From a virus, in the IMG/VR virus record IMGVR_UViG_3300022602_000084, positions 3,133 through 67,132 of that record: 64,000 nt of DNA; one strand, written 5' to 3'. The notes beneath the pieces are model-generated. The model was not told the origin of the DNA, did not search any database, and saw only the letters and a program-made list of their open reading frames with translations. Each line of letters starts with the position of its first letter. Position 1 is the stretch's first letter. This document shows positions 1 to 64,000 of the stretch, one piece after another. The translations under genes and the position numbers were made by a program.

Positions 1-2
1 GT

Positions 3-1481
3 TATAGGATTGAACGTGGACGTAAACCAAACATAATGCGGTTCTTTGTTGGTAATACCGAACGCGAGATAACCGACGAAGCACAAGGCGATAGCAGAGA
101 AACGCAGGCCGAAATAGAACGTATGCTGGGCATGACGCACGAGATGTTCAAACACATTGTGGCACTAAACACTTATACTGAACCATTTTTGTCACTCAAG
201 GCAAACGATCAAAGAACTATTATTGAACAGTTGTTGGGCATTACGCTACTCAGCGAAAAGGCAGAATCACTCAAAGAACAAATCAAAGCCACTAAGGATG
301 CTATAACACAGGAAGAATTTAGAATCAAGGCAGTCACTGATGCCAATGCACGTATACAAGAACAAATAGAAAATCTCAAACGCAGACAAACACTGTGGCT
401 TAAAAAACATGACGAAGATTTAGATAAATTGGTTGCGGCTTTTGACGAACTAAATGCACTAGATATTGAGGCCGAACTAGTCGCCCATCAAAAATTAAAC
501 GACTACAACAAGAAAAAAAGTGAAATAGACCGTATTAAAGGCTACATTGCACAGAACGAACGTGACCAAGCTCGAGAAGACAAAGAACTAAGCAAATTAA
601 AAGCCGAGTTAGAAGCACTACAAAAGCATCAGTGTCATGCCTGCGGACAAGACTTGCATGATGACAATCACGAACAGATGGTAACTGACAAGCAACACCA
701 AATCAGTAACACAGCTATCAATGCACTTTCGGCTAACACACAGTGGTTTCAAAATACCGAAACACTAAAAGCGCTAGGCGAGTTAGGCGACCCTCCTGAA
801 GTATACTATACCAATGAATCAGATGCGTTTGAACATAGAAGTAGTATGGGCAGTATTCTAGCACAATTAACCGCAAAGCAAGAAGAACTAGATCCTTACA
901 GTGACCAGATTAAGGACATGAGCGAACAAGCATTAGAAGATGTCAATTACGACTTAATGAACGAACTTGATCGAATTCGTCAACATCAAGAGTTTTTGCA
1001 TAAATTATTGACTAACAAAGATTCGTTTATACGTAAACGTATCATTGATCAAAACTTAAGTTATCTAAATGCACGTTTAGGACAATATCTAGATCGCATA
1101 GGATTACCGCATACTGTAAAATTTAACAATGATTTAACTGTAGCAATCAGTGAACTAGGCAGAGAATTAGACTTTGATAATTTATCAAGAGGCGAGCGTA
1201 ATAGGCTTATATTGAGTCTAAGTTGGGCATTTAGAGACGTTTGGGAAAGTTTGTATCAACCTATTAATTTGTTGTTTATCGACGAGTTGATTGACAGTGG
1301 ACTAGATGCAAATGGTGTCGAATCTGCGTTGGGTATACTTAAAAAGATGGCAAGAGACAGTAATAAAAGTATATGGTTAGTATCGCATCGAGAAGAATTA
1401 GCAGGACGAGTCCATAATACCCTACATGTGGTCAAAGAAAACGGATTTACTACCTATAACACCGATATTGAAATAAATTAA
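3..1481 (+). CDS. g46: SbcC/Rad50-like recombination endonuclease ATPase subunit (T4 gp46-like), 5'-truncated by the window edge
   Basis: Frame is open from the window start (YRIERGRKPNIM...). Coiled coil with CHACG zinc hook, ABC signature LSRGE, Walker B LLFIDE and H-loop LVSH. Confidence 0.93.
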   Translation, partial: YRIERGRKPNIMRFFVGNTEREITDEAQGDSRETQAEIERMLGMTHEMFKHIVALNTYTEPFLSLKANDQRTIIEQLLGITLLSEKAESLKEQIKATKDAITQEEFRIKAVTDANARIQEQIENLKRRQTLWLKKHDEDLDKLVAAFDELNALDIEAELVAHQKLNDYNKKKSEIDRIKGYIAQNERDQAREDKELSKLKAELEALQKHQCHACGQDLHDDNHEQMVTDKQHQISNTAINALSANTQWFQNTETLKALGELGDPPEVYYTNESDAFEHRSSMGSILAQLTAKQEELDPYSDQIKDMSEQALEDVNYDLMNELDRIRQHQEFLHKLLTNKDSFIRKRIIDQNLSYLNARLGQYLDRIGLPHTVKFNNDLTVAISELGRELDFDNLSRGERNRLILSLSWAFRDVWESLYQPINLLFIDELIDSGLDANGVESALGILKKMARDSNKSIWLVSHREELAGRVHNTLHVVKENGFTTYNTDIEIN

Positions 1482-1516
1482 TTTAATCATGGCACAATCT
1501 ATCATAACTATATTAC

Positions 1517-1951
1517 ATGACATGGCTTTATCAAGGCAACCCCGTAGACAATCTCCCAGAGGACTCTGTGGGATTTGTCTACATTATTACAAATAATCTA
1601 TCTGGCAAAAAGTACATAGGCAAAAAACTAGCGAAATTCGCGAAAACCACTTATAAAACTGTAAAACTCAAAAACGGCACGAAGAAGAAAAAGAAGATAC
1701 GCAGCAAAATCGACAGTGATTGGCGTGATTATTATGGCTCAAACGACGAACTCAACCGAGACGTCAAAACTCATGGCACCGAAAACTTTACCAGAGAAAT
1801 ACTCTATTATTGCAAGAGCAAGGCTGAATGTAGTTACATTGAAGCACGTGAACAGTTCACAAACAAAGTATTAGAAAGTACAGATTATTATAACGGACAC
1901 ATACAGGTCCGTGTGCATGGCTCCCATATACTAAACAAACTCAACGGATAA
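1517..1951 (+). CDS. Small GIY-YIG family nuclease
   Basis: GFVYIITN...KKYIGKK motif, YYGS, conserved Glu helix (SYIEAREQF) and C-terminal YYN. Confidence 0.8.
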   Translation: MTWLYQGNPVDNLPEDSVGFVYIITNNLSGKKYIGKKLAKFAKTTYKTVKLKNGTKKKKKIRSKIDSDWRDYYGSNDELNRDVKTHGTENFTREILYYCKSKAECSYIEAREQFTNKVLESTDYYNGHIQVRVHGSHILNKLNG

Positions 1952-1954
1952 CGA

Positions 1955-2310
1955 CTCGCACAGGTCTTAAAACGTGTGCCTAGCGACAACCGGATAATAA
2001 CGGGGACGGAAGACTCTGCGCCGTACAGAGCACTCAATCACTATCCTTAACCGGACGAAGATCACCAATTGCCGTGATTTGATTGTTTGAAGTAAAAGAT
2101 TAAAGGCTAAAAAGACGCACTAGTGATAGTGCACGTTTATATAGTATGTTAGCGTATACGATATAAATCGCCGTTGTTATAAGAACGCTGCTCGAGGTAC
2201 CGGACAACCGCCTCTGTAATGCAGTAACGCTAGTGATTGCTACACTCGGATGAAGCTTTCTTTTTGCCCTGTGCGGGCAAAGAGTGACTGCGTTATCTGG
2301 ATGAAACTAG
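1955..2310 (+). ncRNA. Candidate large structured noncoding RNA of unknown class
   Basis: No credible ORF. More than 10 nested helices, including a 10-bp long-range stem 1994-2003/2171-2180, a GNRA-capped GCACTA-GTGA-TAGTGC hairpin, and G-U pairs that favour the + strand. Confidence 0.6.
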
Positions 2311-2402
2311 TACAACTTCGTTGTAAATCATTATATGTGTAATGCTCTAAAGAAAACATGTTCTGAGCTGCAAAGCGAAAGAACAGATGTACGTAGTACA
2401 TC

Positions 2403-2639
2403 TTAGAAGAAGGGAAGTCCTGACTCCTTGGTGGTTTCCATGTTTTTCTTGATAATACCTCCAATGATTTCGCGTTCTTGAAGGCTTAAGTTCAACGAGT
2501 CTTCGTAACTTAGCCCACCTCGCATGAACCAAATCATTCTCAACGCTTCTTCTTTTATGGCCCTTGACTCTTTATCGTAACGTTCTAATTCTTCAACGAT
2601 AGCGTCATTGTCTAGAGTTAAGAGCCGATTCCGAAAAAA
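2403..2639 (-). CDS. -1 frame extension of the gp26-like gene (gp51-like / tail-chaperone GT-like domain)
   Basis: 79-codon open frame (FFRNRLLTLDNDAIVEELERY...WFMRGGLSYEDSLNLS...KESGLPFF*) absent from the ORF track, entered at slippery T_TTT_TTC (2639-2633). Confidence 0.7.
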   Translation of the reverse strand, partial: FFRNRLLTLDNDAIVEELERYDKESRAIKEEALRMIWFMRGGLSYEDSLNLSLQEREIIGGIIKKNMETTKESGLPFF

Positions 2640-3478
2640 TTCGAGTAGTCAAACTCCAATGGTAGCTGAAATTCCTTGGTACACGATGTACAGGCAATTC
2701 TTGGTGCTTTAATTGCACCTTCGCGATTGAGTTCGGCCAGTCGTTCTTGAACCAACTTGGTGATTTTGCCGTCGGTGTTTTCGTAAAACTCGCGTATGTG
2801 TTCGGGTTTGGCGACTCGCGAACCATCGTCGAGTTCGATGTATTCGGTGCTGCTGGTAACAATGTCCAAGCCAATGTCTACCAGCACACCCATGCTTCGA
2901 TTAATTTGAGTGGCCTTGACCTCGAGGTCAAGTGATTCGTCGTTTAACGAATTCATGATTCGATTTTCTTCAAACGTGACCACGTTCTTTTTGTTGATGT
3001 TGAAAAACTGTTGCGGGCAGATTTTTATTTTTAAATCACCAACTTCGATCTTTTGCGAATAGTCGGGAGTGACTATGTTGTTCAATACCTGTTGCAAATC
3101 AACGGTGTTGTTGTTTTCAGAGTTACAGTGCGGACACAAACTGTCCACATCCATGTCGTTTTTGTAGCTGGCAATGCGTATACCGATCAAGACAGCATCA
3201 ATATCGATACTGGGCATTTTCCAAGGATCCACGATACTGGGGCAACAACTGTGCACGATTTCCACAATGCTGCTGCCGTTCATGAGTGCATCGGGTGTGC
3301 GTAAGGTAATTTCGTCCCGTGCAGTCATGGGGTAAACTGGTATTTCTCCAGTAACCGGCAAATTGAGACTACCGTCGGGCCAATACTGTCCGTTTGACGG
3401 CAGTTTCATGTGAATTGCCGGTTGTCTAAAGTACTTGGCTAGTGGGTTTGCTTTTGCAGCCGATTGAGTATTTTCCAT
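2618..3478 (-). CDS. Baseplate hub / tail assembly chaperone protein (T4 gp26-like)
   Basis: LPSNG, PMTARDE, IDIDAVLIGIRIASY, CPHC and CTSC Cys pairs, ending in NFFG. Divergent from the tape-measure-like gene. Confidence 0.75.
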   Translation of the reverse strand: MENTQSAAKANPLAKYFRQPAIHMKLPSNGQYWPDGSLNLPVTGEIPVYPMTARDEITLRTPDALMNGSSIVEIVHSCCPSIVDPWKMPSIDIDAVLIGIRIASYKNDMDVDSLCPHCNSENNNTVDLQQVLNNIVTPDYSQKIEVGDLKIKICPQQFFNINKKNVVTFEENRIMNSLNDESLDLEVKATQINRSMGVLVDIGLDIVTSSTEYIELDDGSRVAKPEHIREFYENTDGKITKLVQERLAELNREGAIKAPRIACTSCTKEFQLPLEFDYSNFFGIGS

Positions 3479-3542
3479 AGTTGTAGATCCAATAAATATA
3501 ATTGATACTCGTATTTATAGTACAATATAACAGGAAAAATTA

Positions 3543-6191
3543 ATGGCACTAGATCCATCCGACTCAGCCATACTGGCACAGGCCGTTGCACAGGGCATGA
3601 AAGCCTACCACGAAGTGGGCGGGGCATCCGGCACCGGTAAAGGCAAATTTGTTACTGTTGCGGATCTATCAGGCAACGCCGAACAGTTCAAAAAGGCTCT
3701 GCAAAATCTCACACACAATGTCAAGGATGCAGCAGTAGCTTCAAAATCGGCCTTTAACGATGTGATCTCGGCCTTCAAGGGTGGTGCAGTGTCCATGATG
3801 GACAACTCGCATGAACTAGACAAACTCAACGAGGCACTCAAAGAATCACAAACCAACATGAAGTCGGCAGCAGCCGCCAACGATGCTGCCAACATAGCAT
3901 TGGAACAGAGTCGCCAAACCGAAATCAAGAAAACCAAGGCCGCCATAATTGGTATTCAAGTGGCTCAAAATTTGACCGCAGTCACTGCCGGGGTTATCAA
4001 TGCTTATGTTGATTATCAGTATGCCTTAAAGAGTCTGCAGTTAGACTACGAAGCTGCACTCATTGGCGGTAAATCGGCAATAGATACCTACACCGATACT
4101 GTCAAAGGTGGCATGGATGCACAGACCGAATTGCGAAGCAGTTTATACCAAGTGGAAGAAGCTGCTGGTGGTGCGGCATTTGCCTTGGGCTTGATGTTGC
4201 CGGGATGGGGCAAAATACTGTCGTTGTTGGGCCTAGCTTTATCGGCTTGGGCAGGAGTCAACGATCGCGATCAAAAGAAACAAAACGAATTTCAGAAAAA
4301 GAATCTAGAAAACCTACGTGCCGAACTAAACAAAACAATTGATTCTTACAAACTGATCACGGAATCGGGCGGAGCTCTTGCTGGCGGCATGACCGAAATG
4401 AACGTTCTTGCCATCAAGTCTGGGTATGGTGTTAAATTATTTGGCGAAGGGTTAAAACTAAGCCGAGACAGTATACAAAAATTGGGCATGAGTTACGATG
4501 ATTCGGTACAGTTGTTGTCTAGATTTGGACAAGCTCTGCATAAAGATTACAAAGCCGGCGGAGATCTTGCCATGCAATTGGACAAGTTGGGTTGGGCCGG
4601 CGAGCACCAAATTGAAATAATGGCCGAAGTATCGGCCAAATTGAAAATGTCCGGAGATGAAAGATACAACAACGAACAATTTGTCGCAGCACAAAGCGTT
4701 GAGTATGCCAAGACATTAAAAGTGATGACTTTAATAACTGGACAAAATGCCAAAGATGCACTCAAGAAGGCACAACAAGAATCCTTAGAAGCCGGCTTAT
4801 TTGCCAAATTTGGCGGTGTTAAAGGTGCAACAGATAAACTAACTCAACAGATTGCTCAAGCCGAAACTGGGTTGGGAGCTGGCTATAAAGCCATGTATGT
4901 GGATTATATGCGTCTAGGACGATTCCGTGGTGCAGCAGCCAATATAATTGCTGACTCGGTTCCGCAAATTAGACAAGAATTAGACTATCAAAAAGCACTC
5001 TTGAACGACACCACCAAAACTGCCGACGAGCAAAGTAAGTTATTATCTGAATCCAACGAGCGTATTAAATTGGGTATACGAGGATATACGGCACAAAATC
5101 AATCACAAATTGATGCCTTAGCTCAAGCCGAGCAAAGCAGCGGTACCACTAAAGAAATGCTGGAAATACTTAGTGGTGCAATACAACACAGTACCGGTGT
5201 GTACAAAGGCCAAGCAATTGACGCAGCAAAAATAGCCGAAACATCGGCGACCAACAAAGCCAAATTGGATGATGCAGTTGCTCGAGCACAAGAAAATCAA
5301 GTGCAGGCCTTTGCCGATATGGATAAAAAAATGTCGGCATCGGTTGAGGATTTTGCCCAAAACATTGCCGACACCAAGGGCGGATTTGATGCATTGTTGA
5401 CATCCATGGGAGCATTTGGCGATACACTAAATCCAAAGAGTATGTGGCAAAAGTTTGTGGACTATGCTAAAGGTTCTGGTGCAGCTACTGCACAAAGAAT
5501 GCATGACCTAGGTCATGGGCGTACCAATGTTGGCTTACAAAATGCCACTGTATCTGGTGGAGGTGGAGCAGCACCGCAGTTTCGCAGAATGACCGAAGGC
5601 GGTGCTGCTGGTGCTGCTGGTGCACCTGGAGGGGCCAGCCCAAGATCGCTAGCCGACATTATTTCATTTGGTGGCAATACTGGAGACGAAGCACATTTCC
5701 GCCAAGCCGATCCTGCGTTGCAAGGTGCGTTTGTTGCAATGGCTCAAGAATATTATGAAAAGACAAAGAAAAAACTTCACATCAACAGTGCTTTTAGAAG
5801 TTTGCAAGAACAAACTAATGTAGTATCAACGTCGGGAATGAAGGCCAAACCCGGACATAGTTTACACGAACGTGGCAAGGCATTAGACATTAACAGTAGC
5901 GAAGTTGCCGAATTATCGGCCATGGGCTTGTTGGAACGATACAAATTTAACACCTTAGCCGGAGATCCAATGCATATCCAAATGGCCGACAATGGTGCCA
6001 ATTTGGGAGTAGGCGACAGTGCTATTGTTGGTGAGATGGGTCCGGAAATTGTGTCCGGACCGGGATCGGTTACATCTAGATCGCAAACAAGTCAGGTGTT
6101 TGCTGAAATGACTAGAACACTGAAAGAAATCAGTAACACGCTCAAAAATAGCCACAGTGTGGCACGCAAAACTTTAAATGCAGTAGCCTAA
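3543..6191 (+). CDS. Tape-measure-like / baseplate hub protein with a C-terminal peptidase M15 (LAS) domain
   Basis: Long Ala-rich helical protein with a hydrophobic segment. INSAFRS...PGHSLHERGKALDI...DPMHIQ metallopeptidase motifs and VGEMGPE tail motif. Confidence 0.7.
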   Translation: MALDPSDSAILAQAVAQGMKAYHEVGGASGTGKGKFVTVADLSGNAEQFKKALQNLTHNVKDAAVASKSAFNDVISAFKGGAVSMMDNSHELDKLNEALKESQTNMKSAAAANDAANIALEQSRQTEIKKTKAAIIGIQVAQNLTAVTAGVINAYVDYQYALKSLQLDYEAALIGGKSAIDTYTDTVKGGMDAQTELRSSLYQVEEAAGGAAFALGLMLPGWGKILSLLGLALSAWAGVNDRDQKKQNEFQKKNLENLRAELNKTIDSYKLITESGGALAGGMTEMNVLAIKSGYGVKLFGEGLKLSRDSIQKLGMSYDDSVQLLSRFGQALHKDYKAGGDLAMQLDKLGWAGEHQIEIMAEVSAKLKMSGDERYNNEQFVAAQSVEYAKTLKVMTLITGQNAKDALKKAQQESLEAGLFAKFGGVKGATDKLTQQIAQAETGLGAGYKAMYVDYMRLGRFRGAAANIIADSVPQIRQELDYQKALLNDTTKTADEQSKLLSESNERIKLGIRGYTAQNQSQIDALAQAEQSSGTTKEMLEILSGAIQHSTGVYKGQAIDAAKIAETSATNKAKLDDAVARAQENQVQAFADMDKKMSASVEDFAQNIADTKGGFDALLTSMGAFGDTLNPKSMWQKFVDYAKGSGAATAQRMHDLGHGRTNVGLQNATVSGGGGAAPQFRRMTEGGAAGAAGAPGGASPRSLADIISFGGNTGDEAHFRQADPALQGAFVAMAQEYYEKTKKKLHINSAFRSLQEQTNVVSTSGMKAKPGHSLHERGKALDINSSEVAELSAMGLLERYKFNTLAGDPMHIQMADNGANLGVGDSAIVGEMGPEIVSGPGSVTSRSQTSQVFAEMTRTLKEISNTLKNSHSVARKTLNAVA

Positions 6192-6196
6192 TCTGC

Positions 6197-6204
6197 TATA
6201 AATA
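6197..6204 (+). promoter_or_regulatory. T4-type late promoter TATAAATA
   Basis: Exact T4 gp55 late consensus 24 nt upstream of the portal gene. The TAAATA core recurs before most structural genes. Confidence 0.75.
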
Positions 6205-6228
6205 TACTACTACAAGAGAAATATCACT

Positions 6229-7941
6229 ATGGCCGGCTGGAAAAAGTATTTTAAAACAAGCAATCTACCAAGCAACATCAGTCCCTTGGGCGGCGGACGC
6301 CAACCCGATCCCGGTATGCGTAACTACCAAAGTCAATTGCCCGAAGTGTATATTGGACATCCCAACCGTGTGGAACGTTACAATCAGTACGAACAAATGG
6401 ACATGGACAGCGAGGTCAATGCTGCCCTGGACATTTTGGCCGAGTTCATGACTCAAAAGAACGAAGACAATCACACCAGCTTTAGATTAAAGTTCAAAGA
6501 AACTCCCAGCGACAACGAAGTAAAAATACTCAAAGAACAACTGCAACAATGGGTCAGCCTTAACGAATTTAACAAGCGTACATTCAAGATTGTGCGTAAC
6601 GTGATCAAGTACGGAGACCAAGTGTTTATTCGCGATCCTGAAACATTCAAACTGATGTGGACCGAAATGAGCAAGGTTACCAAAGTGATTGTGAACGAAG
6701 GCGAAGGCAAAAAGCCCGAGCAGTACCTAATCAAAGACTTGAATCCCAATTTTCAAAATTTGACCATGACCGCAGTGGCCACAACAGACACCTACATGAA
6801 TCATCCACAAACTGGTGGACCCAGCGGTGCTTATGTGCAACCACAAACACCGTTTGGTGGTGGTTCGAGATTTAGTCATGCCAAAAACGAAGCAGCAATT
6901 GCTGCCGAACACGTGGTGCATATCAGTTTAACCGAGGGCCTGGATGTGTTTTGGCCGTTTGGCAACAGTGTGTTGGAAAACATTTTCAAAGTGTTCAAGC
7001 AAAAAGAATTGCTCGAAGATTCGATCATTATCTATCGTATACAACGTGCCCCAGAACGTCGAGTATTCAAAATAGATGTGGGCAACATGCCCAGTCACAT
7101 GGCCATGGCATTTGTGGATCGTATTAAAAACGAAATACATCAGCGTAGAATCCCAACACAATCGGGTACTGGTACCAATGCCAACATGATGGACGCCACC
7201 TACAATCCGTTAAGCCAAAACGAAGATTACTTTTTCCCAGTCACAAGTGAGGGAAGAGGAAGCAGTGTGGAAGTATTCCCGGGCGGTACCAACTTGGGCG
7301 AGATCACAGACTTACGCTTCTTTACCAATAAACTGTTCCGTGGTTTGCGTATTCCCTCAAGCTATTTGCCTACCACTGCCGATGATGGTAGCCAAGCATA
7401 CACAGATGGTAGAGTAGGCACTGCCTTGATACAAGAATGGCGTTTTAATCAATACTGTCAGCGTTTACAACAAATGATTTGCGAGGCACTGGACCGAGAA
7501 TTCAAATTGTTTATGCGTTGGAGAGGGTTCAACATCGACGGCAGTTTATTTGACTTGGCGTTTAACGAGCCACAAAACTTTGCACAATATCGTCAAGCCG
7601 ACATTGATGCTGCACGTATAGCTACATTTACACAACTGGAACAGTATCCGTATCTTTCCAAACGTTTCTTAATGAAACGCTATTTGGGCATGACCGAACA
7701 AGAGATTAGCGAGAACGAACAGGCCTGGGCCGAAGAACGTGGCGATGTAGAAACAGCACCGGCCGAAAATCCTGGACTACGAGGAGTTGGCGTGAGCCCG
7801 GGCGGTATACAGAGTGATTTAGACAACTTGGGCGGAGAAGCACCCGCAGGCGAAGCCGGAGCTGGTGTTGCCGAACCAGGTGCAGCCGGCCCTGGAGCCG
7901 GAGCCGGCGTCAATGCTGGTGCAGCGGCCGCTGGTCTTTAA
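6229..7941 (+). CDS. g20: Portal protein (T4 gp20-like)
   Basis: LLEDSIIIYRIQRAPERRVFKIDVGNMP, EDYFFP, PGGTNLGEITD, LRIPSSYL motifs. Confidence 0.96.
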   Translation: MAGWKKYFKTSNLPSNISPLGGGRQPDPGMRNYQSQLPEVYIGHPNRVERYNQYEQMDMDSEVNAALDILAEFMTQKNEDNHTSFRLKFKETPSDNEVKILKEQLQQWVSLNEFNKRTFKIVRNVIKYGDQVFIRDPETFKLMWTEMSKVTKVIVNEGEGKKPEQYLIKDLNPNFQNLTMTAVATTDTYMNHPQTGGPSGAYVQPQTPFGGGSRFSHAKNEAAIAAEHVVHISLTEGLDVFWPFGNSVLENIFKVFKQKELLEDSIIIYRIQRAPERRVFKIDVGNMPSHMAMAFVDRIKNEIHQRRIPTQSGTGTNANMMDATYNPLSQNEDYFFPVTSEGRGSSVEVFPGGTNLGEITDLRFFTNKLFRGLRIPSSYLPTTADDGSQAYTDGRVGTALIQEWRFNQYCQRLQQMICEALDREFKLFMRWRGFNIDGSLFDLAFNEPQNFAQYRQADIDAARIATFTQLEQYPYLSKRFLMKRYLGMTEQEISENEQAWAEERGDVETAPAENPGLRGVGVSPGGIQSDLDNLGGEAPAGEAGAGVAEPGAAGPGAGAGVNAGAAAAGL

Positions 7942-7962
7942 CCAAAAGGTTAAATACTTGAT

Positions 7963-8205
7963 ATGAACATTCTTGACCTATTTGAAGAATTTGAAAAGGC
8001 TCCCGAGGGCTATTACTCTGAGAAAGACGACAAGAGCACTCTTGATCTAGACAATAGTCGACAGACTCGTGTGACCTTTGACCACTTGCACCGCTTGCGA
8101 ATGAGTCATGATGTCAAAAAACTCGAGCACGAGAAAAAGCTGAAACAAACAGCAAAACAGTATACCCCGGCACCAGAAGGCGGTGCCGGCGGCATGGGTC
8201 TATAG
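7963..8205 (+). CDS. Small head-module hypothetical protein
   Basis: ORF between portal and core genes, directly after a TAAATA promoter. Confidence 0.7.
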   Translation: MNILDLFEEFEKAPEGYYSEKDDKSTLDLDNSRQTRVTFDHLHRLRMSHDVKKLEHEKKLKQTAKQYTPAPEGGAGGMGL

Positions 8206-8304
8206 TTATTCCCACCAAATCCTTCAAAAACACCCCATTTAACCCCAAAATCTGCGTAGTTAAGTAAATAACTACACAAAGCCACTTTATTAAAGGAATT
8301 TATT

Positions 8305-9468
8305 ATGAACAAGTTTGAAAAACTAATTGAATACATCATCAATGATGAAGACGACAAAGCACGTCAACTTTTCCACACAATAGTTGTAGAAAAGTCACGT
8401 GACATTTACGAAAACATCATGGCTGAAGAAATGGAAGAAGAAGGTCATGTTCATGGCGACCAGAACGGCGACCTAATGAAAGAATTGAGAAACGTCGACA
8501 CCGAAGAGTCTACAATGGAGTCTGATGAGGAAGAGGAAGAAGAAGGTGATGAGCAACCAGGCGAAGACGACGACACTGATTTTGATCTAGATGGAGAAGA
8601 TGAAGACGGCAACCTAAGCGGTGAAGTCAATCCCGAAGCTGGCGAGCATAACGAAATTGAACAACAAGTTATGAGTGCAAACGACAAGTTAGACGAGTTG
8701 TTGGCCAAGTTTGACGAGATCGTTGGCGGACACGAAGGCGGAATGGAAGAGCCAGGAATGGAAGAGCCAGGAATGGAAGAGCCAATGGACGAAATGTACG
8801 AAGACACTGAAGAAGAGTCCAAGGAAGAGGAAGAAGAGTCCAAGGAAGAGGAAGAAGAGTCTAAAAAAGTAGAAGAATCTAAATCTGCCGAAAAGAAAAA
8901 CGAAAAGAAAATGGCCAAAGCTGAAAAAGAAGAAGCCGGAAAAGCAAACATGAAAAACACCAGCAAAAAAGACGGTAAGCCATTTGAATCACGTCAACGT
9001 TCAGTAAGCGAACTAATGCGTGAGTACGTTGAAAAGATTGAAGACATCAACTTGACACCCAGCACATACAGCGAAGGCGACCCTGTTGGAGCTGGTACAA
9101 AGACTGGTAAAGTCAAAGTTAACACAACTTATACTGGTTTGGAACAAGGTCCAGACTTTGGCGGCACAAGCGAAAACATTATTACCAAGAAAGGTCGTGA
9201 AAACGCCAATCCTGATAACAAAGCAATTCCAAAGCCCAGCAACGAGTACAACAAAGGCGAAGGCAATTTGCCCGGAGCCGGTAAGTTTAAAAATGCTCCT
9301 GGAAACAAGAAAGTTTGGGACGGAAATGAGCCAGCATACAAAGATGGCGGCGACGGACAAGGCAGAGAAACTGGTAAAAAAGCCGGTGCAGCTAAAGACG
9401 GCAATGTTTCTGTAAACAAGAAATCTGAACTAGGCCAAGCTGGTCAGCCAACTGGCAAAAAGATTTAA
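8305..9468 (+). CDS. Highly acidic prohead core / scaffold-associated protein
   Basis: AAGGA RBS, extreme Glu/Asp content, and position between portal and prohead protease (where T4 has gp67/gp68). Confidence 0.65.
   Translation: MNKFEKLIEYIINDEDDKARQLFHTIVVEKSRDIYENIMAEEMEEEGHVHGDQNGDLMKELRNVDTEESTMESDEEEEEEGDEQPGEDDDTDFDLDGEDEDGNLSGEVNPEAGEHNEIEQQVMSANDKLDELLAKFDEIVGGHEGGMEEPGMEEPGMEEPMDEMYEDTEEESKEEEEESKEEEEESKKVEESKSAEKKNEKKMAKAEKEEAGKANMKNTSKKDGKPFESRQRSVSELMREYVEKIEDINLTPSTYSEGDPVGAGTKTGKVKVNTTYTGLEQGPDFGGTSENIITKKGRENANPDNKAIPKPSNEYNKGEGNLPGAGKFKNAPGNKKVWDGNEPAYKDGGDGQGRETGKKAGAAKDGNVSVNKKSELGQAGQPTGKKI
8740..8861 (+). repeat. In-frame tandem repeats (15 nt x3; 21 nt x2.5)
   Basis: GGAATGGAAGAGCCA x3 at 8740-8784 (GMEEP) and GAAGAAGAGTCCAAGGAAGAG x2.5 at 8809-8861 (EEESKEE). 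Confidence 0.9.
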
Positions 9469-9485
9469 AGAGATAGGGCAATAAA

Positions 9486-10124
9486 ATGGCTTTGTACCTA
9501 CGTGAGAATTTGACTTTTGACCGAGCCGGAATCAAGATTATTCTTGAGGAAGGAAAAGACGGAAAAGAAAAAAATCTCTATATGGAAGGGATATTCGTTG
9601 AAGGCGGAGTAAAGAACGCTAATCAACGAGTATATCCCGTCCACGAAATACAAAAAGCTGTGGAAACTATCAATGGTCAAATCAAAGAAGGATATAGCGT
9701 CCTAGGAGAAGTAGACCATCCAGACGATTTAAAGATCAACCTAGACCGTGTAAGTCACATGATTGAAAAAATGTGGATGGACGGTCCTGCAGGTTTCGGA
9801 AAATTAAAAGTATTACCAACACCAATGGGCGAGCTTGTAAAAGCTATGATTACTAGCGGCGTAAAGCTAGGAGTAAGTTCCAGAGGTTCGGGTAATGTCA
9901 ATGAAGGAACGGGACACGTTAGTGATTTTGAAATCATTACTGTGGATATTGTGGCACAACCCAGTGCCCCACATGCGTATCCAAAGGCGATTTACGAGTC
10001 GTTAATGAACATGCGTGGTGGTAGTAAAGTATTTGAACTAGCAAGTGAAGCTAGTCAAGATCGAAAAGTACAAAAGTACCTGAAAGAATCCTTAACCGGA
10101 TTTATTAAGGAATTAAAACTGTGA
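9486..10124 (+). CDS. g21: Prohead core protease (T4 gp21-like)
   Basis: NANQRVYP, LGEVDHP, GVSSRGSG, DIVAQPS motifs. Confidence 0.96.
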   Translation: MALYLRENLTFDRAGIKIILEEGKDGKEKNLYMEGIFVEGGVKNANQRVYPVHEIQKAVETINGQIKEGYSVLGEVDHPDDLKINLDRVSHMIEKMWMDGPAGFGKLKVLPTPMGELVKAMITSGVKLGVSSRGSGNVNEGTGHVSDFEIITVDIVAQPSAPHAYPKAIYESLMNMRGGSKVFELASEASQDRKVQKYLKESLTGFIKELKL

Positions 10125-10678
10125 CAATAGCTTACGTTTACAAATGGACACACCTGCCGACTATGATGTGGTATGTTGGTTCTCGTACAGCAAAAAATTG
10201 TCATCCAGATGATGGATATATTTGTACTAGTAAATCTGTAAAGCCAATGATATTAGAATCTAGAAATGAGTGGAAACGTGAAATAATTGATACAGGGTCA
10301 ATTAAAGAAATGATTGAACTTGAAACAGAAATTTTACAAATATTTGATGCAAAAAATGATACTAGAAGTTTTAATAAACATAACGGCGATGGTAAATTTA
10401 GTGTCGCAGGTAAAAAGATAGGTCCGCAAAGTGAGCAACATAAAGCAAACTTAGGTGTATCTAAAAAAGGACGTGTGGCATGGAATAAGGGATTGTCTGG
10501 AGATGCAAGATGCAAAAGATCAGACAACGCAAAAAGAGCAATTGGTCTATCTCGTACCGGGACTAAATGGGACGAGAACACTAAAGCAAAAATTTCTCTT
10601 ACTGAAAAGAGAACGAAACAATCGATTAAGTTTGAAATAAACAAAAATCAAAATATAAAAGGAGAATCCATATGTTAG
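10121..10678 (+). CDS. Free-standing GIY-YIG-like homing endonuclease with NUMOD3-like tail
   Basis: AYVYKW...WYVGSR...DDGY, SFNKHNG, and SEQHKANL / AWNKG / ENTKAKIS modules. AT-rich; overlaps both g21 and g22. Confidence 0.8.
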   Translation: MTIAYVYKWTHLPTMMWYVGSRTAKNCHPDDGYICTSKSVKPMILESRNEWKREIIDTGSIKEMIELETEILQIFDAKNDTRSFNKHNGDGKFSVAGKKIGPQSEQHKANLGVSKKGRVAWNKGLSGDARCKRSDNAKRAIGLSRTGTKWDENTKAKISLTEKRTKQSIKFEINKNQNIKGESIC

Positions 10679-11787
10679 ATGCAATTCGACCATTGTTGGA
10701 TAACGGAATTATTAACGAAGACACACGAGTTGCTATTGCCGAAGCCTGGGAAGCCAGAATCACTGAAGCAAAAGAGCAAGCACGTGCCGAACTACGTGAG
10801 GAATTCGCACAACGTTATGCACATGACAAATCAGTTATGGTTGAAGCTCTTGACAAAATGGTTACAGAAAGCCTAACTGCTGAACTACAAGAGTTCGCAG
10901 AAGAAAAACAAAAACTAGCCGAAGATCGTGTGAAGTTTAAATCTCACATGGTTGAAAGTGCAGGCAAGTTCAACGATTTTATGGTAGCAAAACTATCAGA
11001 AGAAATTAAAGAACTACGCAACGATCGTAAAATGTATGAAGCTGCCATTGGCAAACTTGAGTCATTTACAATTCGTGCACTGGCAGAAGAAATCAAAGAA
11101 TTTGAAGCAGACAAGAGAGCAGTAGTGGAAACTAAAGTTCGTCTAGTTCGCGAAGGTAAAGCCAAATTGGCTGAACTACAAAGCAAGTTCGTTGCACAAT
11201 CTGCACAGGCAGTACAAGAGGCTGTAACCAGTTCGTTAGAGTCAGAATTGACTCAGCTAAAAGAAGACGTACAAATTGCTCGCGAGAACATGTTTGGACG
11301 CCGTCTATTTGAAGCATTTGCTAGCGAGTTTGCTGGTACTCATTTAAATGAGAACAAGGAAATTCGTAAGTTACAAGGTACTGTAGAAGTACTAAGCAAC
11401 AAATTGCAAGAAGCAGTAGCTGCAATACAAAGCAAAAATGCCCTAGTTGAATCAAAAGAACGTGAAGTTCGTATTATCAAGGAATCAGCAGAACGCAAAA
11501 ACAAAATGAGCGAATTGTTGAAGCCATTGAATAAAGAAAAGTCGGCAATCATGCAAGACCTTCTTGAGAGTGTACAGACTGACAAATTACAGTCTGCATA
11601 CGAAAAGTATCTGCCAGCAGTGCTAAACAACAGTTCGGTTAAAACTCCAGCCCCACAGGCCAAAGTGTTGACTGAATCACGTGTAGTAGCTACTGGAGAT
11701 AAAACTGCTAAAGCTGCCGTTCAAGTTGAGAGTACAGAGTCTTATGACAATGTATACGAGATGCGACGTTTAGCAGGGCTTAATTAA
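10672..11787 (+). CDS. g22: Prohead scaffolding protein (T4 gp22-like)
   Basis: Glu/Ala/Lys coiled coil immediately upstream of the major capsid gene; AGGAG RBS. Confidence 0.85.
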   Translation: MLDAIRPLLDNGIINEDTRVAIAEAWEARITEAKEQARAELREEFAQRYAHDKSVMVEALDKMVTESLTAELQEFAEEKQKLAEDRVKFKSHMVESAGKFNDFMVAKLSEEIKELRNDRKMYEAAIGKLESFTIRALAEEIKEFEADKRAVVETKVRLVREGKAKLAELQSKFVAQSAQAVQEAVTSSLESELTQLKEDVQIARENMFGRRLFEAFASEFAGTHLNENKEIRKLQGTVEVLSNKLQEAVAAIQSKNALVESKEREVRIIKESAERKNKMSELLKPLNKEKSAIMQDLLESVQTDKLQSAYEKYLPAVLNNSSVKTPAPQAKVLTESRVVATGDKTAKAAVQVESTESYDNVYEMRRLAGLN

Positions 11788-11813
11788 AACCCTAAAAGGA
11801 AAAAGGAAAAATC

Positions 11814-12992
11814 ATGTCACAAGTATTATTAGAAAGCCGTTGGGGCGAAACAAAAGAAGCCCTGTTAGAAGGCTTACACGGTTCTAAAAGAACAAGCATG
11901 AGCGTTATCTTAGAAAATACACGCAAAATGCTAGCTGAAAATGCAACAGCTGGTGCAACACAAGCCGGTAACGTAGCAACACTTAATCGTGTTATTCTAC
12001 CAGTTATCCGTCGTGTTATGCCCACAGTTATTGCAAACGAAATCATTGGTGTACAACCAATGACAGGTCCAGTTGCTCAGATTCATACACTACGTGTACG
12101 TTACGCTGACAACATGACAGATAGCTCTCCATATGCAACATCAGCTAACGCTGGTGACGAAGCATTAAGCCCATTCAAGATTGCAGTTGCTTATTCTGGT
12201 AGTAATTCTACTGGTCAAGCTACAAGTACTGCTGCTCTTGAAGGTGTTGCTGGTAACCGTATCAACGTTCAAATCTTGAAACAAGTTGTTGAAGCGAAGA
12301 CACGTAAATTGTCAGCACGTTGGACATTTGAAGCTGCACAAGATGCACAATCTATGCACGGTTTGGATGTTGAAGCAGAAATTATGGCTGCTCTAGCACA
12401 AGAGATCACAGTTGAGATTGATCAAGAAATTCTTGGTTCACTACGTGCTCTAGCTGCTACTGACTACACATTTGACCAATCTGCAGTATCTGGTACTGCT
12501 ACATTCGTTGGTGACGAGCACGCTGCTCTAGCGGTTCTAATCAACAGAACAGCAAACTTGATTGCACAACGTACACGTCGTGGTGCTGGTAACTGGTGTG
12601 TTGTAAGTCCTGCTTCATTGACAGTACTACAATCTGCTACAACATCAGCATTTGCACGTACTACAGAAGGTACATTTGAAGCTCCTACAAACACCAAGTT
12701 TGTTGGTACATTGAATGGTGCAATGAAGGTTTATGTTGACGGTTATGCAAACGACGGCCAATCAGTATTGGTTGGATATAAAGGTTCTAGCGAAGCTGAT
12801 GCAGCTGCGTTCTATTGCCCATATATTCCTCTAATGAGCTCTGGTGTTGTTTTGGATCCAACAACATTTGAACCAGTAGTTAGCTTTATGACACGTTATG
12901 GATATGTAGAATTGACAAACACTTCTTCATCTCTAGGTAACGCTGGCGACTACTTGGGTGAGATTGCTGTTGCAAACTTAACATTCCAATAA
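11814..12992 (+). CDS. g23: Major capsid protein (T4 gp23-like)
   Basis: IIGVQPMTGP, AKTRKLSARWTFEAAQD, EIDQEI, FYCPYIPL, TRYG motifs. Confidence 0.98.
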   Translation: MSQVLLESRWGETKEALLEGLHGSKRTSMSVILENTRKMLAENATAGATQAGNVATLNRVILPVIRRVMPTVIANEIIGVQPMTGPVAQIHTLRVRYADNMTDSSPYATSANAGDEALSPFKIAVAYSGSNSTGQATSTAALEGVAGNRINVQILKQVVEAKTRKLSARWTFEAAQDAQSMHGLDVEAEIMAALAQEITVEIDQEILGSLRALAATDYTFDQSAVSGTATFVGDEHAALAVLINRTANLIAQRTRRGAGNWCVVSPASLTVLQSATTSAFARTTEGTFEAPTNTKFVGTLNGAMKVYVDGYANDGQSVLVGYKGSSEADAAAFYCPYIPLMSSGVVLDPTTFEPVVSFMTRYGYVELTNTSSSLGNAGDYLGEIAVANLTFQ

Positions 12993-13019
12993 TCAAGCAA
13001 CGCTTGATCAAGGAAATTC

Positions 13020-13045
13020 AAAAAAGCACTTTCGGGTGCTTTTTT
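13020..13045 (+). terminator. Intrinsic terminator after g23
   Basis: AAAAAAGCACT-TTCG-GGTGCTTTTTT. Confidence 0.9.
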
Positions 13046-13133
13046 GTTGGCGGTACCGTCGGCGATATAAATATCTATGTGGCAACAGTCACAAGCTCGT
13101 GTTTAACACACATACACACAAAGGAGAAAAACT

Positions 13134-13361
13134 ATGAGCAAAACACCTTACGAGATTCGTCTCGAACTTCTAAAAATGGCTAACGAAATTCTTGTGACGC
13201 CAGTATTCCAAAAACGCCAATCATTGACTGATGAGTATCACTCCAAGTTAACTGATGCTAACCGCGGTACGCTACCGTTCCCAACACTGCCCGACTTCCC
13301 CTCAAGTACGGATATTGTGACCAAGGCCGAAGAACTTAAAAAGTTTGTAGACCAAGCGTAA
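13134..13361 (+). CDS. Small conserved phage protein (KTPYEIRLELLKMA type)
   Basis: Own TATAAATA promoter (13066-13073), AAGGAG RBS and downstream terminator. Confidence 0.85.
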   Translation: MSKTPYEIRLELLKMANEILVTPVFQKRQSLTDEYHSKLTDANRGTLPFPTLPDFPSSTDIVTKAEELKKFVDQA

Positions 13362-13364
13362 ACT

Positions 13365-13386
13365 AAAGCCCCTCAAGGGGCTTTTT
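13365..13386 (+). terminator. Intrinsic terminator
   Basis: AAAGCCCC-TCAA-GGGGCTTTTT. Confidence 0.88.
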
Positions 13387-13475
13387 GCATTTAAGTGGTA
13401 AATACTTAGTTCACAAGAACTCTCGGAGCACCAACTTCGGGTAGCCTAGAACGCTATTTTTAAGGAGAAAATAAA

Positions 13476-14180
13476 ATGGCAAAATTAAAAATTACAGTAA
13501 CAAGCACTGACGGCATCATACATGACCGTTATACAGCACCGTATCAAATCAATGGTGCATACGTTGGCGGCACAGGCGGTAACACCAGTCAAGTGGGTCA
13601 TCAAATACAACCCACAGTCAAGATTGGTTCAAATGGTGCAGCTGCAGGATCTATCATGTTCCAAAAAGGCATACACAAATTTGAAGTAAACGATGGAACC
13701 AACGTTGGAAAATGCACTCTAGTTAACTTGGCAACTCCCACTGTCAACAACACAATGAGCATTGCAATTACATTGAATACCATTACTTCAGCAAACGTTA
13801 TTGCTGCAAACGTAGCTGGTGGAGCTACTAGTACCTATGTTACTTACGCAACTGCTAACGTAGTTGGTCCAGCAACAATTGGCGTCAATAGCACATTGTT
13901 GGGATTGGGCGGAAATACTGCTGGTTTGGTTACTGCGGTCAATCCCACAGTGGGTGGATTAGCCAACGTTACAATCGCATTGAGTGGAAACGTAGCAGCT
14001 CAAACTGTGGCTTTTGCAAATAACACTGCTTACGCAAGTCGTATTACAAATCGTTACGTTTACGATTTTGGTAACGATGGTTATTTGAGCACAAACATTT
14101 CTGGTGGATACAATCCAACAAAATGGCGTTATCACTTGGCTACTCCTGATAGCACATACGTAATGGTTGCTTACGCTTAA
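13476..14180 (+). CDS. Probable virion structural protein
   Basis: TAAGGAG RBS, late promoter at 13399, T/N/G/A-rich composition. Confidence 0.7.
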   Translation: MAKLKITVTSTDGIIHDRYTAPYQINGAYVGGTGGNTSQVGHQIQPTVKIGSNGAAAGSIMFQKGIHKFEVNDGTNVGKCTLVNLATPTVNNTMSIAITLNTITSANVIAANVAGGATSTYVTYATANVVGPATIGVNSTLLGLGGNTAGLVTAVNPTVGGLANVTIALSGNVAAQTVAFANNTAYASRITNRYVYDFGNDGYLSTNISGGYNPTKWRYHLATPDSTYVMVAYA

Positions 14181-14214
14181 AACAATCGGCTATAAGTGAG
14201 TATAGCACTCTTTT

Positions 14215-14241
14215 AAAACGGCCTCTGGGCCGTTTTATTTT
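14215..14241 (+). terminator. Intrinsic terminator
   Basis: AAAACGGCC-TCTG-GGCCGTTTTATTTT. Confidence 0.85.
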
Positions 14242-14294
14242 GACAATTCAATATCTTTGGCTCAGCTAAATATACAATAAACAAGGTTTTCGCG

Positions 14295-14855
14295 ATGAGT
14301 ACCACAAAAAGAATTTCGGGAAGTTACACAATACAAACCATCAATCCCGGGGATCAAATCAATATCGATTCCACTCAGGTAGTAATCAATGGCAATTTGA
14401 TTGTGACTGGCAACAGTCAAAGCATAGTCAGTACTGATAGTGCAATCACCGATCATACTATTACATTGAATAACGGAGTAACAACTCCAAATCCGCTAGG
14501 GGCAAATATCATAGTAGCCCGAAGTGCTTCGGGCAGTCCGGCCAATGTATTCATCAGCTGGAACGAATCGGTAAAATCTTGGCAACTTTATAATGGTACC
14601 GCGGTTTCAAACATAGCAACCGCGGTTAGTTCGGGTATTACCAGTGTAAGCCAAGACACCAATCCAGCTCTAGGCGGAAACTTAAATATAACCGGACATA
14701 CTTTATATACCAACGTATCTAGCGGCAACGTACAAATTTCGGCTAACACTGCCGGCAGTGGCGGATCGGGAGTGTATGTAACAAACACTCAAACTACCAA
14801 TGCAGAATTAGTAACAAAAAGCAAGGCAGTGGCCTACAGTATAGTATTTGGATAG
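14295..14855 (+). CDS. Virion structural / tail-associated protein
   Basis: INGNLIVTG and DTNPALGGNLN fibre-type motifs; late promoter upstream. Confidence 0.7.
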   Translation: MSTTKRISGSYTIQTINPGDQINIDSTQVVINGNLIVTGNSQSIVSTDSAITDHTITLNNGVTTPNPLGANIIVARSASGSPANVFISWNESVKSWQLYNGTAVSNIATAVSSGITSVSQDTNPALGGNLNITGHTLYTNVSSGNVQISANTAGSGGSGVYVTNTQTTNAELVTKSKAVAYSIVFG

Positions 14856-14864
14856 GAATAACAA

Positions 14865-15185
14865 ATGGCAATTCAGAACACAGCATTAACAACAACAGCG
14901 GCAAATATATTTGTCAATCAGAGTACAACTGGCACTAGTGCCATTACCACAATACATTTGGCCAACTATACAAACTCGCCACAGACTGTAAATGTCTACG
15001 TAGTGCCATTTGGAAGCACTGCTGGCAACAGTACAGTGATTTATCCCAATCAAACCCTAACGGCCTACAACACTTTGATTGTGTATGCTGAGAAATTTAT
15101 TTTAGGCAACATTGGTGATGCGATCATGGCCAATTGCAGTAATGCCAATGCAGTAACTGCAACAGTGAGTTCGATAGGAATTTAA
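14865..15185 (+). CDS. Small virion structural protein
   Basis: In structural operon; AGGA RBS. Confidence 0.7.
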   Translation: MAIQNTALTTTAANIFVNQSTTGTSAITTIHLANYTNSPQTVNVYVVPFGSTAGNSTVIYPNQTLTAYNTLIVYAEKFILGNIGDAIMANCSNANAVTATVSSIGI

Positions 15186-15187
15186 CA

Positions 15188-15622
15188 ATGGCACGACTTT
15201 TAAAAAATCCATTGCCACACGATAATGCCAATCTTGCCATGCAATTGCCAATTGTTCCCAGCAGCAGTTATGGCGATGCTCCGGCCAACGGCTTACTGAG
15301 ATTTAATCAAGCAACCAATAGAATTGAATTTTATTACAACGGTGCCTGGAGCCAAGTGGCCAAAATTGGTAGCGTGCAATTGGTTACTGACAGCTTTACC
15401 GGTGATGGTAACACAACCACATTTACAATGAGTCAAGTGGAAACAGATCCAACTGCAATCGCAGTTTTCATTGGCGGAGTTTATCAAATTCCCACAAGTC
15501 ATTATTCGGTAAACGGAACAACCACTATTACATTTAACAGTCCCCCACCGCAGTATACTGGCAGTAGCCCGACCACAATTATTGTAATACACAACATAAA
15601 CAGCACTAACGTGGCTGCCTAG
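15188..15622 (+). CDS. Virion structural / fibre-associated protein
   Basis: LRFNQATNRIEFYYNGAW and FTGDGNTTTF...VFIGGVYQ modules shared with neighbouring fibre genes. Confidence 0.75.
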   Translation: MARLLKNPLPHDNANLAMQLPIVPSSSYGDAPANGLLRFNQATNRIEFYYNGAWSQVAKIGSVQLVTDSFTGDGNTTTFTMSQVETDPTAIAVFIGGVYQIPTSHYSVNGTTTITFNSPPPQYTGSSPTTIIVIHNINSTNVAA

Positions 15623-15630
15623 GAGCAGAC

Positions 15631-17619
15631 ATGGCAATAGGAAAAATCAGTGGAACAATGCTACAGGCGAACTTGGAACGCCAAGGTACCAACATCTCCA
15701 TTGATGCCACTGCTTACTTTGATGTAAACAATCACAGACTAGGTGTCAACAATCTCAGTCCACAATACACACTAGATTTAACCGGTAATGCTCACCTGGG
15801 CAATATCTATGTTTTGGGCAACACCATTACTGTTGATCCCGGGTACAAATTAAATTTAGGCAATATTTCCAACATAACCATTGCTGGAGGCACCAACGGC
15901 TATGTTGTTGGCACCGATGGTGCTGGCGGGTTGAGTTTTATCAGTGTCAGCAGTTTGAGCAGCAGCATCACGGGAAATTTAGTTCCACTAGGATCAAATG
16001 TGGCCGGGGCCTTGGTAAGTAACGCAGTGTCCTTGACCACCACAACCGATGTAACCGATGCCATTGCCGAATTAAATTATGTGCTTGGCAAACTGGTCCC
16101 GCCAAGCCCGCCAAATTTTCCAAGTTCGCAAACACTGTCATTGAGCTCGGCCACAACTGCTGCACTTATGTGCAACTTTACACAAGTAGACAACAGTGGG
16201 TGGGGAAATTTGAGTGTTGCCGGCGGAACATTGGTTAATGCAGTACGCTCGGCATCGTATACCACCAGCACTGGTATTACCAACGTTGGTCCGGGCAGCA
16301 GCGGCACTATTACAGCTTATCTTAACGGTATTCCCAGCGGAAATGTAACGCTAACCGGCAGCAACAGTAACACCACAAACGGCAACATATATGTGTACAA
16401 CGTGGAAGATTACCATGCAGTGGTCAGTTCGGTAACTGCGGGATTTTGGACAGTGTTCAGCACCTATGCCACTGGTTCATCAATACCACCCGGTTGGAAT
16501 CGTGTAAGCATTTCGGACAGTGGCACTGGTACTAGTACCAATACTGTTACATGGTATTATGATAATGCTGCTCCGGGAACTCCTGCATTTAGTAACACCA
16601 GTATGACTCTTACTTCTAATAGTGTTACTTACTCGAGTACTATTCCGCATTTAAATAGCAGTTCAGTTTTTACTCTTAAAGGCAACGTAAATGCTCTTAG
16701 TGGAAACATGTATCCAAACAGTACAAACTTGTTTAGTACTACTACAGGTGGCGGTGCTGTAAATGCTCCCAGCAACATAACTTATTCTTCAGCTGGAATA
16801 TCAACACCGCTGGCTCCAAGTCTATACGTTAGTTCAGGCAGTGCTTATTTCCAAACCACTGCCACAGTGATCAGTGGATTTGGCAGCAGTGCTGCTGGAC
16901 CCACAGTCTACGTCAGTAATAGTTATAATCAAGGATCATACAATTTTACACCAGGATCGACAGTTTTGTACAACAACGGCAGCACACAGATTTTAGAAAC
17001 TGCAATTACAAACAGTTTTACCGGAGCCAGTGCAGCTTACAGAATAGTAAATCCCGACGCCGGTACGGCTGCAGACAATCCCGCATACACCGGAAGTGAA
17101 GCCACATTTAATAGCACAACTGGAGCATTTTATGCAACCGATGCAACGGTGGTGGCTGCTTTACTAAAATACGATACCACAAACTACAGTTCGGGATACT
17201 TGCCAGTGGGCCCAAATCTCAGTACCAGAGGCGGTGGTGCACAGTACTTTACCTTTAAGTGGACCAAGGCTGCAGTAAGTAAATTTAATATTGCCTGGAC
17301 AGGAACCATTGCTGGCCTATGGGTAGCACTGCCCGGAAGCAGTATTGATACAACTGCCTCGCCCACAAACGGCTGGATCAACATGGCCGTGGCCTATGCG
17401 GGATCGGGAGTTCCTGGAACCGGCAGTGGCGGTAACGGATCAGCCGGATGCAGTACTGGCGGTACTGCTACATTAAACTCTAACGGCACATACAGTGTCA
17501 CTTGTACTTTTGGTACAGTGAGTTCTACATCGGCAACAAACAACGAAATTTATATTCGTATTAAACTAACATCTGGTCAAAGCGTATCAGTACTATCTAT
17601 AGCGAACCCAACTAACTAA
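15631..17619 (+). CDS. Large S/T/G-rich virion structural protein
   Basis: 662-aa ORF in the fibre operon; AGGAG RBS. Confidence 0.75.
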   Translation: MAIGKISGTMLQANLERQGTNISIDATAYFDVNNHRLGVNNLSPQYTLDLTGNAHLGNIYVLGNTITVDPGYKLNLGNISNITIAGGTNGYVVGTDGAGGLSFISVSSLSSSITGNLVPLGSNVAGALVSNAVSLTTTTDVTDAIAELNYVLGKLVPPSPPNFPSSQTLSLSSATTAALMCNFTQVDNSGWGNLSVAGGTLVNAVRSASYTTSTGITNVGPGSSGTITAYLNGIPSGNVTLTGSNSNTTNGNIYVYNVEDYHAVVSSVTAGFWTVFSTYATGSSIPPGWNRVSISDSGTGTSTNTVTWYYDNAAPGTPAFSNTSMTLTSNSVTYSSTIPHLNSSSVFTLKGNVNALSGNMYPNSTNLFSTTTGGGAVNAPSNITYSSAGISTPLAPSLYVSSGSAYFQTTATVISGFGSSAAGPTVYVSNSYNQGSYNFTPGSTVLYNNGSTQILETAITNSFTGASAAYRIVNPDAGTAADNPAYTGSEATFNSTTGAFYATDATVVAALLKYDTTNYSSGYLPVGPNLSTRGGGAQYFTFKWTKAAVSKFNIAWTGTIAGLWVALPGSSIDTTASPTNGWINMAVAYAGSGVPGTGSGGNGSAGCSTGGTATLNSNGTYSVTCTFGTVSSTSATNNEIYIRIKLTSGQSVSVLSIANPTN

Positions 17620-17620
17620 T

Positions 17621-18946
17621 ATGACTATTTCCCAAACACAATTAGTTGATATACTTTATAAGAAACTTAGTGGGGTTTCCAAGACTGACACCAGCACTGC
17701 CAAATCGCCTGCAAACGAAGCAAACGCCAGTCCTCAATTGACCCCGGGCAGTACCATATGGCAACAAGACTACTCGATTCCCAACGTGTCAACATTGCCT
17801 ACCAGCAACAGTAGCGTGGTAACAGTGTACAGTAGCAGCACAAGTTCGGTTGTGCAAACAGCAGCCTTGAGCGAAAGTGTAGCTCAAGAAACTTGGACCA
17901 CTGGCTTGACCAATTGGATCAGTCCGCAATTTGGTGCAGGATATCAGCTGAAATTGTATGCCGGACCCCCGGGTGCATCAAGTGCCCAAGCAGTTAATTT
18001 TACCAACTTACCAGTAGGCGGTAGCGGAAATAGTGACAGTTGGTACTTTGATTACATAGCCGGTATTGTTAACTTTGCCGACACCAATGTGCCCACTCCG
18101 GTGGCCAACGTGGCCAATGTGGTTTATGCAGTGGGTGCTCGTTACACCGGCACTCTAGGCATCGGCAACTACGCCAATTTGACTGTGGCCAATCTTGCAA
18201 TCACAGGAAATGTCACGGGAAATATAAGCACTGACAATATTTTCCCCAATGTTGCTACCAGCACAGTTTTCCGGGCCAACACCGCAGTTGGATTGCCTTC
18301 GGGGAATACTTCGGCACGTCCCGCTGCTGCAGCCGGGTTTATAAGATTCAACACCGACACCAGTGTAATTGAATTTTACAACGGAACCAGCTGGGTTTCG
18401 GTCACAAACAGCATAACCGATCAGCAAATCACACCCGACGGAGTAAATCAATCTTTTTCACTGAATCAAACCACTACCGCAGTTGGCATTTTGGTCAGTA
18501 TCAATGGTACTGTACAAAGTCCGGGAGTGGCATATACTGTTACAGGATCAACAATCACTTTTGCCGAAGTGCCGTTGTCTAGCGACATAGTGGATATTAG
18601 ATATATTGCTACAGCCGTTTCTACCAGTCTAGATTTTGAAATTGTAGACACTGCCAACGTACAAATTGGCACAACAACTGCCATAATAGATAGCTTTTCA
18701 ACTGCACAGTACCGTAGTGCCAAATACCTAATTTCTAGCACAACTCTGTCAGATTCGCAATTTAGCGAAATTATACTAGTACAAAATTCGGGCACAACCG
18801 CAGTAAATACTATTGGCAATGTTAGAACTGCTGCAAACACCGTCACTTACTCGGCCAACGTGAGCGGAAATATTGTGAATTTATTGGCAACAAGTTCGAC
18901 TTCGCCAACTCAGTTACGAATTCAACGCACTTATTTCAACATCTAA
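17621..18946 (+). CDS. Virion structural / fibre-associated protein
   Basis: LPSGNTSARP...FIRFNTD...EFYNGTSW, VSINGTVQ and YRSAKYLI modules. Confidence 0.75.
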   Translation: MTISQTQLVDILYKKLSGVSKTDTSTAKSPANEANASPQLTPGSTIWQQDYSIPNVSTLPTSNSSVVTVYSSSTSSVVQTAALSESVAQETWTTGLTNWISPQFGAGYQLKLYAGPPGASSAQAVNFTNLPVGGSGNSDSWYFDYIAGIVNFADTNVPTPVANVANVVYAVGARYTGTLGIGNYANLTVANLAITGNVTGNISTDNIFPNVATSTVFRANTAVGLPSGNTSARPAAAAGFIRFNTDTSVIEFYNGTSWVSVTNSITDQQITPDGVNQSFSLNQTTTAVGILVSINGTVQSPGVAYTVTGSTITFAEVPLSSDIVDIRYIATAVSTSLDFEIVDTANVQIGTTTAIIDSFSTAQYRSAKYLISSTTLSDSQFSEIILVQNSGTTAVNTIGNVRTAANTVTYSANVSGNIVNLLATSSTSPTQLRIQRTYFNI

Positions 18947-19054
18947 CGATTACGAATTTGTAATTGCTCAATCTCAAAGATACGCAAACTAGCAAGATTT
19001 CTTTTGCCACGGCTGTACTAAATAGTATTAGTTATCAACACTAAGGAAACTAAA

Positions 19055-22000
19055 ATGGCCGTAACACGCATACAAAATAATCAGATCACTGACAGTACAA
19101 TTAACGCACAGTACAAAGTTCAATCGGGAACAGTGACTGGTAATTTGTTTGCGACAAATTTGACCTTGAACAGTAATGTTACAATTCTTGGTAATTTTAC
19201 AGTTGCAAACAGCTATACGCAACTGAACTCAGTCAACACATACGTCAACGATCCGTTAGTGGTTTTTAACAACGGATACACCGGTTCACCAACATACGAT
19301 ATTGGTGTTTTAATGAATCGTAACCTGCAACCGGTCACCGGTTACGGCGGTCAGAGCGTGAACGCGGCCTGGGTCTGGGAAGAATCCAGCAATCAATTTC
19401 AGGGTATTTTGACCACAGAAACTGGTACTACCACTGGAGTTATCAACAATTCGGGATATGCCAATTTACGTATCGGTAACGTATTCAGTATTAGTCAAAC
19501 AGTCACAAACGGATTATCGGCCGGATCTTTAACCACTGGCGGTGCACTAACAGTATCGGGAGCAAGTGCTTTAAATACTGTGACCGGAGCCAGTTTTCAA
19601 GGTATCATTGGTAATTCCGCAGCCGCAGCCGGTACATTCACCACACTGACTGCATCTAGTGCAACAGTAAACGGCACAGTGATTGCCAATACTGTAAACG
19701 CAGTCACAATCGGTAACACTGGTGCAAACATAAACGGTACTGGAACTTATTTGACTGCACTAAATGCAAGCAATTTGAGTTCGGGCACAGTTCCAAGTGC
19801 ACAAATCTCTGGTGCGTATACCGGTATTACTCAAGTAGGCACACTGACCGGACTTACCACAAGCGGAACAATAATTGCTGCCACAGTAAACGCTGCCACA
19901 ATTGGCAATTCAGGTGCAGTATTTTCGGGTGCAAGTGAAACACTGACCGGCACCTTGATAGCTGCCACAGTCAATGCTGCCACAATTGGTAATACTGGTG
20001 CTACAGGCACATTCCAAACACTAAATTCTGTATACAGTAACCCAACTAACTTGGCAACCTCTAATGCAGTAATTACTGGAGGTAGTGTAAATGGCACACC
20101 TGTTGGGGCAACTGTTGCTAGTACTGGTAACTTTACAACCTTAAACGCAACAACATCAATTACTACTGCTACAGTAAATGCTGCCACAATTGGCAATGCA
20201 GGTGCAGTATTTTCAGGTGCAAGTGAAACACTAACAGGTACTCTAATAGCTGCCACAGTCAATGCTGCCACAATTGGTAATACTGGTGCCAACCTTGTTG
20301 GTACCGGTACATATATCACAGGATTGAGCTCTAGCAATATATCTGGCACAGTGGCCACTGCCAACGTGGCAATAAACGTTCAGACCAATTTAAACGTTGA
20401 TACAACAAACGCTCATTTGCCAATAATGTTGGGTAATACTGCTACAACTGGCAACAGTCAAGTTGGTGTAAGTAGCAACTTATGGTACGATCCAGCAACA
20501 CAGTATTTTAACGCTCCAAACCTTTCAACTGGCAGTGCTAGTGGCACTGTTGCCACAAACATACTAAACGCAGCAGTTGGTGCATCTAACGTAACAGTAT
20601 TCAATACTACTACTGCTAATATCAACATGGGTGGTGCTGCAACAATAGTCGCATTGGGTGCAAGCAACGTTAACTTTAACGTTGGTGGCGGCACTGGTAA
20701 CATATCGGCTGGCAATGTTACGGCAACAACACTTTACGGAAATTTTATTGGCACTGCGGCATTAAGTACATTAACAACCAGCAGTACAATCATTGCCAAT
20801 GGCAACATAGTTGCTGCTAGTGGAACTGCTAGCTCAAATACCACAACTGGTGCTTTGGTGGTCGCTGGCACAGGCGGCCTTGGAGTAGGCGGTGCAGTAT
20901 ATGCCGGAAGTGTTTATGATTCGGGCAATCGAGTACTAAGCACAAGTTCTGGTGCTGGTAATTTAGCCATCAGCGGAAACGCAGTTACTTTACCGTTGAC
21001 CGGACCAGGAGCAGTCTCAGTTGGTAGTGCAACCAATATTCCCACAATACAAACCGATCAATACGGACGTATTGTGAGTTTGACCAGTAACGCTGTTTCT
21101 ACCGGATTTAGTTTAGTTGGCACAAGCGGTTCGGGCACATTAAGTGGTGGAGGAACACTGACATTTGCAAGTACAAACGGTGTAACCATTGCAGTTGGCA
21201 GTTCGTATGCAAACATTAGTACTCCGCAAGATGTAAGGACAACTGCAAGTCCATCTTTTGTGAATACTACGCTAAGTGGTACGCTGATAGCTGCCACAGT
21301 AAATGCTGCCACAATTGGTAATACAGGGGCCAGCTTCTCGGGTGCCAACCAAACATTGTCGGGTACCTTGATAGCAAGCACTGTCAATGCTGCCACAATT
21401 GGTAATACTGGTGCGGCATTTACTGGTAGTAGTGCAACCATCACTGGAACAACACAATCAACCAATACCACGAGCGGTGCCTTGCAAGTTACTGGTGGTG
21501 TTGGTATTGGTGCTAATTTGTATGTGGGCGGAAATGCCACTATTGTAGGAAATTTAACTGTACAAGGCACAGTGACCAGTGTAAACAGCGAAATCGTTAA
21601 TCAGACCGAAGTTGTTGCTGGCACACTGACAGCAAATTCAACAGTAGCAGCAACCAATACCACAAGTGGTGCGTTGCAAGTTGCTGGTGGCGTAGGTATA
21701 CAAGGTGCAGTATATGCCGGAAGTATTCAAAATACTCCAATTGGTAACACCACTGCCAGCACTGGTGCATTTACAACATTGACTTCAAGCGGCACAACAA
21801 TTGCATCGGGCAATATTGTTGCTGCTAGTGGCACTGCAAGTACAAGTGCAACGACTGGTGCATTGGTTGTGGCTGGATCAGGCGGAGCTGGCATTGGCGG
21901 TAACTTAAACGTTGCCGGTTTAGCTTACTTCACTGACAATATTCCAAATACAGGAGTTAATACTGGTGCATTGCAAGTAACACAGGGCGGTGCTTACATT

Positions 22001-25000
22001 GCTGGTAACTTGTTTGTTGGCGGAAACATTAATTTAACAAATACCAATACTACACAAATTACAGGTAACAACGGTAGCTTTTACGGTAACGCAGCAGGAT
22101 TTGGTGCATTATTTACTGGTATAAGCTCGGGATATGTGGTACAAGCACAAACGGTGATACAAGCAAGTACCAACTTTAATGGCTACGCACAAATAAACCA
22201 TCAGAATATCAACTCAGGAGCCAATGCGTCAACTGACTTTGTGGCCACTGCGGATACAGGAACTGCTGGCTCTGGCTACATTGACATGGGTATCAACAGT
22301 TCGGGCTTTGTTGGTGGTAGCGGCAACGAATTAAACTATCCACTTGATGGTTATGTGTATGTTCAAGGAACTTCAAACAGTAACGGTAATTTGATATTGA
22401 GCACTGAAGGTGCCACCGACGTTGTAATCACAACAAATGGTCAAGGTTTAGTTAATCAACAGGCAAGATTTAAAAATAACGTGGGTTTGATTATATATCA
22501 AACAACAACAAGTACTAATACCACAAGCGGTGCATTGCAGGTGGCTGGCGGTGCGGGTATTGCAGGAGCAGTTTATGCCGGAAGCATACAAAATACTCCA
22601 ATTGGTAGCACTGCTGCCAGTACCGGTAACTTTACTACATTAAATGCTAGTACTGGGTTAACTGCAAGTACTGTAAGTGCAGCAACGATCGGTAACGTTG
22701 GTGCAAGTGGACAATTTGGTACAATTATTGCAAGTACAGTAAATGCTGCCACAATTGGTAACACAGGTGCTACAATTACTGGTGCTAGTGAAACATTATC
22801 GGGCACATTAATTGCTGCTACAGTCAATGCGGCCACAATTGGTAATACCGGTGCAGTATTTTCAGGTGCCAACCAAACATTATCAGGCACATTGATAGCT
22901 GCCACAGTCAATGCTGCCACAATTGGTAACACTGGTGCAACTGTAACAGGAACAAACGTAAATGGTGTTTATGTGTTGGCTTCTACTGGACTTTCGACTG
23001 CTAATGCAGTTATAACAGGTGGAAGTATTAATGGTACAACTATTGGTGCTACTAATGCAAGTACTGGTAATTTTACTACATTAAATGCAACAACTTCGGT
23101 TACAACTGCTACAGTAAATGCTGCCACAATTGGTAATACCGGTGCCAACGTAGTTGGTACAGGTACTTACTTGACGTCATTGACCGGCAGCAACGTTAAC
23201 GGTACAGTAAACACTGCCAACGTAAGCTATTACAAAGCAGTTCAAAATGTAACCAATAATCAAACTTTCTACTTGGGCTTTGCCAATGCCACAAGTGGTA
23301 ACAGTACATTCAATACAACCACAACAGTCAACGTTAACCCCAGTACCGGTAACGTTTATGCAACTGCATTTGTTGGTTCTGGTGCTTATTTAACCAACAT
23401 CTCAATTGGTTCCTTGAGCGGAACCTATCCAGCAGCAAACGCTGCAATCTATACTGGAGTTACAAATAACACCAGCGGTAGTACTTTCTATCCAATACTG
23501 AGCGGACAAAGTACTACTGGTAATGTACAAGCTCAAGTAAACGGTAGCTTGAGTTATGTTCCAAACACTGGAACATTGAGTGCAGTAGCATTTAGCGGAA
23601 GTGGTACAAGTTATATTCAAACCCTGCAAGTTAACGGAGCCTTTACCGGTTGCGGTACAGTTGCAGCAACTAGCGGTGCGTCAAGTACCAGTACCGCAAC
23701 CGGTGCACTACAAGTAACAGGCGGTGTTGGCGTAACCGGTAACATATATGTTGGTGGTACTGGTGTATTTGGATCCAGTTTAAATTACACTCCTGCAAAC
23801 GCACCGATACAGGTTGGATACAGTATCAACAACTACTCACAGTTTACAATACAAAATGCCAATGCTGGTAACAATGCAAGTACTGATATTGCTGCAGTGG
23901 CCAACAACGGTAGCGACAACGACACTTATGTTGACATGGGTATTGTCAGTTCAGGATACAGTCAAGCTGCATACAGTTTGTACAAACCCAACGACGGATA
24001 TTTGATTGTTGCCGGTAACACCACAACTGGTGGTGGTAACTTGATATTAAACACCTATAAAAGTAACGATATCATATTTGCCACAGGCGGTACAACAACA
24101 CAATTTGAAGTTGCACGTATCACAAGCGGCAACGTGGTAGTTATCAAGTCAACAAATAACAACACATTAGCGGCCAATACTGGGGCATTGCAAGTTTGGG
24201 GCGGGGCAAGTGTAAGCGGCAACGTTTATATTGGCGGTTCATCGTACTATATGGGCGGTGCGTTGTTTAACCACAACCAAGCCAGTGCAGGCACAACAGG
24301 TGGCGCAAACCAAAATGCATTTATCATGCAAGGTGTCAACGACTCAACACTGATTTATGCCAAGCCACTGACTGCATATGACGCAGTTATCATTGGTGGC
24401 AATGCAGCAAGCACAAGTTTTGCACAAGGTGCCAAGTTTGTTGTTAACAGTACAGACTCAATGTTGTTGCCGGTTGGTACTAACGCACAACGTCCAGGTA
24501 GCAGTGGTGGTACAGATACTACTGGTATGTTCCGCTATAGCTCAACTGCCAATGCAATTGAATGGTATAACGGCACAAGTTGGCAATCGGCAAGCAGTAG
24601 CTTTACAGTTATTGCTGACCAACAGTTTACAGGAACTGGATCGCAAACCAACTTTACCTTGAGCACCAGCCAAACCACTGCAAGTTGTATTGTAAGCATC
24701 AACGGTGTAGTACAAATACCAACACTGGCATACTCGGTATCAGGAACAACACTAACATTTACCGAAGCTCCGCAAACCACTGACGTAATTGATGTACGTA
24801 TGCTGACAACCACTGCCACAGTGCTGGGATTAAGTGATGTTTCGGGTTATAACCAAGTTAACGTTGCAACCGGAACAGGCATTACTTTTGTAACAGGCAC
24901 AACACAGGCCACAACACAGTACACAATTGACACCAACGGTGGTTTTGTGACCAACGGCAGTAACGTGACAATAGCCAGTGCTGGTACAAGTGTAATTGAT

Positions 25001-25279
25001 AACTTGTATGCCAATACTTATAGTAGTGCCAAGTATACTATTACAGCAACATTGGCTGGTACAACTATTCGCGAAATCACTGAAGTATTAATGGTACATA
25101 CTGGTAACGGAGCAGGTGCTGGATCGGTATACATGTCAAGTTATGGTCGAGTAAATACTGCTGGTAATACACTGGTAACTTATAGCGGATCAACAAGTGG
25201 TAATATTGCTCAATTGCAGGCTACTACGACAAATGCCAATACAATCTTGAGGATCAAACGAGATTATATGGCAATTTAA
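19055..25279 (+). CDS. Long repetitive tail fibre protein (2074 aa)
   Basis: About 12 copies of TVNAATIGNxGA, repeated STNTTSGALQVxGG units, and C-terminal LPVGTNAQRP / YSSAKY modules. Confidence 0.85.
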   Translation: MAVTRIQNNQITDSTINAQYKVQSGTVTGNLFATNLTLNSNVTILGNFTVANSYTQLNSVNTYVNDPLVVFNNGYTGSPTYDIGVLMNRNLQPVTGYGGQSVNAAWVWEESSNQFQGILTTETGTTTGVINNSGYANLRIGNVFSISQTVTNGLSAGSLTTGGALTVSGASALNTVTGASFQGIIGNSAAAAGTFTTLTASSATVNGTVIANTVNAVTIGNTGANINGTGTYLTALNASNLSSGTVPSAQISGAYTGITQVGTLTGLTTSGTIIAATVNAATIGNSGAVFSGASETLTGTLIAATVNAATIGNTGATGTFQTLNSVYSNPTNLATSNAVITGGSVNGTPVGATVASTGNFTTLNATTSITTATVNAATIGNAGAVFSGASETLTGTLIAATVNAATIGNTGANLVGTGTYITGLSSSNISGTVATANVAINVQTNLNVDTTNAHLPIMLGNTATTGNSQVGVSSNLWYDPATQYFNAPNLSTGSASGTVATNILNAAVGASNVTVFNTTTANINMGGAATIVALGASNVNFNVGGGTGNISAGNVTATTLYGNFIGTAALSTLTTSSTIIANGNIVAASGTASSNTTTGALVVAGTGGLGVGGAVYAGSVYDSGNRVLSTSSGAGNLAISGNAVTLPLTGPGAVSVGSATNIPTIQTDQYGRIVSLTSNAVSTGFSLVGTSGSGTLSGGGTLTFASTNGVTIAVGSSYANISTPQDVRTTASPSFVNTTLSGTLIAATVNAATIGNTGASFSGANQTLSGTLIASTVNAATIGNTGAAFTGSSATITGTTQSTNTTSGALQVTGGVGIGANLYVGGNATIVGNLTVQGTVTSVNSEIVNQTEVVAGTLTANSTVAATNTTSGALQVAGGVGIQGAVYAGSIQNTPIGNTTASTGAFTTLTSSGTTIASGNIVAASGTASTSATTGALVVAGSGGAGIGGNLNVAGLAYFTDNIPNTGVNTGALQVTQGGAYIAGNLFVGGNINLTNTNTTQITGNNGSFYGNAAGFGALFTGISSGYVVQAQTVIQASTNFNGYAQINHQNINSGANASTDFVATADTGTAGSGYIDMGINSSGFVGGSGNELNYPLDGYVYVQGTSNSNGNLILSTEGATDVVITTNGQGLVNQQARFKNNVGLIIYQTTTSTNTTSGALQVAGGAGIAGAVYAGSIQNTPIGSTAASTGNFTTLNASTGLTASTVSAATIGNVGASGQFGTIIASTVNAATIGNTGATITGASETLSGTLIAATVNAATIGNTGAVFSGANQTLSGTLIAATVNAATIGNTGATVTGTNVNGVYVLASTGLSTANAVITGGSINGTTIGATNASTGNFTTLNATTSVTTATVNAATIGNTGANVVGTGTYLTSLTGSNVNGTVNTANVSYYKAVQNVTNNQTFYLGFANATSGNSTFNTTTTVNVNPSTGNVYATAFVGSGAYLTNISIGSLSGTYPAANAAIYTGVTNNTSGSTFYPILSGQSTTGNVQAQVNGSLSYVPNTGTLSAVAFSGSGTSYIQTLQVNGAFTGCGTVAATSGASSTSTATGALQVTGGVGVTGNIYVGGTGVFGSSLNYTPANAPIQVGYSINNYSQFTIQNANAGNNASTDIAAVANNGSDNDTYVDMGIVSSGYSQAAYSLYKPNDGYLIVAGNTTTGGGNLILNTYKSNDIIFATGGTTTQFEVARITSGNVVVIKSTNNNTLAANTGALQVWGGASVSGNVYIGGSSYYMGGALFNHNQASAGTTGGANQNAFIMQGVNDSTLIYAKPLTAYDAVIIGGNAASTSFAQGAKFVVNSTDSMLLPVGTNAQRPGSSGGTDTTGMFRYSSTANAIEWYNGTSWQSASSSFTVIADQQFTGTGSQTNFTLSTSQTTASCIVSINGVVQIPTLAYSVSGTTLTFTEAPQTTDVIDVRMLTTTATVLGLSDVSGYNQVNVATGTGITFVTGTTQATTQYTIDTNGGFVTNGSNVTIASAGTSVIDNLYANTYSSAKYTITATLAGTTIREITEVLMVHTGNGAGAGSVYMSSYGRVNTAGNTLVTYSGSTSGNIAQLQATTTNANTILRIKRDYMAI

Positions 25280-25350
25280 TTGGCCGGGGTAGATGGTCTA
25301 CCCTGAGCTTTTAATTCTTCTGGGGAATATGGAACCAAGGAAAAACAAAA

Positions 25351-26025
25351 ATGGTAGCAAGCGTAAACACAAATTTTATAGTACAAAACGGTCTTACAGT
25401 AGGGCCAACAACAATATTTGCCGGCAACGGTGACGTTATTACTGCAGGTAATATCAGTACCACTAGTACTACTCCTGCGTCTTTTGTCAATTTGACAGTA
25501 TCGGGCAATTTAACAGTACAGGGCACAACAACATCGGTTCAAAACGAAACGGCAACTGGTAATATTACACCAGCAGCCAACGTAACATACAACATTGGAT
25601 CAACTACTGCTTGGTGGAACAACTTTTACGGTACTGCGGTACATGCATTATACGCTGACTTGGCCGAAAACTATCAAGCCGATAAGTTCTACAATCCCGG
25701 AACAGTTCTAATGTTTGGCGGCGATCAAGAAGTTACACTAGCTTCGGCAGATACTACTGCGGTAGCCGGAATAGTCTCTACCAATCCCGCACATCTAATG
25801 AACGGTGCATTAACTGGACAGTACGTGGTGCCATTGGCACTGATAGGACGTGTGCCTTGCCAAGTGATTGGACCAGTAGCCAAAGGTGATTTGCTAGTCA
25901 GTGCCGGATTTGGATACGCAAAAACCAATAACACTCCGGCAGTGGGAACTGTTTTGGGAAAAGCACTAGAAGATTTTGGCGTAAGTGCCAAAGGCGTTAT
26001 TGAAGTGGTTGTGGGCAGAGTTTAA
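25351..26025 (+). CDS. Tail fibre protein with ADLAENY (intramolecular chaperone / peptidase G2-like) C-terminal domain
   Basis: YADLAENY...PGTV...GIVSTNPAHLMN...ALIGRVPC...GKALE motif set. Confidence 0.8.
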   Translation: MVASVNTNFIVQNGLTVGPTTIFAGNGDVITAGNISTTSTTPASFVNLTVSGNLTVQGTTTSVQNETATGNITPAANVTYNIGSTTAWWNNFYGTAVHALYADLAENYQADKFYNPGTVLMFGGDQEVTLASADTTAVAGIVSTNPAHLMNGALTGQYVVPLALIGRVPCQVIGPVAKGDLLVSAGFGYAKTNNTPAVGTVLGKALEDFGVSAKGVIEVVVGRV

Positions 26026-26044
26026 TACCAGCAAAAACTGTAAA

Positions 26045-26073
26045 AAAAGGGCCTTAATGGCCCTTTTGTTTTT
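26045..26073 (+). terminator. Intrinsic terminator
   Basis: AAAAGGGCC-TTAAT-GGCCCTTTTGTTTTT. Confidence 0.88.
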
Positions 26074-26103
26074 AATAAATATACAATAACACGGATGTAA
26101 TAA

Positions 26104-27837
26104 ATGGCGTTAACGAGACCGACAATATATAACCTTCAAACCAATATTGAAGTTTTCAATGAATCAATGACAGTATTGAATGCTGGTGCAAGTTCGGCTA
26201 ACGTGGATGTGGGGTTTATCCTTAATCGAGCACACGGCCTAGTGCCAAATGCTGCGTTTTATTGGAGTGAAAGTACACAAAGTTTTGTAGTTGCTTTGAC
26301 TTCAAATGCAGGAATTACCGCATCAAATATTTCAGTATCAAATTACGGAAACATTACCACCGGTAATATCTATAACGCCAATACCATTACCACAAATGCC
26401 ATAAGCACAGGAACCGCCACCATAAGCAGCAATGCCACTGTTTCTGGCAATCTTTTGGTCAGTAATTACGGTATCCTTTGGAGCAGTAACGGCCAACCGT
26501 TCAGCAGCGGCGGCAACAGTTTCAATCCCGCAAGTCCGGGCACAATTGGCGGTACCACTCCCGGTGCCGCAACATTCAGCAGTTTAAAAACTACTCAATC
26601 AACTGTTACGTTGGGCACCAGTGCTGGCGCAATTAGCCAAGGTACTTATGCTGTTGGTATTGGTACTTATGCTGGTTACAATACCCAAGGTGCTTACAGT
26701 GTTGTTATTGGCGGTCAAGCGGGTCAAAACACCGCTGGTGCACAGAGTGTGTTGATTGGATACAATGCCGGCTTTAACAGCAATAATGCCAACGTGGTAT
26801 CTATTGGATCGTATGCTGGAACATCGTATGCTGGAGCAGGAGCAGTAGCAATTGGACCAGGGGCTGGATCTACAAACCAAGCAACAAATGCAGTGGCCAT
26901 TGGTAATCAAGCCGGAGTAGTGCAATCGGCGTCTAGTATAATATTGAATTCAACTGGTAGCACATTGAACGACAATGGTATTACCGGCTTCTTTGTCAAG
27001 CCCACACGCAACGACACAGGTAATATCGGCAACGTGGTCATGTACAACACCACAACCGGCGAACACACCTATTCCAACACTATCAGTATAGCCGGCAACC
27101 TAACAGTTGGTGGTAACATATATCAAAATAATACGATTTCAACTAGCATTACTCACGTACTAACACACGGTAGTGACAATAATTTTCAATTATCAGCGCA
27201 AAACGGTGTATCAGTTAATACTACAGGTAGTGAAGTTGCAAGATTTGGTATTAATTATGCCACTGTGGGTTGGGACAGTTTTACACAATATATTCGAGGT
27301 AGTTCTTCACAAAACGGTTATCAAACTCTATGGGCCGGTAATACTGCTATCATGACTGTACAAACTGGTAGTGTGGTACCGGTGGCCAACGTTACTACCA
27401 CGTTGGGATCAAGCACGGCATGGTGGAGTACTATTTATGGAACTGCAATACACGCACAATATGCTGACTTGGCTGAAAACTATACAAGCGACAATCAATA
27501 CCCACCAGGCACTGTGGTAGTATTTGGTGGCGAAGCCGAAATTACAACAACCGACACAAGCCACGACACTAGAGTAGCAGGCGTAATATCTACGAACCCT
27601 GCTTATCTAATGAACGATAATAATCAAGGATTACCAGTGGCATTGACTGGTCGAGTTCCATGTCGTGTACAAGGACCAGTGGTAAAAGGACAAGTACTAG
27701 TGACCAGCAACACTCCCGGTGTTGCTCAAGCCATTGACAATAGCAAATTTTTGCCAGGGTGTGTATTGGGAAAAGCCTTGGAAGCGATAAATACAAGTAC
27801 AATAGCAACCATTGAAGTAGTGGTGGGAAGATTCTAA
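26104..27837 (+). CDS. Tail fibre protein with YadA-like beta-roll repeats and ADLAENY C-terminal domain
   Basis: Repeated AVAIGxxAG units; YADLAENY...PPGTV...ALTGRVPC. Confidence 0.8.
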   Translation: MALTRPTIYNLQTNIEVFNESMTVLNAGASSANVDVGFILNRAHGLVPNAAFYWSESTQSFVVALTSNAGITASNISVSNYGNITTGNIYNANTITTNAISTGTATISSNATVSGNLLVSNYGILWSSNGQPFSSGGNSFNPASPGTIGGTTPGAATFSSLKTTQSTVTLGTSAGAISQGTYAVGIGTYAGYNTQGAYSVVIGGQAGQNTAGAQSVLIGYNAGFNSNNANVVSIGSYAGTSYAGAGAVAIGPGAGSTNQATNAVAIGNQAGVVQSASSIILNSTGSTLNDNGITGFFVKPTRNDTGNIGNVVMYNTTTGEHTYSNTISIAGNLTVGGNIYQNNTISTSITHVLTHGSDNNFQLSAQNGVSVNTTGSEVARFGINYATVGWDSFTQYIRGSSSQNGYQTLWAGNTAIMTVQTGSVVPVANVTTTLGSSTAWWSTIYGTAIHAQYADLAENYTSDNQYPPGTVVVFGGEAEITTTDTSHDTRVAGVISTNPAYLMNDNNQGLPVALTGRVPCRVQGPVVKGQVLVTSNTPGVAQAIDNSKFLPGCVLGKALEAINTSTIATIEVVVGRF

Positions 27838-27849
27838 ACAGGATATCAA

Positions 27850-28602
27850 ATGCAACAAATAAAACGACTTTACAGAAGTACCTACAGTGGCGAAAGCGTG
27901 GTCAAGAACTTGACCTATGCAAATAATACTTGGACCCCTGAATTGGAATTGGTGCCAAACAATGTGTTCAACACACATACCACAACACAGGCCGCAGTAA
28001 TTGGCAATGGCGAAAGCCGAGCCAATTTTGATTTGAATTTGGTAGTAAAACACGTGGCCGGACTAGGCGGAATAGACAGCTTGCAAACTTATGGATGCAA
28101 TGCCCTATACCGGGACTATACGCCAGATTTTTTGGTTGCAGTTGGCGAAGATATTGTTCGAGAAATTGCCGAGTCCAACTATTGCACCGACAATATTGTT
28201 TACGCCAATGCCGATTATTTGTTGACTTACTCAAATCGATTTTATTTAATACCGCAAAATTTATATCTAGATTCTGGAGCAGTTGCTGCATACATGGCCT
28301 GCTTTGATGGACACAAGAAAGTATTTTTATTGGGATTTGACAGTTATGACGAAACAGGTCCGTATAACAACATTTACAAAGGTACCAATGGATACCAATT
28401 GACTGATAAATTGCATTCAAATGTGTTCTTTACACAATCACTGCATTCAGTAATGACTACATACAGTGATGTAGAGTTCGTTAGAGTAATGCCGGAAGCC
28501 ACTTGGTGGGCACACGATCAACACAACGTGTTACCAAATTTTAGACAAATCAATTACAAGGATTTTGTGCTCGAAGCCGATCTTGGCTTATTGGCTGCTT
28601 AA
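27850..28602 (+). CDS. Rossmann-like DUF115/MptE- or glycosyltransferase-like protein
   Basis: VIGNGESR, YGCNALYRD, DSGAVAA, VFLLGFD motifs. Confidence 0.6.
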   Translation: MQQIKRLYRSTYSGESVVKNLTYANNTWTPELELVPNNVFNTHTTTQAAVIGNGESRANFDLNLVVKHVAGLGGIDSLQTYGCNALYRDYTPDFLVAVGEDIVREIAESNYCTDNIVYANADYLLTYSNRFYLIPQNLYLDSGAVAAYMACFDGHKKVFLLGFDSYDETGPYNNIYKGTNGYQLTDKLHSNVFFTQSLHSVMTTYSDVEFVRVMPEATWWAHDQHNVLPNFRQINYKDFVLEADLGLLAA

Positions 28603-29027
28603 TTGAGAATATTTTCCAAAGTCTTAATTTTTTTACGCACAATATCAAAACTAAAACTACGCCACAAGCCGGGATGTAACGGCTTGGGGTAATCATCTAG
28701 TTCAACCCAACAATAGCCTCGATGCTCGTCGTTTAGTGCAGGCACAAATTCGGCGTCAACACCAACAAGAAAAGTATAGTACACAAATTTACGATTGTCG
28801 GCGGTAAATGTTTCGAGTGGAATAAATTTTTGCGTAGAATAATCCGCTCCAATTTCTTCGCGGATCTCTCGAATCAAGCCCTGCATCACAGTTTCGCCAA
28901 GATCCACTTTGCCGCCTACTATGCCCCACGAGCCTGAATGTCGGCTTTTGTTACGTAGCAAAAACAAATATCGGTTGGTACTTCGAGCATAAATCAATGC
29001 CCCGCATCCTTCTAAATGCTCGCTCAT
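28599..29027 (-). CDS. Nudix hydrolase
   Basis: Nudix box GGKVDLGETVMQGLIREIREEIG. ATG at 29027 overlaps the upstream stop (TAATG). Confidence 0.92.
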   Translation of the reverse strand: MSEHLEGCGALIYARSTNRYLFLLRNKSRHSGSWGIVGGKVDLGETVMQGLIREIREEIGADYSTQKFIPLETFTADNRKFVYYTFLVGVDAEFVPALNDEHRGYCWVELDDYPKPLHPGLWRSFSFDIVRKKIKTLENILN

Positions 29028-30388
29028 TACAACACCAAACTCCAATTACCGGCCTTGTACACTCCTTGGTAGCTCTTGGTCCATGCACCGTTGTTCCAAA
29101 CATACTGTATCTGTGTGGTCAAATTGGTAACATACTGTATGGATGTATTACTGCTATCAAATGCCACAGTCCAATAACTACCGTTCCATTCGATAATGTC
29201 ATTGGCACGAGCAATCAAATTGGTTCCCGGAGCTCCGGCCCAAGCAGCAGCACTGGTACTATTGGCATCGCCAATGGGATTTAGAATCAAATATCTAGTG
29301 CCGGTTGTGGGATGTAAAATATTGTTGTCAACAGTTACAGTATAGGGATCAATTACGGCATTGACTGGTGGTAATGTATTGGCCGGAAATGTTTGCGTAT
29401 CAGGAGTAAACAACAATTGTGTGGGGTTGCTGGGATTGTATGCCACAACTCCAACAATTTCGTGATTGCCGTCGGTGTAGTCAAATGACAGTCGCACTTG
29501 GCTTATGCCGTTGGTTAGTTTGCCGTAGTTGGTAATCAAGTTTTGCCACGATGCTGCAGTGCCTTCTCCTGATTCGGGCAAAGGCTGATACAGGGTAAGT
29601 GTATTGCCCATATAGATTAAATCGTAACTGAGTGGAGTAAATCGCATTTGAGTGTTGGCCACTGTGTTTACAATGTCAATGTTAAGGTCGCCGCCAACAT
29701 CGTATATGTTGGCAATAATTTGTGCTACAACGCCGGCTTTTTTGACCTTGGCTGGGAGACTTATCCAAATTGGCAAATCAAAAGTCAAACTTGCAATATC
29801 TATATTGTCGTCGGTGCCCAACGGCACAGTTCTATTAGTGTAACTTATATCGGTCAATAATGCAACACTTAAACTGGTCCAGTCTAGGTAATTGTCAGTG
29901 CTCTGTATTTCAAAGCCGGGATTGAACAAGGGCAACAACTGTTCAAGCAATTGTTGCTTTTGATCAGTGTTGCTGGTCCATATGTCCAACTTCATTTGTA
30001 ATCGATACGGTGCCGGCATCATTCGCTCCACACTGTACGCACCGCCTTGCGTTCCAGTTGGCAATTGTGTAACAGGATCTATGTTTTGTTCAATGATTCT
30101 TTGATAGCTTTCAAAATAGGGATTTTGCATCCGCTCTCGATCATAAGTCAACGCATTGATGTAGGTGGCCATTGCCGGCACTGCATTTAAAGGATTTTCA
30201 CTGTTGAGCCTAATAATTGTATCGGCTTGATGACTTGGAGATCCATAATAAACCGGAACAGTTTGTAGAGTGCGATTTCCAGTAGCATCCATTCCAAATT
30301 CTACTTGGAAATTTGATACCATTCGCATGAACTGTGCTACAAATCTACGGATTTGCCCATCGTATGTAAATTGAACTAGACTGGCCAT
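29027..30388 (-). CDS. g15: Tail sheath stabiliser / tail terminator (T4 gp15-like)
   Basis: YDGQIRRFVAQF, VPVYYG, PAPYRL...QLLEQLLPLFNP motifs. Confidence 0.85.
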   Translation of the reverse strand: MASLVQFTYDGQIRRFVAQFMRMVSNFQVEFGMDATGNRTLQTVPVYYGSPSHQADTIIRLNSENPLNAVPAMATYINALTYDRERMQNPYFESYQRIIEQNIDPVTQLPTGTQGGAYSVERMMPAPYRLQMKLDIWTSNTDQKQQLLEQLLPLFNPGFEIQSTDNYLDWTSLSVALLTDISYTNRTVPLGTDDNIDIASLTFDLPIWISLPAKVKKAGVVAQIIANIYDVGGDLNIDIVNTVANTQMRFTPLSYDLIYMGNTLTLYQPLPESGEGTAASWQNLITNYGKLTNGISQVRLSFDYTDGNHEIVGVVAYNPSNPTQLLFTPDTQTFPANTLPPVNAVIDPYTVTVDNNILHPTTGTRYLILNPIGDANSTSAAAWAGAPGTNLIARANDIIEWNGSYWTVAFDSSNTSIQYVTNLTTQIQYVWNNGAWTKSYQGVYKAGNWSLVL

Positions 30389-30390
30389 GA

Positions 30391-31770
30391 TTAACTTTCG
30401 TTGTTGTCGGCTCTAATAGACAGAACACGACTTAGTGGTTGTAAACTGTTTTGTGTAGTTCCATCTGGTCCTACAAAAGTGTTTGTGTTATTTACGTAAC
30501 TTGTACGTTGTGTTTGATTATTTGTAGCACCCGGAGTCAAGTTGGTGCGTACTGCATCCTCAATCTTGGCCCAAAATTTACCATTGAATCTAAACAATCT
30601 GTTAGGCAGATAATCCAACCGCAAAAAGTAGTCGCCATTTTTGGGACTGCTTGGGAAGGCAACGCCGGCTCCGGTCACTATGTTGTTGGGAGCACGTCCG
30701 TCAGCAGTCAAGTAGCCCTCAATTTTGTAATCGGGACTGGGTATTCCGCTGTCGGCAGTGATATTGACATTGTCGGCAGTGATGGTGCCGGAATCGCTAG
30801 TGATTGCATTTCCGCCAACTGCTATGCCGTTTGCAAACGACTGAGTATAAAACGGGCTGGTATCGTAACCGGACAAGGGAACATCAAATTCGGCTTGTGC
30901 TGTAACAGCTTGATTTATATTCAAGTAGGTGTTGTAGGTACTCAATATTGATCCCACCGGAGTAGTAGTACCGGGACCTGCAGCAAGATTATTGAGAATA
31001 TCTTTGTATTCTTGACTGTCTACCAAGGGATTGAGTTTGACACGCCACAGATGTGGCCACCAAGTGGGACTGAATCCTTCCGAGGCAAAACTTGCGTCGC
31101 CAACAACATAGAAACGTTTTAATGCTGCTGGTACATCTTGATTTAAACTGTCGTAATCTTTCAAATGCTCGAGTTCGAGTACATCCCCACTCAACAACTT
31201 GCGTCCAATGGTGTCTACCATGTCGCGTAAATGAAATACCATAAAAATAGTGCCAGTTTGCAAAAACAATCCAAATTGGCTCAAATCAAAGTCTTGGTCG
31301 GCACGTTGATAAATGCCACGCATCTTGTAAACCGAAGTATCGTATTTTCTATCGCGAGTTTCGGTCCACAACAGGTCCTGTATGTTCAATTCGCTTTGAT
31401 TGGTAAAACTGGGTTGAGTGGCGTCGCTACTGAATCCAATGGTAACTCCGGTGCCGACCAGGCTGGTTGTGCTGGCACTAAGAGTTATTGATGTTGTGGT
31501 AATTGATAGAACTTGAGTTTTGGGAGGAATGCCTGTGCCGTAGACAAAATCGTTTAATTTTACGCCATTGGTGTTGCTAAATATCAGCGGATCGGTATTT
31601 GCAGCTTGCCCGGCACTGGTAGACAACTGCACACCTTGAGCAGTGGGGCCTAGATATTTGTTCAACAATATGCCAGTCCCGCCAATGGTAAACATTTCGC
31701 TGATTCTGCGATCAAAGAACTTGTAGTCGTTGCTGTGTCGGCCATCTTGCCAAAGTGAGAGTCTTGCCAC
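30391..31770 (-). CDS. g14: Neck protein (T4 gp14-like)
   Basis: QDLLWTETRDRKY, DLSQFGL, GDVLEL motifs; adjacent to g15. Confidence 0.78.
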   Translation of the reverse strand: MARLSLWQDGRHSNDYKFFDRRISEMFTIGGTGILLNKYLGPTAQGVQLSTSAGQAANTDPLIFSNTNGVKLNDFVYGTGIPPKTQVLSITTTSITLSASTTSLVGTGVTIGFSSDATQPSFTNQSELNIQDLLWTETRDRKYDTSVYKMRGIYQRADQDFDLSQFGLFLQTGTIFMVFHLRDMVDTIGRKLLSGDVLELEHLKDYDSLNQDVPAALKRFYVVGDASFASEGFSPTWWPHLWRVKLNPLVDSQEYKDILNNLAAGPGTTTPVGSILSTYNTYLNINQAVTAQAEFDVPLSGYDTSPFYTQSFANGIAVGGNAITSDSGTITADNVNITADSGIPSPDYKIEGYLTADGRAPNNIVTGAGVAFPSSPKNGDYFLRLDYLPNRLFRFNGKFWAKIEDAVRTNLTPGATNNQTQRTSYVNNTNTFVGPDGTTQNSLQPLSRVLSIRADNNES

Positions 31771-31804
31771 TGTCGTTTCCTAGATTATTGTGTATTTACC
31801 CAAA

Positions 31805-31833
31805 TTGACAACTAATGATTTATCTAGTATAAT
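31805..31833 (+). promoter_or_regulatory. Consensus sigma70 (early) promoter
   Basis: TTGACA-17 nt-TATAAT. Confidence 0.9.
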
Positions 31834-31840
31834 TACAGTT

Positions 31841-32095
31841 ATGCAGTCACATAGCCCTGAACTTTACAATAGAATCGCAGATGCCCGTCCCATTGTAGTA
31901 CGATTGGGCGATGCTAAATTGCATTTGATGTTACAAAATTGTGTGGGATATTGGGCAAAACTGGACGGGGAATTTGTAGAATGTCGCCGCCGAAATCGAT
32001 TAACACCAAAGTACACAGAAATAGCCCAACGATTAGACGAAGCTCTTGTTGTATTAGAACAACACCTAACATTTGGCACTTTACTCAAAATGTAG
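31841..32095 (+). CDS. Hypothetical early protein (probably leaderless)
   Basis: ATG lies 7 nt after the TATAAT box; the ORF-track start (31790) is upstream of the promoter. Confidence 0.7.
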   Translation: MQSHSPELYNRIADARPIVVRLGDAKLHLMLQNCVGYWAKLDGEFVECRRRNRLTPKYTEIAQRLDEALVVLEQHLTFGTLLKM

Positions 32096-32122
32096 TATAA
32101 TATAGTTTTACAGGAGAAGTAT

Positions 32123-32920
32123 ATGGCCCGAGGCCAAAAGATGCCAATGCCGTTCGCGGTGTTCAAACAACAATGTGCCGACCGCGGATACACGAATGCT
32201 ATAGATCAAACTCAGTATTCAGATCCGCAGTTTATCTACGCCATGCGTACCAACAACGGTATCAAGTGCGAGATCAAGCCCGACATGTATACTTTAGGAC
32301 TGCAAAGCAAGTATCTAGAGGATATACGAATTGCCTGTGAAGCTGAAGGTTACGAATTTACTAAAAAGACCGGCAAGTATTATTGCATCAAACACGAAGA
32401 CGATGACGATTGGTTTGAAGTGTTTTTTGACATTGTGGACATAATTGAAAATATTGAAACAATACCACAAAATCGCAGAACCAGTGCAGTTAAGGTCTTC
32501 ACTAAAGAGGTCGCAGAACGCAACATCTTTGAAAAGATTGCCCGGCGTTATCGTAATGCTTTTGATAACAAAGATCAGTACATGTTAGATGCCGCAAGGC
32601 AATTGCTCAGTGGTGATGACATTGATCATTTGCTAACCGTTGGCGAAAGTCGTGCTAGAACCGATACCAATACTTACAGAGAACACGTCGTGCCCTGTAT
32701 CTTGATTCACAATCATGCAGTTGAAATGACAGTTAATGGTGCAACCATTGCCGCAGTGGCACAAATGATCAAAAGCAATTTGGCAATCGTGCTAATTACC
32801 ACTGAAGAAGCCGATAGGTTAGATACCGAATTGGGATTACAAACCGTAATGCCCGAGGGCTGGCAGTGGGGGCAAGATCCGTTTGCAAGGTTAGTGGCCG
32901 CTAACATTGCACTAAAATGA
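32123..32920 (+). CDS. Hypothetical protein with His-Me/HNH-like EHVVP motif
   Basis: AGGAG RBS; TTGGCA-17-TATAAT promoter upstream; YREHVVP. Confidence 0.65.
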   Translation: MARGQKMPMPFAVFKQQCADRGYTNAIDQTQYSDPQFIYAMRTNNGIKCEIKPDMYTLGLQSKYLEDIRIACEAEGYEFTKKTGKYYCIKHEDDDDWFEVFFDIVDIIENIETIPQNRRTSAVKVFTKEVAERNIFEKIARRYRNAFDNKDQYMLDAARQLLSGDDIDHLLTVGESRARTDTNTYREHVVPCILIHNHAVEMTVNGATIAAVAQMIKSNLAIVLITTEEADRLDTELGLQTVMPEGWQWGQDPFARLVAANIALK

Positions 32921-32954
32921 ACTAGATGTTATAATACTATTTTGGGAGTAGAAC

Positions 32955-34127
32955 ATGGCAACAGTTGCAGGCATTAAGATTAAAACAAAACAAACCAAAG
33001 TTCGTAATCCGGCTTTTCACGATGAAAAGTATACCGGAGGCGAACCTGATTGGGATGCTAGTGATATTGAACTAAGCGATGCAGACTTTGATCATAAACT
33101 TCGCAAAAGTTTTTACTACTACAATTATTATTACAGTCAAAAAGATGCACGTAAAAATGTCATAGAATGGTTACGACTACAGACTAAGCGGTTCACAAAA
33201 GAGCAAATACGAACATTCGAACGCACCGGAGATCGCAGTATTCCGATGACCGCTTGTTGTATCGTTATGGCACACATTCGTGCCAACATGCCGCTTAAGA
33301 CTAGACACATTGAGTTTTTGGACAAGTGTATACTAGAAGCCATTGCAGGTGCCGAGCCCGAAGTGCAAGAAGTTGTAGCCGAAGTCAAAGAAACGTACCG
33401 AGCACCCACAATTCAAGATCGCTTGAATGAAAAAACAAGTGAAATAATTGGCGAGCTAGAAGGACACTACGATGATGCAACTTTGAGTGCGAAAAGTACA
33501 TTCAAACCCTATGACTATCTAGTGGCCAATAATGTGATACAAAGTCAGTTGGGCAAGTACGAAGCAGTTTACAATGCTCGTAAACAGGAACTTGAAGCGG
33601 CCCTGGCCAAGAAAGATGCAGACTTAAAAGAAGGTTATCGACACTACAAAGCCGCAGACTTCAAACGCATGATCACCTGGATTGACAACTTGATAGCAGC
33701 GATTGAACAATATCGCGGGGTCAAGAAAGCAACCAAAAAAGCCAGGGTTAAAAAGGCACCTAGCAAAGAAAAGGTAATTGCCCGACTCAAGTATGCTAAA
33801 ACACACACCGAGCTAAAAATTGTCAGTATCAATCCTGCAGAAATTGTAGGGGCACAAGAGTTGTGGATTTATAACACAAAATACAGAAAGCTCGGAAAAT
33901 ACGTAGCTGAATCGTATAAGACCTTGAGTGTAAAAGGTACAACAATTATCAACTTTGATGAAAGTAAAAGTGTGTGCAAGACTTTACGTAAGCCAGAAGA
34001 ACAACTTAAAGAGTTTGCAAAGGCAGGCAAAGTTCAGCTGAGAAAATTCTTAGATGATATTAAAGCTACAGAAAGCCGGTTAAACGGCAGAATGAACAGT
34101 GAGATAGTGTTACTCAAAGCAGTTTAA
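32955..34127 (+). CDS. Hypothetical phage protein (basic C-terminus)
   Basis: 390-aa ORF; GGAG RBS; TTGCAC-17-TATAAT promoter upstream. Confidence 0.8.
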   Translation: MATVAGIKIKTKQTKVRNPAFHDEKYTGGEPDWDASDIELSDADFDHKLRKSFYYYNYYYSQKDARKNVIEWLRLQTKRFTKEQIRTFERTGDRSIPMTACCIVMAHIRANMPLKTRHIEFLDKCILEAIAGAEPEVQEVVAEVKETYRAPTIQDRLNEKTSEIIGELEGHYDDATLSAKSTFKPYDYLVANNVIQSQLGKYEAVYNARKQELEAALAKKDADLKEGYRHYKAADFKRMITWIDNLIAAIEQYRGVKKATKKARVKKAPSKEKVIARLKYAKTHTELKIVSINPAEIVGAQELWIYNTKYRKLGKYVAESYKTLSVKGTTIINFDESKSVCKTLRKPEEQLKEFAKAGKVQLRKFLDDIKATESRLNGRMNSEIVLLKAV

Positions 34128-34177
34128 TCCCCGACAATCCCGTAAGAGTGTAATAAATACGCTATACGGGATTTTTC

Positions 34178-35134
34178 ATGAGTACACCATTCACAAGTAA
34201 TGTCACAGTAGAAGCGAATTTTGATGCACAGAACAATGTAATCGCTCCCAGTCTGTTTGACGCAAACACCGGATCGCAAAGCGGGGCACACATTGCCTTT
34301 GATGGTAGCAATACTGTTACCTTCCCCGGAATCCAAGATCCAAATTGGGCATATGGTAATACCAACGACAGTTTACGTGCTGCTATCACTGACTATATTC
34401 GTATGCGATTGGGCGACGGCATTGTAGATGTCGAACTTGAAAAAGAACACTACGAAATGGCCATAAATCAGGCCATGATCAAGTACCGACAAAAAGCTCA
34501 AAATGCATACGAAGAAAGCTATGCGTTCTTGCAACTATTGCCCGAGACACAAGAATACATCATGCCCAAAGAGATACAAAACATTCGGGCTATTTACAGA
34601 CGTGGTATTGGAAGTGTGACTGGAACAACGGCCAGTCAATTTGAACCGTTTGCATCGGGTTATTTGAATACATATATGTTGGTAGCAGGACGTGTTGGCG
34701 GACTGACCAACTACGAATTGTTTGTGGACTATCAAAAGTTGGCCATGATGATGTTTGGTGGATTTATGAATTTTACATTCAACAGAACCACTAAACGACT
34801 CACGCTGGTTCGTAAAATGCCATACCAAGGGGCCAACCCCGATCCCACACAAAACGAAAGTGTACTGTTACAAATTGACAATGTAAAGCCCGACTCGATG
34901 TTGTTGAACGATCCGCAGACTTTTCCCTGGATTCAAGAATATGCTTACAGTTTTTGTAAACGCATCTTGGGCGAGGCTCGTAGTAAATTTAGTCAGATAG
35001 CTGGACCACAGGGCGGAGCTACACTAAACGGAGCGGATCTTAAAAATGAAGCACAAGCCGAAATGGAAAAGCTGGAAGAAGATTTAAAAATGTATGTTGA
35101 TGGAAGTCAGCCACTAACTTGGATAATGGGATAA
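34178..35134 (+). CDS. g13: Neck protein (T4 gp13-like)
   Basis: RLGDGIVDVELE, LGEARSKF, PQGGATLNGADLKNEAQAEMEKLE motifs. Confidence 0.88.
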   Translation: MSTPFTSNVTVEANFDAQNNVIAPSLFDANTGSQSGAHIAFDGSNTVTFPGIQDPNWAYGNTNDSLRAAITDYIRMRLGDGIVDVELEKEHYEMAINQAMIKYRQKAQNAYEESYAFLQLLPETQEYIMPKEIQNIRAIYRRGIGSVTGTTASQFEPFASGYLNTYMLVAGRVGGLTNYELFVDYQKLAMMMFGGFMNFTFNRTTKRLTLVRKMPYQGANPDPTQNESVLLQIDNVKPDSMLLNDPQTFPWIQEYAYSFCKRILGEARSKFSQIAGPQGGATLNGADLKNEAQAEMEKLEEDLKMYVDGSQPLTWIMG

Positions 35135-35141
35135 GTACAAT

Positions 35142-35561
35142 ATGAAGATAACAGAAATTATAACAGAAGAAAGCAAAATGCCCGACAGTCACGTCAGTGC
35201 TACTCCGGGCATGAAAAATCATCCAAGTTTGGATAACTCGAGTCCGTATGCACCGTGGCGTTTTGCTGCACACTTTTTGGGCGGTGCCGGTGCACCCGAT
35301 GGCAAATACGAACACGAACCTGAAAAAGAAGGTCCAACCGGGCAGGCTCTAGTCACAGTGGCTTATACCGATGGCGAACATAAAATTTTAGATCAAGCTG
35401 AAAAAGCATTTGGAGTCAAGTCACATAGACTCACGCCCAATGAATCCAGTGAAAATCCCGATGTACACAAAGCCAGTCCGGTCAAGGCCCGTGGACCGGT
35501 GACATTAAAAGTTGCTGTTAAAGATGGTAAAACAGATATTGCCACAAAGCCTAAAAAGTAA
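35142..35561 (+). CDS. Hypothetical protein, possible internal head protein
   Basis: N-terminus MKITEIITEE resembles a capsid-targeting peptide. Confidence 0.65.
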   Translation: MKITEIITEESKMPDSHVSATPGMKNHPSLDNSSPYAPWRFAAHFLGGAGAPDGKYEHEPEKEGPTGQALVTVAYTDGEHKILDQAEKAFGVKSHRLTPNESSENPDVHKASPVKARGPVTLKVAVKDGKTDIATKPKK

Positions 35562-35621
35562 TTGACATAATCTGTATCTTATCCTACTCTAATTAGACTA
35601 AATAAGTCAAAGGAGTAGTAA

Positions 35622-36356
35622 ATGTTTTTAGATAACAAATACACAAGTTGGTATAACAATATAATTGCCAACGCACAAAATCGATCCATATTAGGATATA
35701 CCGAAAAACATCATATTATACCCAAGAGTATTGGAGGGGAAGACATTGCCTCCAATATTGTAGCATTGACTGCTAGGGAGCATTTTATTTGTCATTTATT
35801 GCTTACTAAAATGACAACAGAAAAATTTAAAAGAAAATTAATTCATGCCGCTTGGGGAATGTGTAATTTAAAAGGTCCTGGACAACAACGGTATAAAGTA
35901 TCTTCAAAAACCTATGAAGAATTAAAAATAAAACATGCAGATGCATTATCTAAATTATATACCGGAGTTAAAAATAGTAAGAAATCTAATCCTGGTGTAA
36001 AAAATGGATTTTATGGAAAATCACATTCTGAAGAAACGAAAGAAAAAATAAGAAAAGCTAGGTTAGGCACAAAAGATTCTAACGAAGTTAAGATCAAAAA
36101 ATCCATATCTGCAAAACAAAAACCCCCAGTGTCCGACACTACAAAACAAAAATTAAGCATAGCAAATAAAGGACGTGCAGGTTTTTCTGGAAAAGAAAAT
36201 CCTTTCTATGGAAAAACGCATTCAACGGAGTCTCGAAAAAGAATGAGTGAATCGCATCTTGCAGAACCTAAGAAAACATGTTATCATTGCAACAAGACTG
36301 TAGATGCACGTAATTTTGGGAGGTGGCATGGGGACAAATGTAAACACAAACAATAA
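35622..36356 (+). CDS. Free-standing HNH homing endonuclease with NUMOD3 repeats
   Basis: EKHHIIPKSIGG...NIVALTAREHFICHLLL; repeated FYGK(S/T)HS(E/T)E modules. Confidence 0.9.
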   Translation: MFLDNKYTSWYNNIIANAQNRSILGYTEKHHIIPKSIGGEDIASNIVALTAREHFICHLLLTKMTTEKFKRKLIHAAWGMCNLKGPGQQRYKVSSKTYEELKIKHADALSKLYTGVKNSKKSNPGVKNGFYGKSHSEETKEKIRKARLGTKDSNEVKIKKSISAKQKPPVSDTTKQKLSIANKGRAGFSGKENPFYGKTHSTESRKRMSESHLAEPKKTCYHCNKTVDARNFGRWHGDKCKHKQ

Positions 36357-37029
36357 ACAGATACTTGGGTTGGTTGGCTTAATAGGTAGTGGCAAAGATA
36401 CTGCTGCCGACTATTTGGTTAACTTTCACGGATATCGTAGAGAAAGTTTTGCCAGCAGTTTAAAAGATGCAGTGGCTCATGTGTTTGGTTGGGATCGCCA
36501 AATGCTTGAAGGTAGAACTGCTCAGAGTCGCACCTGGCGGGAACAACGCGACGAATGGTGGAGTCAACGTCTGGGACGCGACATCACGCCAAGACATGTG
36601 TTACAGTATTGGGGCACCGAAGTTATCAGAAACGGATTCCACGACGACATGTGGATAGCCAGCCTAGAGAATAAAATCCGTACCAGCCAAGACAATATTG
36701 TGATCACTGATTGTAGATTTCCCAACGAGATAGCAGCTATACGAGCACAGGGCGGCAGGATAATTTGGATTCAACGTGGTCCACTTCCTGCTTGGTTTCC
36801 GGTAGCAGTACGAGCCAATCAGGGCGATGCAGTATTTGTAGAAAACTTAAAAACCTTGGGTATACATCCCAGTGAAACTGCCTGGGCCGGTACCGAGTTC
36901 GATGCCGAAATAGACAACAACGACACCATCGACGAATTGTTTACCCAACTCAAAAGTCTGGTACAATCTCCGCAGGTTTCCAAGGTAGTCGGCTCTTATA
37001 CACCTCTTGCACGCAGTTCAAGCAAATAG
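36328..37029 (+). CDS. Deoxynucleoside monophosphate kinase (T4 gp1-like)
   Basis: GLIGSGKDT P-loop, SFASSLKD, LQYWGTE, ITDCRFPNE. Start is uncertain (36304 or 36328); both lie inside the HNH gene. Confidence 0.9.
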   Translation: MGTNVNTNNKQILGLVGLIGSGKDTAADYLVNFHGYRRESFASSLKDAVAHVFGWDRQMLEGRTAQSRTWREQRDEWWSQRLGRDITPRHVLQYWGTEVIRNGFHDDMWIASLENKIRTSQDNIVITDCRFPNEIAAIRAQGGRIIWIQRGPLPAWFPVAVRANQGDAVFVENLKTLGIHPSETAWAGTEFDAEIDNNDTIDELFTQLKSLVQSPQVSKVVGSYTPLARSSSK

Positions 37030-37300
37030 TCTTGAGATTGAAATGATTGTTGTTTTTTAAGTTACCGTCGACGTAAAATACAGCACTCTGTTCCTTGGCG
37101 AACTTGAATTTAAACCCGCACTTTTCGCACTGCGGTTTTTTTGTGTACCCGGTTTTGGCCCATGCAGGAACTGCTTTGCTCTTTCGGCTTTTTCGAATAC
37201 AGGCAGAACATCGGCTGCGATAATGATACACACCTTCTTTGATGTAGTTGATGGCACAGGCATTGACGTTGCATGCCAAACATAAATCACGTTTTTGCAT
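36950..37300 (-). CDS. Zinc-finger / degenerate HNH protein
   Basis: Four CxxC pairs; VFYVDGNLKNNNHFNL; TATAAATA 5 nt before the ATG at 37300. Confidence 0.72.
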   Translation of the reverse strand: MQKRDLCLACNVNACAINYIKEGVYHYRSRCSACIRKSRKSKAVPAWAKTGYTKKPQCEKCGFKFKFAKEQSAVFYVDGNLKNNNHFNLKTICLNCVQEVYKSRLPWKPAEIVPDF

Positions 37301-37395
37301 ACTGATATTTATACCAAACCTTTGCAAAGGCTCCTGCTACGCCATGGAAATTTGGCATTACTGCTAAATATTCATAACATGTATTATAAAGGATA

Positions 37396-40300
37396 ATGAC
37401 CATGGCACTAGTTTCTCCAGGAGTTCAAATCTCCATAAATGACCAAAGTCAATATGTAAACAGCAATGTAGGATCAGTACCGTTAGTGGTATTGGCAACT
37501 GCTCAAAACAAAACCTATAACGGAGCAACAGCAGTTGGCACAACCGCTGCTTATGCAGGAAAACTACAGTCTTTTACCAGTCAACGTGACTTGGTAACAG
37601 CATTAGGTACACCAACATTTCAATTGAGTTCAACTGGTACTCCAGTTAACGGAAGCGAACTAAATGAATATGGTTTGTTGACTGCTTATAGTGCACTTGG
37701 TCTAGGCAATCAGTTGTACGCAATTCGTGCAAATATTGACCTAAATCAATTGACTGGAACAAGTATTCGTCCAACCGGAACCGAAGCTGATGGTACCTAT
37801 TGGTTGGACATCAACAACACCGAATTTGGCATTTATTCTTTGAATTCTAGCACCAGCTCATTCACCAGCATTGACAGTAATTTACTTAAAATCACCTCAG
37901 CTAGCCAAATCACACAAGATACAAATACCGGAAGCTATTCGTTTACAGTACCTGCTCCAGTTAGTAGCGTGGGGAATCCTGGACAATATGCCTTGGTATT
38001 TGACAGTAACGTTGGTGCGAGTGCCAGTGCTATAAGATTATTTTACAAAGGTACTACTACCAGTATTTCAGCAAACGTAGCCGGTGCACTCAACAACACT
38101 TGGGTACAAGTGGGATCGCCTGCTTGGCAAAACTGTGTTCCCACTGTGCAAGGAACTGTGTCGGCACCATCGATTACGGCTAGTAGTACTTTGCAAATCA
38201 ACGGTTCTAATGTAACTGTATCGGGCAGCGGACTAAGCAATTTGGTAACGGCTATTAACAATGCTGCAATTACCGGCGTAAGTGCTGCGTCAATTGGTAA
38301 CCAATTGACCTTCTTTGTAACCAGTCTTGCAGCCAGTGGTGCTGGCACACTGTCTTTAGTAGACGGTACTTACACTCCTTTAGCTGCTGCTGGAATAAAA
38401 ACCCTAAGCGGGTCTGCAATTTCAACAGTGTATGGCAGTCCTTCGGTGTTGTATTGTCCAGTACTGAGTTACGGTACTTTTGCACAAACCCCAAGTGGTG
38501 GCTGGTATACTACCGATACTCAACCTAAACCAACAGGAAGTATTTGGTGGAAAACAACTGCTACTGGTGGCGGATTTGCCCCAGTGTTTAATCAATACAG
38601 TGCAACTGCAGGAACTTGGAATCAGCTGACAGTTCCGTTTTACAGTTCTTACACAAATGCAATATACGGAATAGATCCGACTGGCGGAGGAATCAATATT
38701 CCGCACGGTCAGGTAATTGCTACCTATGGAGTCAACGATTCCACCTACAACTCGTTGCGATTTGCAGTAGAACTTGTGGCAACCGAATCAATTGGTACTG
38801 GCGGAACTCCTGGCACATTTACAGTTAGTAATCAATTTTCAATAAGTGCTACTCAACCGGGAACTACCAACACAACAAGTGCACTTGTCACACTAACAAC
38901 AACAACGGCAGCAGGATTTGTAGCAGCTGTATTGGCCGCTAACATTCCTTATGTTACTGCAACACTCAATGCCAATGGAACTATATCGATTATACACAAC
39001 TTGGGCGGACAACTGACGTTGACCAACATAACCGGTACTCCACTGACTACTGCGGGATTTGTTAGTGGACAAGGTTCAGGATTTAATGTAAATTCAGTAC
39101 TGAATACCATCATTATTACTAACTGGAGTGGTATCACTTCACAGACACAATACAGTGCAACAACACCGTATGCAAGCCCAGCATCGGGAACATATTGGTA
39201 TTACAGTAATCCAGCCGATATTGACATCATGATCAACAACAACGGTTGGAAAGCATACCGCACAGTTTCTAGCGATGTTAGAGGTTATGCGTTGACTGCA
39301 ACTGACGTAACCGGTGTTATTGTTAGCCCAACAGTTCCAACAAGTCAAGTCAGTGGTGCAAGTCTTGTGGCTGGGGATTTATGGTTAAACAGTGGCAACT
39401 TGGTTAACTATCCCAATATCAGTCGTTACAATGGCACATCTTGGGTGCAGATCAACAACCAAGATCACGTAAGCAATAACGGTATCATTTTTGCCGATGC
39501 ACGTTGGGACTCGTCGGGCACCACTGATCCAATCAGCGGATCGTTGCCAGTGATCAGTAACGGCACCGGAACCGGCGATTTGTTAAACACCACTTACATT
39601 GATCAAGACGCTCCAAACTATCAATTGTATCCACGCGGCACACTGTTGTTTAATACACGTCGTTCGGGATACAACGTCAAGAAATTTGTACAAAATTATT
39701 TTAATAGTACAAGTTTCCCAACACTGCCAAATGTACCTGGAGCAGCCAGTAACTTACCTACAGCAACTGGTACTTGGGTAAGTGCAAGTGGTTTAGACCA
39801 AAACGGAGTTATGTATGCTGGATCAGCTGCACAACGTGCACTGGTTGTTCAAGCCATGCAGAGTGCTGTAAACAGCAACACCGACGTAATCGAATCAAAT
39901 TACCAATTCAACTTGTTATGTGCTCCAAACTATCCAGAATTGATTCCTAGCTTGGTTGCACTTAACAACAATCGCGGCGACACTGGTTTTGTTATTGGCG
40001 ACACTCCAATGACTCTAACACCAACTGCAACTGCGTTGAGTGCTTGGAGCAATAATACAACCGGAAACGGTCTTGCAACAGCAAGTCCGTACTTGGCAGT
40101 ATACTATCCAGCTGGTCTAACAACCGACTTGGCAGGAAACAACGTGGTAGTGCCAGCAAGTCATGCTGCATTACGCACATATTTGTTCAATGATAATGTA
40201 AGTTATCCTTGGTTTGCTCCTGCAGGAACACATCGTGGCCTAGTAGACAATTTGTCTGATATTGGTTACATTGATGCTGCCAGCGGATCGTTTATCCATA

Positions 40301-40758
40301 ACGGTATTAATCAAGGATTGCGTGATGCATTGGCTCAAATCAATATCAATCCAATAACACAGTTGCCGGGTGTGGGACTTGTAATTTGGGGACAAGAAAC
40401 ACGCAGTGGTGATGAAACATCACGTAATCGTGTCAACGTTGTTCGCTTAGAAAACTATCTAAGAACAATATTGAACACAATCAGCAATGGTTATTTGTTT
40501 GAACCAAACGACACAATCACACGTAAATCAATCGCAACTCAAATTGAAAGTGCATTGAACAACATTGTAAGCCACCGTGGTATATACGATTATTTGGTAA
40601 TTTGTGATACTAGTAACAATACACCTAGCACGATTGCTAACAACCAACTTTATGTTGATGTAGCAATTGAACCAATGAAAGATGTTGAGTTTATTTACAT
40701 ACCGATTGCCTTGTATAATCCTGGAACAATCGCAGCACTAGGAGCGACTTCTACCTAA
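37396..40758 (+). CDS. g18: Tail sheath protein (T4 gp18-like) with large insertion domains
   Basis: LVSPGV N-terminus; PWFAPAG, INPI, WGQET, RVNVVRL, FEPND, EFIYI. Confidence 0.95.
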   Translation: MTMALVSPGVQISINDQSQYVNSNVGSVPLVVLATAQNKTYNGATAVGTTAAYAGKLQSFTSQRDLVTALGTPTFQLSSTGTPVNGSELNEYGLLTAYSALGLGNQLYAIRANIDLNQLTGTSIRPTGTEADGTYWLDINNTEFGIYSLNSSTSSFTSIDSNLLKITSASQITQDTNTGSYSFTVPAPVSSVGNPGQYALVFDSNVGASASAIRLFYKGTTTSISANVAGALNNTWVQVGSPAWQNCVPTVQGTVSAPSITASSTLQINGSNVTVSGSGLSNLVTAINNAAITGVSAASIGNQLTFFVTSLAASGAGTLSLVDGTYTPLAAAGIKTLSGSAISTVYGSPSVLYCPVLSYGTFAQTPSGGWYTTDTQPKPTGSIWWKTTATGGGFAPVFNQYSATAGTWNQLTVPFYSSYTNAIYGIDPTGGGINIPHGQVIATYGVNDSTYNSLRFAVELVATESIGTGGTPGTFTVSNQFSISATQPGTTNTTSALVTLTTTTAAGFVAAVLAANIPYVTATLNANGTISIIHNLGGQLTLTNITGTPLTTAGFVSGQGSGFNVNSVLNTIIITNWSGITSQTQYSATTPYASPASGTYWYYSNPADIDIMINNNGWKAYRTVSSDVRGYALTATDVTGVIVSPTVPTSQVSGASLVAGDLWLNSGNLVNYPNISRYNGTSWVQINNQDHVSNNGIIFADARWDSSGTTDPISGSLPVISNGTGTGDLLNTTYIDQDAPNYQLYPRGTLLFNTRRSGYNVKKFVQNYFNSTSFPTLPNVPGAASNLPTATGTWVSASGLDQNGVMYAGSAAQRALVVQAMQSAVNSNTDVIESNYQFNLLCAPNYPELIPSLVALNNNRGDTGFVIGDTPMTLTPTATALSAWSNNTTGNGLATASPYLAVYYPAGLTTDLAGNNVVVPASHAALRTYLFNDNVSYPWFAPAGTHRGLVDNLSDIGYIDAASGSFIHNGINQGLRDALAQININPITQLPGVGLVIWGQETRSGDETSRNRVNVVRLENYLRTILNTISNGYLFEPNDTITRKSIATQIESALNNIVSHRGIYDYLVICDTSNNTPSTIANNQLYVDVAIEPMKDVEFIYIPIALYNPGTIAALGATST

Positions 40759-40793
40759 TAGAATCGCATAAATAAGAGTAATAGGAGAATAAT

Positions 40794-41408
40794 ATGGCAG
40801 TAGCATCGTTAAGCAAATTTACAGTACCGTTGGCAAACAATCAGAGTAGTTCAACGCAGGGTCTGTTAATGCCCAAGTTAAAGTATCGCTTTCGTGCGAC
40901 CTTTGTAAATTTTGGCGTCAGCAGTCCCACAACAGAACTAACAAAACAAGTGGTTGATATCAAGCGTCCAAACGTCAATTTCAACCCGATCACTATTGAT
41001 GTTTATAACAGCAAAGTATATTTGCAAGGTAAACCCGAATGGCAAGAAACTACAGTTAACTTGCGTGATGATTCAACCGGATCAGTAAGCCAATTGGTTG
41101 GCGAGCAGATTCAGAAACAGTTTGACTTCTTGGAACAAGCAAGTGCACCAAGCGGTATCAATTACAAATTCCAATTGGTTTATGATATACTAGATGGTGG
41201 TAATGGCACAGTGGGACCAACAGTGCTTGAAAGCTGGGAACTGGATGGTTGCTTCTTGAGTCAAGTCGACTACGGTGAAATGGACTACAAGAGCAGTGAT
41301 CCAGTTCAAATCGCTTGTACCATCAAGTTTGACAATGCTATTCAAACTGTTGGTGGCGGAGTTGGCACAAGTGTAGTAACACAAACACCGGGTAGCAGTA
41401 TTAACTAA
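40794..41408 (+). CDS. g19: Tail tube protein (gp19-like)
   Basis: Follows the sheath gene; PKLKYRFR, GKPEW, WELDGCF motifs. Confidence 0.85.
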   Translation: MAVASLSKFTVPLANNQSSSTQGLLMPKLKYRFRATFVNFGVSSPTTELTKQVVDIKRPNVNFNPITIDVYNSKVYLQGKPEWQETTVNLRDDSTGSVSQLVGEQIQKQFDFLEQASAPSGINYKFQLVYDILDGGNGTVGPTVLESWELDGCFLSQVDYGEMDYKSSDPVQIACTIKFDNAIQTVGGGVGTSVVTQTPGSSIN

Positions 41409-41425
41409 TATTATTCTCTCTAATC

Positions 41426-41451
41426 AACCCGGATTAATCTCCGGGTTTTTT
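41426..41451 (+). terminator. Intrinsic terminator
   Basis: AACCCGGA-TTAATC-TCCGGGTTTTTT. Confidence 0.88.
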
Positions 41452-41468
41452 ATTGGCTAAATATTAAT

Positions 41469-43148
41469 ATGAGTATAAACGCCTTACTAACGCCTTCTAA
41501 CACAACGTACCAAAACGGTAGCCAAAAACCAGGTACTGTTATACTTCGTGACTATCGGCATGCTGCACGTATATTTGTCGACAGCGACTTTAGACTCAGT
41601 CCCAAATACAATTTCTTATTTTATGTGGAATTTGATTTAAATCCTCTTATAACCAATATATCAAATACCACTGCCCAAGAAATGGGCATGATTGTAAAAA
41701 GTGTAAACTTACCAAAATACACAATTGGGGTCAAAGAACACAACTCGTACAATCGTAAAAATTATGTACAGAACAATATCAAATACGATCCTGTTACAAT
41801 TTCGTTTCACGATGATCAAAGCGATACTGTGAGAAACTTTTGGTACGACTATTACAGTTATTATTATCGCGATCCCGATTATGCCGATGCCACTTACGGG
41901 GCGCCAACAAAATATCAAAGCCGTCCAACTTTTAATTGGGGATACACTCCTCGCCCGGCAGTAGGCTACAACAGCAGTGCCGGAGTACAACCGTATCAGT
42001 ACATACAGGCAATTCGTATATACAGTCTATATCAAAAGAACTTTAGCGAATACGAATTGATCAACCCCATCATTACCAGTTTCAAGCACGGTGACCATGT
42101 CAATGGCGAACAAGGACTAATGAGTCATGACATGACAGTGCAATTTGAAACTGTCAAATATCAAACTGGTTATACCACAACTGGAACAGTTGGTGGCTAT
42201 ATAGATTTACACTATGACAATACTCCCAGTCCAATAGCACCCATTGGCGGCACCAACTTGGTCGACAACGGACAAGGCGGTGCTTCCAACGCACCCAGTA
42301 CCATTACCGATCTAGCAAATAATGCAACCGATATCAACCCCAGTTTAATGAGCCAAGCATCATTAAAAGCAGCCACAGTGCTTCCCAGTGTTGCCTATGC
42401 CGACGCATTTGGCGGAGTTGTGACTGCTATAGCCGGAACTGGCGGAACCAACAACGGTGGGTTAAGCATACCTAGTCTTGGCAGTTTGACACAGGGCCTG
42501 ACCAGTAGTGCAGTATTGGGACAACAATTGGCAGCAGCCGGCATTGGCATTGCCGGTAGTGCAGCAACCACATTAGCCAACGGAGTCACTGGCGGACTAG
42601 CCGCAGGACTGGGACCAAACGGTAACAGTATATTGTCCCTTGCCGCGGCCGCAATCGCCAATCCGCAAGCAGTAATTAAGACTGCTGAAAACATGGTGGT
42701 TGGTGCTGCGACTAGTGCAGTATCAGCGGCAGTAAATACCGCAGTGAGTCAATTTGTTTCTAAAAATATTACGCCGGTATTTAATCAGCTGGGACAACAA
42801 ATATCACAAACAGCATCAAGTGCCTGGGCTGACCTAACACGCCCGGCATTGCCGGCCCCGACTATTGCTGCTGACGGCACAGTGTCGCAGGCCTTGCCCA
42901 ATGGCAACCAAATTTCTACCATTCCCAACGCTGACGGAACCTTTACACAGATTACAGAAGATAGCAACGGTAATATTTTATCGTCAACAACGTTACCGGC
43001 AGATGCAGTCAATCCCGGTATACCGGCTGTGGACACTGGCTATGTTGATTTAACCGACGCACAAGTCAATGCTGACCTTGGTTCTTGGGCCGCTGACGTT
43101 CCTGCAGTGGATATTGTGCCTATAGACATTACCGGTGCATTGTCTTAA
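41469..43148 (+). CDS. Tail-tube-fold baseplate protein (gp48/gp54-like) with Ala/Gly-rich tail
   Basis: VKSVNLPK...YNRK...YDPVTISFHDD tube-family pattern. Confidence 0.65.
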   Translation: MSINALLTPSNTTYQNGSQKPGTVILRDYRHAARIFVDSDFRLSPKYNFLFYVEFDLNPLITNISNTTAQEMGMIVKSVNLPKYTIGVKEHNSYNRKNYVQNNIKYDPVTISFHDDQSDTVRNFWYDYYSYYYRDPDYADATYGAPTKYQSRPTFNWGYTPRPAVGYNSSAGVQPYQYIQAIRIYSLYQKNFSEYELINPIITSFKHGDHVNGEQGLMSHDMTVQFETVKYQTGYTTTGTVGGYIDLHYDNTPSPIAPIGGTNLVDNGQGGASNAPSTITDLANNATDINPSLMSQASLKAATVLPSVAYADAFGGVVTAIAGTGGTNNGGLSIPSLGSLTQGLTSSAVLGQQLAAAGIGIAGSAATTLANGVTGGLAAGLGPNGNSILSLAAAAIANPQAVIKTAENMVVGAATSAVSAAVNTAVSQFVSKNITPVFNQLGQQISQTASSAWADLTRPALPAPTIAADGTVSQALPNGNQISTIPNADGTFTQITEDSNGNILSSTTLPADAVNPGIPAVDTGYVDLTDAQVNADLGSWAADVPAVDIVPIDITGALS

Positions 43149-43154
43149 TACTAT

Positions 43155-43550
43155 ATGTCAACTTATCAAGTATCAACAGCAACCAACGTAACCGGACCGG
43201 TAGCAAATCAAAATGCACAAACCAATCCGGCACCCAAATACTTCAATAACTTTTACAGTATTCCGTTCAACGTCAGTGCCAACACCAATGATGCAATAGT
43301 ATCTTTCTTTGAAGAATATGCCAACAATGCAACAACCGCACAGAACTTGGCTGCTTCGGTGTTGTATACTGCTCAAGCACAAAATATTGATCCGTTGACG
43401 GTATTGGCCCAATTTCAATCATTGCCCAAAGGCGAATTGAGCAGTTATCTGATTGCATTTTTAAACAGTAATCGAGTTCCTACCAGTGTGTTAGGTGTAA
43501 AGAAATCGTTGCAAACCAGTCCCTACGTAACTAGAACTATACTGCTATGA
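43155..43550 (+). CDS. Hypothetical protein
   Basis: In operon, overlapping the next start. Confidence 0.7.
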   Translation: MSTYQVSTATNVTGPVANQNAQTNPAPKYFNNFYSIPFNVSANTNDAIVSFFEEYANNATTAQNLAASVLYTAQAQNIDPLTVLAQFQSLPKGELSSYLIAFLNSNRVPTSVLGVKKSLQTSPYVTRTILL

Positions 43551-43981
43551 GCAAATACGCCAACGGCATGTTTCAATTAACAAACCCAAGCAAATATGTG
43601 GGCAAAAAAGATCCACATTACCGCAGCAGTTGGGAACATGCAGTGATGCGTATGTTGGACAACAATCCGGCCATTCTGCAATGGGCCAATGAATCAATAC
43701 ATATAAATTATCGCAATCCCTTTACTGGCAAGCAAACAATTTATGTGCCTGACTTCTTTGTGATGTACACTGATGCAAATCAAGCAAAACACGCAGAACT
43801 TTGGGAAGTCAAACCCAAAAAAGAAACCACACTGGAAAATGCTCGCAGTACCAGAGACAAAGCAGCCGCAGTATTAAACATGGCCAAATGGCAAGCAGCA
43901 CGAGCCTGGTGCAGTGCACACAATTTGCAATTCAGAATCTTGACTGAAGAACAAATTTTTCATCAAGGTGTTGGCAAATAA
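43547..43981 (+). CDS. g4: Head completion nuclease (T4 gp4-like, TnsA-like)
   Basis: NPSKYVG, YRSSWE, WANE, YVPDF, EVKP, KWQAA, FRILTE. Confidence 0.9.
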   Translation: MSKYANGMFQLTNPSKYVGKKDPHYRSSWEHAVMRMLDNNPAILQWANESIHINYRNPFTGKQTIYVPDFFVMYTDANQAKHAELWEVKPKKETTLENARSTRDKAAAVLNMAKWQAARAWCSAHNLQFRILTEEQIFHQGVGK

Positions 43982-43988
43982 ATAAGGT

Positions 43989-44492
43989 ATGACCAAACAA
44001 CTAGAAGCCTTATTAAATCTTCCGGCCAGCGCACAAGACGACACTACGGCACAAGAAGCACTCGAGTTCATTCGAGAAAATGAAACAATCATCCACGAAG
44101 TAGACACGGCAATTAGCAAAATAGATGCTGCTCTGCCCTTGGTGCGTGACCTAGAACGTGGTGATGCCGAGCTGGATGAACTGGCTGACCTAGCAAAAAG
44201 CAAAGCCGAAGACCTCATGGACCTGGGCATGAATATTGATCCCAGATTTGCTGGTGTTATCATGCAGACTGCGGGCACAATGTTGGGCCATGCGATCACT
44301 GCAAAAACTGCTAAAATGGATAAAAAGTTGCGTATGATCAATCTACAGTTGGCCAAGGCCAGACTGGATCATCAGATTCGTAAAGATACCAAAAGCGGTG
44401 AAGCCGATGTGGACGAACCCGTTGAGGGGAAAGGTATTGTGCTGGATCGTAACGAGTTACTGAAACAAATACTGAACAAGCAGACCAAATAA
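43989..44492 (+). CDS. Probable terminase small subunit (gp16-like)
   Basis: Size, helical pattern and LDRNELLK C-terminus; located in the packaging module. Confidence 0.55.
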   Translation: MTKQLEALLNLPASAQDDTTAQEALEFIRENETIIHEVDTAISKIDAALPLVRDLERGDAELDELADLAKSKAEDLMDLGMNIDPRFAGVIMQTAGTMLGHAITAKTAKMDKKLRMINLQLAKARLDHQIRKDTKSGEADVDEPVEGKGIVLDRNELLKQILNKQTK

Positions 44493-44524
44493 TCGGAACT
44501 CAACTAAATATACAATATAGGATC

Positions 44525-45160
44525 ATGACAATGAAACCATTCCAATCTTACGTCTTTGAGCTACAAAGACCACACGAATTCCGTATTAAGTTAGCCGGTG
44601 TTAATCCCAAAGGCGAAACTATGGACCGAATCAAAATGGCATTAGAAACTTACCAATTGGAAAGTATCAGTGCAGTTAAAAGTTTACCAATTCAAGAGCA
44701 CAGAGAATTTCCGCAGTGGGGCGGTGCTTGCGAGTGCTGGCAATTTGATATCAAAGTTGCCTATCCTGCAACCACTATCGGCATCATGCAAACCTTGAAA
44801 GAACGTGCACAACTAAATCCAAGTTGGATGCATGTACGTAACTTACACGAAGCCGAATTCACTGACGAAGCCGAAGCAGTGGGACACGATCAAAAGGGTG
44901 CATTACTTGACGATCCCGAATTGAAAGACGTTAAAGGTGCACAAGATTTGGTTGGACCCGGACGTGTTGCAAGTCTGATTGCCGAACTAGAAAAGCACAC
45001 ACGCAAATATGAAACTGCCGGCAAAGACACGAATGCAGATCAAGTTCGTGAGAAAAGTTCTACTAAAGGCACAACAACAAACGATAAAAAAGTCCCACAA
45101 GGTAATACGAGCACCATGGGCACAACAAAAAATAAACTGCAAGGTAAAAGAGGACAATAA
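44525..45160 (+). CDS. Hypothetical protein, possible internal head protein
   Basis: Late promoter; MKPFQSYVFE N-terminus. Confidence 0.7.
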   Translation: MTMKPFQSYVFELQRPHEFRIKLAGVNPKGETMDRIKMALETYQLESISAVKSLPIQEHREFPQWGGACECWQFDIKVAYPATTIGIMQTLKERAQLNPSWMHVRNLHEAEFTDEAEAVGHDQKGALLDDPELKDVKGAQDLVGPGRVASLIAELEKHTRKYETAGKDTNADQVREKSSTKGTTTNDKKVPQGNTSTMGTTKNKLQGKRGQ

Positions 45161-45162
45161 CG

Positions 45163-47790
45163 ATGAGCCAAAATCACCCACACGATAACATTTATAATAT
45201 TTTAGGTAAGTTGAAAGCTCTTGAGCCAACCCCTGCAGAAACTGTAAAAGCCAAAGCACAACAAATACGTGAAAGCGTAGATGCACAAGGCAGTATCCTT
45301 AAAGGTTTACGTGAAGTAAGCGACGTTGAGCAACGTTTATCACAAATGTTTGCTGAAACTAAAAAAGTTTCTGAATCGCCGGGTGTAGCAGAATGTGCCA
45401 TGTGCGAAGAAGGTACATGTACTGAACACGGTGTGGCGGAAGGCACAATCCACAAAGGCACATACGGTACCAGTTATGATCCTAGCGACGAAGAGAAAAA
45501 AGACAAGCCCAAGCATGTACCTCGCAAGGGCGAGACAGGGGCACGTACCAAAGCAGAAAGACAAGCTGCAGGAGATGCTGCCCCAGATCTAAGTACCAGT
45601 CATTTGGGATCAAATCCTTTCTCACAAAAAGTTGTTAAACAACCAAAAGTCTGGAAAGGACCATCAACAAAGATCTCGGGCGCACGCAGCGATGACACAA
45701 CCAATGCCGACGACACTGGCGATACTGCCGAACAACGTGCCAAGAAATTAAAAGCCAAATTTAAAAAGACCGGAAAAATTGGCGAAGTAATCACAAAGAA
45801 AACTTCAGCTGGTGATATTATACATGACTTCCAAAAATCTAAAAACCCTAAGTTCTCTGGTAAAAGCAAAGAACAACGCAAGAACCAAGCATTAGGTGCT
45901 TACTATGGTATGCATCCTGAAAAGAGCAACAAAAACGAAGGCATCATTGGTAATGTAATTAACCGTGGCAAAGAAGCATGGAACACACATCAAGCTAATC
46001 GACAATTTGATAGACTGAGTGCCGAGCAAAATAAAATAGCTGCAGGCAAAACAGATCCAGCGATTGGTCAAGAAAGAATGAACGCCATGCAATCTCAAAT
46101 TAGAAAGTACGGCAACAAAGCACAGGCTGCACGTCTAGCACGTACTGGTAGCACGTTATCTAAAAATTCAACGTATGGAAGAGATCAAGATGCCGCAAAC
46201 ATTGCAAGATTAAAACAACAAGGCATGGCAGAAATGAGTTTGAAAGAAAGCCTACAACAAGTAGAGCGTAAAGTAATACTTGAAGCCAACTTAAAAGAAC
46301 TAACAAAACAACATCACATGACTATGGATGAGATGTTAGAGTGTTTACGTAACGATGCACAAGCCTACAAGACTCATGGACACATGAGCAACTTGTTACG
46401 TGATTGCATGGACATGCATACACACAACAAGAACTATATGCCAGCATTGGCCGACGAAGGCACAGAAAAACCCAGTATGATGAACCGACTAGGTAGTGCA
46501 ATTAAAACTGGTGCAAAACATGTGGCACATGGTGTTAATAAAGTAGTAGGACATCCATCAGATGACGAATTATTAGATCGACTACATCGAGACAGTGTAG
46601 ATGGTCCTGACGCAATTGATCAACACTTTCCACAAGCTCCTGACCAGTTCAATGAAGAACTACAAAAACTAGCCGAACTAGCTGGATTGACTTTAGAAAA
46701 CAATTATATTGACATGGAAGAAGAAACACGTGGACAATATATCAAGGACAAAGAAGCCGAATCTAGAGCGCATGGCCAACATACTGCACATGCATTTGGT
46801 CAAGACTTTGAAGTAGACGAAGGCGAAGCAGAAGTTTCTGAAAGATGGGATCCAGTAGAAGAAGTCAAACGGTCGGCTATGGAATATATGAACACTAGTG
46901 GAATACGTAGTGTACATGATTTAGATGCAGAAGCCATTCAATATATCGGCGATGAAAATCAAATCAATTACTCGGAAGTTTGTAAGATTCTTGGATGCGA
47001 ATTACCAGAGGAATTGGGTCCAATTGATGCTGATGAAGTAGATGAAGGCGGCGGTGCTGGAATATTCCATCATGATGCTGAAATAGCCAAAGCCAAGGGC
47101 GAAAAAACTTTTGTTGGTCCCGATGGGGAAACACATCCAGTCACAATTGAAGAAGACCCAATGGCAGATAGCAATGATGTAGTTTCTGTAAACGAACTAC
47201 GTCGCTTGGCCGGAATGCCAGTTGATGAAACCGAAGGTGAGGACGACTGGAATGATTCTTTAGACGGCGAGCGTGAAGATCCCAATGGTTGGGACGATGA
47301 TTTGCAAGCCATAACAGATCAATATTGTGATTTGTATTATCAATCACACGAGGGGTACGGCAATGACAATGAAGATCCAGAACAATTTTTTGGCAAAATA
47401 GAATCACAACTACAAGCAATTGAGAATGATGTTGCTGAAAAATTTGGACCCGAAGCAGTGGCCAAAATGAAAAAAGCCGCAATGCATGAGTATTGGGGCA
47501 ATGATCAAGATTTAGATGAAGCCGATGCTCCGGTAGTTGAGCCAAAAACACAACCAGTAAACAATGCCGAGCATAACGAGTATCGTTCAATGCGTGGTAG
47601 CACAATGGGTCCGGGCGAAGGTGATCCGGGCGAGAAACGTATGTATCCTCCATCAGGCGGTGCTGCTCCTGGTGCCGACAACGGCATGACTGAACCTGCA
47701 CGTAAAATGCCAATTAAAGATGGCGTTAAAGAAAGTGCACTTGAATCACGTTTGGCTGCCGAATACGAAAGTATTAAAAAGTCCAAGTAA
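45163..47790 (+). CDS. Large acidic mosaic protein, probable internal head / core protein
   Basis: 875 aa, low complexity, many Glu-ending segments, LAELAGL and LRRLAGM motifs. Confidence 0.65.
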   Translation: MSQNHPHDNIYNILGKLKALEPTPAETVKAKAQQIRESVDAQGSILKGLREVSDVEQRLSQMFAETKKVSESPGVAECAMCEEGTCTEHGVAEGTIHKGTYGTSYDPSDEEKKDKPKHVPRKGETGARTKAERQAAGDAAPDLSTSHLGSNPFSQKVVKQPKVWKGPSTKISGARSDDTTNADDTGDTAEQRAKKLKAKFKKTGKIGEVITKKTSAGDIIHDFQKSKNPKFSGKSKEQRKNQALGAYYGMHPEKSNKNEGIIGNVINRGKEAWNTHQANRQFDRLSAEQNKIAAGKTDPAIGQERMNAMQSQIRKYGNKAQAARLARTGSTLSKNSTYGRDQDAANIARLKQQGMAEMSLKESLQQVERKVILEANLKELTKQHHMTMDEMLECLRNDAQAYKTHGHMSNLLRDCMDMHTHNKNYMPALADEGTEKPSMMNRLGSAIKTGAKHVAHGVNKVVGHPSDDELLDRLHRDSVDGPDAIDQHFPQAPDQFNEELQKLAELAGLTLENNYIDMEEETRGQYIKDKEAESRAHGQHTAHAFGQDFEVDEGEAEVSERWDPVEEVKRSAMEYMNTSGIRSVHDLDAEAIQYIGDENQINYSEVCKILGCELPEELGPIDADEVDEGGGAGIFHHDAEIAKAKGEKTFVGPDGETHPVTIEEDPMADSNDVVSVNELRRLAGMPVDETEGEDDWNDSLDGEREDPNGWDDDLQAITDQYCDLYYQSHEGYGNDNEDPEQFFGKIESQLQAIENDVAEKFGPEAVAKMKKAAMHEYWGNDQDLDEADAPVVEPKTQPVNNAEHNEYRSMRGSTMGPGEGDPGEKRMYPPSGGAAPGADNGMTEPARKMPIKDGVKESALESRLAAEYESIKKSK

Positions 47791-48215
47791 TGAAACAGTA
47801 TCGCATCACCAGTGCCAACTTTGTACCTCAAGGAGAAACTGGTGACGCCGATGCGTTCATTGATCCCAATGAACTACGTGATTTAAAACGCCTTGCTGGT
47901 ATGCCGGTATTTGAAGATTCTGGCGGCATGACCGATAACGGTGCCGGACCGGTTGGTGGCAATTTAGACAATGTGCCCTGGGAAAAAGAAACTGGCATAC
48001 GCAGTCCAGTAGGCAGCCTACAACACCGATTGGCCCTAGAGCGTCGTCAATTACTCGACGAGTATGCAGTCACTACCGGCAGCGATCTTTGGTTCATAAT
48101 CATGTTTACCAATCCTCGCGAAGGCGGCAAAAATCTCAAACAGTACGTTGAAGAGTATCTAGAAAAAAATCCCAAGTACAAACCCAAATTGGCACCGGGC
48201 ACTAGCCCCAATTAA
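47790..48215 (+). CDS. Hypothetical protein
   Basis: Coupled start (TAATG); DLKRLAGM motif. Confidence 0.7.
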   Translation: MKQYRITSANFVPQGETGDADAFIDPNELRDLKRLAGMPVFEDSGGMTDNGAGPVGGNLDNVPWEKETGIRSPVGSLQHRLALERRQLLDEYAVTTGSDLWFIIMFTNPREGGKNLKQYVEEYLEKNPKYKPKLAPGTSPN

Positions 48216-48748
48216 CGACTAGCAACCTTTTTGTCAGTGCCCAAGTATTGGTTCCATGACTCTTGCCTAACCGTAAACGGCATTTCCTTCCACTTTTTAA
48301 CTAGTGCATAGTAATCGGGCTTGTAGGGTTTGATCCGGGGCAAGATGTTGGTCTTACTACCTTTATGAAAGTTACAAGTCTTGCAAGCAGTTACACAGTT
48401 AGTCCAATTGGTCTTACCACCACTAACACGTGGCACAACGTGGTCTATGGTCAAGTCTTCAAAATCAAACACATCCGAGCAGTATTGACATTGAAATAAG
48501 TCACGTAGATACATGTTGTACCTACTGAAACGTACACCCTTTTTGTAGTGAAAGTAGTCCTTGGTTACGCATACACTAGGCACATTAATAGTCAAATGTT
48601 CGGAACGGATTAACCAATCAGGATAAGTTTCGAGTACATTAACTCGGCCCAGGAACATGAGTTTGATGGCATGTTGCCAATTGATCACGCTAAGTGGTAG
48701 TATACTAATTGGTTCGTAGTTGCTGTTGAGCAACAAAGTATCACTCAT
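48212..48748 (-). CDS. McrA-type HNH endonuclease
   Basis: RDLFQCQYC, TIDHVVPRVSGG, WTNCVTACKTCNFHKG; GAGG RBS. Confidence 0.9.
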   Translation of the reverse strand: MSDTLLLNSNYEPISILPLSVINWQHAIKLMFLGRVNVLETYPDWLIRSEHLTINVPSVCVTKDYFHYKKGVRFSRYNMYLRDLFQCQYCSDVFDFEDLTIDHVVPRVSGGKTNWTNCVTACKTCNFHKGSKTNILPRIKPYKPDYYALVKKWKEMPFTVRQESWNQYLGTDKKVASR

Positions 48749-48809
48749 TTTGATTACCTCTTTTTGAAATGGTGTTAAATATACTTATATTATATAGCGA
48801 TTATCATTT

Positions 48810-49727
48810 ATGAGCAAAGATTTAGAAACGGCGATTATACGTAATCCCTATCAAAAAATGAGTATGACCGAGGAGCAGATTCTCGAGTTTGCTCGATGTG
48901 CTGACCCAGTCACTGGTCCCGAATACTTCATGACCAATTACTTTTATATTCAGCACCCTACTAGAGGTAGCATACAATATAAACCTTACGAATACCAAAT
49001 TCGCCTAATCGATGCTTACCATAACAATAGATTCTCAATAAGTCTAATGCCTAGACAAACAGGTAAGACCATCAGTGCCGCAGGATACTTGTTGTGGTTT
49101 GCGATGTTTGTTCCGGATAGTACCATTCTTGTTGCGGCACACAAGTATTTGGGTGCACAGGAGATCATGCAACGTATACGCTACAGTTATGAAAACTGTC
49201 CAGACTTTATACGTGCCGGTGTTACCAGTTATAACAAAGGGTCACTGGACTTTGAAAATGGTAGTCGCATTGTAAGTCAAACAACAACAGAAAACACCGG
49301 TCGTGGTATGTCCATATCGCTCTTGTACTGTGACGAGTTTGCGTTTGTGAGGCCCACTATTGCAAGTGAGTTTTGGACTTCAATTACTCCTACATTGTCA
49401 ACTGGTGGTAAATGTATTATTACAAGTACCCCCAACTCGGATGAAGATCAGTTTGCACAGATATGGCGTGCCGCTAACGAATGTTTTGACGAGTATGGTA
49501 ACACTACCGTACTAGGTAAAAACGGATTTCGGGCCTTCTCTAGCAAGTGGCAAGAAACTCCCGGCCGTGACGAAGCATGGGCCAATCAAATGCGTAGCCA
49601 ACTTGGTGAAGAACGCTTCCGTCGTGAAATGGAATGCATTACGCAAGATTCAATTTTAACTCTACGCGATAACTCGGGTAAAATTTTTACTGCAACCATT
49701 GGTGATCTTGAACAATTATTACGTTAA
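48810..49727 (+). CDS. terL: Terminase large subunit N-terminal (ATPase) part fused to a 30-aa split-intein N fragment
   Basis: Walker A PRQTGKT, Walker B LLYCDE, TSTPN; ends RREME|CITQDSILTL...LLR*. Confidence 0.92.
   Translation: MSKDLETAIIRNPYQKMSMTEEQILEFARCADPVTGPEYFMTNYFYIQHPTRGSIQYKPYEYQIRLIDAYHNNRFSISLMPRQTGKTISAAGYLLWFAMFVPDSTILVAAHKYLGAQEIMQRIRYSYENCPDFIRAGVTSYNKGSLDFENGSRIVSQTTTENTGRGMSISLLYCDEFAFVRPTIASEFWTSITPTLSTGGKCIITSTPNSDEDQFAQIWRAANECFDEYGNTTVLGKNGFRAFSSKWQETPGRDEAWANQMRSQLGEERFRREMECITQDSILTLRDNSGKIFTATIGDLEQLLR
49635..49724 (+). mobile_element. Split intein N fragment (IntN, 30 aa)
   Basis: Begins with Cys; block A-like CITQDSILTL; followed by a stop codon. Confidence 0.85.
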
Positions 49728-49756
49728 GTTCATCATTTACGATACTAAATAATAAT

Positions 49757-50296
49757 ATGAAAACACATAAACATCATATTATTCCTAGGCATGCAGGCGG
49801 CACAGATGATCCTTCTAATGTTATAGAATTAACTGTAGCGGAACATGCAGAAGCACATAAAAAATTGTATGAACAATATGGAAGAGTACAAGATAAAGTT
49901 GCTTGGATGGGGCTAGCAAATTTAGCACCACACTCAGACTTAATGTATGAATTAAATTCTAATAGGATGAAGGGCGAACTAAATCCAATGTACGGAAAGC
50001 CGGCCCCTAATCGTGGAATAAAACGTCCTGGGGTTGGTGGCAGAAAGAAAGGGACAACGTGGTCTGAGGAAGAACGCAAATCAAAAATGGAAATGCATAA
50101 ATCTAAAGAGCATAAAGAAAAAATGAGTAAAGTTTACACTGATACGACTCGCAATGAAAAAATAGCAAAAGGACGAAAAGGGAAACTTGGTGCCGCAAAT
50201 GGTAAAGTTTGGTTTAATAACGGCATAGAAGAAAAATATTATATATTAGGCCAACAACCTGAAGGATACGTTCGTGGAAGAATTAATAAAAAATAA
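49757..50296 (+). CDS. HNH homing endonuclease between the two terL / intein halves
   Basis: HKHHIIPRHAGGTDDPSNVIELTVAEHAEAH; NPMYGK and WFNNG modules. Confidence 0.9.
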   Translation: MKTHKHHIIPRHAGGTDDPSNVIELTVAEHAEAHKKLYEQYGRVQDKVAWMGLANLAPHSDLMYELNSNRMKGELNPMYGKPAPNRGIKRPGVGGRKKGTTWSEEERKSKMEMHKSKEHKEKMSKVYTDTTRNEKIAKGRKGKLGAANGKVWFNNGIEEKYYILGQQPEGYVRGRINKK

Positions 50297-50606
50297 ATTA
50301 GGCTTACAAGTATTAACAGATACCGGATGGAGCGACTTTGATGGAGTACTCAACAAAGGCCAACGACAAGTAGCATTGGTGCAATTAGAGAAGGCATCTA
50401 TTAGAGCAACACTTGATCATAAAATATTTACAGATAAATTTGTTGCCCTAATGGTTAAACAATTGAAACCTGGAGTTAAAATACACACTACATTAGGTAT
50501 ACAAAAAGTTGTCTCGGTTACTAGTTTTGAAGTAGAAACAGTATATGATTTATTAAACGTAAAAAATAATCATAGATTTTATGCAAATGGCATTTTATGT
50601 TCAAAC
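50274..50606 (+). mobile_element. Split intein C fragment (IntC)
   Basis: TxxH motif, terminal Asn, +1 Cys. Confidence 0.88.
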
Positions 50607-51341
50607 TGTGAATTCATTATTTTCGATGAGACATTGATTAATTCATTGCATTTGGTCAACATGGCCGGTGTAGAACCCATAGAACGTCAGGGACAGATAC
50701 GTTGGTATAAAAAGCCCGAAAAAGGATGTACATACATTGTGGGCCTAGATCCCAGTCTGGGCACTGGTGGTGACCCGGCTGCTATACAGGTATTCGAAGT
50801 TCCCGGACTCAAACAAGTGGCCGAATGGAGTCATAACAAAACTATTGTACAACGACAAGTTGTTATCATGCAGGAAGTCTGCAAATATCTGGCCGAAGTT
50901 GCCGGAGCCGAAAGTGTATTTTGGAGCGTGGAAAATAACACCTTGGGCGAAGCGGCCTTGGTGGTTATTGCACAAATGGGCGAAGAAAACATTCCGGGTA
51001 TATTTTTAAGTGAACCCAAACGAGTTGCGGGCACACGTTGGCGTAAAGGATTTACCACTTCAAACAAGAGCAAACTTGCGGCTTGTGCCAAGTTGAAAAG
51101 TCTAATTGAAACCAATCGAATGCGAATTGCCAGTAAAATGCTGGTATCAGAACTAAAAAACTTTGTGGCCAAAGGGCACAGTTACGAAGCCAAATTGGGA
51201 CAACACGACGACTTGGTAATGGCAACACTATTGATAATAAGAATGTTGCAATACATACAAGACTTTGACGCATCCACCGATGCCGAACTACGAGATACTG
51301 TGGACAATTTTATCGAGCCAATGCCGTTTATAATGTCCTAG
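50274..51341 (+). CDS. terL: Split-intein C fragment (111 aa) fused to terminase large subunit C-terminal nuclease domain
   Basis: Block B ATLDH, block F/G VYDLLNV...FYANGILCSN|CEF; RNase H-like motifs GLDPS, VENN, HDDLVMA; AAGGA RBS before GTG. Confidence 0.92.
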   Translation: MEELIKNKLGLQVLTDTGWSDFDGVLNKGQRQVALVQLEKASIRATLDHKIFTDKFVALMVKQLKPGVKIHTTLGIQKVVSVTSFEVETVYDLLNVKNNHRFYANGILCSNCEFIIFDETLINSLHLVNMAGVEPIERQGQIRWYKKPEKGCTYIVGLDPSLGTGGDPAAIQVFEVPGLKQVAEWSHNKTIVQRQVVIMQEVCKYLAEVAGAESVFWSVENNTLGEAALVVIAQMGEENIPGIFLSEPKRVAGTRWRKGFTTSNKSKLAACAKLKSLIETNRMRIASKMLVSELKNFVAKGHSYEAKLGQHDDLVMATLLIIRMLQYIQDFDASTDAELRDTVDNFIEPMPFIMS

Positions 51342-51342
51342 T

Positions 51343-51906
51343 ATGCAAATAACCAATATCACTGATAGACTTTTTCGACTCGAAAATATAGTTCCTGAGT
51401 CAGTAGTGACACAACTACTTGAACTAGATTGGTTATCGATGCCGTGGCGTCGCGGCCATGCACAACAACACTGGTTGAGACGCAGTTTGGATTTTGGCAA
51501 TTGTGCCGTACTAGAGCAAGTACACAATTGTATCTGGCAAGCGATTCCGCAGATTGAATCGCAGTGTGCCATTGAATTTGAGTCACGATTTCCGGCGACC
51601 CAGTGGTGGTTAGACGAGCCGGGATTCAAGGTCGATTTACACACCGACGGGCATTTGAACGGCAGCATACAGTTATTTTGGCTAGCCCCCGGGCCCGAAT
51701 TTGGCACAACTTTCTACAACAGCAAACGTGAACATGACTTATTATATCAATTCCCTTTTGTGGCCAATACCGGATACATGATGTTAAACGGGCCCGACCC
51801 CGATGGAAGTCAGCCGTTGCAGTGGCATGCCATGTTGCGTACTGTGCCAGACAACACATACCGTGTCACAAGTTATACACATTTTACCAATTATTTGACT
51901 AAATAA
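51343..51906 (+). CDS. 2OG-Fe(II) oxygenase
   Basis: HTD...WH...R facial-triad pattern. Confidence 0.75.
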   Translation: MQITNITDRLFRLENIVPESVVTQLLELDWLSMPWRRGHAQQHWLRRSLDFGNCAVLEQVHNCIWQAIPQIESQCAIEFESRFPATQWWLDEPGFKVDLHTDGHLNGSIQLFWLAPGPEFGTTFYNSKREHDLLYQFPFVANTGYMMLNGPDPDGSQPLQWHAMLRTVPDNTYRVTSYTHFTNYLTK

Positions 51907-51910
51907 CTTT

Positions 51911-53422
51911 ATGAGTACAGAAATTGAACCCGTTGCCGAAGAACTATACGATAAACTTCGTTCCCGTTTTGAAGTTAGAATGCTGGATAAATCTAACAAG
52001 CCCATGAACGGCAATGAAGAAATCAAGCCCGAAGATGCAAAATACTTCAACTTTGTCTACACCGACAGTCAAGGACATAAATTTGGTGCAGTCACCATCA
52101 GCTTGGCCAACGAAGCAGAATTTGTGTTGATGATTCCCAAGGATATAACTAGTCGTATGAACGATGCTCAACGACGAGAATGGGCCGAATTTTTGCGTAG
52201 CATGAGCAAGTTTGCCAAACGCCGACCAAATTTAAAATACACAATTACTAATCTAGCCAAATCGGGACACGTAAAAAATCAAGGCACCGAAGATGAAATT
52301 GCACACAGTGGCGATGTTACAGTTAACGAAAGTAAATTTTACGGTGTACCTGGTCGTCCAAGACACAGTGTAGGCGAGCATGCCGGTATCAAAATTCGAG
52401 TAACACATACCGATCCTGTTCTAGATGAAGTGCGTGGAGCGAGATCTAGACGCATAGAGTCAATTTATTTAGAAACGCCCGAAGGCGAGCGTTTCAAAGT
52501 GCCAAACAACATACATGCTGCTAAAGCACACGCAACACATTTGGCCAACTACGGCAATCCCTATGACGAAATAGGCGAATGTATCAACAACATGGTTGAG
52601 GAAATGAACGCCATGCGTCGTTTTGTACGTTCGGCAAAACGTAGACCGTTTGAGGATGTAGAAGCCGGCGAAATGGCACAACATGCCACAGACAGATACT
52701 ACAAGATACAACACGATCTCAAACGCATGACCAATCACGAGTTTTATGATGACTTTGTAAAAAATTACACTCCCGAAGAGCAGTTGGATGACGATGTTGA
52801 TCTCGAGGAGTTACGCAATAGATTTAGTCGACGAGTCTACGACGAACGACTAGATGACAGTTTAAAGTATGTGTACCGTGAACACTTAAGACAAAAAGCA
52901 CGCAAGTCAAATGTACTAGCCGACGAGTTTGGCGAGTGGGCCGAAAGTGTTGTATTTGAAGACGATGGCGAGAATGATGTACTTGATGACCAATTACGGG
53001 CATTACAAGAGTATTGCAAATCGGCTCAAACTGCCGGAGTTGACGGCATAGATGCCAAAACCGAACTCGAGCCCATGTTACAAGACTTACCGGGAGTGGA
53101 TTGGTTATTGGCTGACCTAACCGAAAAAGCCAACAACACTCGCGGACAGGGCAGTGACTATGATGCTAGACGTTCGGTTAAAGAATGGGCAGTCAAATAC
53201 ATGCCCGAATGGGCCAAAGAATTGGATTTTGGCGATCACGACATTGACGACGGAACTACCAATTGGCGACAACAAACCAGTCCCGATAGATCACACCCCA
53301 ATGACGAATACGGTGCTGCCAATGCCAGCATCGATGAACCAATAGAATTCCCAACAACTGCACGAGAAGATGCCGACCCCTTGGACTTTATTCGTTATCT
53401 ATCTGGGATTAAATCTAAATAA
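51911..53422 (+). CDS. Hypothetical late protein with acidic C-terminus
   Basis: 503-aa ORF after TAAATA; ends FIRYLSGIK. Confidence 0.8.
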   Translation: MSTEIEPVAEELYDKLRSRFEVRMLDKSNKPMNGNEEIKPEDAKYFNFVYTDSQGHKFGAVTISLANEAEFVLMIPKDITSRMNDAQRREWAEFLRSMSKFAKRRPNLKYTITNLAKSGHVKNQGTEDEIAHSGDVTVNESKFYGVPGRPRHSVGEHAGIKIRVTHTDPVLDEVRGARSRRIESIYLETPEGERFKVPNNIHAAKAHATHLANYGNPYDEIGECINNMVEEMNAMRRFVRSAKRRPFEDVEAGEMAQHATDRYYKIQHDLKRMTNHEFYDDFVKNYTPEEQLDDDVDLEELRNRFSRRVYDERLDDSLKYVYREHLRQKARKSNVLADEFGEWAESVVFEDDGENDVLDDQLRALQEYCKSAQTAGVDGIDAKTELEPMLQDLPGVDWLLADLTEKANNTRGQGSDYDARRSVKEWAVKYMPEWAKELDFGDHDIDDGTTNWRQQTSPDRSHPNDEYGAANASIDEPIEFPTTAREDADPLDFIRYLSGIKSK

Positions 53423-53425
53423 AAC

Positions 53426-53450
53426 AAAAGGAGAACTAGTTCTCCTTTTT
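53426..53450. terminator. Bidirectional intrinsic terminator
   Basis: AAAAGGAGAA-CTAG-TTCTCCTTTTT between convergent genes. Confidence 0.85.
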
Positions 53451-53456
53451 CTTTGG

Positions 53457-54230
53457 CTACTTTAGCCTAGCCCGAAATGCAATTTTGACACTGGGGATTT
53501 CTATAGGACCATTGGCCGGAAGTGTACTGTGCAAGCATCTTCCGTCGTATATTATCAGTCGTCCGGGAACGGGGCTGACCACTTTTCCTTGATCTAGCCA
53601 TCCTATATTGTATCCACGTGTTTGCCCAATACCGGTATTGAACTGTTGTTTGTCTCCAGTAACGCCTTCGTCGTCGTTGGGATAAAATTTGATTTCGGCT
53701 CCCCAAGATGGATACCATGTGGGATTGACCACGTACAACATAGTGACTGTATTGTCTTCGTTGTTTTCCAACGGAGTATCTCTATGAGCATACCCCAATC
53801 CTCCAGTGGCCTGTAGGTTATACACAAGATTGATATAAGCTCGCCAACCGGCACTGAGATTGGGATCCTCGGGCACGGGAGGATTATGCGGACAATAAAT
53901 TCCTTCGGGATTTCCGGTCAACTCGTATTTGTTGCCCAGTTGTTTGTTCAACTGCATCCATAACAGATATATAGGCATGGATGCAATTTTTAATCCGGGT
54001 TCGTCACTGGACAACGGGGATCGATGCATTTTCATTTTGCGAGGAATTGATTTGTACAACATCCAATCGGCGGGGTTTTTGACACTGGAAAGACTGTAGT
54101 TGATTTGAACAGGATCTTCCTTGTCCCATCCGCCGTGAAATTGCAATTCTTGTATGTGTTTCCAAATATTGTCTCTAACAGTTTTAGAAATCAAATTGTC
54201 GTGCGTTTCGATGTTGTAGGGTATATTCAT
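53457..54230 (-). CDS. 2OG-Fe(II) oxygenase (prolyl-hydroxylase-like)
   Basis: AHRD, WGAEIKF, PVPGRLIIYDGRCLHS motifs. Confidence 0.82.
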   Translation of the reverse strand: MNIPYNIETHDNLISKTVRDNIWKHIQELQFHGGWDKEDPVQINYSLSSVKNPADWMLYKSIPRKMKMHRSPLSSDEPGLKIASMPIYLLWMQLNKQLGNKYELTGNPEGIYCPHNPPVPEDPNLSAGWRAYINLVYNLQATGGLGYAHRDTPLENNEDNTVTMLYVVNPTWYPSWGAEIKFYPNDDEGVTGDKQQFNTGIGQTRGYNIGWLDQGKVVSPVPGRLIIYDGRCLHSTLPANGPIEIPSVKIAFRARLK

Positions 54231-54297
54231 GGTGTTTTATATAAGTCAATGTATTTAAGAGTTGGATCAATTGGCTAAATTAAATTAACCTTTTGCC

Positions 54298-54326
54298 TTG
54301 ACTAGGCATAAATAATATTATACAAT
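54298..54326 (+). promoter_or_regulatory. Sigma70 promoter with late TAAATA core in its spacer
   Basis: TTGACT-aggcaTAAATAatatta-TACAAT (17-nt spacer). Confidence 0.8.
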
Positions 54327-54383
54327 GCGGGAGTGCATTGTATATTAAGGCACAACATTAAGGCATACATTAAGGAGACTATT

Positions 54384-55391
54384 ATGGCCATGACACTAGC
54401 AGAAATTAGAGCAAAGCTACAAGCAAACGAAAACCGCGGACAAGGCGGTAAACAACAAGGCGACAACGCCATTTACGCACACTGGAACATTCCAGAAAAC
54501 ACAACGGCTCGCGTAAGATTCCTCCCCGACGCAAATACAAAAAATTCCTTCTTTTGGGTAGAACGTGCAATGATTCGTTTACCATTTGCTGGCATTAAAG
54601 GCCAAGCAGATAGTAAAATGGTTAATGTACAAGTACCTTGCATGGAAATGTGGGGCGAGGCATGTCCAATCTTGGCCGAAGTACGTCCCTGGTTTAAAGA
54701 TCCCAATTTAGAAGAAATGGGACGTAAATATTGGAAGAAGCGTAGTTACTTGTTCCAAGGCTTTGTAAGAGAAAACCCAATTGGAGATGACAAGACTCCA
54801 GAAAATCCAATCCGTAGATTTATCATCAGCCCACAGATCTTTAACTTGATCAAGAACGCCCTGATGGATCCCGACATGGAGAACTTGCCCACAGACTATA
54901 GTGCTGGACTTGACTTTAACATCAAGAAGACAAGTAAGGGTGGCTATGCAGACTACAACACATCAACATGGGCACGTAAAGAAACTGCTCTTAATGCTGA
55001 TGAAGCTGAAGCGATTGAAAAGTTTGGTTTGTATGACTTACAAGACTTTTTACCCAAGAAGCCAACAGACGTTGAATTGAAAGTGATCAAGGAAATGTTT
55101 GAAGCAAGTGTAGATGGACAACCTTACGATCCAGATCGTTGGGCCAACTACTACAAGCCAAGTGGCTTTAAAGGTGGTAGCGGTGTAGATGCAGATGCAT
55201 TACCCGAAGCCAAACCAGTCGCACAGGCCAAGCCAGCTCTTAGCGTAGTAGCACCCGCAGTCGAATCTGACGAGGAAGATGACGCACCAGTAGCAACTGC
55301 TCCGGTAGTAACACCTACAGAAGCTAAACCTAGTAGCCAAAAAGCCGAAGACATTTTGGCAATGATTAGAAGTCGTAAAACAACTTCGTAA
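54384..55391 (+). CDS. g32: Single-stranded DNA-binding protein (T4 gp32-like)
   Basis: VRFLPD, CPI, GGYADYNTSTW, EDILAMIRSR; TAAGGAG RBS places the start at 54384. Confidence 0.9.
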   Translation: MAMTLAEIRAKLQANENRGQGGKQQGDNAIYAHWNIPENTTARVRFLPDANTKNSFFWVERAMIRLPFAGIKGQADSKMVNVQVPCMEMWGEACPILAEVRPWFKDPNLEEMGRKYWKKRSYLFQGFVRENPIGDDKTPENPIRRFIISPQIFNLIKNALMDPDMENLPTDYSAGLDFNIKKTSKGGYADYNTSTWARKETALNADEAEAIEKFGLYDLQDFLPKKPTDVELKVIKEMFEASVDGQPYDPDRWANYYKPSGFKGGSGVDADALPEAKPVAQAKPALSVVAPAVESDEEDDAPVATAPVVTPTEAKPSSQKAEDILAMIRSRKTTS

Positions 55392-55392
55392 A

Positions 55393-56352
55393 ATGCCAAT
55401 AGTCACACCGGCCGGATACGATTCAATTCGTATCCCTGTGAAATCTACCCCGATTGTCATCCTTGACAATTTGGGGCAGTTTACTCTTGACAATCGAAAT
55501 CCACTATTTGATAGATTGAGTCAACATCTATTGGATAAACCAATTCCGGTGTATACCGAATACATATTTGATGATAGTGTAAAAAATCTTTATCCCAATT
55601 TGGATTTACGATTCAGTTTTGACGAGCATGTGAAATGTGCATATTTTGAATCGTTTCAAGAGTACGTCACCCCGGACCAATTGGCTTTTAAAAATTTTTT
55701 GTGTAGCTTCAATGGCGAATCGTCGCATGTGGGGCGTCGATTATTGGTTGCAATAATTAAAAAATTCAATTATTATCATCGGGACTACGTCAGTAAAAAT
55801 TTAACTTTCACTGTGGACGAACTAGACGGACATATCGTTGACATTTGCGGCGAACACGAACGGTTTTATAGAAAGTTTTTTATATCCAGCGACAGTGAAA
55901 CTTTTTTTCAAGAGACAAACAATTTTGATTATCAAAGACTGGATCATTTGCACAACGTCAGGGCACTGGGAACAAAAATAAATGAAAGTTTTATACATGT
56001 TGTAAGCGATGCAATCAGCACCAGTAACTATCCATTTTATGGCGAAAAATTTTTATACAGTGTTGTCAACAAGGGATTGTTTGTATCCAATGCACAAGTT
56101 AATTGGCATAGAAATTTAGAAAAATATTACGGGTTCAAACCTTACACAAAGTTGTTTGATTATCGATTTGATTCTATAGTGAATCCTATACGACGGCTGG
56201 TAGAATTAATGACAATGCTATCAAAATTTGGTCATTTGTCCATTGACGAATGGCACGATCTATATAGGATAGAACTTGATACAATAGAATTTAATTATGA
56301 CCATTACCGTAGTCGAAGATATTTAGAATGTTTAAAGCAATGGGCTAACTAA
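55393..56352 (+). CDS. Hypothetical protein, glycosyltransferase-like
   Basis: FLCSFN...RR, FYGEKF, YGFKPY...FDYRFDSI pattern. Confidence 0.55.
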   Translation: MPIVTPAGYDSIRIPVKSTPIVILDNLGQFTLDNRNPLFDRLSQHLLDKPIPVYTEYIFDDSVKNLYPNLDLRFSFDEHVKCAYFESFQEYVTPDQLAFKNFLCSFNGESSHVGRRLLVAIIKKFNYYHRDYVSKNLTFTVDELDGHIVDICGEHERFYRKFFISSDSETFFQETNNFDYQRLDHLHNVRALGTKINESFIHVVSDAISTSNYPFYGEKFLYSVVNKGLFVSNAQVNWHRNLEKYYGFKPYTKLFDYRFDSIVNPIRRLVELMTMLSKFGHLSIDEWHDLYRIELDTIEFNYDHYRSRRYLECLKQWAN

Positions 56353-56523
56353 CTGTATATTCAAATTAAACACATTTTTAAAATTGTATAATATGTTAAA
56401 TTTTGATGATTTTGATCGAGACCTAATCAAAAATTTTTACCAAGCATACATTGAGTTACACCTTTAAGGTAGACGAAACTCAAAAAAGACAGTACACTAC
56501 ATAAAATTTATAGGAAAAACATT

Positions 56524-57603
56524 ATGGCAACAAAACCATTTGACGTAAGCAAATTTAGAAAATCAATTACAAAAAGCATCGACGGAATCAGTGTAGGATT
56601 TAACGATCCCACAGACTGGATTAGTACCAATAACTATGCACTAAACTATCTAATTAGTGGACAGTTTAACAACGGAGTGCCCATGGGCAAGGTCACTGTA
56701 TTTGCCGGAGAATCAGGTGCAGGCAAGAGTTTTATCTGTTCAGGTAACTTGGTAGCAAATGCACAAAAACAAGGCATTTATGTTATCCTAATAGATACCG
56801 AAAATGCACTAGATGAAAAATGGCTACACGCATTAAATGTAGACACCAGCGAAGACAAACTGTTGAAGCTAAACATGGCCATGATTGATGACGTGGCCAA
56901 AATGATTTCAGAGTTTGTAAAAGAATACAAAACATTACCCGAACTAGAGCGTCCAAAAGTATTGTTCATTGTGGACAGTTTGGGTATGTTATTGACTCCT
57001 ACAGATGTTAACCAGTTTGAAGCTGGCGATATGAAAGGCGATATGGGCCGTAAACCCAAAGCATTGGCGGCATTGGTACGTAATTGTGTCAACATGTTTG
57101 GTAACTTGAACTTGGGGTTGGTGTGTACTGCACATACTTACGCCAGTCAGGACATGTTCGACCCCGATGACAAGATCTCGGGCGGACAGGGTTTTATCTA
57201 TGCAAGCTCAATTGTAGTTGCAATGCGTAAACTGAAATTAAAAGAAGACGAAGACGGCAACAAAGTTTCAGAAGTTAACGGCATCAGAGCTGCTTGTAAG
57301 ATCATGAAAACACGTTATGCTAAACCGTTTGAAAGTGTACAGGTAAAAATCCCATACGAAACTGGTATGAATCCCTACTCGGGACTAACCGACTTAATTG
57401 AAGGTAAAGATCTTTTAAAGAAAGAAGGCAACAGTTTAGTATATACTACTAGTGATGGAGAAATTATCAAGAAGTTCCGTAAAGCATGGGAAAGAAATGA
57501 TGATGGATGTTTGGATCGAGTAATGGCCGATGTTACAGCTAATCCACACAAACTTGATAAAACTACCATAATTGAACAACCAGAAGAGGAAGTTGCAGAA
57601 TGA
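56524..57603 (+). CDS. uvsX: RecA-like recombinase UvsX
   Basis: AGESGAGKS, IDTENA, VDSLG, SGGQG, YSGL. Confidence 0.95.
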   Translation: MATKPFDVSKFRKSITKSIDGISVGFNDPTDWISTNNYALNYLISGQFNNGVPMGKVTVFAGESGAGKSFICSGNLVANAQKQGIYVILIDTENALDEKWLHALNVDTSEDKLLKLNMAMIDDVAKMISEFVKEYKTLPELERPKVLFIVDSLGMLLTPTDVNQFEAGDMKGDMGRKPKALAALVRNCVNMFGNLNLGLVCTAHTYASQDMFDPDDKISGGQGFIYASSIVVAMRKLKLKEDEDGNKVSEVNGIRAACKIMKTRYAKPFESVQVKIPYETGMNPYSGLTDLIEGKDLLKKEGNSLVYTTSDGEIIKKFRKAWERNDDGCLDRVMADVTANPHKLDKTTIIEQPEEEVAE

Positions 57604-57824
57604 GTATTGAAGTAGATGTACTAGGCGAGACATATACTATTTTAAAACAGTATATTCCAGTCAAGGATCGCCAAGAGGCCGCAGACAATTTAATGAGTGT
57701 ACTGGTAGATATGTTAAACGACATTGACTTGCAAGAGTTTGGTGGCACTGACAGTAATCTAAAGAAGGCACTCAAAGAATATGTAATGGAAGAAGACGAC
57801 AACTACAACGACGAAGACGAATAA
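57600..57824 (+). CDS. Small acidic hypothetical protein
   Basis: Coupled between uvsX and uvsY; GAGG RBS. Confidence 0.75.
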   Translation: MSIEVDVLGETYTILKQYIPVKDRQEAADNLMSVLVDMLNDIDLQEFGGTDSNLKKALKEYVMEEDDNYNDEDE

Positions 57825-58276
57825 TGTGGTACAATCGGGTAGTTGCTGATCTTGGCCAAATCCCTGCCTTCATTGATTACTACGATCACGAGCTGATCGA
57901 GGCCAAAGGAGAGATCAAGATACAAGGCAATGTTGAACGAGCATTAAGTAATTTGCCAGGCGTAACCGAACACAGGTTCAATCAGCTACAAGAAATCGAA
58001 GCAGTGCTTGAATACTTGAACATACAGTTAAGAAAAATTCGACGCCGACATTTTCAAAAGTATTTGGAAGCATACGCTCGGGCATTGACCAGCAGAGATG
58101 CCGAAAAGTATGTGGATGGCGAAGACGAAGTGATTGACTTTGAAACCATTATCAACGAAGTGGCCTTGCTGAGAAACAAATGGCTGGGAGTCATGAAGGG
58201 CATAGAAAGTAAAAACTTTATGCTGGGTCACGTGGTTCGTTTGCGAACTGCCGGAATGGAGGATGTGGTAGTATGA
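57824..58276 (+). CDS. uvsY: Recombination mediator UvsY
   Basis: ALTSRDAEKYVDGE motif, helical, 150 aa, near uvsX. Confidence 0.8.
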   Translation: MWYNRVVADLGQIPAFIDYYDHELIEAKGEIKIQGNVERALSNLPGVTEHRFNQLQEIEAVLEYLNIQLRKIRRRHFQKYLEAYARALTSRDAEKYVDGEDEVIDFETIINEVALLRNKWLGVMKGIESKNFMLGHVVRLRTAGMEDVVV

Positions 58277-58527
58277 TGGATTGGCGGCAACGTGCAGAAG
58301 AATTGCTGGCCGAATACGATGCCTGTTGTCGTGCACGGCCCTATCACAATGCACTAGATGTTGAGATAGCCAAAGAAAGTTGTGCAACTTGGGCACAACA
58401 TTTGGCCACACAACGTGCCTGGGGCGAGCCAAACGACATAGCCGAAGCCTGCCATCAATTAGAGCCTAGACTTAAAAAATTTAAAGAAACAGTAGTATTG
58501 GATATATTGACAGATGGCACTATTTAA
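58273..58527 (+). CDS. Hypothetical protein
   Basis: Coupled ORF with GGAGG RBS. Confidence 0.7.
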   Translation: MMDWRQRAEELLAEYDACCRARPYHNALDVEIAKESCATWAQHLATQRAWGEPNDIAEACHQLEPRLKKFKETVVLDILTDGTI

Positions 58528-59263
58528 AAATGCATACGACAGTCACCAGCATAGTTTAGAAGTATTGAACACAATCTATGGCTATGATAGTTTTTTAGAT
58601 AGCTTGAGCGTTATTGCCGACATGGGATGCGGCGGGGCAATGGATAGCAGTTGGTGGGCCACGCTGACAACAAGAGATGATCCGCCCGAGCCACGTAACT
58701 ATTTGGTGTATGCAGTGGATCAAGATGTCGGCAAAATTGAGCCCGACATATTGGCACTTGAAAACATAAAAGTACTACAGGGCAATTTTGAGGAAAGAAT
58801 CATTCCCAGAGACGTGGATTTGATTTGGGCACATGATGTTTTTCAATATGCCCGAGATCCATTCAAGTGTTTGCGTACTTGGCGAGAAAGTATGAGTCTA
58901 AACGGCATGTTGATAATGAGCGTACCGCAAACAACCTATATGTATAACAATAGATTGATAGTATCCAATCACAGTCATCAATACTACAGTTACAATGTAT
59001 TAAACTTGATGTATATGTTGGCAGTATCGGGCTTTGATGCAAGAGATGCGTATTTTTATAGAAAACCCAACACACCGTGGTTATATGCCGGCGTGTATGC
59101 AGCCGCAGATCCACTGGAAAGTCATGTCAGCTGGTACGAACTGGCCGAGCGAAGACTTATTAACGATAGTGTAATAAATAGTGTAAACAAGTATGGATAT
59201 GCTCGCCTAGAGGATGTGATTGTCACGTGGTTTGACAAGAACTTGTATCAAATTAAAGACTAA
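58514..59263 (+). CDS. SAM-dependent methyltransferase-like protein
   Basis: IADMGCG motif I; YAVD; DLIWAHDVFQY; NGMLIMSVP. Confidence 0.78.
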   Translation: MALFKNAYDSHQHSLEVLNTIYGYDSFLDSLSVIADMGCGGAMDSSWWATLTTRDDPPEPRNYLVYAVDQDVGKIEPDILALENIKVLQGNFEERIIPRDVDLIWAHDVFQYARDPFKCLRTWRESMSLNGMLIMSVPQTTYMYNNRLIVSNHSHQYYSYNVLNLMYMLAVSGFDARDAYFYRKPNTPWLYAGVYAAADPLESHVSWYELAERRLINDSVINSVNKYGYARLEDVIVTWFDKNLYQIKD

Positions 59264-59273
59264 ATATAATATT

Positions 59274-60809
59274 ATGCGATTTTCAGAAATACTAGAACAC
59301 ATACAATTGGACGAAGCACAGGGCGGCATGGCCAAACGCTACCTCGAAACACAAAAAGGTCAAGCCATCAACTTTGTCGATAACCAAAAGAATCGTTATA
59401 CCATTGCCAATGTAACAGTATTTCCCGACGCAAGCAAGCCCAATATTCCAGTTAGCGATCTGGGTCAACTGTTAAAAGACACTGCCAAAAAATTACGAAT
59501 AGATACCAAGACCATACAGTTTACCAACCCTATACCGCAAGATCCCAACAAGTTGGGTGCAGGTATTTTGGTGGTAATGCAAGACGAACACAAACAGTTG
59601 CACAGTTTTTTTAGATACGAAGCAAAACGCAAACCGGATGCGATTGGCATACACTGGAGTCCCACCGACTTTGCCACTGCCACCGGCATCAAGTGGGAAG
59701 AGACTCGCATGAGCGGCAAGGGTGCAGACAAGACCGAACAAGTGATCGAACGTGTGGAGTTGAAGCCGCGTTTTTCAGTACCAACAAATACTCGTATTCC
59801 CTTGGCACAAGTGCCCGAACAATCGGCCGGTATGTTGAGCAAGGAAGTTGCATTTAAAAAGATCAAACGTGATGCATTTGAATCAAACAAAGTAGATTTA
59901 TTCAAACAATTGTTAACCAATGCACTGCTAGGCAGCAATGCCATGGTTCCGGGTCTGGCCCCGTACGAACGCGATATTCGTGTTGATTTTGGCGAAGTGG
60001 CCAGTCCATTGGCACTGGCATCAGGCAAAAATGTCGGCGGCGATTATAACAAAGTGCAATCGGACTTATTAAAAGACATGGGAGTTACTTGGAAAGGCAT
60101 CGCATCAGTAAACTATCCCGAAGCACAAAACGAAGCATTGTTTGACAGCATTTTGGTCTGGGGCAATGGCGAAACCTTACGTGTAAGCAACAAAGCCGAA
60201 GGCAAAGGCGGTGCTGCTAGTTTAGCAAGCATTATTGAAGTTATAGACAAGTATCCCGAGCGTTTTAACAGTGCTAAAGATCAAGCACTGCTAAATGGCA
60301 AATATGCCAAATTCGTCAATATTATTAGAGATTTGGTAGCAGTGAGTCCGGCTTGGAAAGGCGTTGTAGCTGCAGCCAAGAATCTAAAATTCATTGATGC
60401 CAAAGAAGAACAAATAATTATCGGTTACGCAGAAAACCGCGTTACTCGTGGTACAAAGGGATTGACGCCTAGATTGATAAAATACCTTAACGATCCAAAA
60501 GTAATGGCTGCAAAGACCGATGCTCCCGACTATGGTGTTTGCTTTCACTTGCTAGGATCAATGGCACGTTTGGTAGTGGGCTATTTGAACCAAGATGTTG
60601 AACTAAGCACAGAGTTTTTTAAGTTTGTGTTGAGCCGTGCTAATCTGATTCAGGTAAACCAATTCACACACAATGACGGTCAAGGTGGTGTGGGTTGGAG
60701 CCGATTTGATGTCAAATGGCCCCCAGTGTTTAATACCAAAATCAAATTCAGTGCCAGTGACTATCAAAGTAACAAAATGCCAACTTCGAGATTGGCTTTC
60801 AAAACCTAA
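59274..60809 (+). CDS. Hypothetical late protein, possible PD-(D/E)xK-like fold
   Basis: Starts MRFSEILE 7 nt after TAAATA; DFGEV...LFDSIL...VSNK. Confidence 0.7.
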   Translation: MRFSEILEHIQLDEAQGGMAKRYLETQKGQAINFVDNQKNRYTIANVTVFPDASKPNIPVSDLGQLLKDTAKKLRIDTKTIQFTNPIPQDPNKLGAGILVVMQDEHKQLHSFFRYEAKRKPDAIGIHWSPTDFATATGIKWEETRMSGKGADKTEQVIERVELKPRFSVPTNTRIPLAQVPEQSAGMLSKEVAFKKIKRDAFESNKVDLFKQLLTNALLGSNAMVPGLAPYERDIRVDFGEVASPLALASGKNVGGDYNKVQSDLLKDMGVTWKGIASVNYPEAQNEALFDSILVWGNGETLRVSNKAEGKGGAASLASIIEVIDKYPERFNSAKDQALLNGKYAKFVNIIRDLVAVSPAWKGVVAAAKNLKFIDAKEEQIIIGYAENRVTRGTKGLTPRLIKYLNDPKVMAAKTDAPDYGVCFHLLGSMARLVVGYLNQDVELSTEFFKFVLSRANLIQVNQFTHNDGQGGVGWSRFDVKWPPVFNTKIKFSASDYQSNKMPTSRLAFKT

Positions 60810-60873
60810 AAACTTGACCTAGTTATACGTTGAGTGTATACTTGACTGTAACAACTTTTCAAGGACAAACAAC

Positions 60874-61095
60874 ATGGACATGGATCAAGCAAGTGTATTC
60901 TTAGCGGGCAGTATTTTAACCGGTTTGGGATTCATTGTGATATCAATCGCAGTACTGGTAATCAATAATTTATTGGCAAAATATTGGAGACCGGTTAAAT
61001 GGATAAGATTTGAAGACATTCCGCCACCAAGATATGTCGAAATAGAGCCGGTTGCAAATGCGGCACCTACCACAACAACTACCTCGCAACAATAA
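60874..61095 (+). CDS. Small membrane protein
   Basis: One hydrophobic helix; AAGGA RBS; TTGACC-17-TATACT promoter upstream. Confidence 0.75.
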   Translation: MDMDQASVFLAGSILTGLGFIVISIAVLVINNLLAKYWRPVKWIRFEDIPPPRYVEIEPVANAAPTTTTTSQQ

Positions 61096-61148
61096 ATTTC
61101 TCCTATTAGTCCCATAAAAATATATTTGGTAAAAACCTATTATTTTGC

Positions 61149-61177
61149 TTGACTTAATTGTTAAATACTATTACAAT
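61149..61177 (+). promoter_or_regulatory. Sigma70 promoter of ahpC with embedded TAAATA
   Basis: TTGACT-taattgtTAAATActat-TACAAT (17-nt spacer). Confidence 0.8.
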
Positions 61178-61234
61178 AAGACATTAGTGAAAACACTAAT
61201 AAGTTTTCAAACAACATATTTAAAGGAGAAAAAT

Positions 61235-61780
61235 ATGAAAACAATCGGCGATAAATTAACACACTTTGCAGTAACCGGAGTCCGTCCTGGACAACCAGAA
61301 GATGCTTTCTTCACCATTGACGAGAACACATTTGAAGGTAAGTGGAAGATCATCGTATTTTACCCCAAAGACCAAACTTTTGTTTGCCCCACAGAAATTG
61401 TAGCGTATGACAAATTAAATCAAGATTTTATTGATCGTGATGCTGTATTACTAACAGGATCGACGGATAATGAGTTCTGTAAAACGGCTTGGCAAAGTAG
61501 CCACCCTGAACTAAAATTAATCACTCATAATCAATTCGCAGACACACAAAGAGGTGAGTTGAGTCTAGTTAATCAATTAGGAGTGTTTTTCAACCCGGCC
61601 GGAGCAGCTCTTCGTGCTACCTTTATTATCGATCCAGATAATGTTATCCAACATGTCACAGTTAATAACTTAAATGTCGGTAGAAATCCAGAAGAAACAC
61701 TTCGAATCTTAGACTCGATACAGACCGAGGAGCTGTGTCAGTGTAATAGACAAGTGGGCCAGGAAACACTAGGCAAGTAA
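61235..61780 (+). CDS. ahpC: Peroxiredoxin AhpC
   Basis: FYPKDQTFVCPTE, ALRATFIIDP, VGRN, ELCQCN; AAGGAG RBS places the start at 61235. Confidence 0.95.
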   Translation: MKTIGDKLTHFAVTGVRPGQPEDAFFTIDENTFEGKWKIIVFYPKDQTFVCPTEIVAYDKLNQDFIDRDAVLLTGSTDNEFCKTAWQSSHPELKLITHNQFADTQRGELSLVNQLGVFFNPAGAALRATFIIDPDNVIQHVTVNNLNVGRNPEETLRILDSIQTEELCQCNRQVGQETLGK

Positions 61781-61864
61781 ATGGAAAGGTTGGTGATAAA
61801 TAATAGTGTAGTTCGCGGGACAGGAATCCCCAACTACTCTAATGCTATAAAGGAGCAATCAGCA

Positions 61865-62677
61865 ATGATATTTATCACCAACAGATACACTCGTATCTAC
61901 TTTTCTATAATAGAAAACGCAAGATCAAGAGTATTACCAAAAGATCAATACAAAGAAATACACCACATTATTCCTCGTTCAATGGGCGGGGATAATTCTT
62001 CTGACAATCTAGTTGACTTAACTGCTAGAGAACATTTCATCTGTCATAAACTTTTAGTAAGAATGACCGACGGTGAATCTAGAGGTAAGATGGCGTTTGC
62101 GTTAGTATTGATGTCTGGAAAAAGAGGCAGTAAGATTTATGATTCTACTAGAAAACTTTTAGCAGAAAGAGTAAGTCAACTGCATACTGGAAAAAGTCCT
62201 ATTACTAACGGAATATTAGACAAAACTTTATTTAAAGATGAACCAATGCCAGATGGATTTTATTATGGATTCTCACCGGCTACTATAAAGAAACACGGCG
62301 AAGGGAATAAAGGCAAGAGATGGATCACTAACGGTAGTGTATCATATCAACCTAAGGATGATATTTTGCCTGAGGGATTTTACTACGGACTGGCCGAATA
62401 TCATAAGAAAAAGGTTAGTGAAGCATTAAGCGGATCTGGTAACCCTATGTATGGAAAATTTGGAATAGATCATCCGGCTTATGGAAATAAACTTACGGAT
62501 GAAACTAAAAAATTAATGGCAAAATCAAAACAAGGAAGTAAAAATCCTATGTTTTGTAAGATTCCAGCAAACGCGAAAACGGTAGTAATAGACGGAGTCA
62601 CTTACAGAAGTGCCACCGAAGCAAGACAGAAAACAGGTTTGTCAAGAGGAACAATAGAAAAACTTTATAAGGAATAA
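61865..62677 (+). CDS. Free-standing HNH homing endonuclease between ahpC and ahpD
   Basis: EIHHIIPRSMGG...NLVDLTAREHFICHKLL; NPMYGK modules and C-terminal HTH; AAGGAG RBS places the start at 61865. Confidence 0.88.
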   Translation: MIFITNRYTRIYFSIIENARSRVLPKDQYKEIHHIIPRSMGGDNSSDNLVDLTAREHFICHKLLVRMTDGESRGKMAFALVLMSGKRGSKIYDSTRKLLAERVSQLHTGKSPITNGILDKTLFKDEPMPDGFYYGFSPATIKKHGEGNKGKRWITNGSVSYQPKDDILPEGFYYGLAEYHKKKVSEALSGSGNPMYGKFGIDHPAYGNKLTDETKKLMAKSKQGSKNPMFCKIPANAKTVVIDGVTYRSATEARQKTGLSRGTIEKLYKE

Positions 62678-62681
62678 TAAA

Positions 62682-63200
62682 ATGAGTTGGGTAGATCAAA
62701 TTAAAGAAGCATTACCAGATTATGCCAAAGACATAAAATTAAATCTGGATTCAGTTATTAAAAGAAGTACCTTAACAGATGAAGTTGCTAATGCGTGTGC
62801 GTTAGCCGCGGCGTTTGCTACAGGTAATGGTAAATTAGTTACATTTGTTAGCAGTAATTTTACAGACGAACAAACTGTTGTTCGTGATGCCGCACTTACA
62901 GCGGCAAGTTTAATGGCAATGACAAACAGTTGGTATCCCTACGTTGAAATGGCCGATGATCCTGCACTTGCCGGCTTGCCAGCAGGCTTACGCATGAATG
63001 CCATTGCTAGCCATGGTGGTACAACTAAAAGCAATTTTGAAGCATTTAGTTTGGCTGCAAGCATTGTTGGCAAATGCGAGTTCTGCGTTAAGGCACACTA
63101 CGAAACACTCAAGAAGGAAGGCTACACAGTAGAACAACTTCGTGACATTGGACGTATTGCCTCAGTTATCAACAGTGCCGCAAAGGTATTGAACAACTAA
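62682..63200 (+). CDS. ahpD: Alkylhydroperoxidase AhpD
   Basis: LPDYAKDIKLNL; ASIVGKCEFCVKAH CxxC motif. Confidence 0.93.
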   Translation: MSWVDQIKEALPDYAKDIKLNLDSVIKRSTLTDEVANACALAAAFATGNGKLVTFVSSNFTDEQTVVRDAALTAASLMAMTNSWYPYVEMADDPALAGLPAGLRMNAIASHGGTTKSNFEAFSLAASIVGKCEFCVKAHYETLKKEGYTVEQLRDIGRIASVINSAAKVLNN

Positions 63201-63251
63201 GAGCAAGTGGATAAATTGTTGCGTAAAAAACAACAGTTTATCCAAATGCTA

Positions 63252-63280
63252 TTGACAACAGGACTAAATAAACTTACAAT
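63252..63280 (+). promoter_or_regulatory. Sigma70 promoter with embedded late core, heading the ncRNA/tRNA region
   Basis: TTGACA-acaggacTAAATAaact-TACAAT (17-nt spacer). Confidence 0.85.
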
Positions 63281-63286
63281 ACGAAT

Positions 63287-63421
63287 ATGATGCAAAACAC
63301 TATTAAACATTCGCAATTAACGCTAATAGCCAATTTGGGTCTAACCACCTATTGGTCACAGTTTAATGCAATGCCTGCGTCAATTACAAGTGATCGTGAA
63401 CCAGGAGAGGGTTTAAGTTAA
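63287..63421 (+). CDS. Putative attenuator leader peptide (44 aa, leaderless)
   Basis: ATG at the predicted transcription start; MMQNTIKHSQLTLIANLGLTTYWSQFNAMPASITSDREPGEGLS*; stop codon lies in the antiterminator arm. Confidence 0.65.
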   Translation: MMQNTIKHSQLTLIANLGLTTYWSQFNAMPASITSDREPGEGLS

Positions 63422-63479
63422 CGTATAATATCAAATCATATTTTAACTTAAACCCTGGACTAAACACCCAGGGTTTTTT
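63408..63479 (+). terminator. Attenuator: antiterminator (63408-63421/63443-63456) competing with intrinsic terminator (63450-63479)
   Basis: 14-bp perfect AGGGTTTAAGTTAA/TTAACTTAAACCCT overlaps AAACCCTGG-9 nt-CCAGGGTTTTTT. Confidence 0.8.
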
Positions 63480-63493
63480 AATGAGGAAAGAAA

Positions 63494-63634
63494 ATGGGAA
63501 CAGAGAAAAAGAAGTTAACCGAGCAATTACCTTCTGTTCTTACACCAGAACAAAGGTTGGCTTTGTTAGAAGCCAAGTTAAAACGTGCCGAGGCCACAGC
63601 CCGAGCCCTTGCTGAACAAGCAAAGCGTTTATAA
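63494..63634 (+). CDS. Small coiled-coil hypothetical protein (46 aa)
   Basis: GAGGA RBS; MGTEKKKLTEQLPSVLTPEQRLALLEAKLKRAEATARALAEQAKRL*; below the ORF-track size cutoff. Confidence 0.6.
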   Translation: MGTEKKKLTEQLPSVLTPEQRLALLEAKLKRAEATARALAEQAKRL

Positions 63635-63649
63635 TTTAGCAAAATGTTA

Positions 63650-63945
63650 CAGGAAACGAGGTCCTGAGATCATTAAAATCTCAAACGGGCGGACTGCAGG
63701 ATGAATCCCACAAGGAGAAAAATTGCAGGCTAGGGTATAACCCTATCATATCCTCTACCAAGAGGGTATTCTAAAACACATCGGATGAATATTCCTGGGG
63801 GCACTGAGAGCCCGCCGAGGCAGACACGGATCCCGTGATAACCGATGTGTTTTAGAATACAACACCCAGACGAAAGAAGCCGATAGATTGATAAACTATG
63901 CCGGGGCAGTTCGCAAGATAAGTGTTCCAACTGTGGTGTTGTATT
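63650..63945 (+). ncRNA. Cluster of candidate structured ncRNAs
   Basis: Dense hairpins; 19-bp perfect stem 63766-63784/63842-63860; 11-bp stem 63856-63866/63935-63945. Confidence 0.55.
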
Positions 63946-63953
63946 ACCTATTG

Positions 63954-64000
63954 GGAAGGCCAATCCAAATGGCGATGGAACCGGTCTTGAAAACCGCCGA
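63954..64000 (+). tRNA. tRNA-Ser (anticodon TGA), truncated by the window end
   Basis: GGAAGGC acceptor 5' strand, D-loop with TGG, anticodon arm CGGT-CTTGAAA-ACCG; 3' half not visible. Confidence 0.75.

What the first reader, a model, noticed from the sequence alone, without database searches (positions are those of the whole stretch)
63252..64000. Candidate translation-sensing attenuator gating the phage ncRNA/tRNA region
Seen: a near-consensus sigma70 promoter whose predicted start falls on the ATG of a 44-codon ORF (63287-63421). The last codons and stop form arm A (AGGGTTTAAGTTAA, 63408-63421), which pairs perfectly over 14 bp with arm B (63443-63456). Arm B is also the 5' side of an intrinsic terminator (AAACCCTGG/CCAGGGTTTTTT, 63450-63479), so the two structures exclude each other. 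Downstream lie a small ORF, structured RNAs and a tRNA-Ser. Known: in trp/his-type attenuators a ribosome reaching the stop masks the antiterminator, and stalling allows read-through. Unlike those, this leader has no run of one amino acid: it uses 18 amino acids and 33 different codons, including all four Thr codons and TTA, CTA and ATA. Inference: a general sensor of tRNA-pool or translation failure (for example host anticodon nucleases or starvation) that turns on phage tRNAs on demand. I know of no description of this in phages. Limits: only one partial tRNA is visible, and the codon diversity has not been tested statistically.
Basis: partly seen in the sequence, partly recalled or inferred. 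Interest (0 to 1): 0.88.

Follow-up and report, generated by a model that had tools for sequence, protein, structure and literature searches.

The report
Leader-peptide attenuator before phage tRNA genes
A giant lake phage puts a tiny test gene, joined to an RNA switch that can stop transcription, in front of its tRNA genes, so it probably makes its own tRNAs only when ribosomes are decoding slowly.

Summary
It comprises a near-consensus sigma70 promoter (63252-63280), an ATG at the predicted start, a 44-codon ORF (63287-63421), and a perfect 14-bp arm A:arm B pairing whose arm B is also the 5' arm of an intrinsic terminator (63450-63479). The contig ends at 64000. Homologous contigs show that the partial tRNA-Ser opens arrays of up to 37 tRNA genes.

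I collected 62 distinct relatives from viral metagenome contigs.
- All keep one open frame of 25-58 codons.
- The stop lies inside the A:B hairpin, 17-32 nt before the terminator arm.
- Arm A changes together with the terminator.
- The hairpin is far more stable than shuffled sequence.
- 23 of 62 leaders contain all 20 amino acids (0.76 expected).

The window's own leader has 18 amino acids, which is not significant alone.

The geometry allows only one polarity. A ribosome that reaches the stop melts A:B and lets the terminator form. A late, stalled or absent ribosome gives read-through.

Nothing was tested experimentally. I found no pause hairpin, and leader codons are not enriched for those read by the phage tRNAs.

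My searches found no published account. This scan had already noted the same family on other DNA (e1-5809752, e1-5809769). I classify it as a new variant of leader-peptide attenuation.

The parts
63252..63280 (+). Sigma70-type promoter: TTGACA, 17 nt (with the spacer motif TAAATAAA), TACAAT
   Evidence: 11/12 match. It is conserved in homologues whose upstream DNA is unrelated. In the set collected by terminator alone, 21 of 36 leaders have a -35 of at least 5/6 and a -10 lying 6-10 nt before an in-frame ATG.
63287..63421 (+). Leader ORF: 44 codons plus TAA, starts ATGATG, leaderless (5' UTR of 0-1 nt predicted)
   Evidence: The same frame is open in 62 of 62 relatives and the other two frames in 0 of 62. 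Indels are multiples of three. Median dN/dS is 0.48 over 73 pairs. No Pfam or PHROG family matches.
63403..63411 (+). Purine-rich Shine-Dalgarno-like tract AGGAGAGGG; 11 nt separate AGGAG from the stop codon
   Evidence: Anti-SD complementarity peaks 4-11 nt before the stop in 48 of 62 leaders. 57 of 62 have a site of -5 kcal/mol or better in the last 40 nt. The rest of the leader averages about 0 to -1 kcal/mol.
63408..63421 (+). Arm A, the 5' strand of the antiterminator; it holds the last four codons and the stop
   Evidence: Perfect 14 bp with arm B. The basal helix is 99.4% paired in 31 distinct rows, with two pairs showing compensatory changes. Arm A is read in all three frames in different relatives.
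63423..63441 (+). Apical extension of the A:B hairpin (GTAT/ATAT and AT/AT around a 5-nt loop)
   Evidence: Fold. G-U and A-U exchanges keep the pairing in L003 and L042.
63443..63456 (+). Arm B, the 3' strand of the antiterminator; it shares 63450-63456 with the terminator
63450..63479 (+). Intrinsic terminator: stem AAACCCTGG/CCAGGGTTT, loop ACTAAACAC, T6
   Evidence: It forms in every one of the 36 relatives modelled once the RNA up to stop+12 is masked. 3 of 6 stem pairs show compensatory changes in the 27 promoter-ascertained relatives.
63494..63634 (+). ORF2, a 46-aa predicted protein with its own ribosome-binding site, 15 nt after the T run and with no promoter in between
   Evidence: It is conserved in the five close homologues. 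No significant family.
63640..63953 (+). Conserved structured RNA of unknown family between the terminator/ORF2 and the first tRNA
   Evidence: No Rfam match at E up to 10. A motif matching its 5' part follows the terminator in 26 of the 42 leader loci checked, and 21 of those loci, aligned with the window, show covarying helices.
63954..64000 (+). First 47 nt of tRNA-Ser(UGA), the first gene of the tRNA array; cut by the end of the record
   Evidence: 47 nt, 97.9% identical to the 5' part of the complete tRNA-Ser in L042. The gene is followed by 10 more tRNAs in L003. Phage tRNA-Ser genes match this stretch.

Best explanation
This is a ribosome-dependent transcription attenuator at the head of the phage's tRNA operon.

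Proposed mechanism:
1. Host RNA polymerase starts at the sigma70-type promoter, and the transcript begins at or next to the AUG of a 44-codon leader.
2. The last codons and the stop lie in the 5' strand of a long hairpin (A:B). Its 3' strand is also the 5' arm of an intrinsic terminator (B:C).
3. If the first ribosome keeps pace with the polymerase and reaches the end of the leader while the terminator is being made, it melts or covers the 5' half of A:B. B then pairs with C and transcription ends after about 193 nt.
4. If the ribosome is late, stalled at any earlier codon, or absent, A:B forms as soon as B emerges. The terminator cannot form, and transcription runs on into ORF2, a conserved structured RNA and the tRNA genes.

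Across the family the leader samples nearly all 20 amino acids, so slow decoding of almost any codon class should raise tRNA output. That would be a negative feedback on decoding capacity.

Shown by sequence comparison: the parts, their conservation, the covariation, the geometry, and the link to tRNA arrays.
Inferred: that the leader is translated, that the switch works co-transcriptionally, and what triggers it.
For: 1. Anatomy in the window.

2. Conservation. Five close homologues (78-89% nt identity) keep the promoter, ATGATG, frame, stop and all three arms, and their indels are multiples of 3. A distant clade keeps the design with three compensatory changes in A:B.

3. Link to tRNA arrays. 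Of 36 distinct leader loci found by terminator sequence alone, 25 of the 26 with at least 900 nt downstream carry same-strand tRNAs (1-37 genes). None of the 9 loci that have the same terminator after an ordinary long gene do. In loci collected through a neighbouring gene, 7 of 11 arrays have such a leader.

4. Structure.
- The basal A:B helix is 99.4% paired, with CG/UA exchanges at two pairs, against 68% when the partner is slid by one column.
- In relatives found by promoter only, the terminator stem changes (3 of 6 pairs compensatory) and arm A changes with it, for example CCUGGGG with CCCCAGG and CAUCCAGG with CCUGGAUG.
- The A:B fold has a median z of -3.7 against dinucleotide shuffles, and in 39 of 62 leaders none of 100 shuffles is as stable.
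- Arm A is read in all three frames in different members, so it is constrained as RNA.

5. Geometry. The stop lies 17-32 nt before the terminator arm in 62 of 62 leaders, and 27-36 nt before CCCTGG in 36 of 36. With the RNA masked to stop+12, the terminator forms in all 36 modelled.

6. Translation. The frame is open in 62 of 62 and the other frames in 0 of 62. dN/dS is 0.48.

7. Sampling. 23 of 62 leaders hold all 20 amino acids (0.76 expected) and 44 of 62 hold at least 19 (3.3 expected).

8. No promoter-like site lies between the terminator and the tRNA in the window.
Against: - No experiment or RNA data: no RNA run was listed for this stretch.
- No significant pause or anti-antiterminator hairpin lies upstream of arm A (median z -0.57; 7 of 62 below -2). 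How ribosome and polymerase are synchronised is therefore open.
- In about half of the family arm A starts 20-35 nt before the stop. That is outside the roughly 15 nt a ribosome at the stop covers on its 5' side (recalled figure), so the ribosome would melt only the upper two tiers of the hairpin there.
- In naked RNA some relatives prefer the terminator plus the apical hairpin, so the default state is not uniform.
- Leader codons are no more often readable by the phage's own tRNAs than codons of neighbouring genes (0.66 against 0.65, 16 loci).
- The window's own leader has only 18 amino acids (p=0.17).
- Conserved residues (a near-invariant Trp, a frequent DRxPE) could mean that the peptide itself has a function.
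- Some relatives have a promoter-like TTGACA soon after the terminator, which could bypass the switch.
- The family statistics come from related sequences and are not independent counts.
Confidence: 0.6

Rival explanations
1. The ORF is an ordinary small-protein gene (or the 193-nt transcript is a dual-function small RNA) with a normal, somewhat leaky terminator. The A:B hairpin then serves another purpose, such as transcript stability or an RNase III-type processing site that separates the leader from the tRNA precursor. Its overlap with the terminator would have no regulatory meaning.
For: - The peptide has conserved residues (Trp in 94% of leaders, a frequent DRxPE) and dN/dS below 1.
- The A:B stem, at 14 to about 20 bp, is long enough to be a double-strand RNase substrate (the substrate length is recalled knowledge).
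- The same terminator sequence is used after ordinary genes in 9 other contigs.
Against: - The overlap of B with the terminator arm is kept in all 62 relatives, and arm A tracks changes of the terminator arm. A processing hairpin does not need this.
- The peptide is weakly constrained (dN/dS 0.48) and its motif spacings vary.
- Holding all 20 amino acids in 38-58 residues is hard to explain for a folded or membrane small protein.
- ORF2 and the tRNAs in the window have no promoter of their own, so the terminator must be read through at a useful rate.
- No family match.
Confidence: 0.2
2. The A:B/B:C switch is real, but a trans-acting factor sets it rather than the ribosome. The factor could be a phage or host protein, a tRNA (T-box-like) or a small molecule that stabilises or melts the antiterminator. 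The ORF would be incidental or would only tune the switch.
For: - Conserved non-helical sequences exist in the hairpin (the TAAGTWAAC apex and a purine tract) and in the terminator loop (A[CT]TAAA[AC]AC). These could be binding sites.
- No pause hairpin for ribosome synchronisation was found.
Against: - No T-box or other riboswitch family matches, even at E up to 10.
- The stop codon sits at a tightly kept position inside the hairpin, and a unique open frame is kept in 62 of 62. A factor-only switch does not need either.
- The amino-acid sampling signal belongs to the translated frame.
Confidence: 0.12
3. The nascent leader peptide is a programmed arrest peptide (TnaC/SecM-like). It would stall the ribosome at a fixed place in response to one specific ligand or state, rather than acting as a general decoding-speed gauge.
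For: - A near-invariant Trp and a DRxPE-like motif lie in the part of the peptide that would sit in the exit tunnel at the stop.
- An SD-like tract lies at a fixed distance before the stop.
Against: - The Trp-to-Asp and Asp-to-stop distances vary widely among relatives: 9-13 and 8-17 residues in the examples read. Known arrest peptides do not tolerate this (recalled knowledge).
- Whole clades lack the DR motif.
- A stall at the stop would favour termination, not induction.
Confidence: 0.08

Closest known systems
Leader-peptide transcription attenuators of amino-acid operons (trpL, hisL, thrL, ilvL; textbook knowledge, recalled)
   Same: A short translated leader, an intrinsic terminator before the regulated genes, an alternative antiterminator pairing that shares a strand with the terminator, and a ribosome position that decides between the two.
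   Different: - It has three segments, not four. No 1:2 pause or anti-antiterminator hairpin was detected, so an untranslated leader should read through rather than super-attenuate.
- It has no run of one regulatory codon. Instead nearly all 20 amino acids occur about once.
- The leader is mostly leaderless.
- The regulated genes are tRNAs and a non-coding RNA in a phage, not biosynthetic enzymes.
Ribosome-mediated attenuators that answer to general translation inhibition, e.g. BmrB-bmrCD of Bacillus subtilis (PMC4191407) and the toiL uORF of E. coli (PMC12121999); I saw only the search listing and the start of each abstract
   Same: A short upstream ORF senses impaired translation in general rather than one amino acid, and read-through rises when ribosomes are slowed.
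   Different: Those elements control drug transporters or toxin-antitoxin genes in bacteria and were found through antibiotics. Here the output is the translation substrate itself (tRNAs), which closes a feedback loop, and the element is viral.
Leaderless poly-cysteine short ORFs that attenuate operons in mycobacteria (bioRxiv 10.1101/834739; search listing and start of abstract only)
   Same: A leaderless short ORF, as the first cistron, works as an attenuator.
   Different: That ORF is specific for cysteine codons and cysteine genes and is bacterial. Whether a terminator switch is involved I did not read.
The long tRNA array (trn operon) of Anabaena sp. PCC 7120, silent until translation is impaired (PMC8421152, passages read; PMC10272220, abstract start and a term search)
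   Same: The same biological logic: an extra array of tRNA genes is switched on under translational stress.
   Different: There the control acts at the promoter, through direct repeats and a repressor. The words leader peptide, attenuat- and terminator do not occur in either text.
T-box riboswitches (recalled knowledge)
   Same: A terminator/antiterminator switch that reports on the tRNA pool.
   Different: T-boxes bind uncharged tRNA directly and need no ORF. No T-box or other Rfam family matches here.

Membership tests
Leader-peptide (ribosome-mediated) transcription attenuator | Short ORF in the 5' leader of the regulated transcript, maintained as a reading frame | tested here: met
   44 codons in the window. 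The frame is open in 62 of 62 relatives and the other two frames in 0 of 62. Indels are in frame. dN/dS is 0.48. Translation itself was not observed.
Leader-peptide (ribosome-mediated) transcription attenuator | Intrinsic terminator between the leader ORF and the regulated genes | tested here: met
   63450-63479. A terminator was found in 62 of the 74 candidate short ORFs examined. Its stem covaries. tRNA arrays follow it.
Leader-peptide (ribosome-mediated) transcription attenuator | Antiterminator pairing that is mutually exclusive with the terminator | tested here: met
   A:B shares 7 nt with the terminator arm in the window and 6-13 nt in the 62 relatives. Covariation. Stability: median z -3.7.
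Leader-peptide (ribosome-mediated) transcription attenuator | Leader codons or stop placed so that the ribosome's position selects the structure | tested here: met
   The stop lies inside the A:B hairpin, 17-32 nt before the terminator arm, in 62 of 62. With a mask to stop+12, the terminator forms in 36 of 36. The footprint sizes used are recalled values.
Leader-peptide (ribosome-mediated) transcription attenuator | Read-through responds to leader translation | not testable with these tools
   This needs reporter, Term-seq or in vitro coupled assays. No RNA run was listed.
trp/his-type attenuator in the narrow sense | Run of codons for the regulating amino acid | tested here: not met
   The window's leader has 18 different amino acids in 44 codons and no run. 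The family median is 19 of 20 (distribution).
trp/his-type attenuator in the narrow sense | Upstream 1:2 pause / anti-antiterminator hairpin | tested here: not met
   The 45 nt before arm A fold no better than shuffles (median z -0.57; 7 of 62 below -2).
T-box riboswitch and other Rfam cis-regulatory leaders | Match to the family covariance model | tested here: not met
   No family reaches its gathering score. The best leader-type match is rnk_leader, at 20.2 bits against a threshold of 50 and E=1.1.

The most novel reading that the evidence does not exclude
Giant phages may carry a gauge of decoding speed for all amino acids. It would be a leaderless test gene that spells nearly every amino acid once, and its first ribosome would race the polymerase to a hairpin. 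If the ribosome arrives on time, transcription stops. If any codon class is decoded slowly, for example after host shut-off, starvation or cleavage of host tRNAs by defence nucleases, transcription runs on and the phage switches on its own tRNA set and an associated unknown structured RNA. An SD-like tract 4-11 nt before the stop may hold the terminating ribosome in place long enough for the terminator to form.
Probability: 0.45. Interest if true: 0.9.

Novelty: new variant of a known kind. Interest (0 to 1): 0.8.

Why it matters
tRNA genes are usually treated as constitutively or growth-rate controlled. Why large phages carry dozens of them, and when they use them, is an open and active question, including their recently reported role against tRNA-cleaving host defences (recalled knowledge).

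If this reading is right, a switch would let the phage's tRNA operon respond directly to the speed of decoding of all amino acids. That would be attenuation logic applied to the translation machinery itself.

It is directly testable. The promoter is sigma70-type and the element is under 250 nt, so it can be moved into a reporter in a laboratory strain.

It would also give a compact natural sensor of translation capacity. The conserved unknown RNA behind the terminator is a second lead.

Tried and rejected
- Rfam at gathering thresholds found nothing in the region. At E up to 10 it returned only weak chance-level matches, mostly hairpin look-alikes (microRNA precursors) and rnk_leader at 20.2 bits.
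- A search for RNA sequencing runs holding 63200-64000 listed no RNA holder, so I laid no reads.
- tblastn of the leader against 50,697 phage records found no match at E up to 5. blastn of the region there matched only the tRNA-Ser part. No cultured relative with the element was found.
- TATAAT in the A:B loop (63424-63429) as an internal promoter: rejected. There is no -35, and it is not conserved in L003 or L042.
- G GGT TTA as a -1 frameshift site: rejected. It is present only in the window's clade; other clades have GGGTCC.
- A fixed arrest peptide: not favoured, because the Trp-to-Asp and Asp-to-stop spacings vary.
- Codon matching between the leader and the phage tRNA set: no enrichment (0.66 against 0.65 in 16 loci; many arrays are cut by contig ends).
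- An upstream pause or anti-antiterminator hairpin: not significant.
- The count of sequestered terminator bases alone did not separate real from shuffled upstream sequence. The folding energy did.
- The opposite polarity, in which the ribosome blocks the terminator as in pyrBI (recalled): rejected on geometry, because the stop is at least 17 nt from the terminator arm in 62 of 62.
- Literature searches found no description of a leader-peptide attenuator before phage or bacterial tRNA genes. Supplementary files were not consulted.
- I did not use the large protein searches, structure prediction or complex prediction. They would not bear on a 44-residue leader.
Full report
**What the window is.** The window is the last 64 kb of a 67,132-bp viral metagenome record, and the record ends at window position 64000. 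CheckV rates the record 18% complete, which implies a genome of several hundred kb. Upstream of the finding lie an AhpC-type peroxiredoxin gene (61235-61780), an HNH homing endonuclease gene (61781-62677) and a CMD/AhpD-type gene (62682-63200).

**Check of the observation.**
- Promoter: TTGACA 63252-63257, 17 nt, TACAAT 63275-63280. This is 11 of 12 matches and the best of three promoter-like sites found in 62500-64000.
- ATG at 63287, six bases after the -10. The transcript should therefore start at or one base before the start codon.
- ORF of 44 codons ending in TAA at 63419-63421.
- Arm A (63408-63421) and arm B (63443-63456) are perfect reverse complements over 14 bp. Further pairs toward the loop extend the hairpin.
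- Arm B overlaps the 5' arm of a terminator: AAACCCTGG, a nine-base loop, CCAGGGTTT, and six T in all (63450-63479). The automatic scan missed it only because of its loop limit.

The inverted repeat is the second longest of 12 local ones in the whole window. The terminator motif is unique in the window. As naked RNA the minimum-energy fold forms A:B and not the terminator. No Rfam family matches.

Against random 44-codon windows of the window's own long ORFs, the codon count is modestly unusual (p=0.014) and the amino-acid count is not (p=0.17).

**What lies downstream.** ARAGORN finds no complete tRNA in the window. The last 47 bases are nevertheless 97.9% identical to the start of a full tRNA-Ser(UGA) in a homologous contig. 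In another homologue that gene is followed by ten more tRNAs. Between the terminator and the tRNA lie a 46-codon ORF with its own ribosome-binding site (63494-63634) and about 310 nt of structured RNA. No promoter-like site was found on the + strand in that interval. Expression of ORF2, the RNA and the tRNAs in this phage therefore appears to need read-through of the terminator.

**Relatives.** I collected them in three ways that do not depend on each other.

1. Through the neighbouring AhpD-like gene. Five contigs carry the same element at 78-89% nucleotide identity. The promoter, ATGATG, frame, stop position and all three arms are kept. The only indels in the ORF are multiples of three, and one compensatory A-U to G-C change occurs in A:B. 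A more distant clade has a 53-codon leader with a 5' UTR and a ribosome-binding site. There arm A is GGGTTCTT and arm B is AAGAACCC, which is three compensatory changes relative to the window.

2. By the terminator sequence alone. This gave 56 loci, 45 distinct with the window. 36 of them have a short ORF ending 27-36 nt before the terminator core, and 9 have the same terminator after an ordinary long gene.

This gave 99 distinct ORFs. Among them are 28 further leaders whose terminator stems differ from the window's.

Together these make 62 distinct leaders with a recognisable terminator, out of 74 short ORFs examined. Of the 12 without a detected terminator, some are clearly unrelated genes and three look like truncated or missed family members.

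**Link to tRNA genes.** Of the 36 terminator-ascertained leader loci, 26 have at least 900 nt of sequence downstream. 25 of those carry tRNA genes on the same strand (1 to 37 genes), and the first lies 138-2,219 nt after the terminator. The one exception has 1,585 nt available. None of the nine loci with the same terminator but no leader has a tRNA. In the loci collected through the AhpD-like gene, which were not chosen for any leader feature, 11 distinct arrays had enough upstream sequence. An automatic search found a leader-like element before 7 of them, one of them doubtful. The element is thus common at the head of these arrays but may not be universal.

**The RNA switch is under selection.**
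- The basal helix of A:B (GGGUYY with RRACCC) is paired in 99.4% of cells of a 31-row alignment. Two pairs exchange C-G and U-A. Sliding the partner by one column drops pairing to 68%.
- That set was collected with a fixed terminator sequence, so its terminator cannot vary. The promoter-ascertained set fills this gap: three of six terminator pairs show compensatory changes.
- Arm A follows the terminator arm. It is CCUGGGG where the arm is CCCCAGG, CCCUAGGG with CCCUAGG, and CAUCCAGG with CCUGGAUG. In these members arm A is in effect a copy of the terminator's 3' arm, which is the signature of an antiterminator.
- The A:B-containing fold is much more stable than with a dinucleotide-shuffled upstream sequence. 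The median z is -3.7, and in 39 of 62 none of 100 shuffles is as stable. The simple count of sequestered bases did not discriminate.
- Arm A is translated in all three frames in different members (Gly-Phe/Ser, Arg-Val, x-Gly-Leu). Its conservation is therefore at the RNA level.

**The ORF behaves as a translated frame.** It is open in 62 of 62, while the two other frames contain about four stops each and are never open. Among 73 pairs of relatives at 55-98% identity, the median dN/dS in the part before arm A is 0.48, and 90% of pairs are below 1. This constraint is weak compared with ordinary proteins. No Pfam or PHROG family matches.

**Composition.** 23 of 62 leaders contain all 20 amino acids and 44 of 62 contain at least 19. 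Windows of the same length from the window's proteins would give 0.76 and 3.3 (the first 36 are). Cys, His, Met and Trp are enriched. This fits the idea that each amino acid is kept at least once. It would also explain why single-copy residues such as Trp, Tyr, His, Phe, Asp and Arg are the invariant ones in the alignment (inference). These counts come from related sequences and are not independent events, although the peptides are very diverged. The window's own leader lacks Cys and Val.

**Geometry and polarity.** The stop codon always lies in the apical part of the A:B hairpin. It is 17-32 nt before the first base of the terminator arm, and arm A starts 9-35 nt before the stop, with modes near 10 and 25. 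I use the usual footprint of roughly 15 nt upstream and 12 nt downstream of the A-site codon (recalled). On that basis a ribosome at the stop can never cover the terminator arm. It always occupies the 5' strand of the middle and apical tiers of the hairpin, and in the short class, which includes the window, it occupies all of arm A. With the RNA masked up to stop+12, the terminator is the predicted fold in all 36 cases modelled. Without a ribosome, A:B is the minimum-energy fold in the window and in many relatives, while some prefer the terminator plus the apical hairpin. The two states are thus close in energy, as expected for a switch. This leaves one workable polarity: timely translation to the end of the leader gives termination, and late, stalled or absent translation gives read-through. 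It also excludes the pyrBI-type logic, in which the ribosome disrupts the terminator.

**An added feature.** A purine-rich tract complementary to the 16S rRNA 3' end lies 4-11 nt before the stop in 48 of 62 leaders. The mean predicted pairing energy there is -5 to -6 kcal/mol, against about 0 to -1 elsewhere in the leader. In the window it is AGGAG at 63403-63407. The tract is also the 5' strand of the middle helix, paired with CUUC, so its conservation may be structural. Alternatively it may hold the terminating ribosome on the hairpin. That is my inference and is untested.

**Start of the leader.** In the terminator-ascertained set, 21 of 36 leaders have a sigma70-type promoter whose -10 ends 6-10 nt before an in-frame ATG, and in 17 of these the gap is 6-7 nt. 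These leaders are leaderless or nearly so. Of the other 15, two loci are cut just upstream of the -10. One clade has a roughly 55-nt 5' UTR with a small hairpin and a ribosome-binding site. Being leaderless is therefore frequent but not essential.

**What speaks against the model, or is missing.**
- I found no conserved hairpin upstream of arm A that could pause the polymerase or act as an anti-antiterminator.
- Leader codons are not enriched for those the phage tRNAs read.
- Some relatives have a promoter-like sequence after the terminator.
- No RNA data could be found, and no cultured phage carries the element in the collection searched.
- The conserved Trp and DRxPE residues leave room for a function of the peptide. 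Their variable spacing argues against a fixed arrest peptide.

**Comparison with what is known.** In its parts and logic the element is a leader-peptide transcription attenuator. It differs from the trp/his type in four ways:
- it has three segments and no pause hairpin;
- it has no run of a regulatory codon, but a sample of nearly all amino acids;
- it is usually leaderless;
- it controls tRNA genes in a virus.

Attenuators that answer to general translation inhibition are known for drug-resistance and toxin genes (PMC4191407, PMC12121999; listing and abstract start only). Leaderless attenuator ORFs are known in mycobacteria (10.1101/834739; listing only). The nearest case in biological logic is the Anabaena tRNA array that is induced by translational stress. 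That array is controlled at its promoter by repeats and a repressor, and the two papers do not contain the words leader peptide, attenuat- or terminator (PMC8421152, passages; PMC10272220). Six literature searches found no account of a leader-peptide attenuator before tRNA genes.

**Earlier notes of this scan.** Notes on another genome describe what appears to be the same family, since they share sequence words with this stretch (e1-5809752, e1-5809769). Other notes describe similar designs in unrelated phages. These are unchecked AI notes. I re-derived the layout and the all-amino-acid property from my own data and do not count the notes as evidence.

**Verdict.** I give 0.6 to the ribosome-dependent attenuator with the stated polarity. 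The remainder goes to a small-protein or processing reading, a factor-controlled switch, or a specific arrest peptide. It is a new variant of a known kind of control and is of high interest.

Noticed in passing
window 63640-63953; also L091, L096, L100, L124, L128, L140, L149 and others after their terminators: A conserved structured RNA of unknown family sits between the attenuator (or ORF2) and the first tRNA. It has a GUG/CAC helix, a hairpin with the conserved loop AACGNGR on a covarying stem (AGGG/CCCU, CAGGA/UCCUG, GCGA/UCGC), a GGGCGG motif, and a covarying CCUACC/GGUAG helix. In the window it also has a perfect 19-bp hairpin (63766-63784 with 63842-63860). No Rfam match at E up to 10.
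   Followed up: partly
window 1953-2088 (+): A full-length match to the Polynucleobacter-1 RNA family (RF01718): 88.8 bits against a threshold of 37.
   Followed up: no
window 61235-63200: An HNH homing endonuclease gene with NUMOD3 motifs (61781-62677) lies between an AhpC-type peroxiredoxin gene and a CMD/AhpD-type gene. In relatives the distance from the AhpD-like gene to the attenuator varies from 0 to about 4.4 kb.
   Followed up: partly
L092, L099, L105, L114, L115, L116, L122, L133, L137: The same terminator, including its conserved loop A[ACT]TAAA[AC]AC, follows an ordinary long gene ending ...ATFTTQ or ...GFKLA(A/T)S in nine other viral contigs with no tRNAs nearby. The conserved loop suggests more than a plain hairpin.
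   Followed up: no
window 63209-63243: A 13-bp hairpin (GGATAAATTGTTG / CAACAGTTTATCC, one G-T pair) lies right after the AhpD-like gene and before the promoter, with no T run. It is kept in L003 and L058.
   Followed up: no
window 54298-54326 and 61149-61177: Two more sigma70-like promoters have a TAAATA-type spacer like the leader's. The spacer motif TAAATAAA is kept in most leader promoters of the family.
   Followed up: no
L011 and L013, 2160-2233: ARAGORN calls a tRNA with anticodon CUA (listed as tRNA-Pyl), which is a possible amber suppressor, about 4.5 kb upstream of the attenuator in a related giant phage.
   Followed up: no
window 63413-63421 and the hairpin apex in relatives: The apex motif TAAGTWAA places two stop codons in two different frames within a few bases of each other (TAA at 63414 in the +1 frame, TAA at 63419 in frame). 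A ribosome that has shifted frame would still end at nearly the same place.
   Followed up: no
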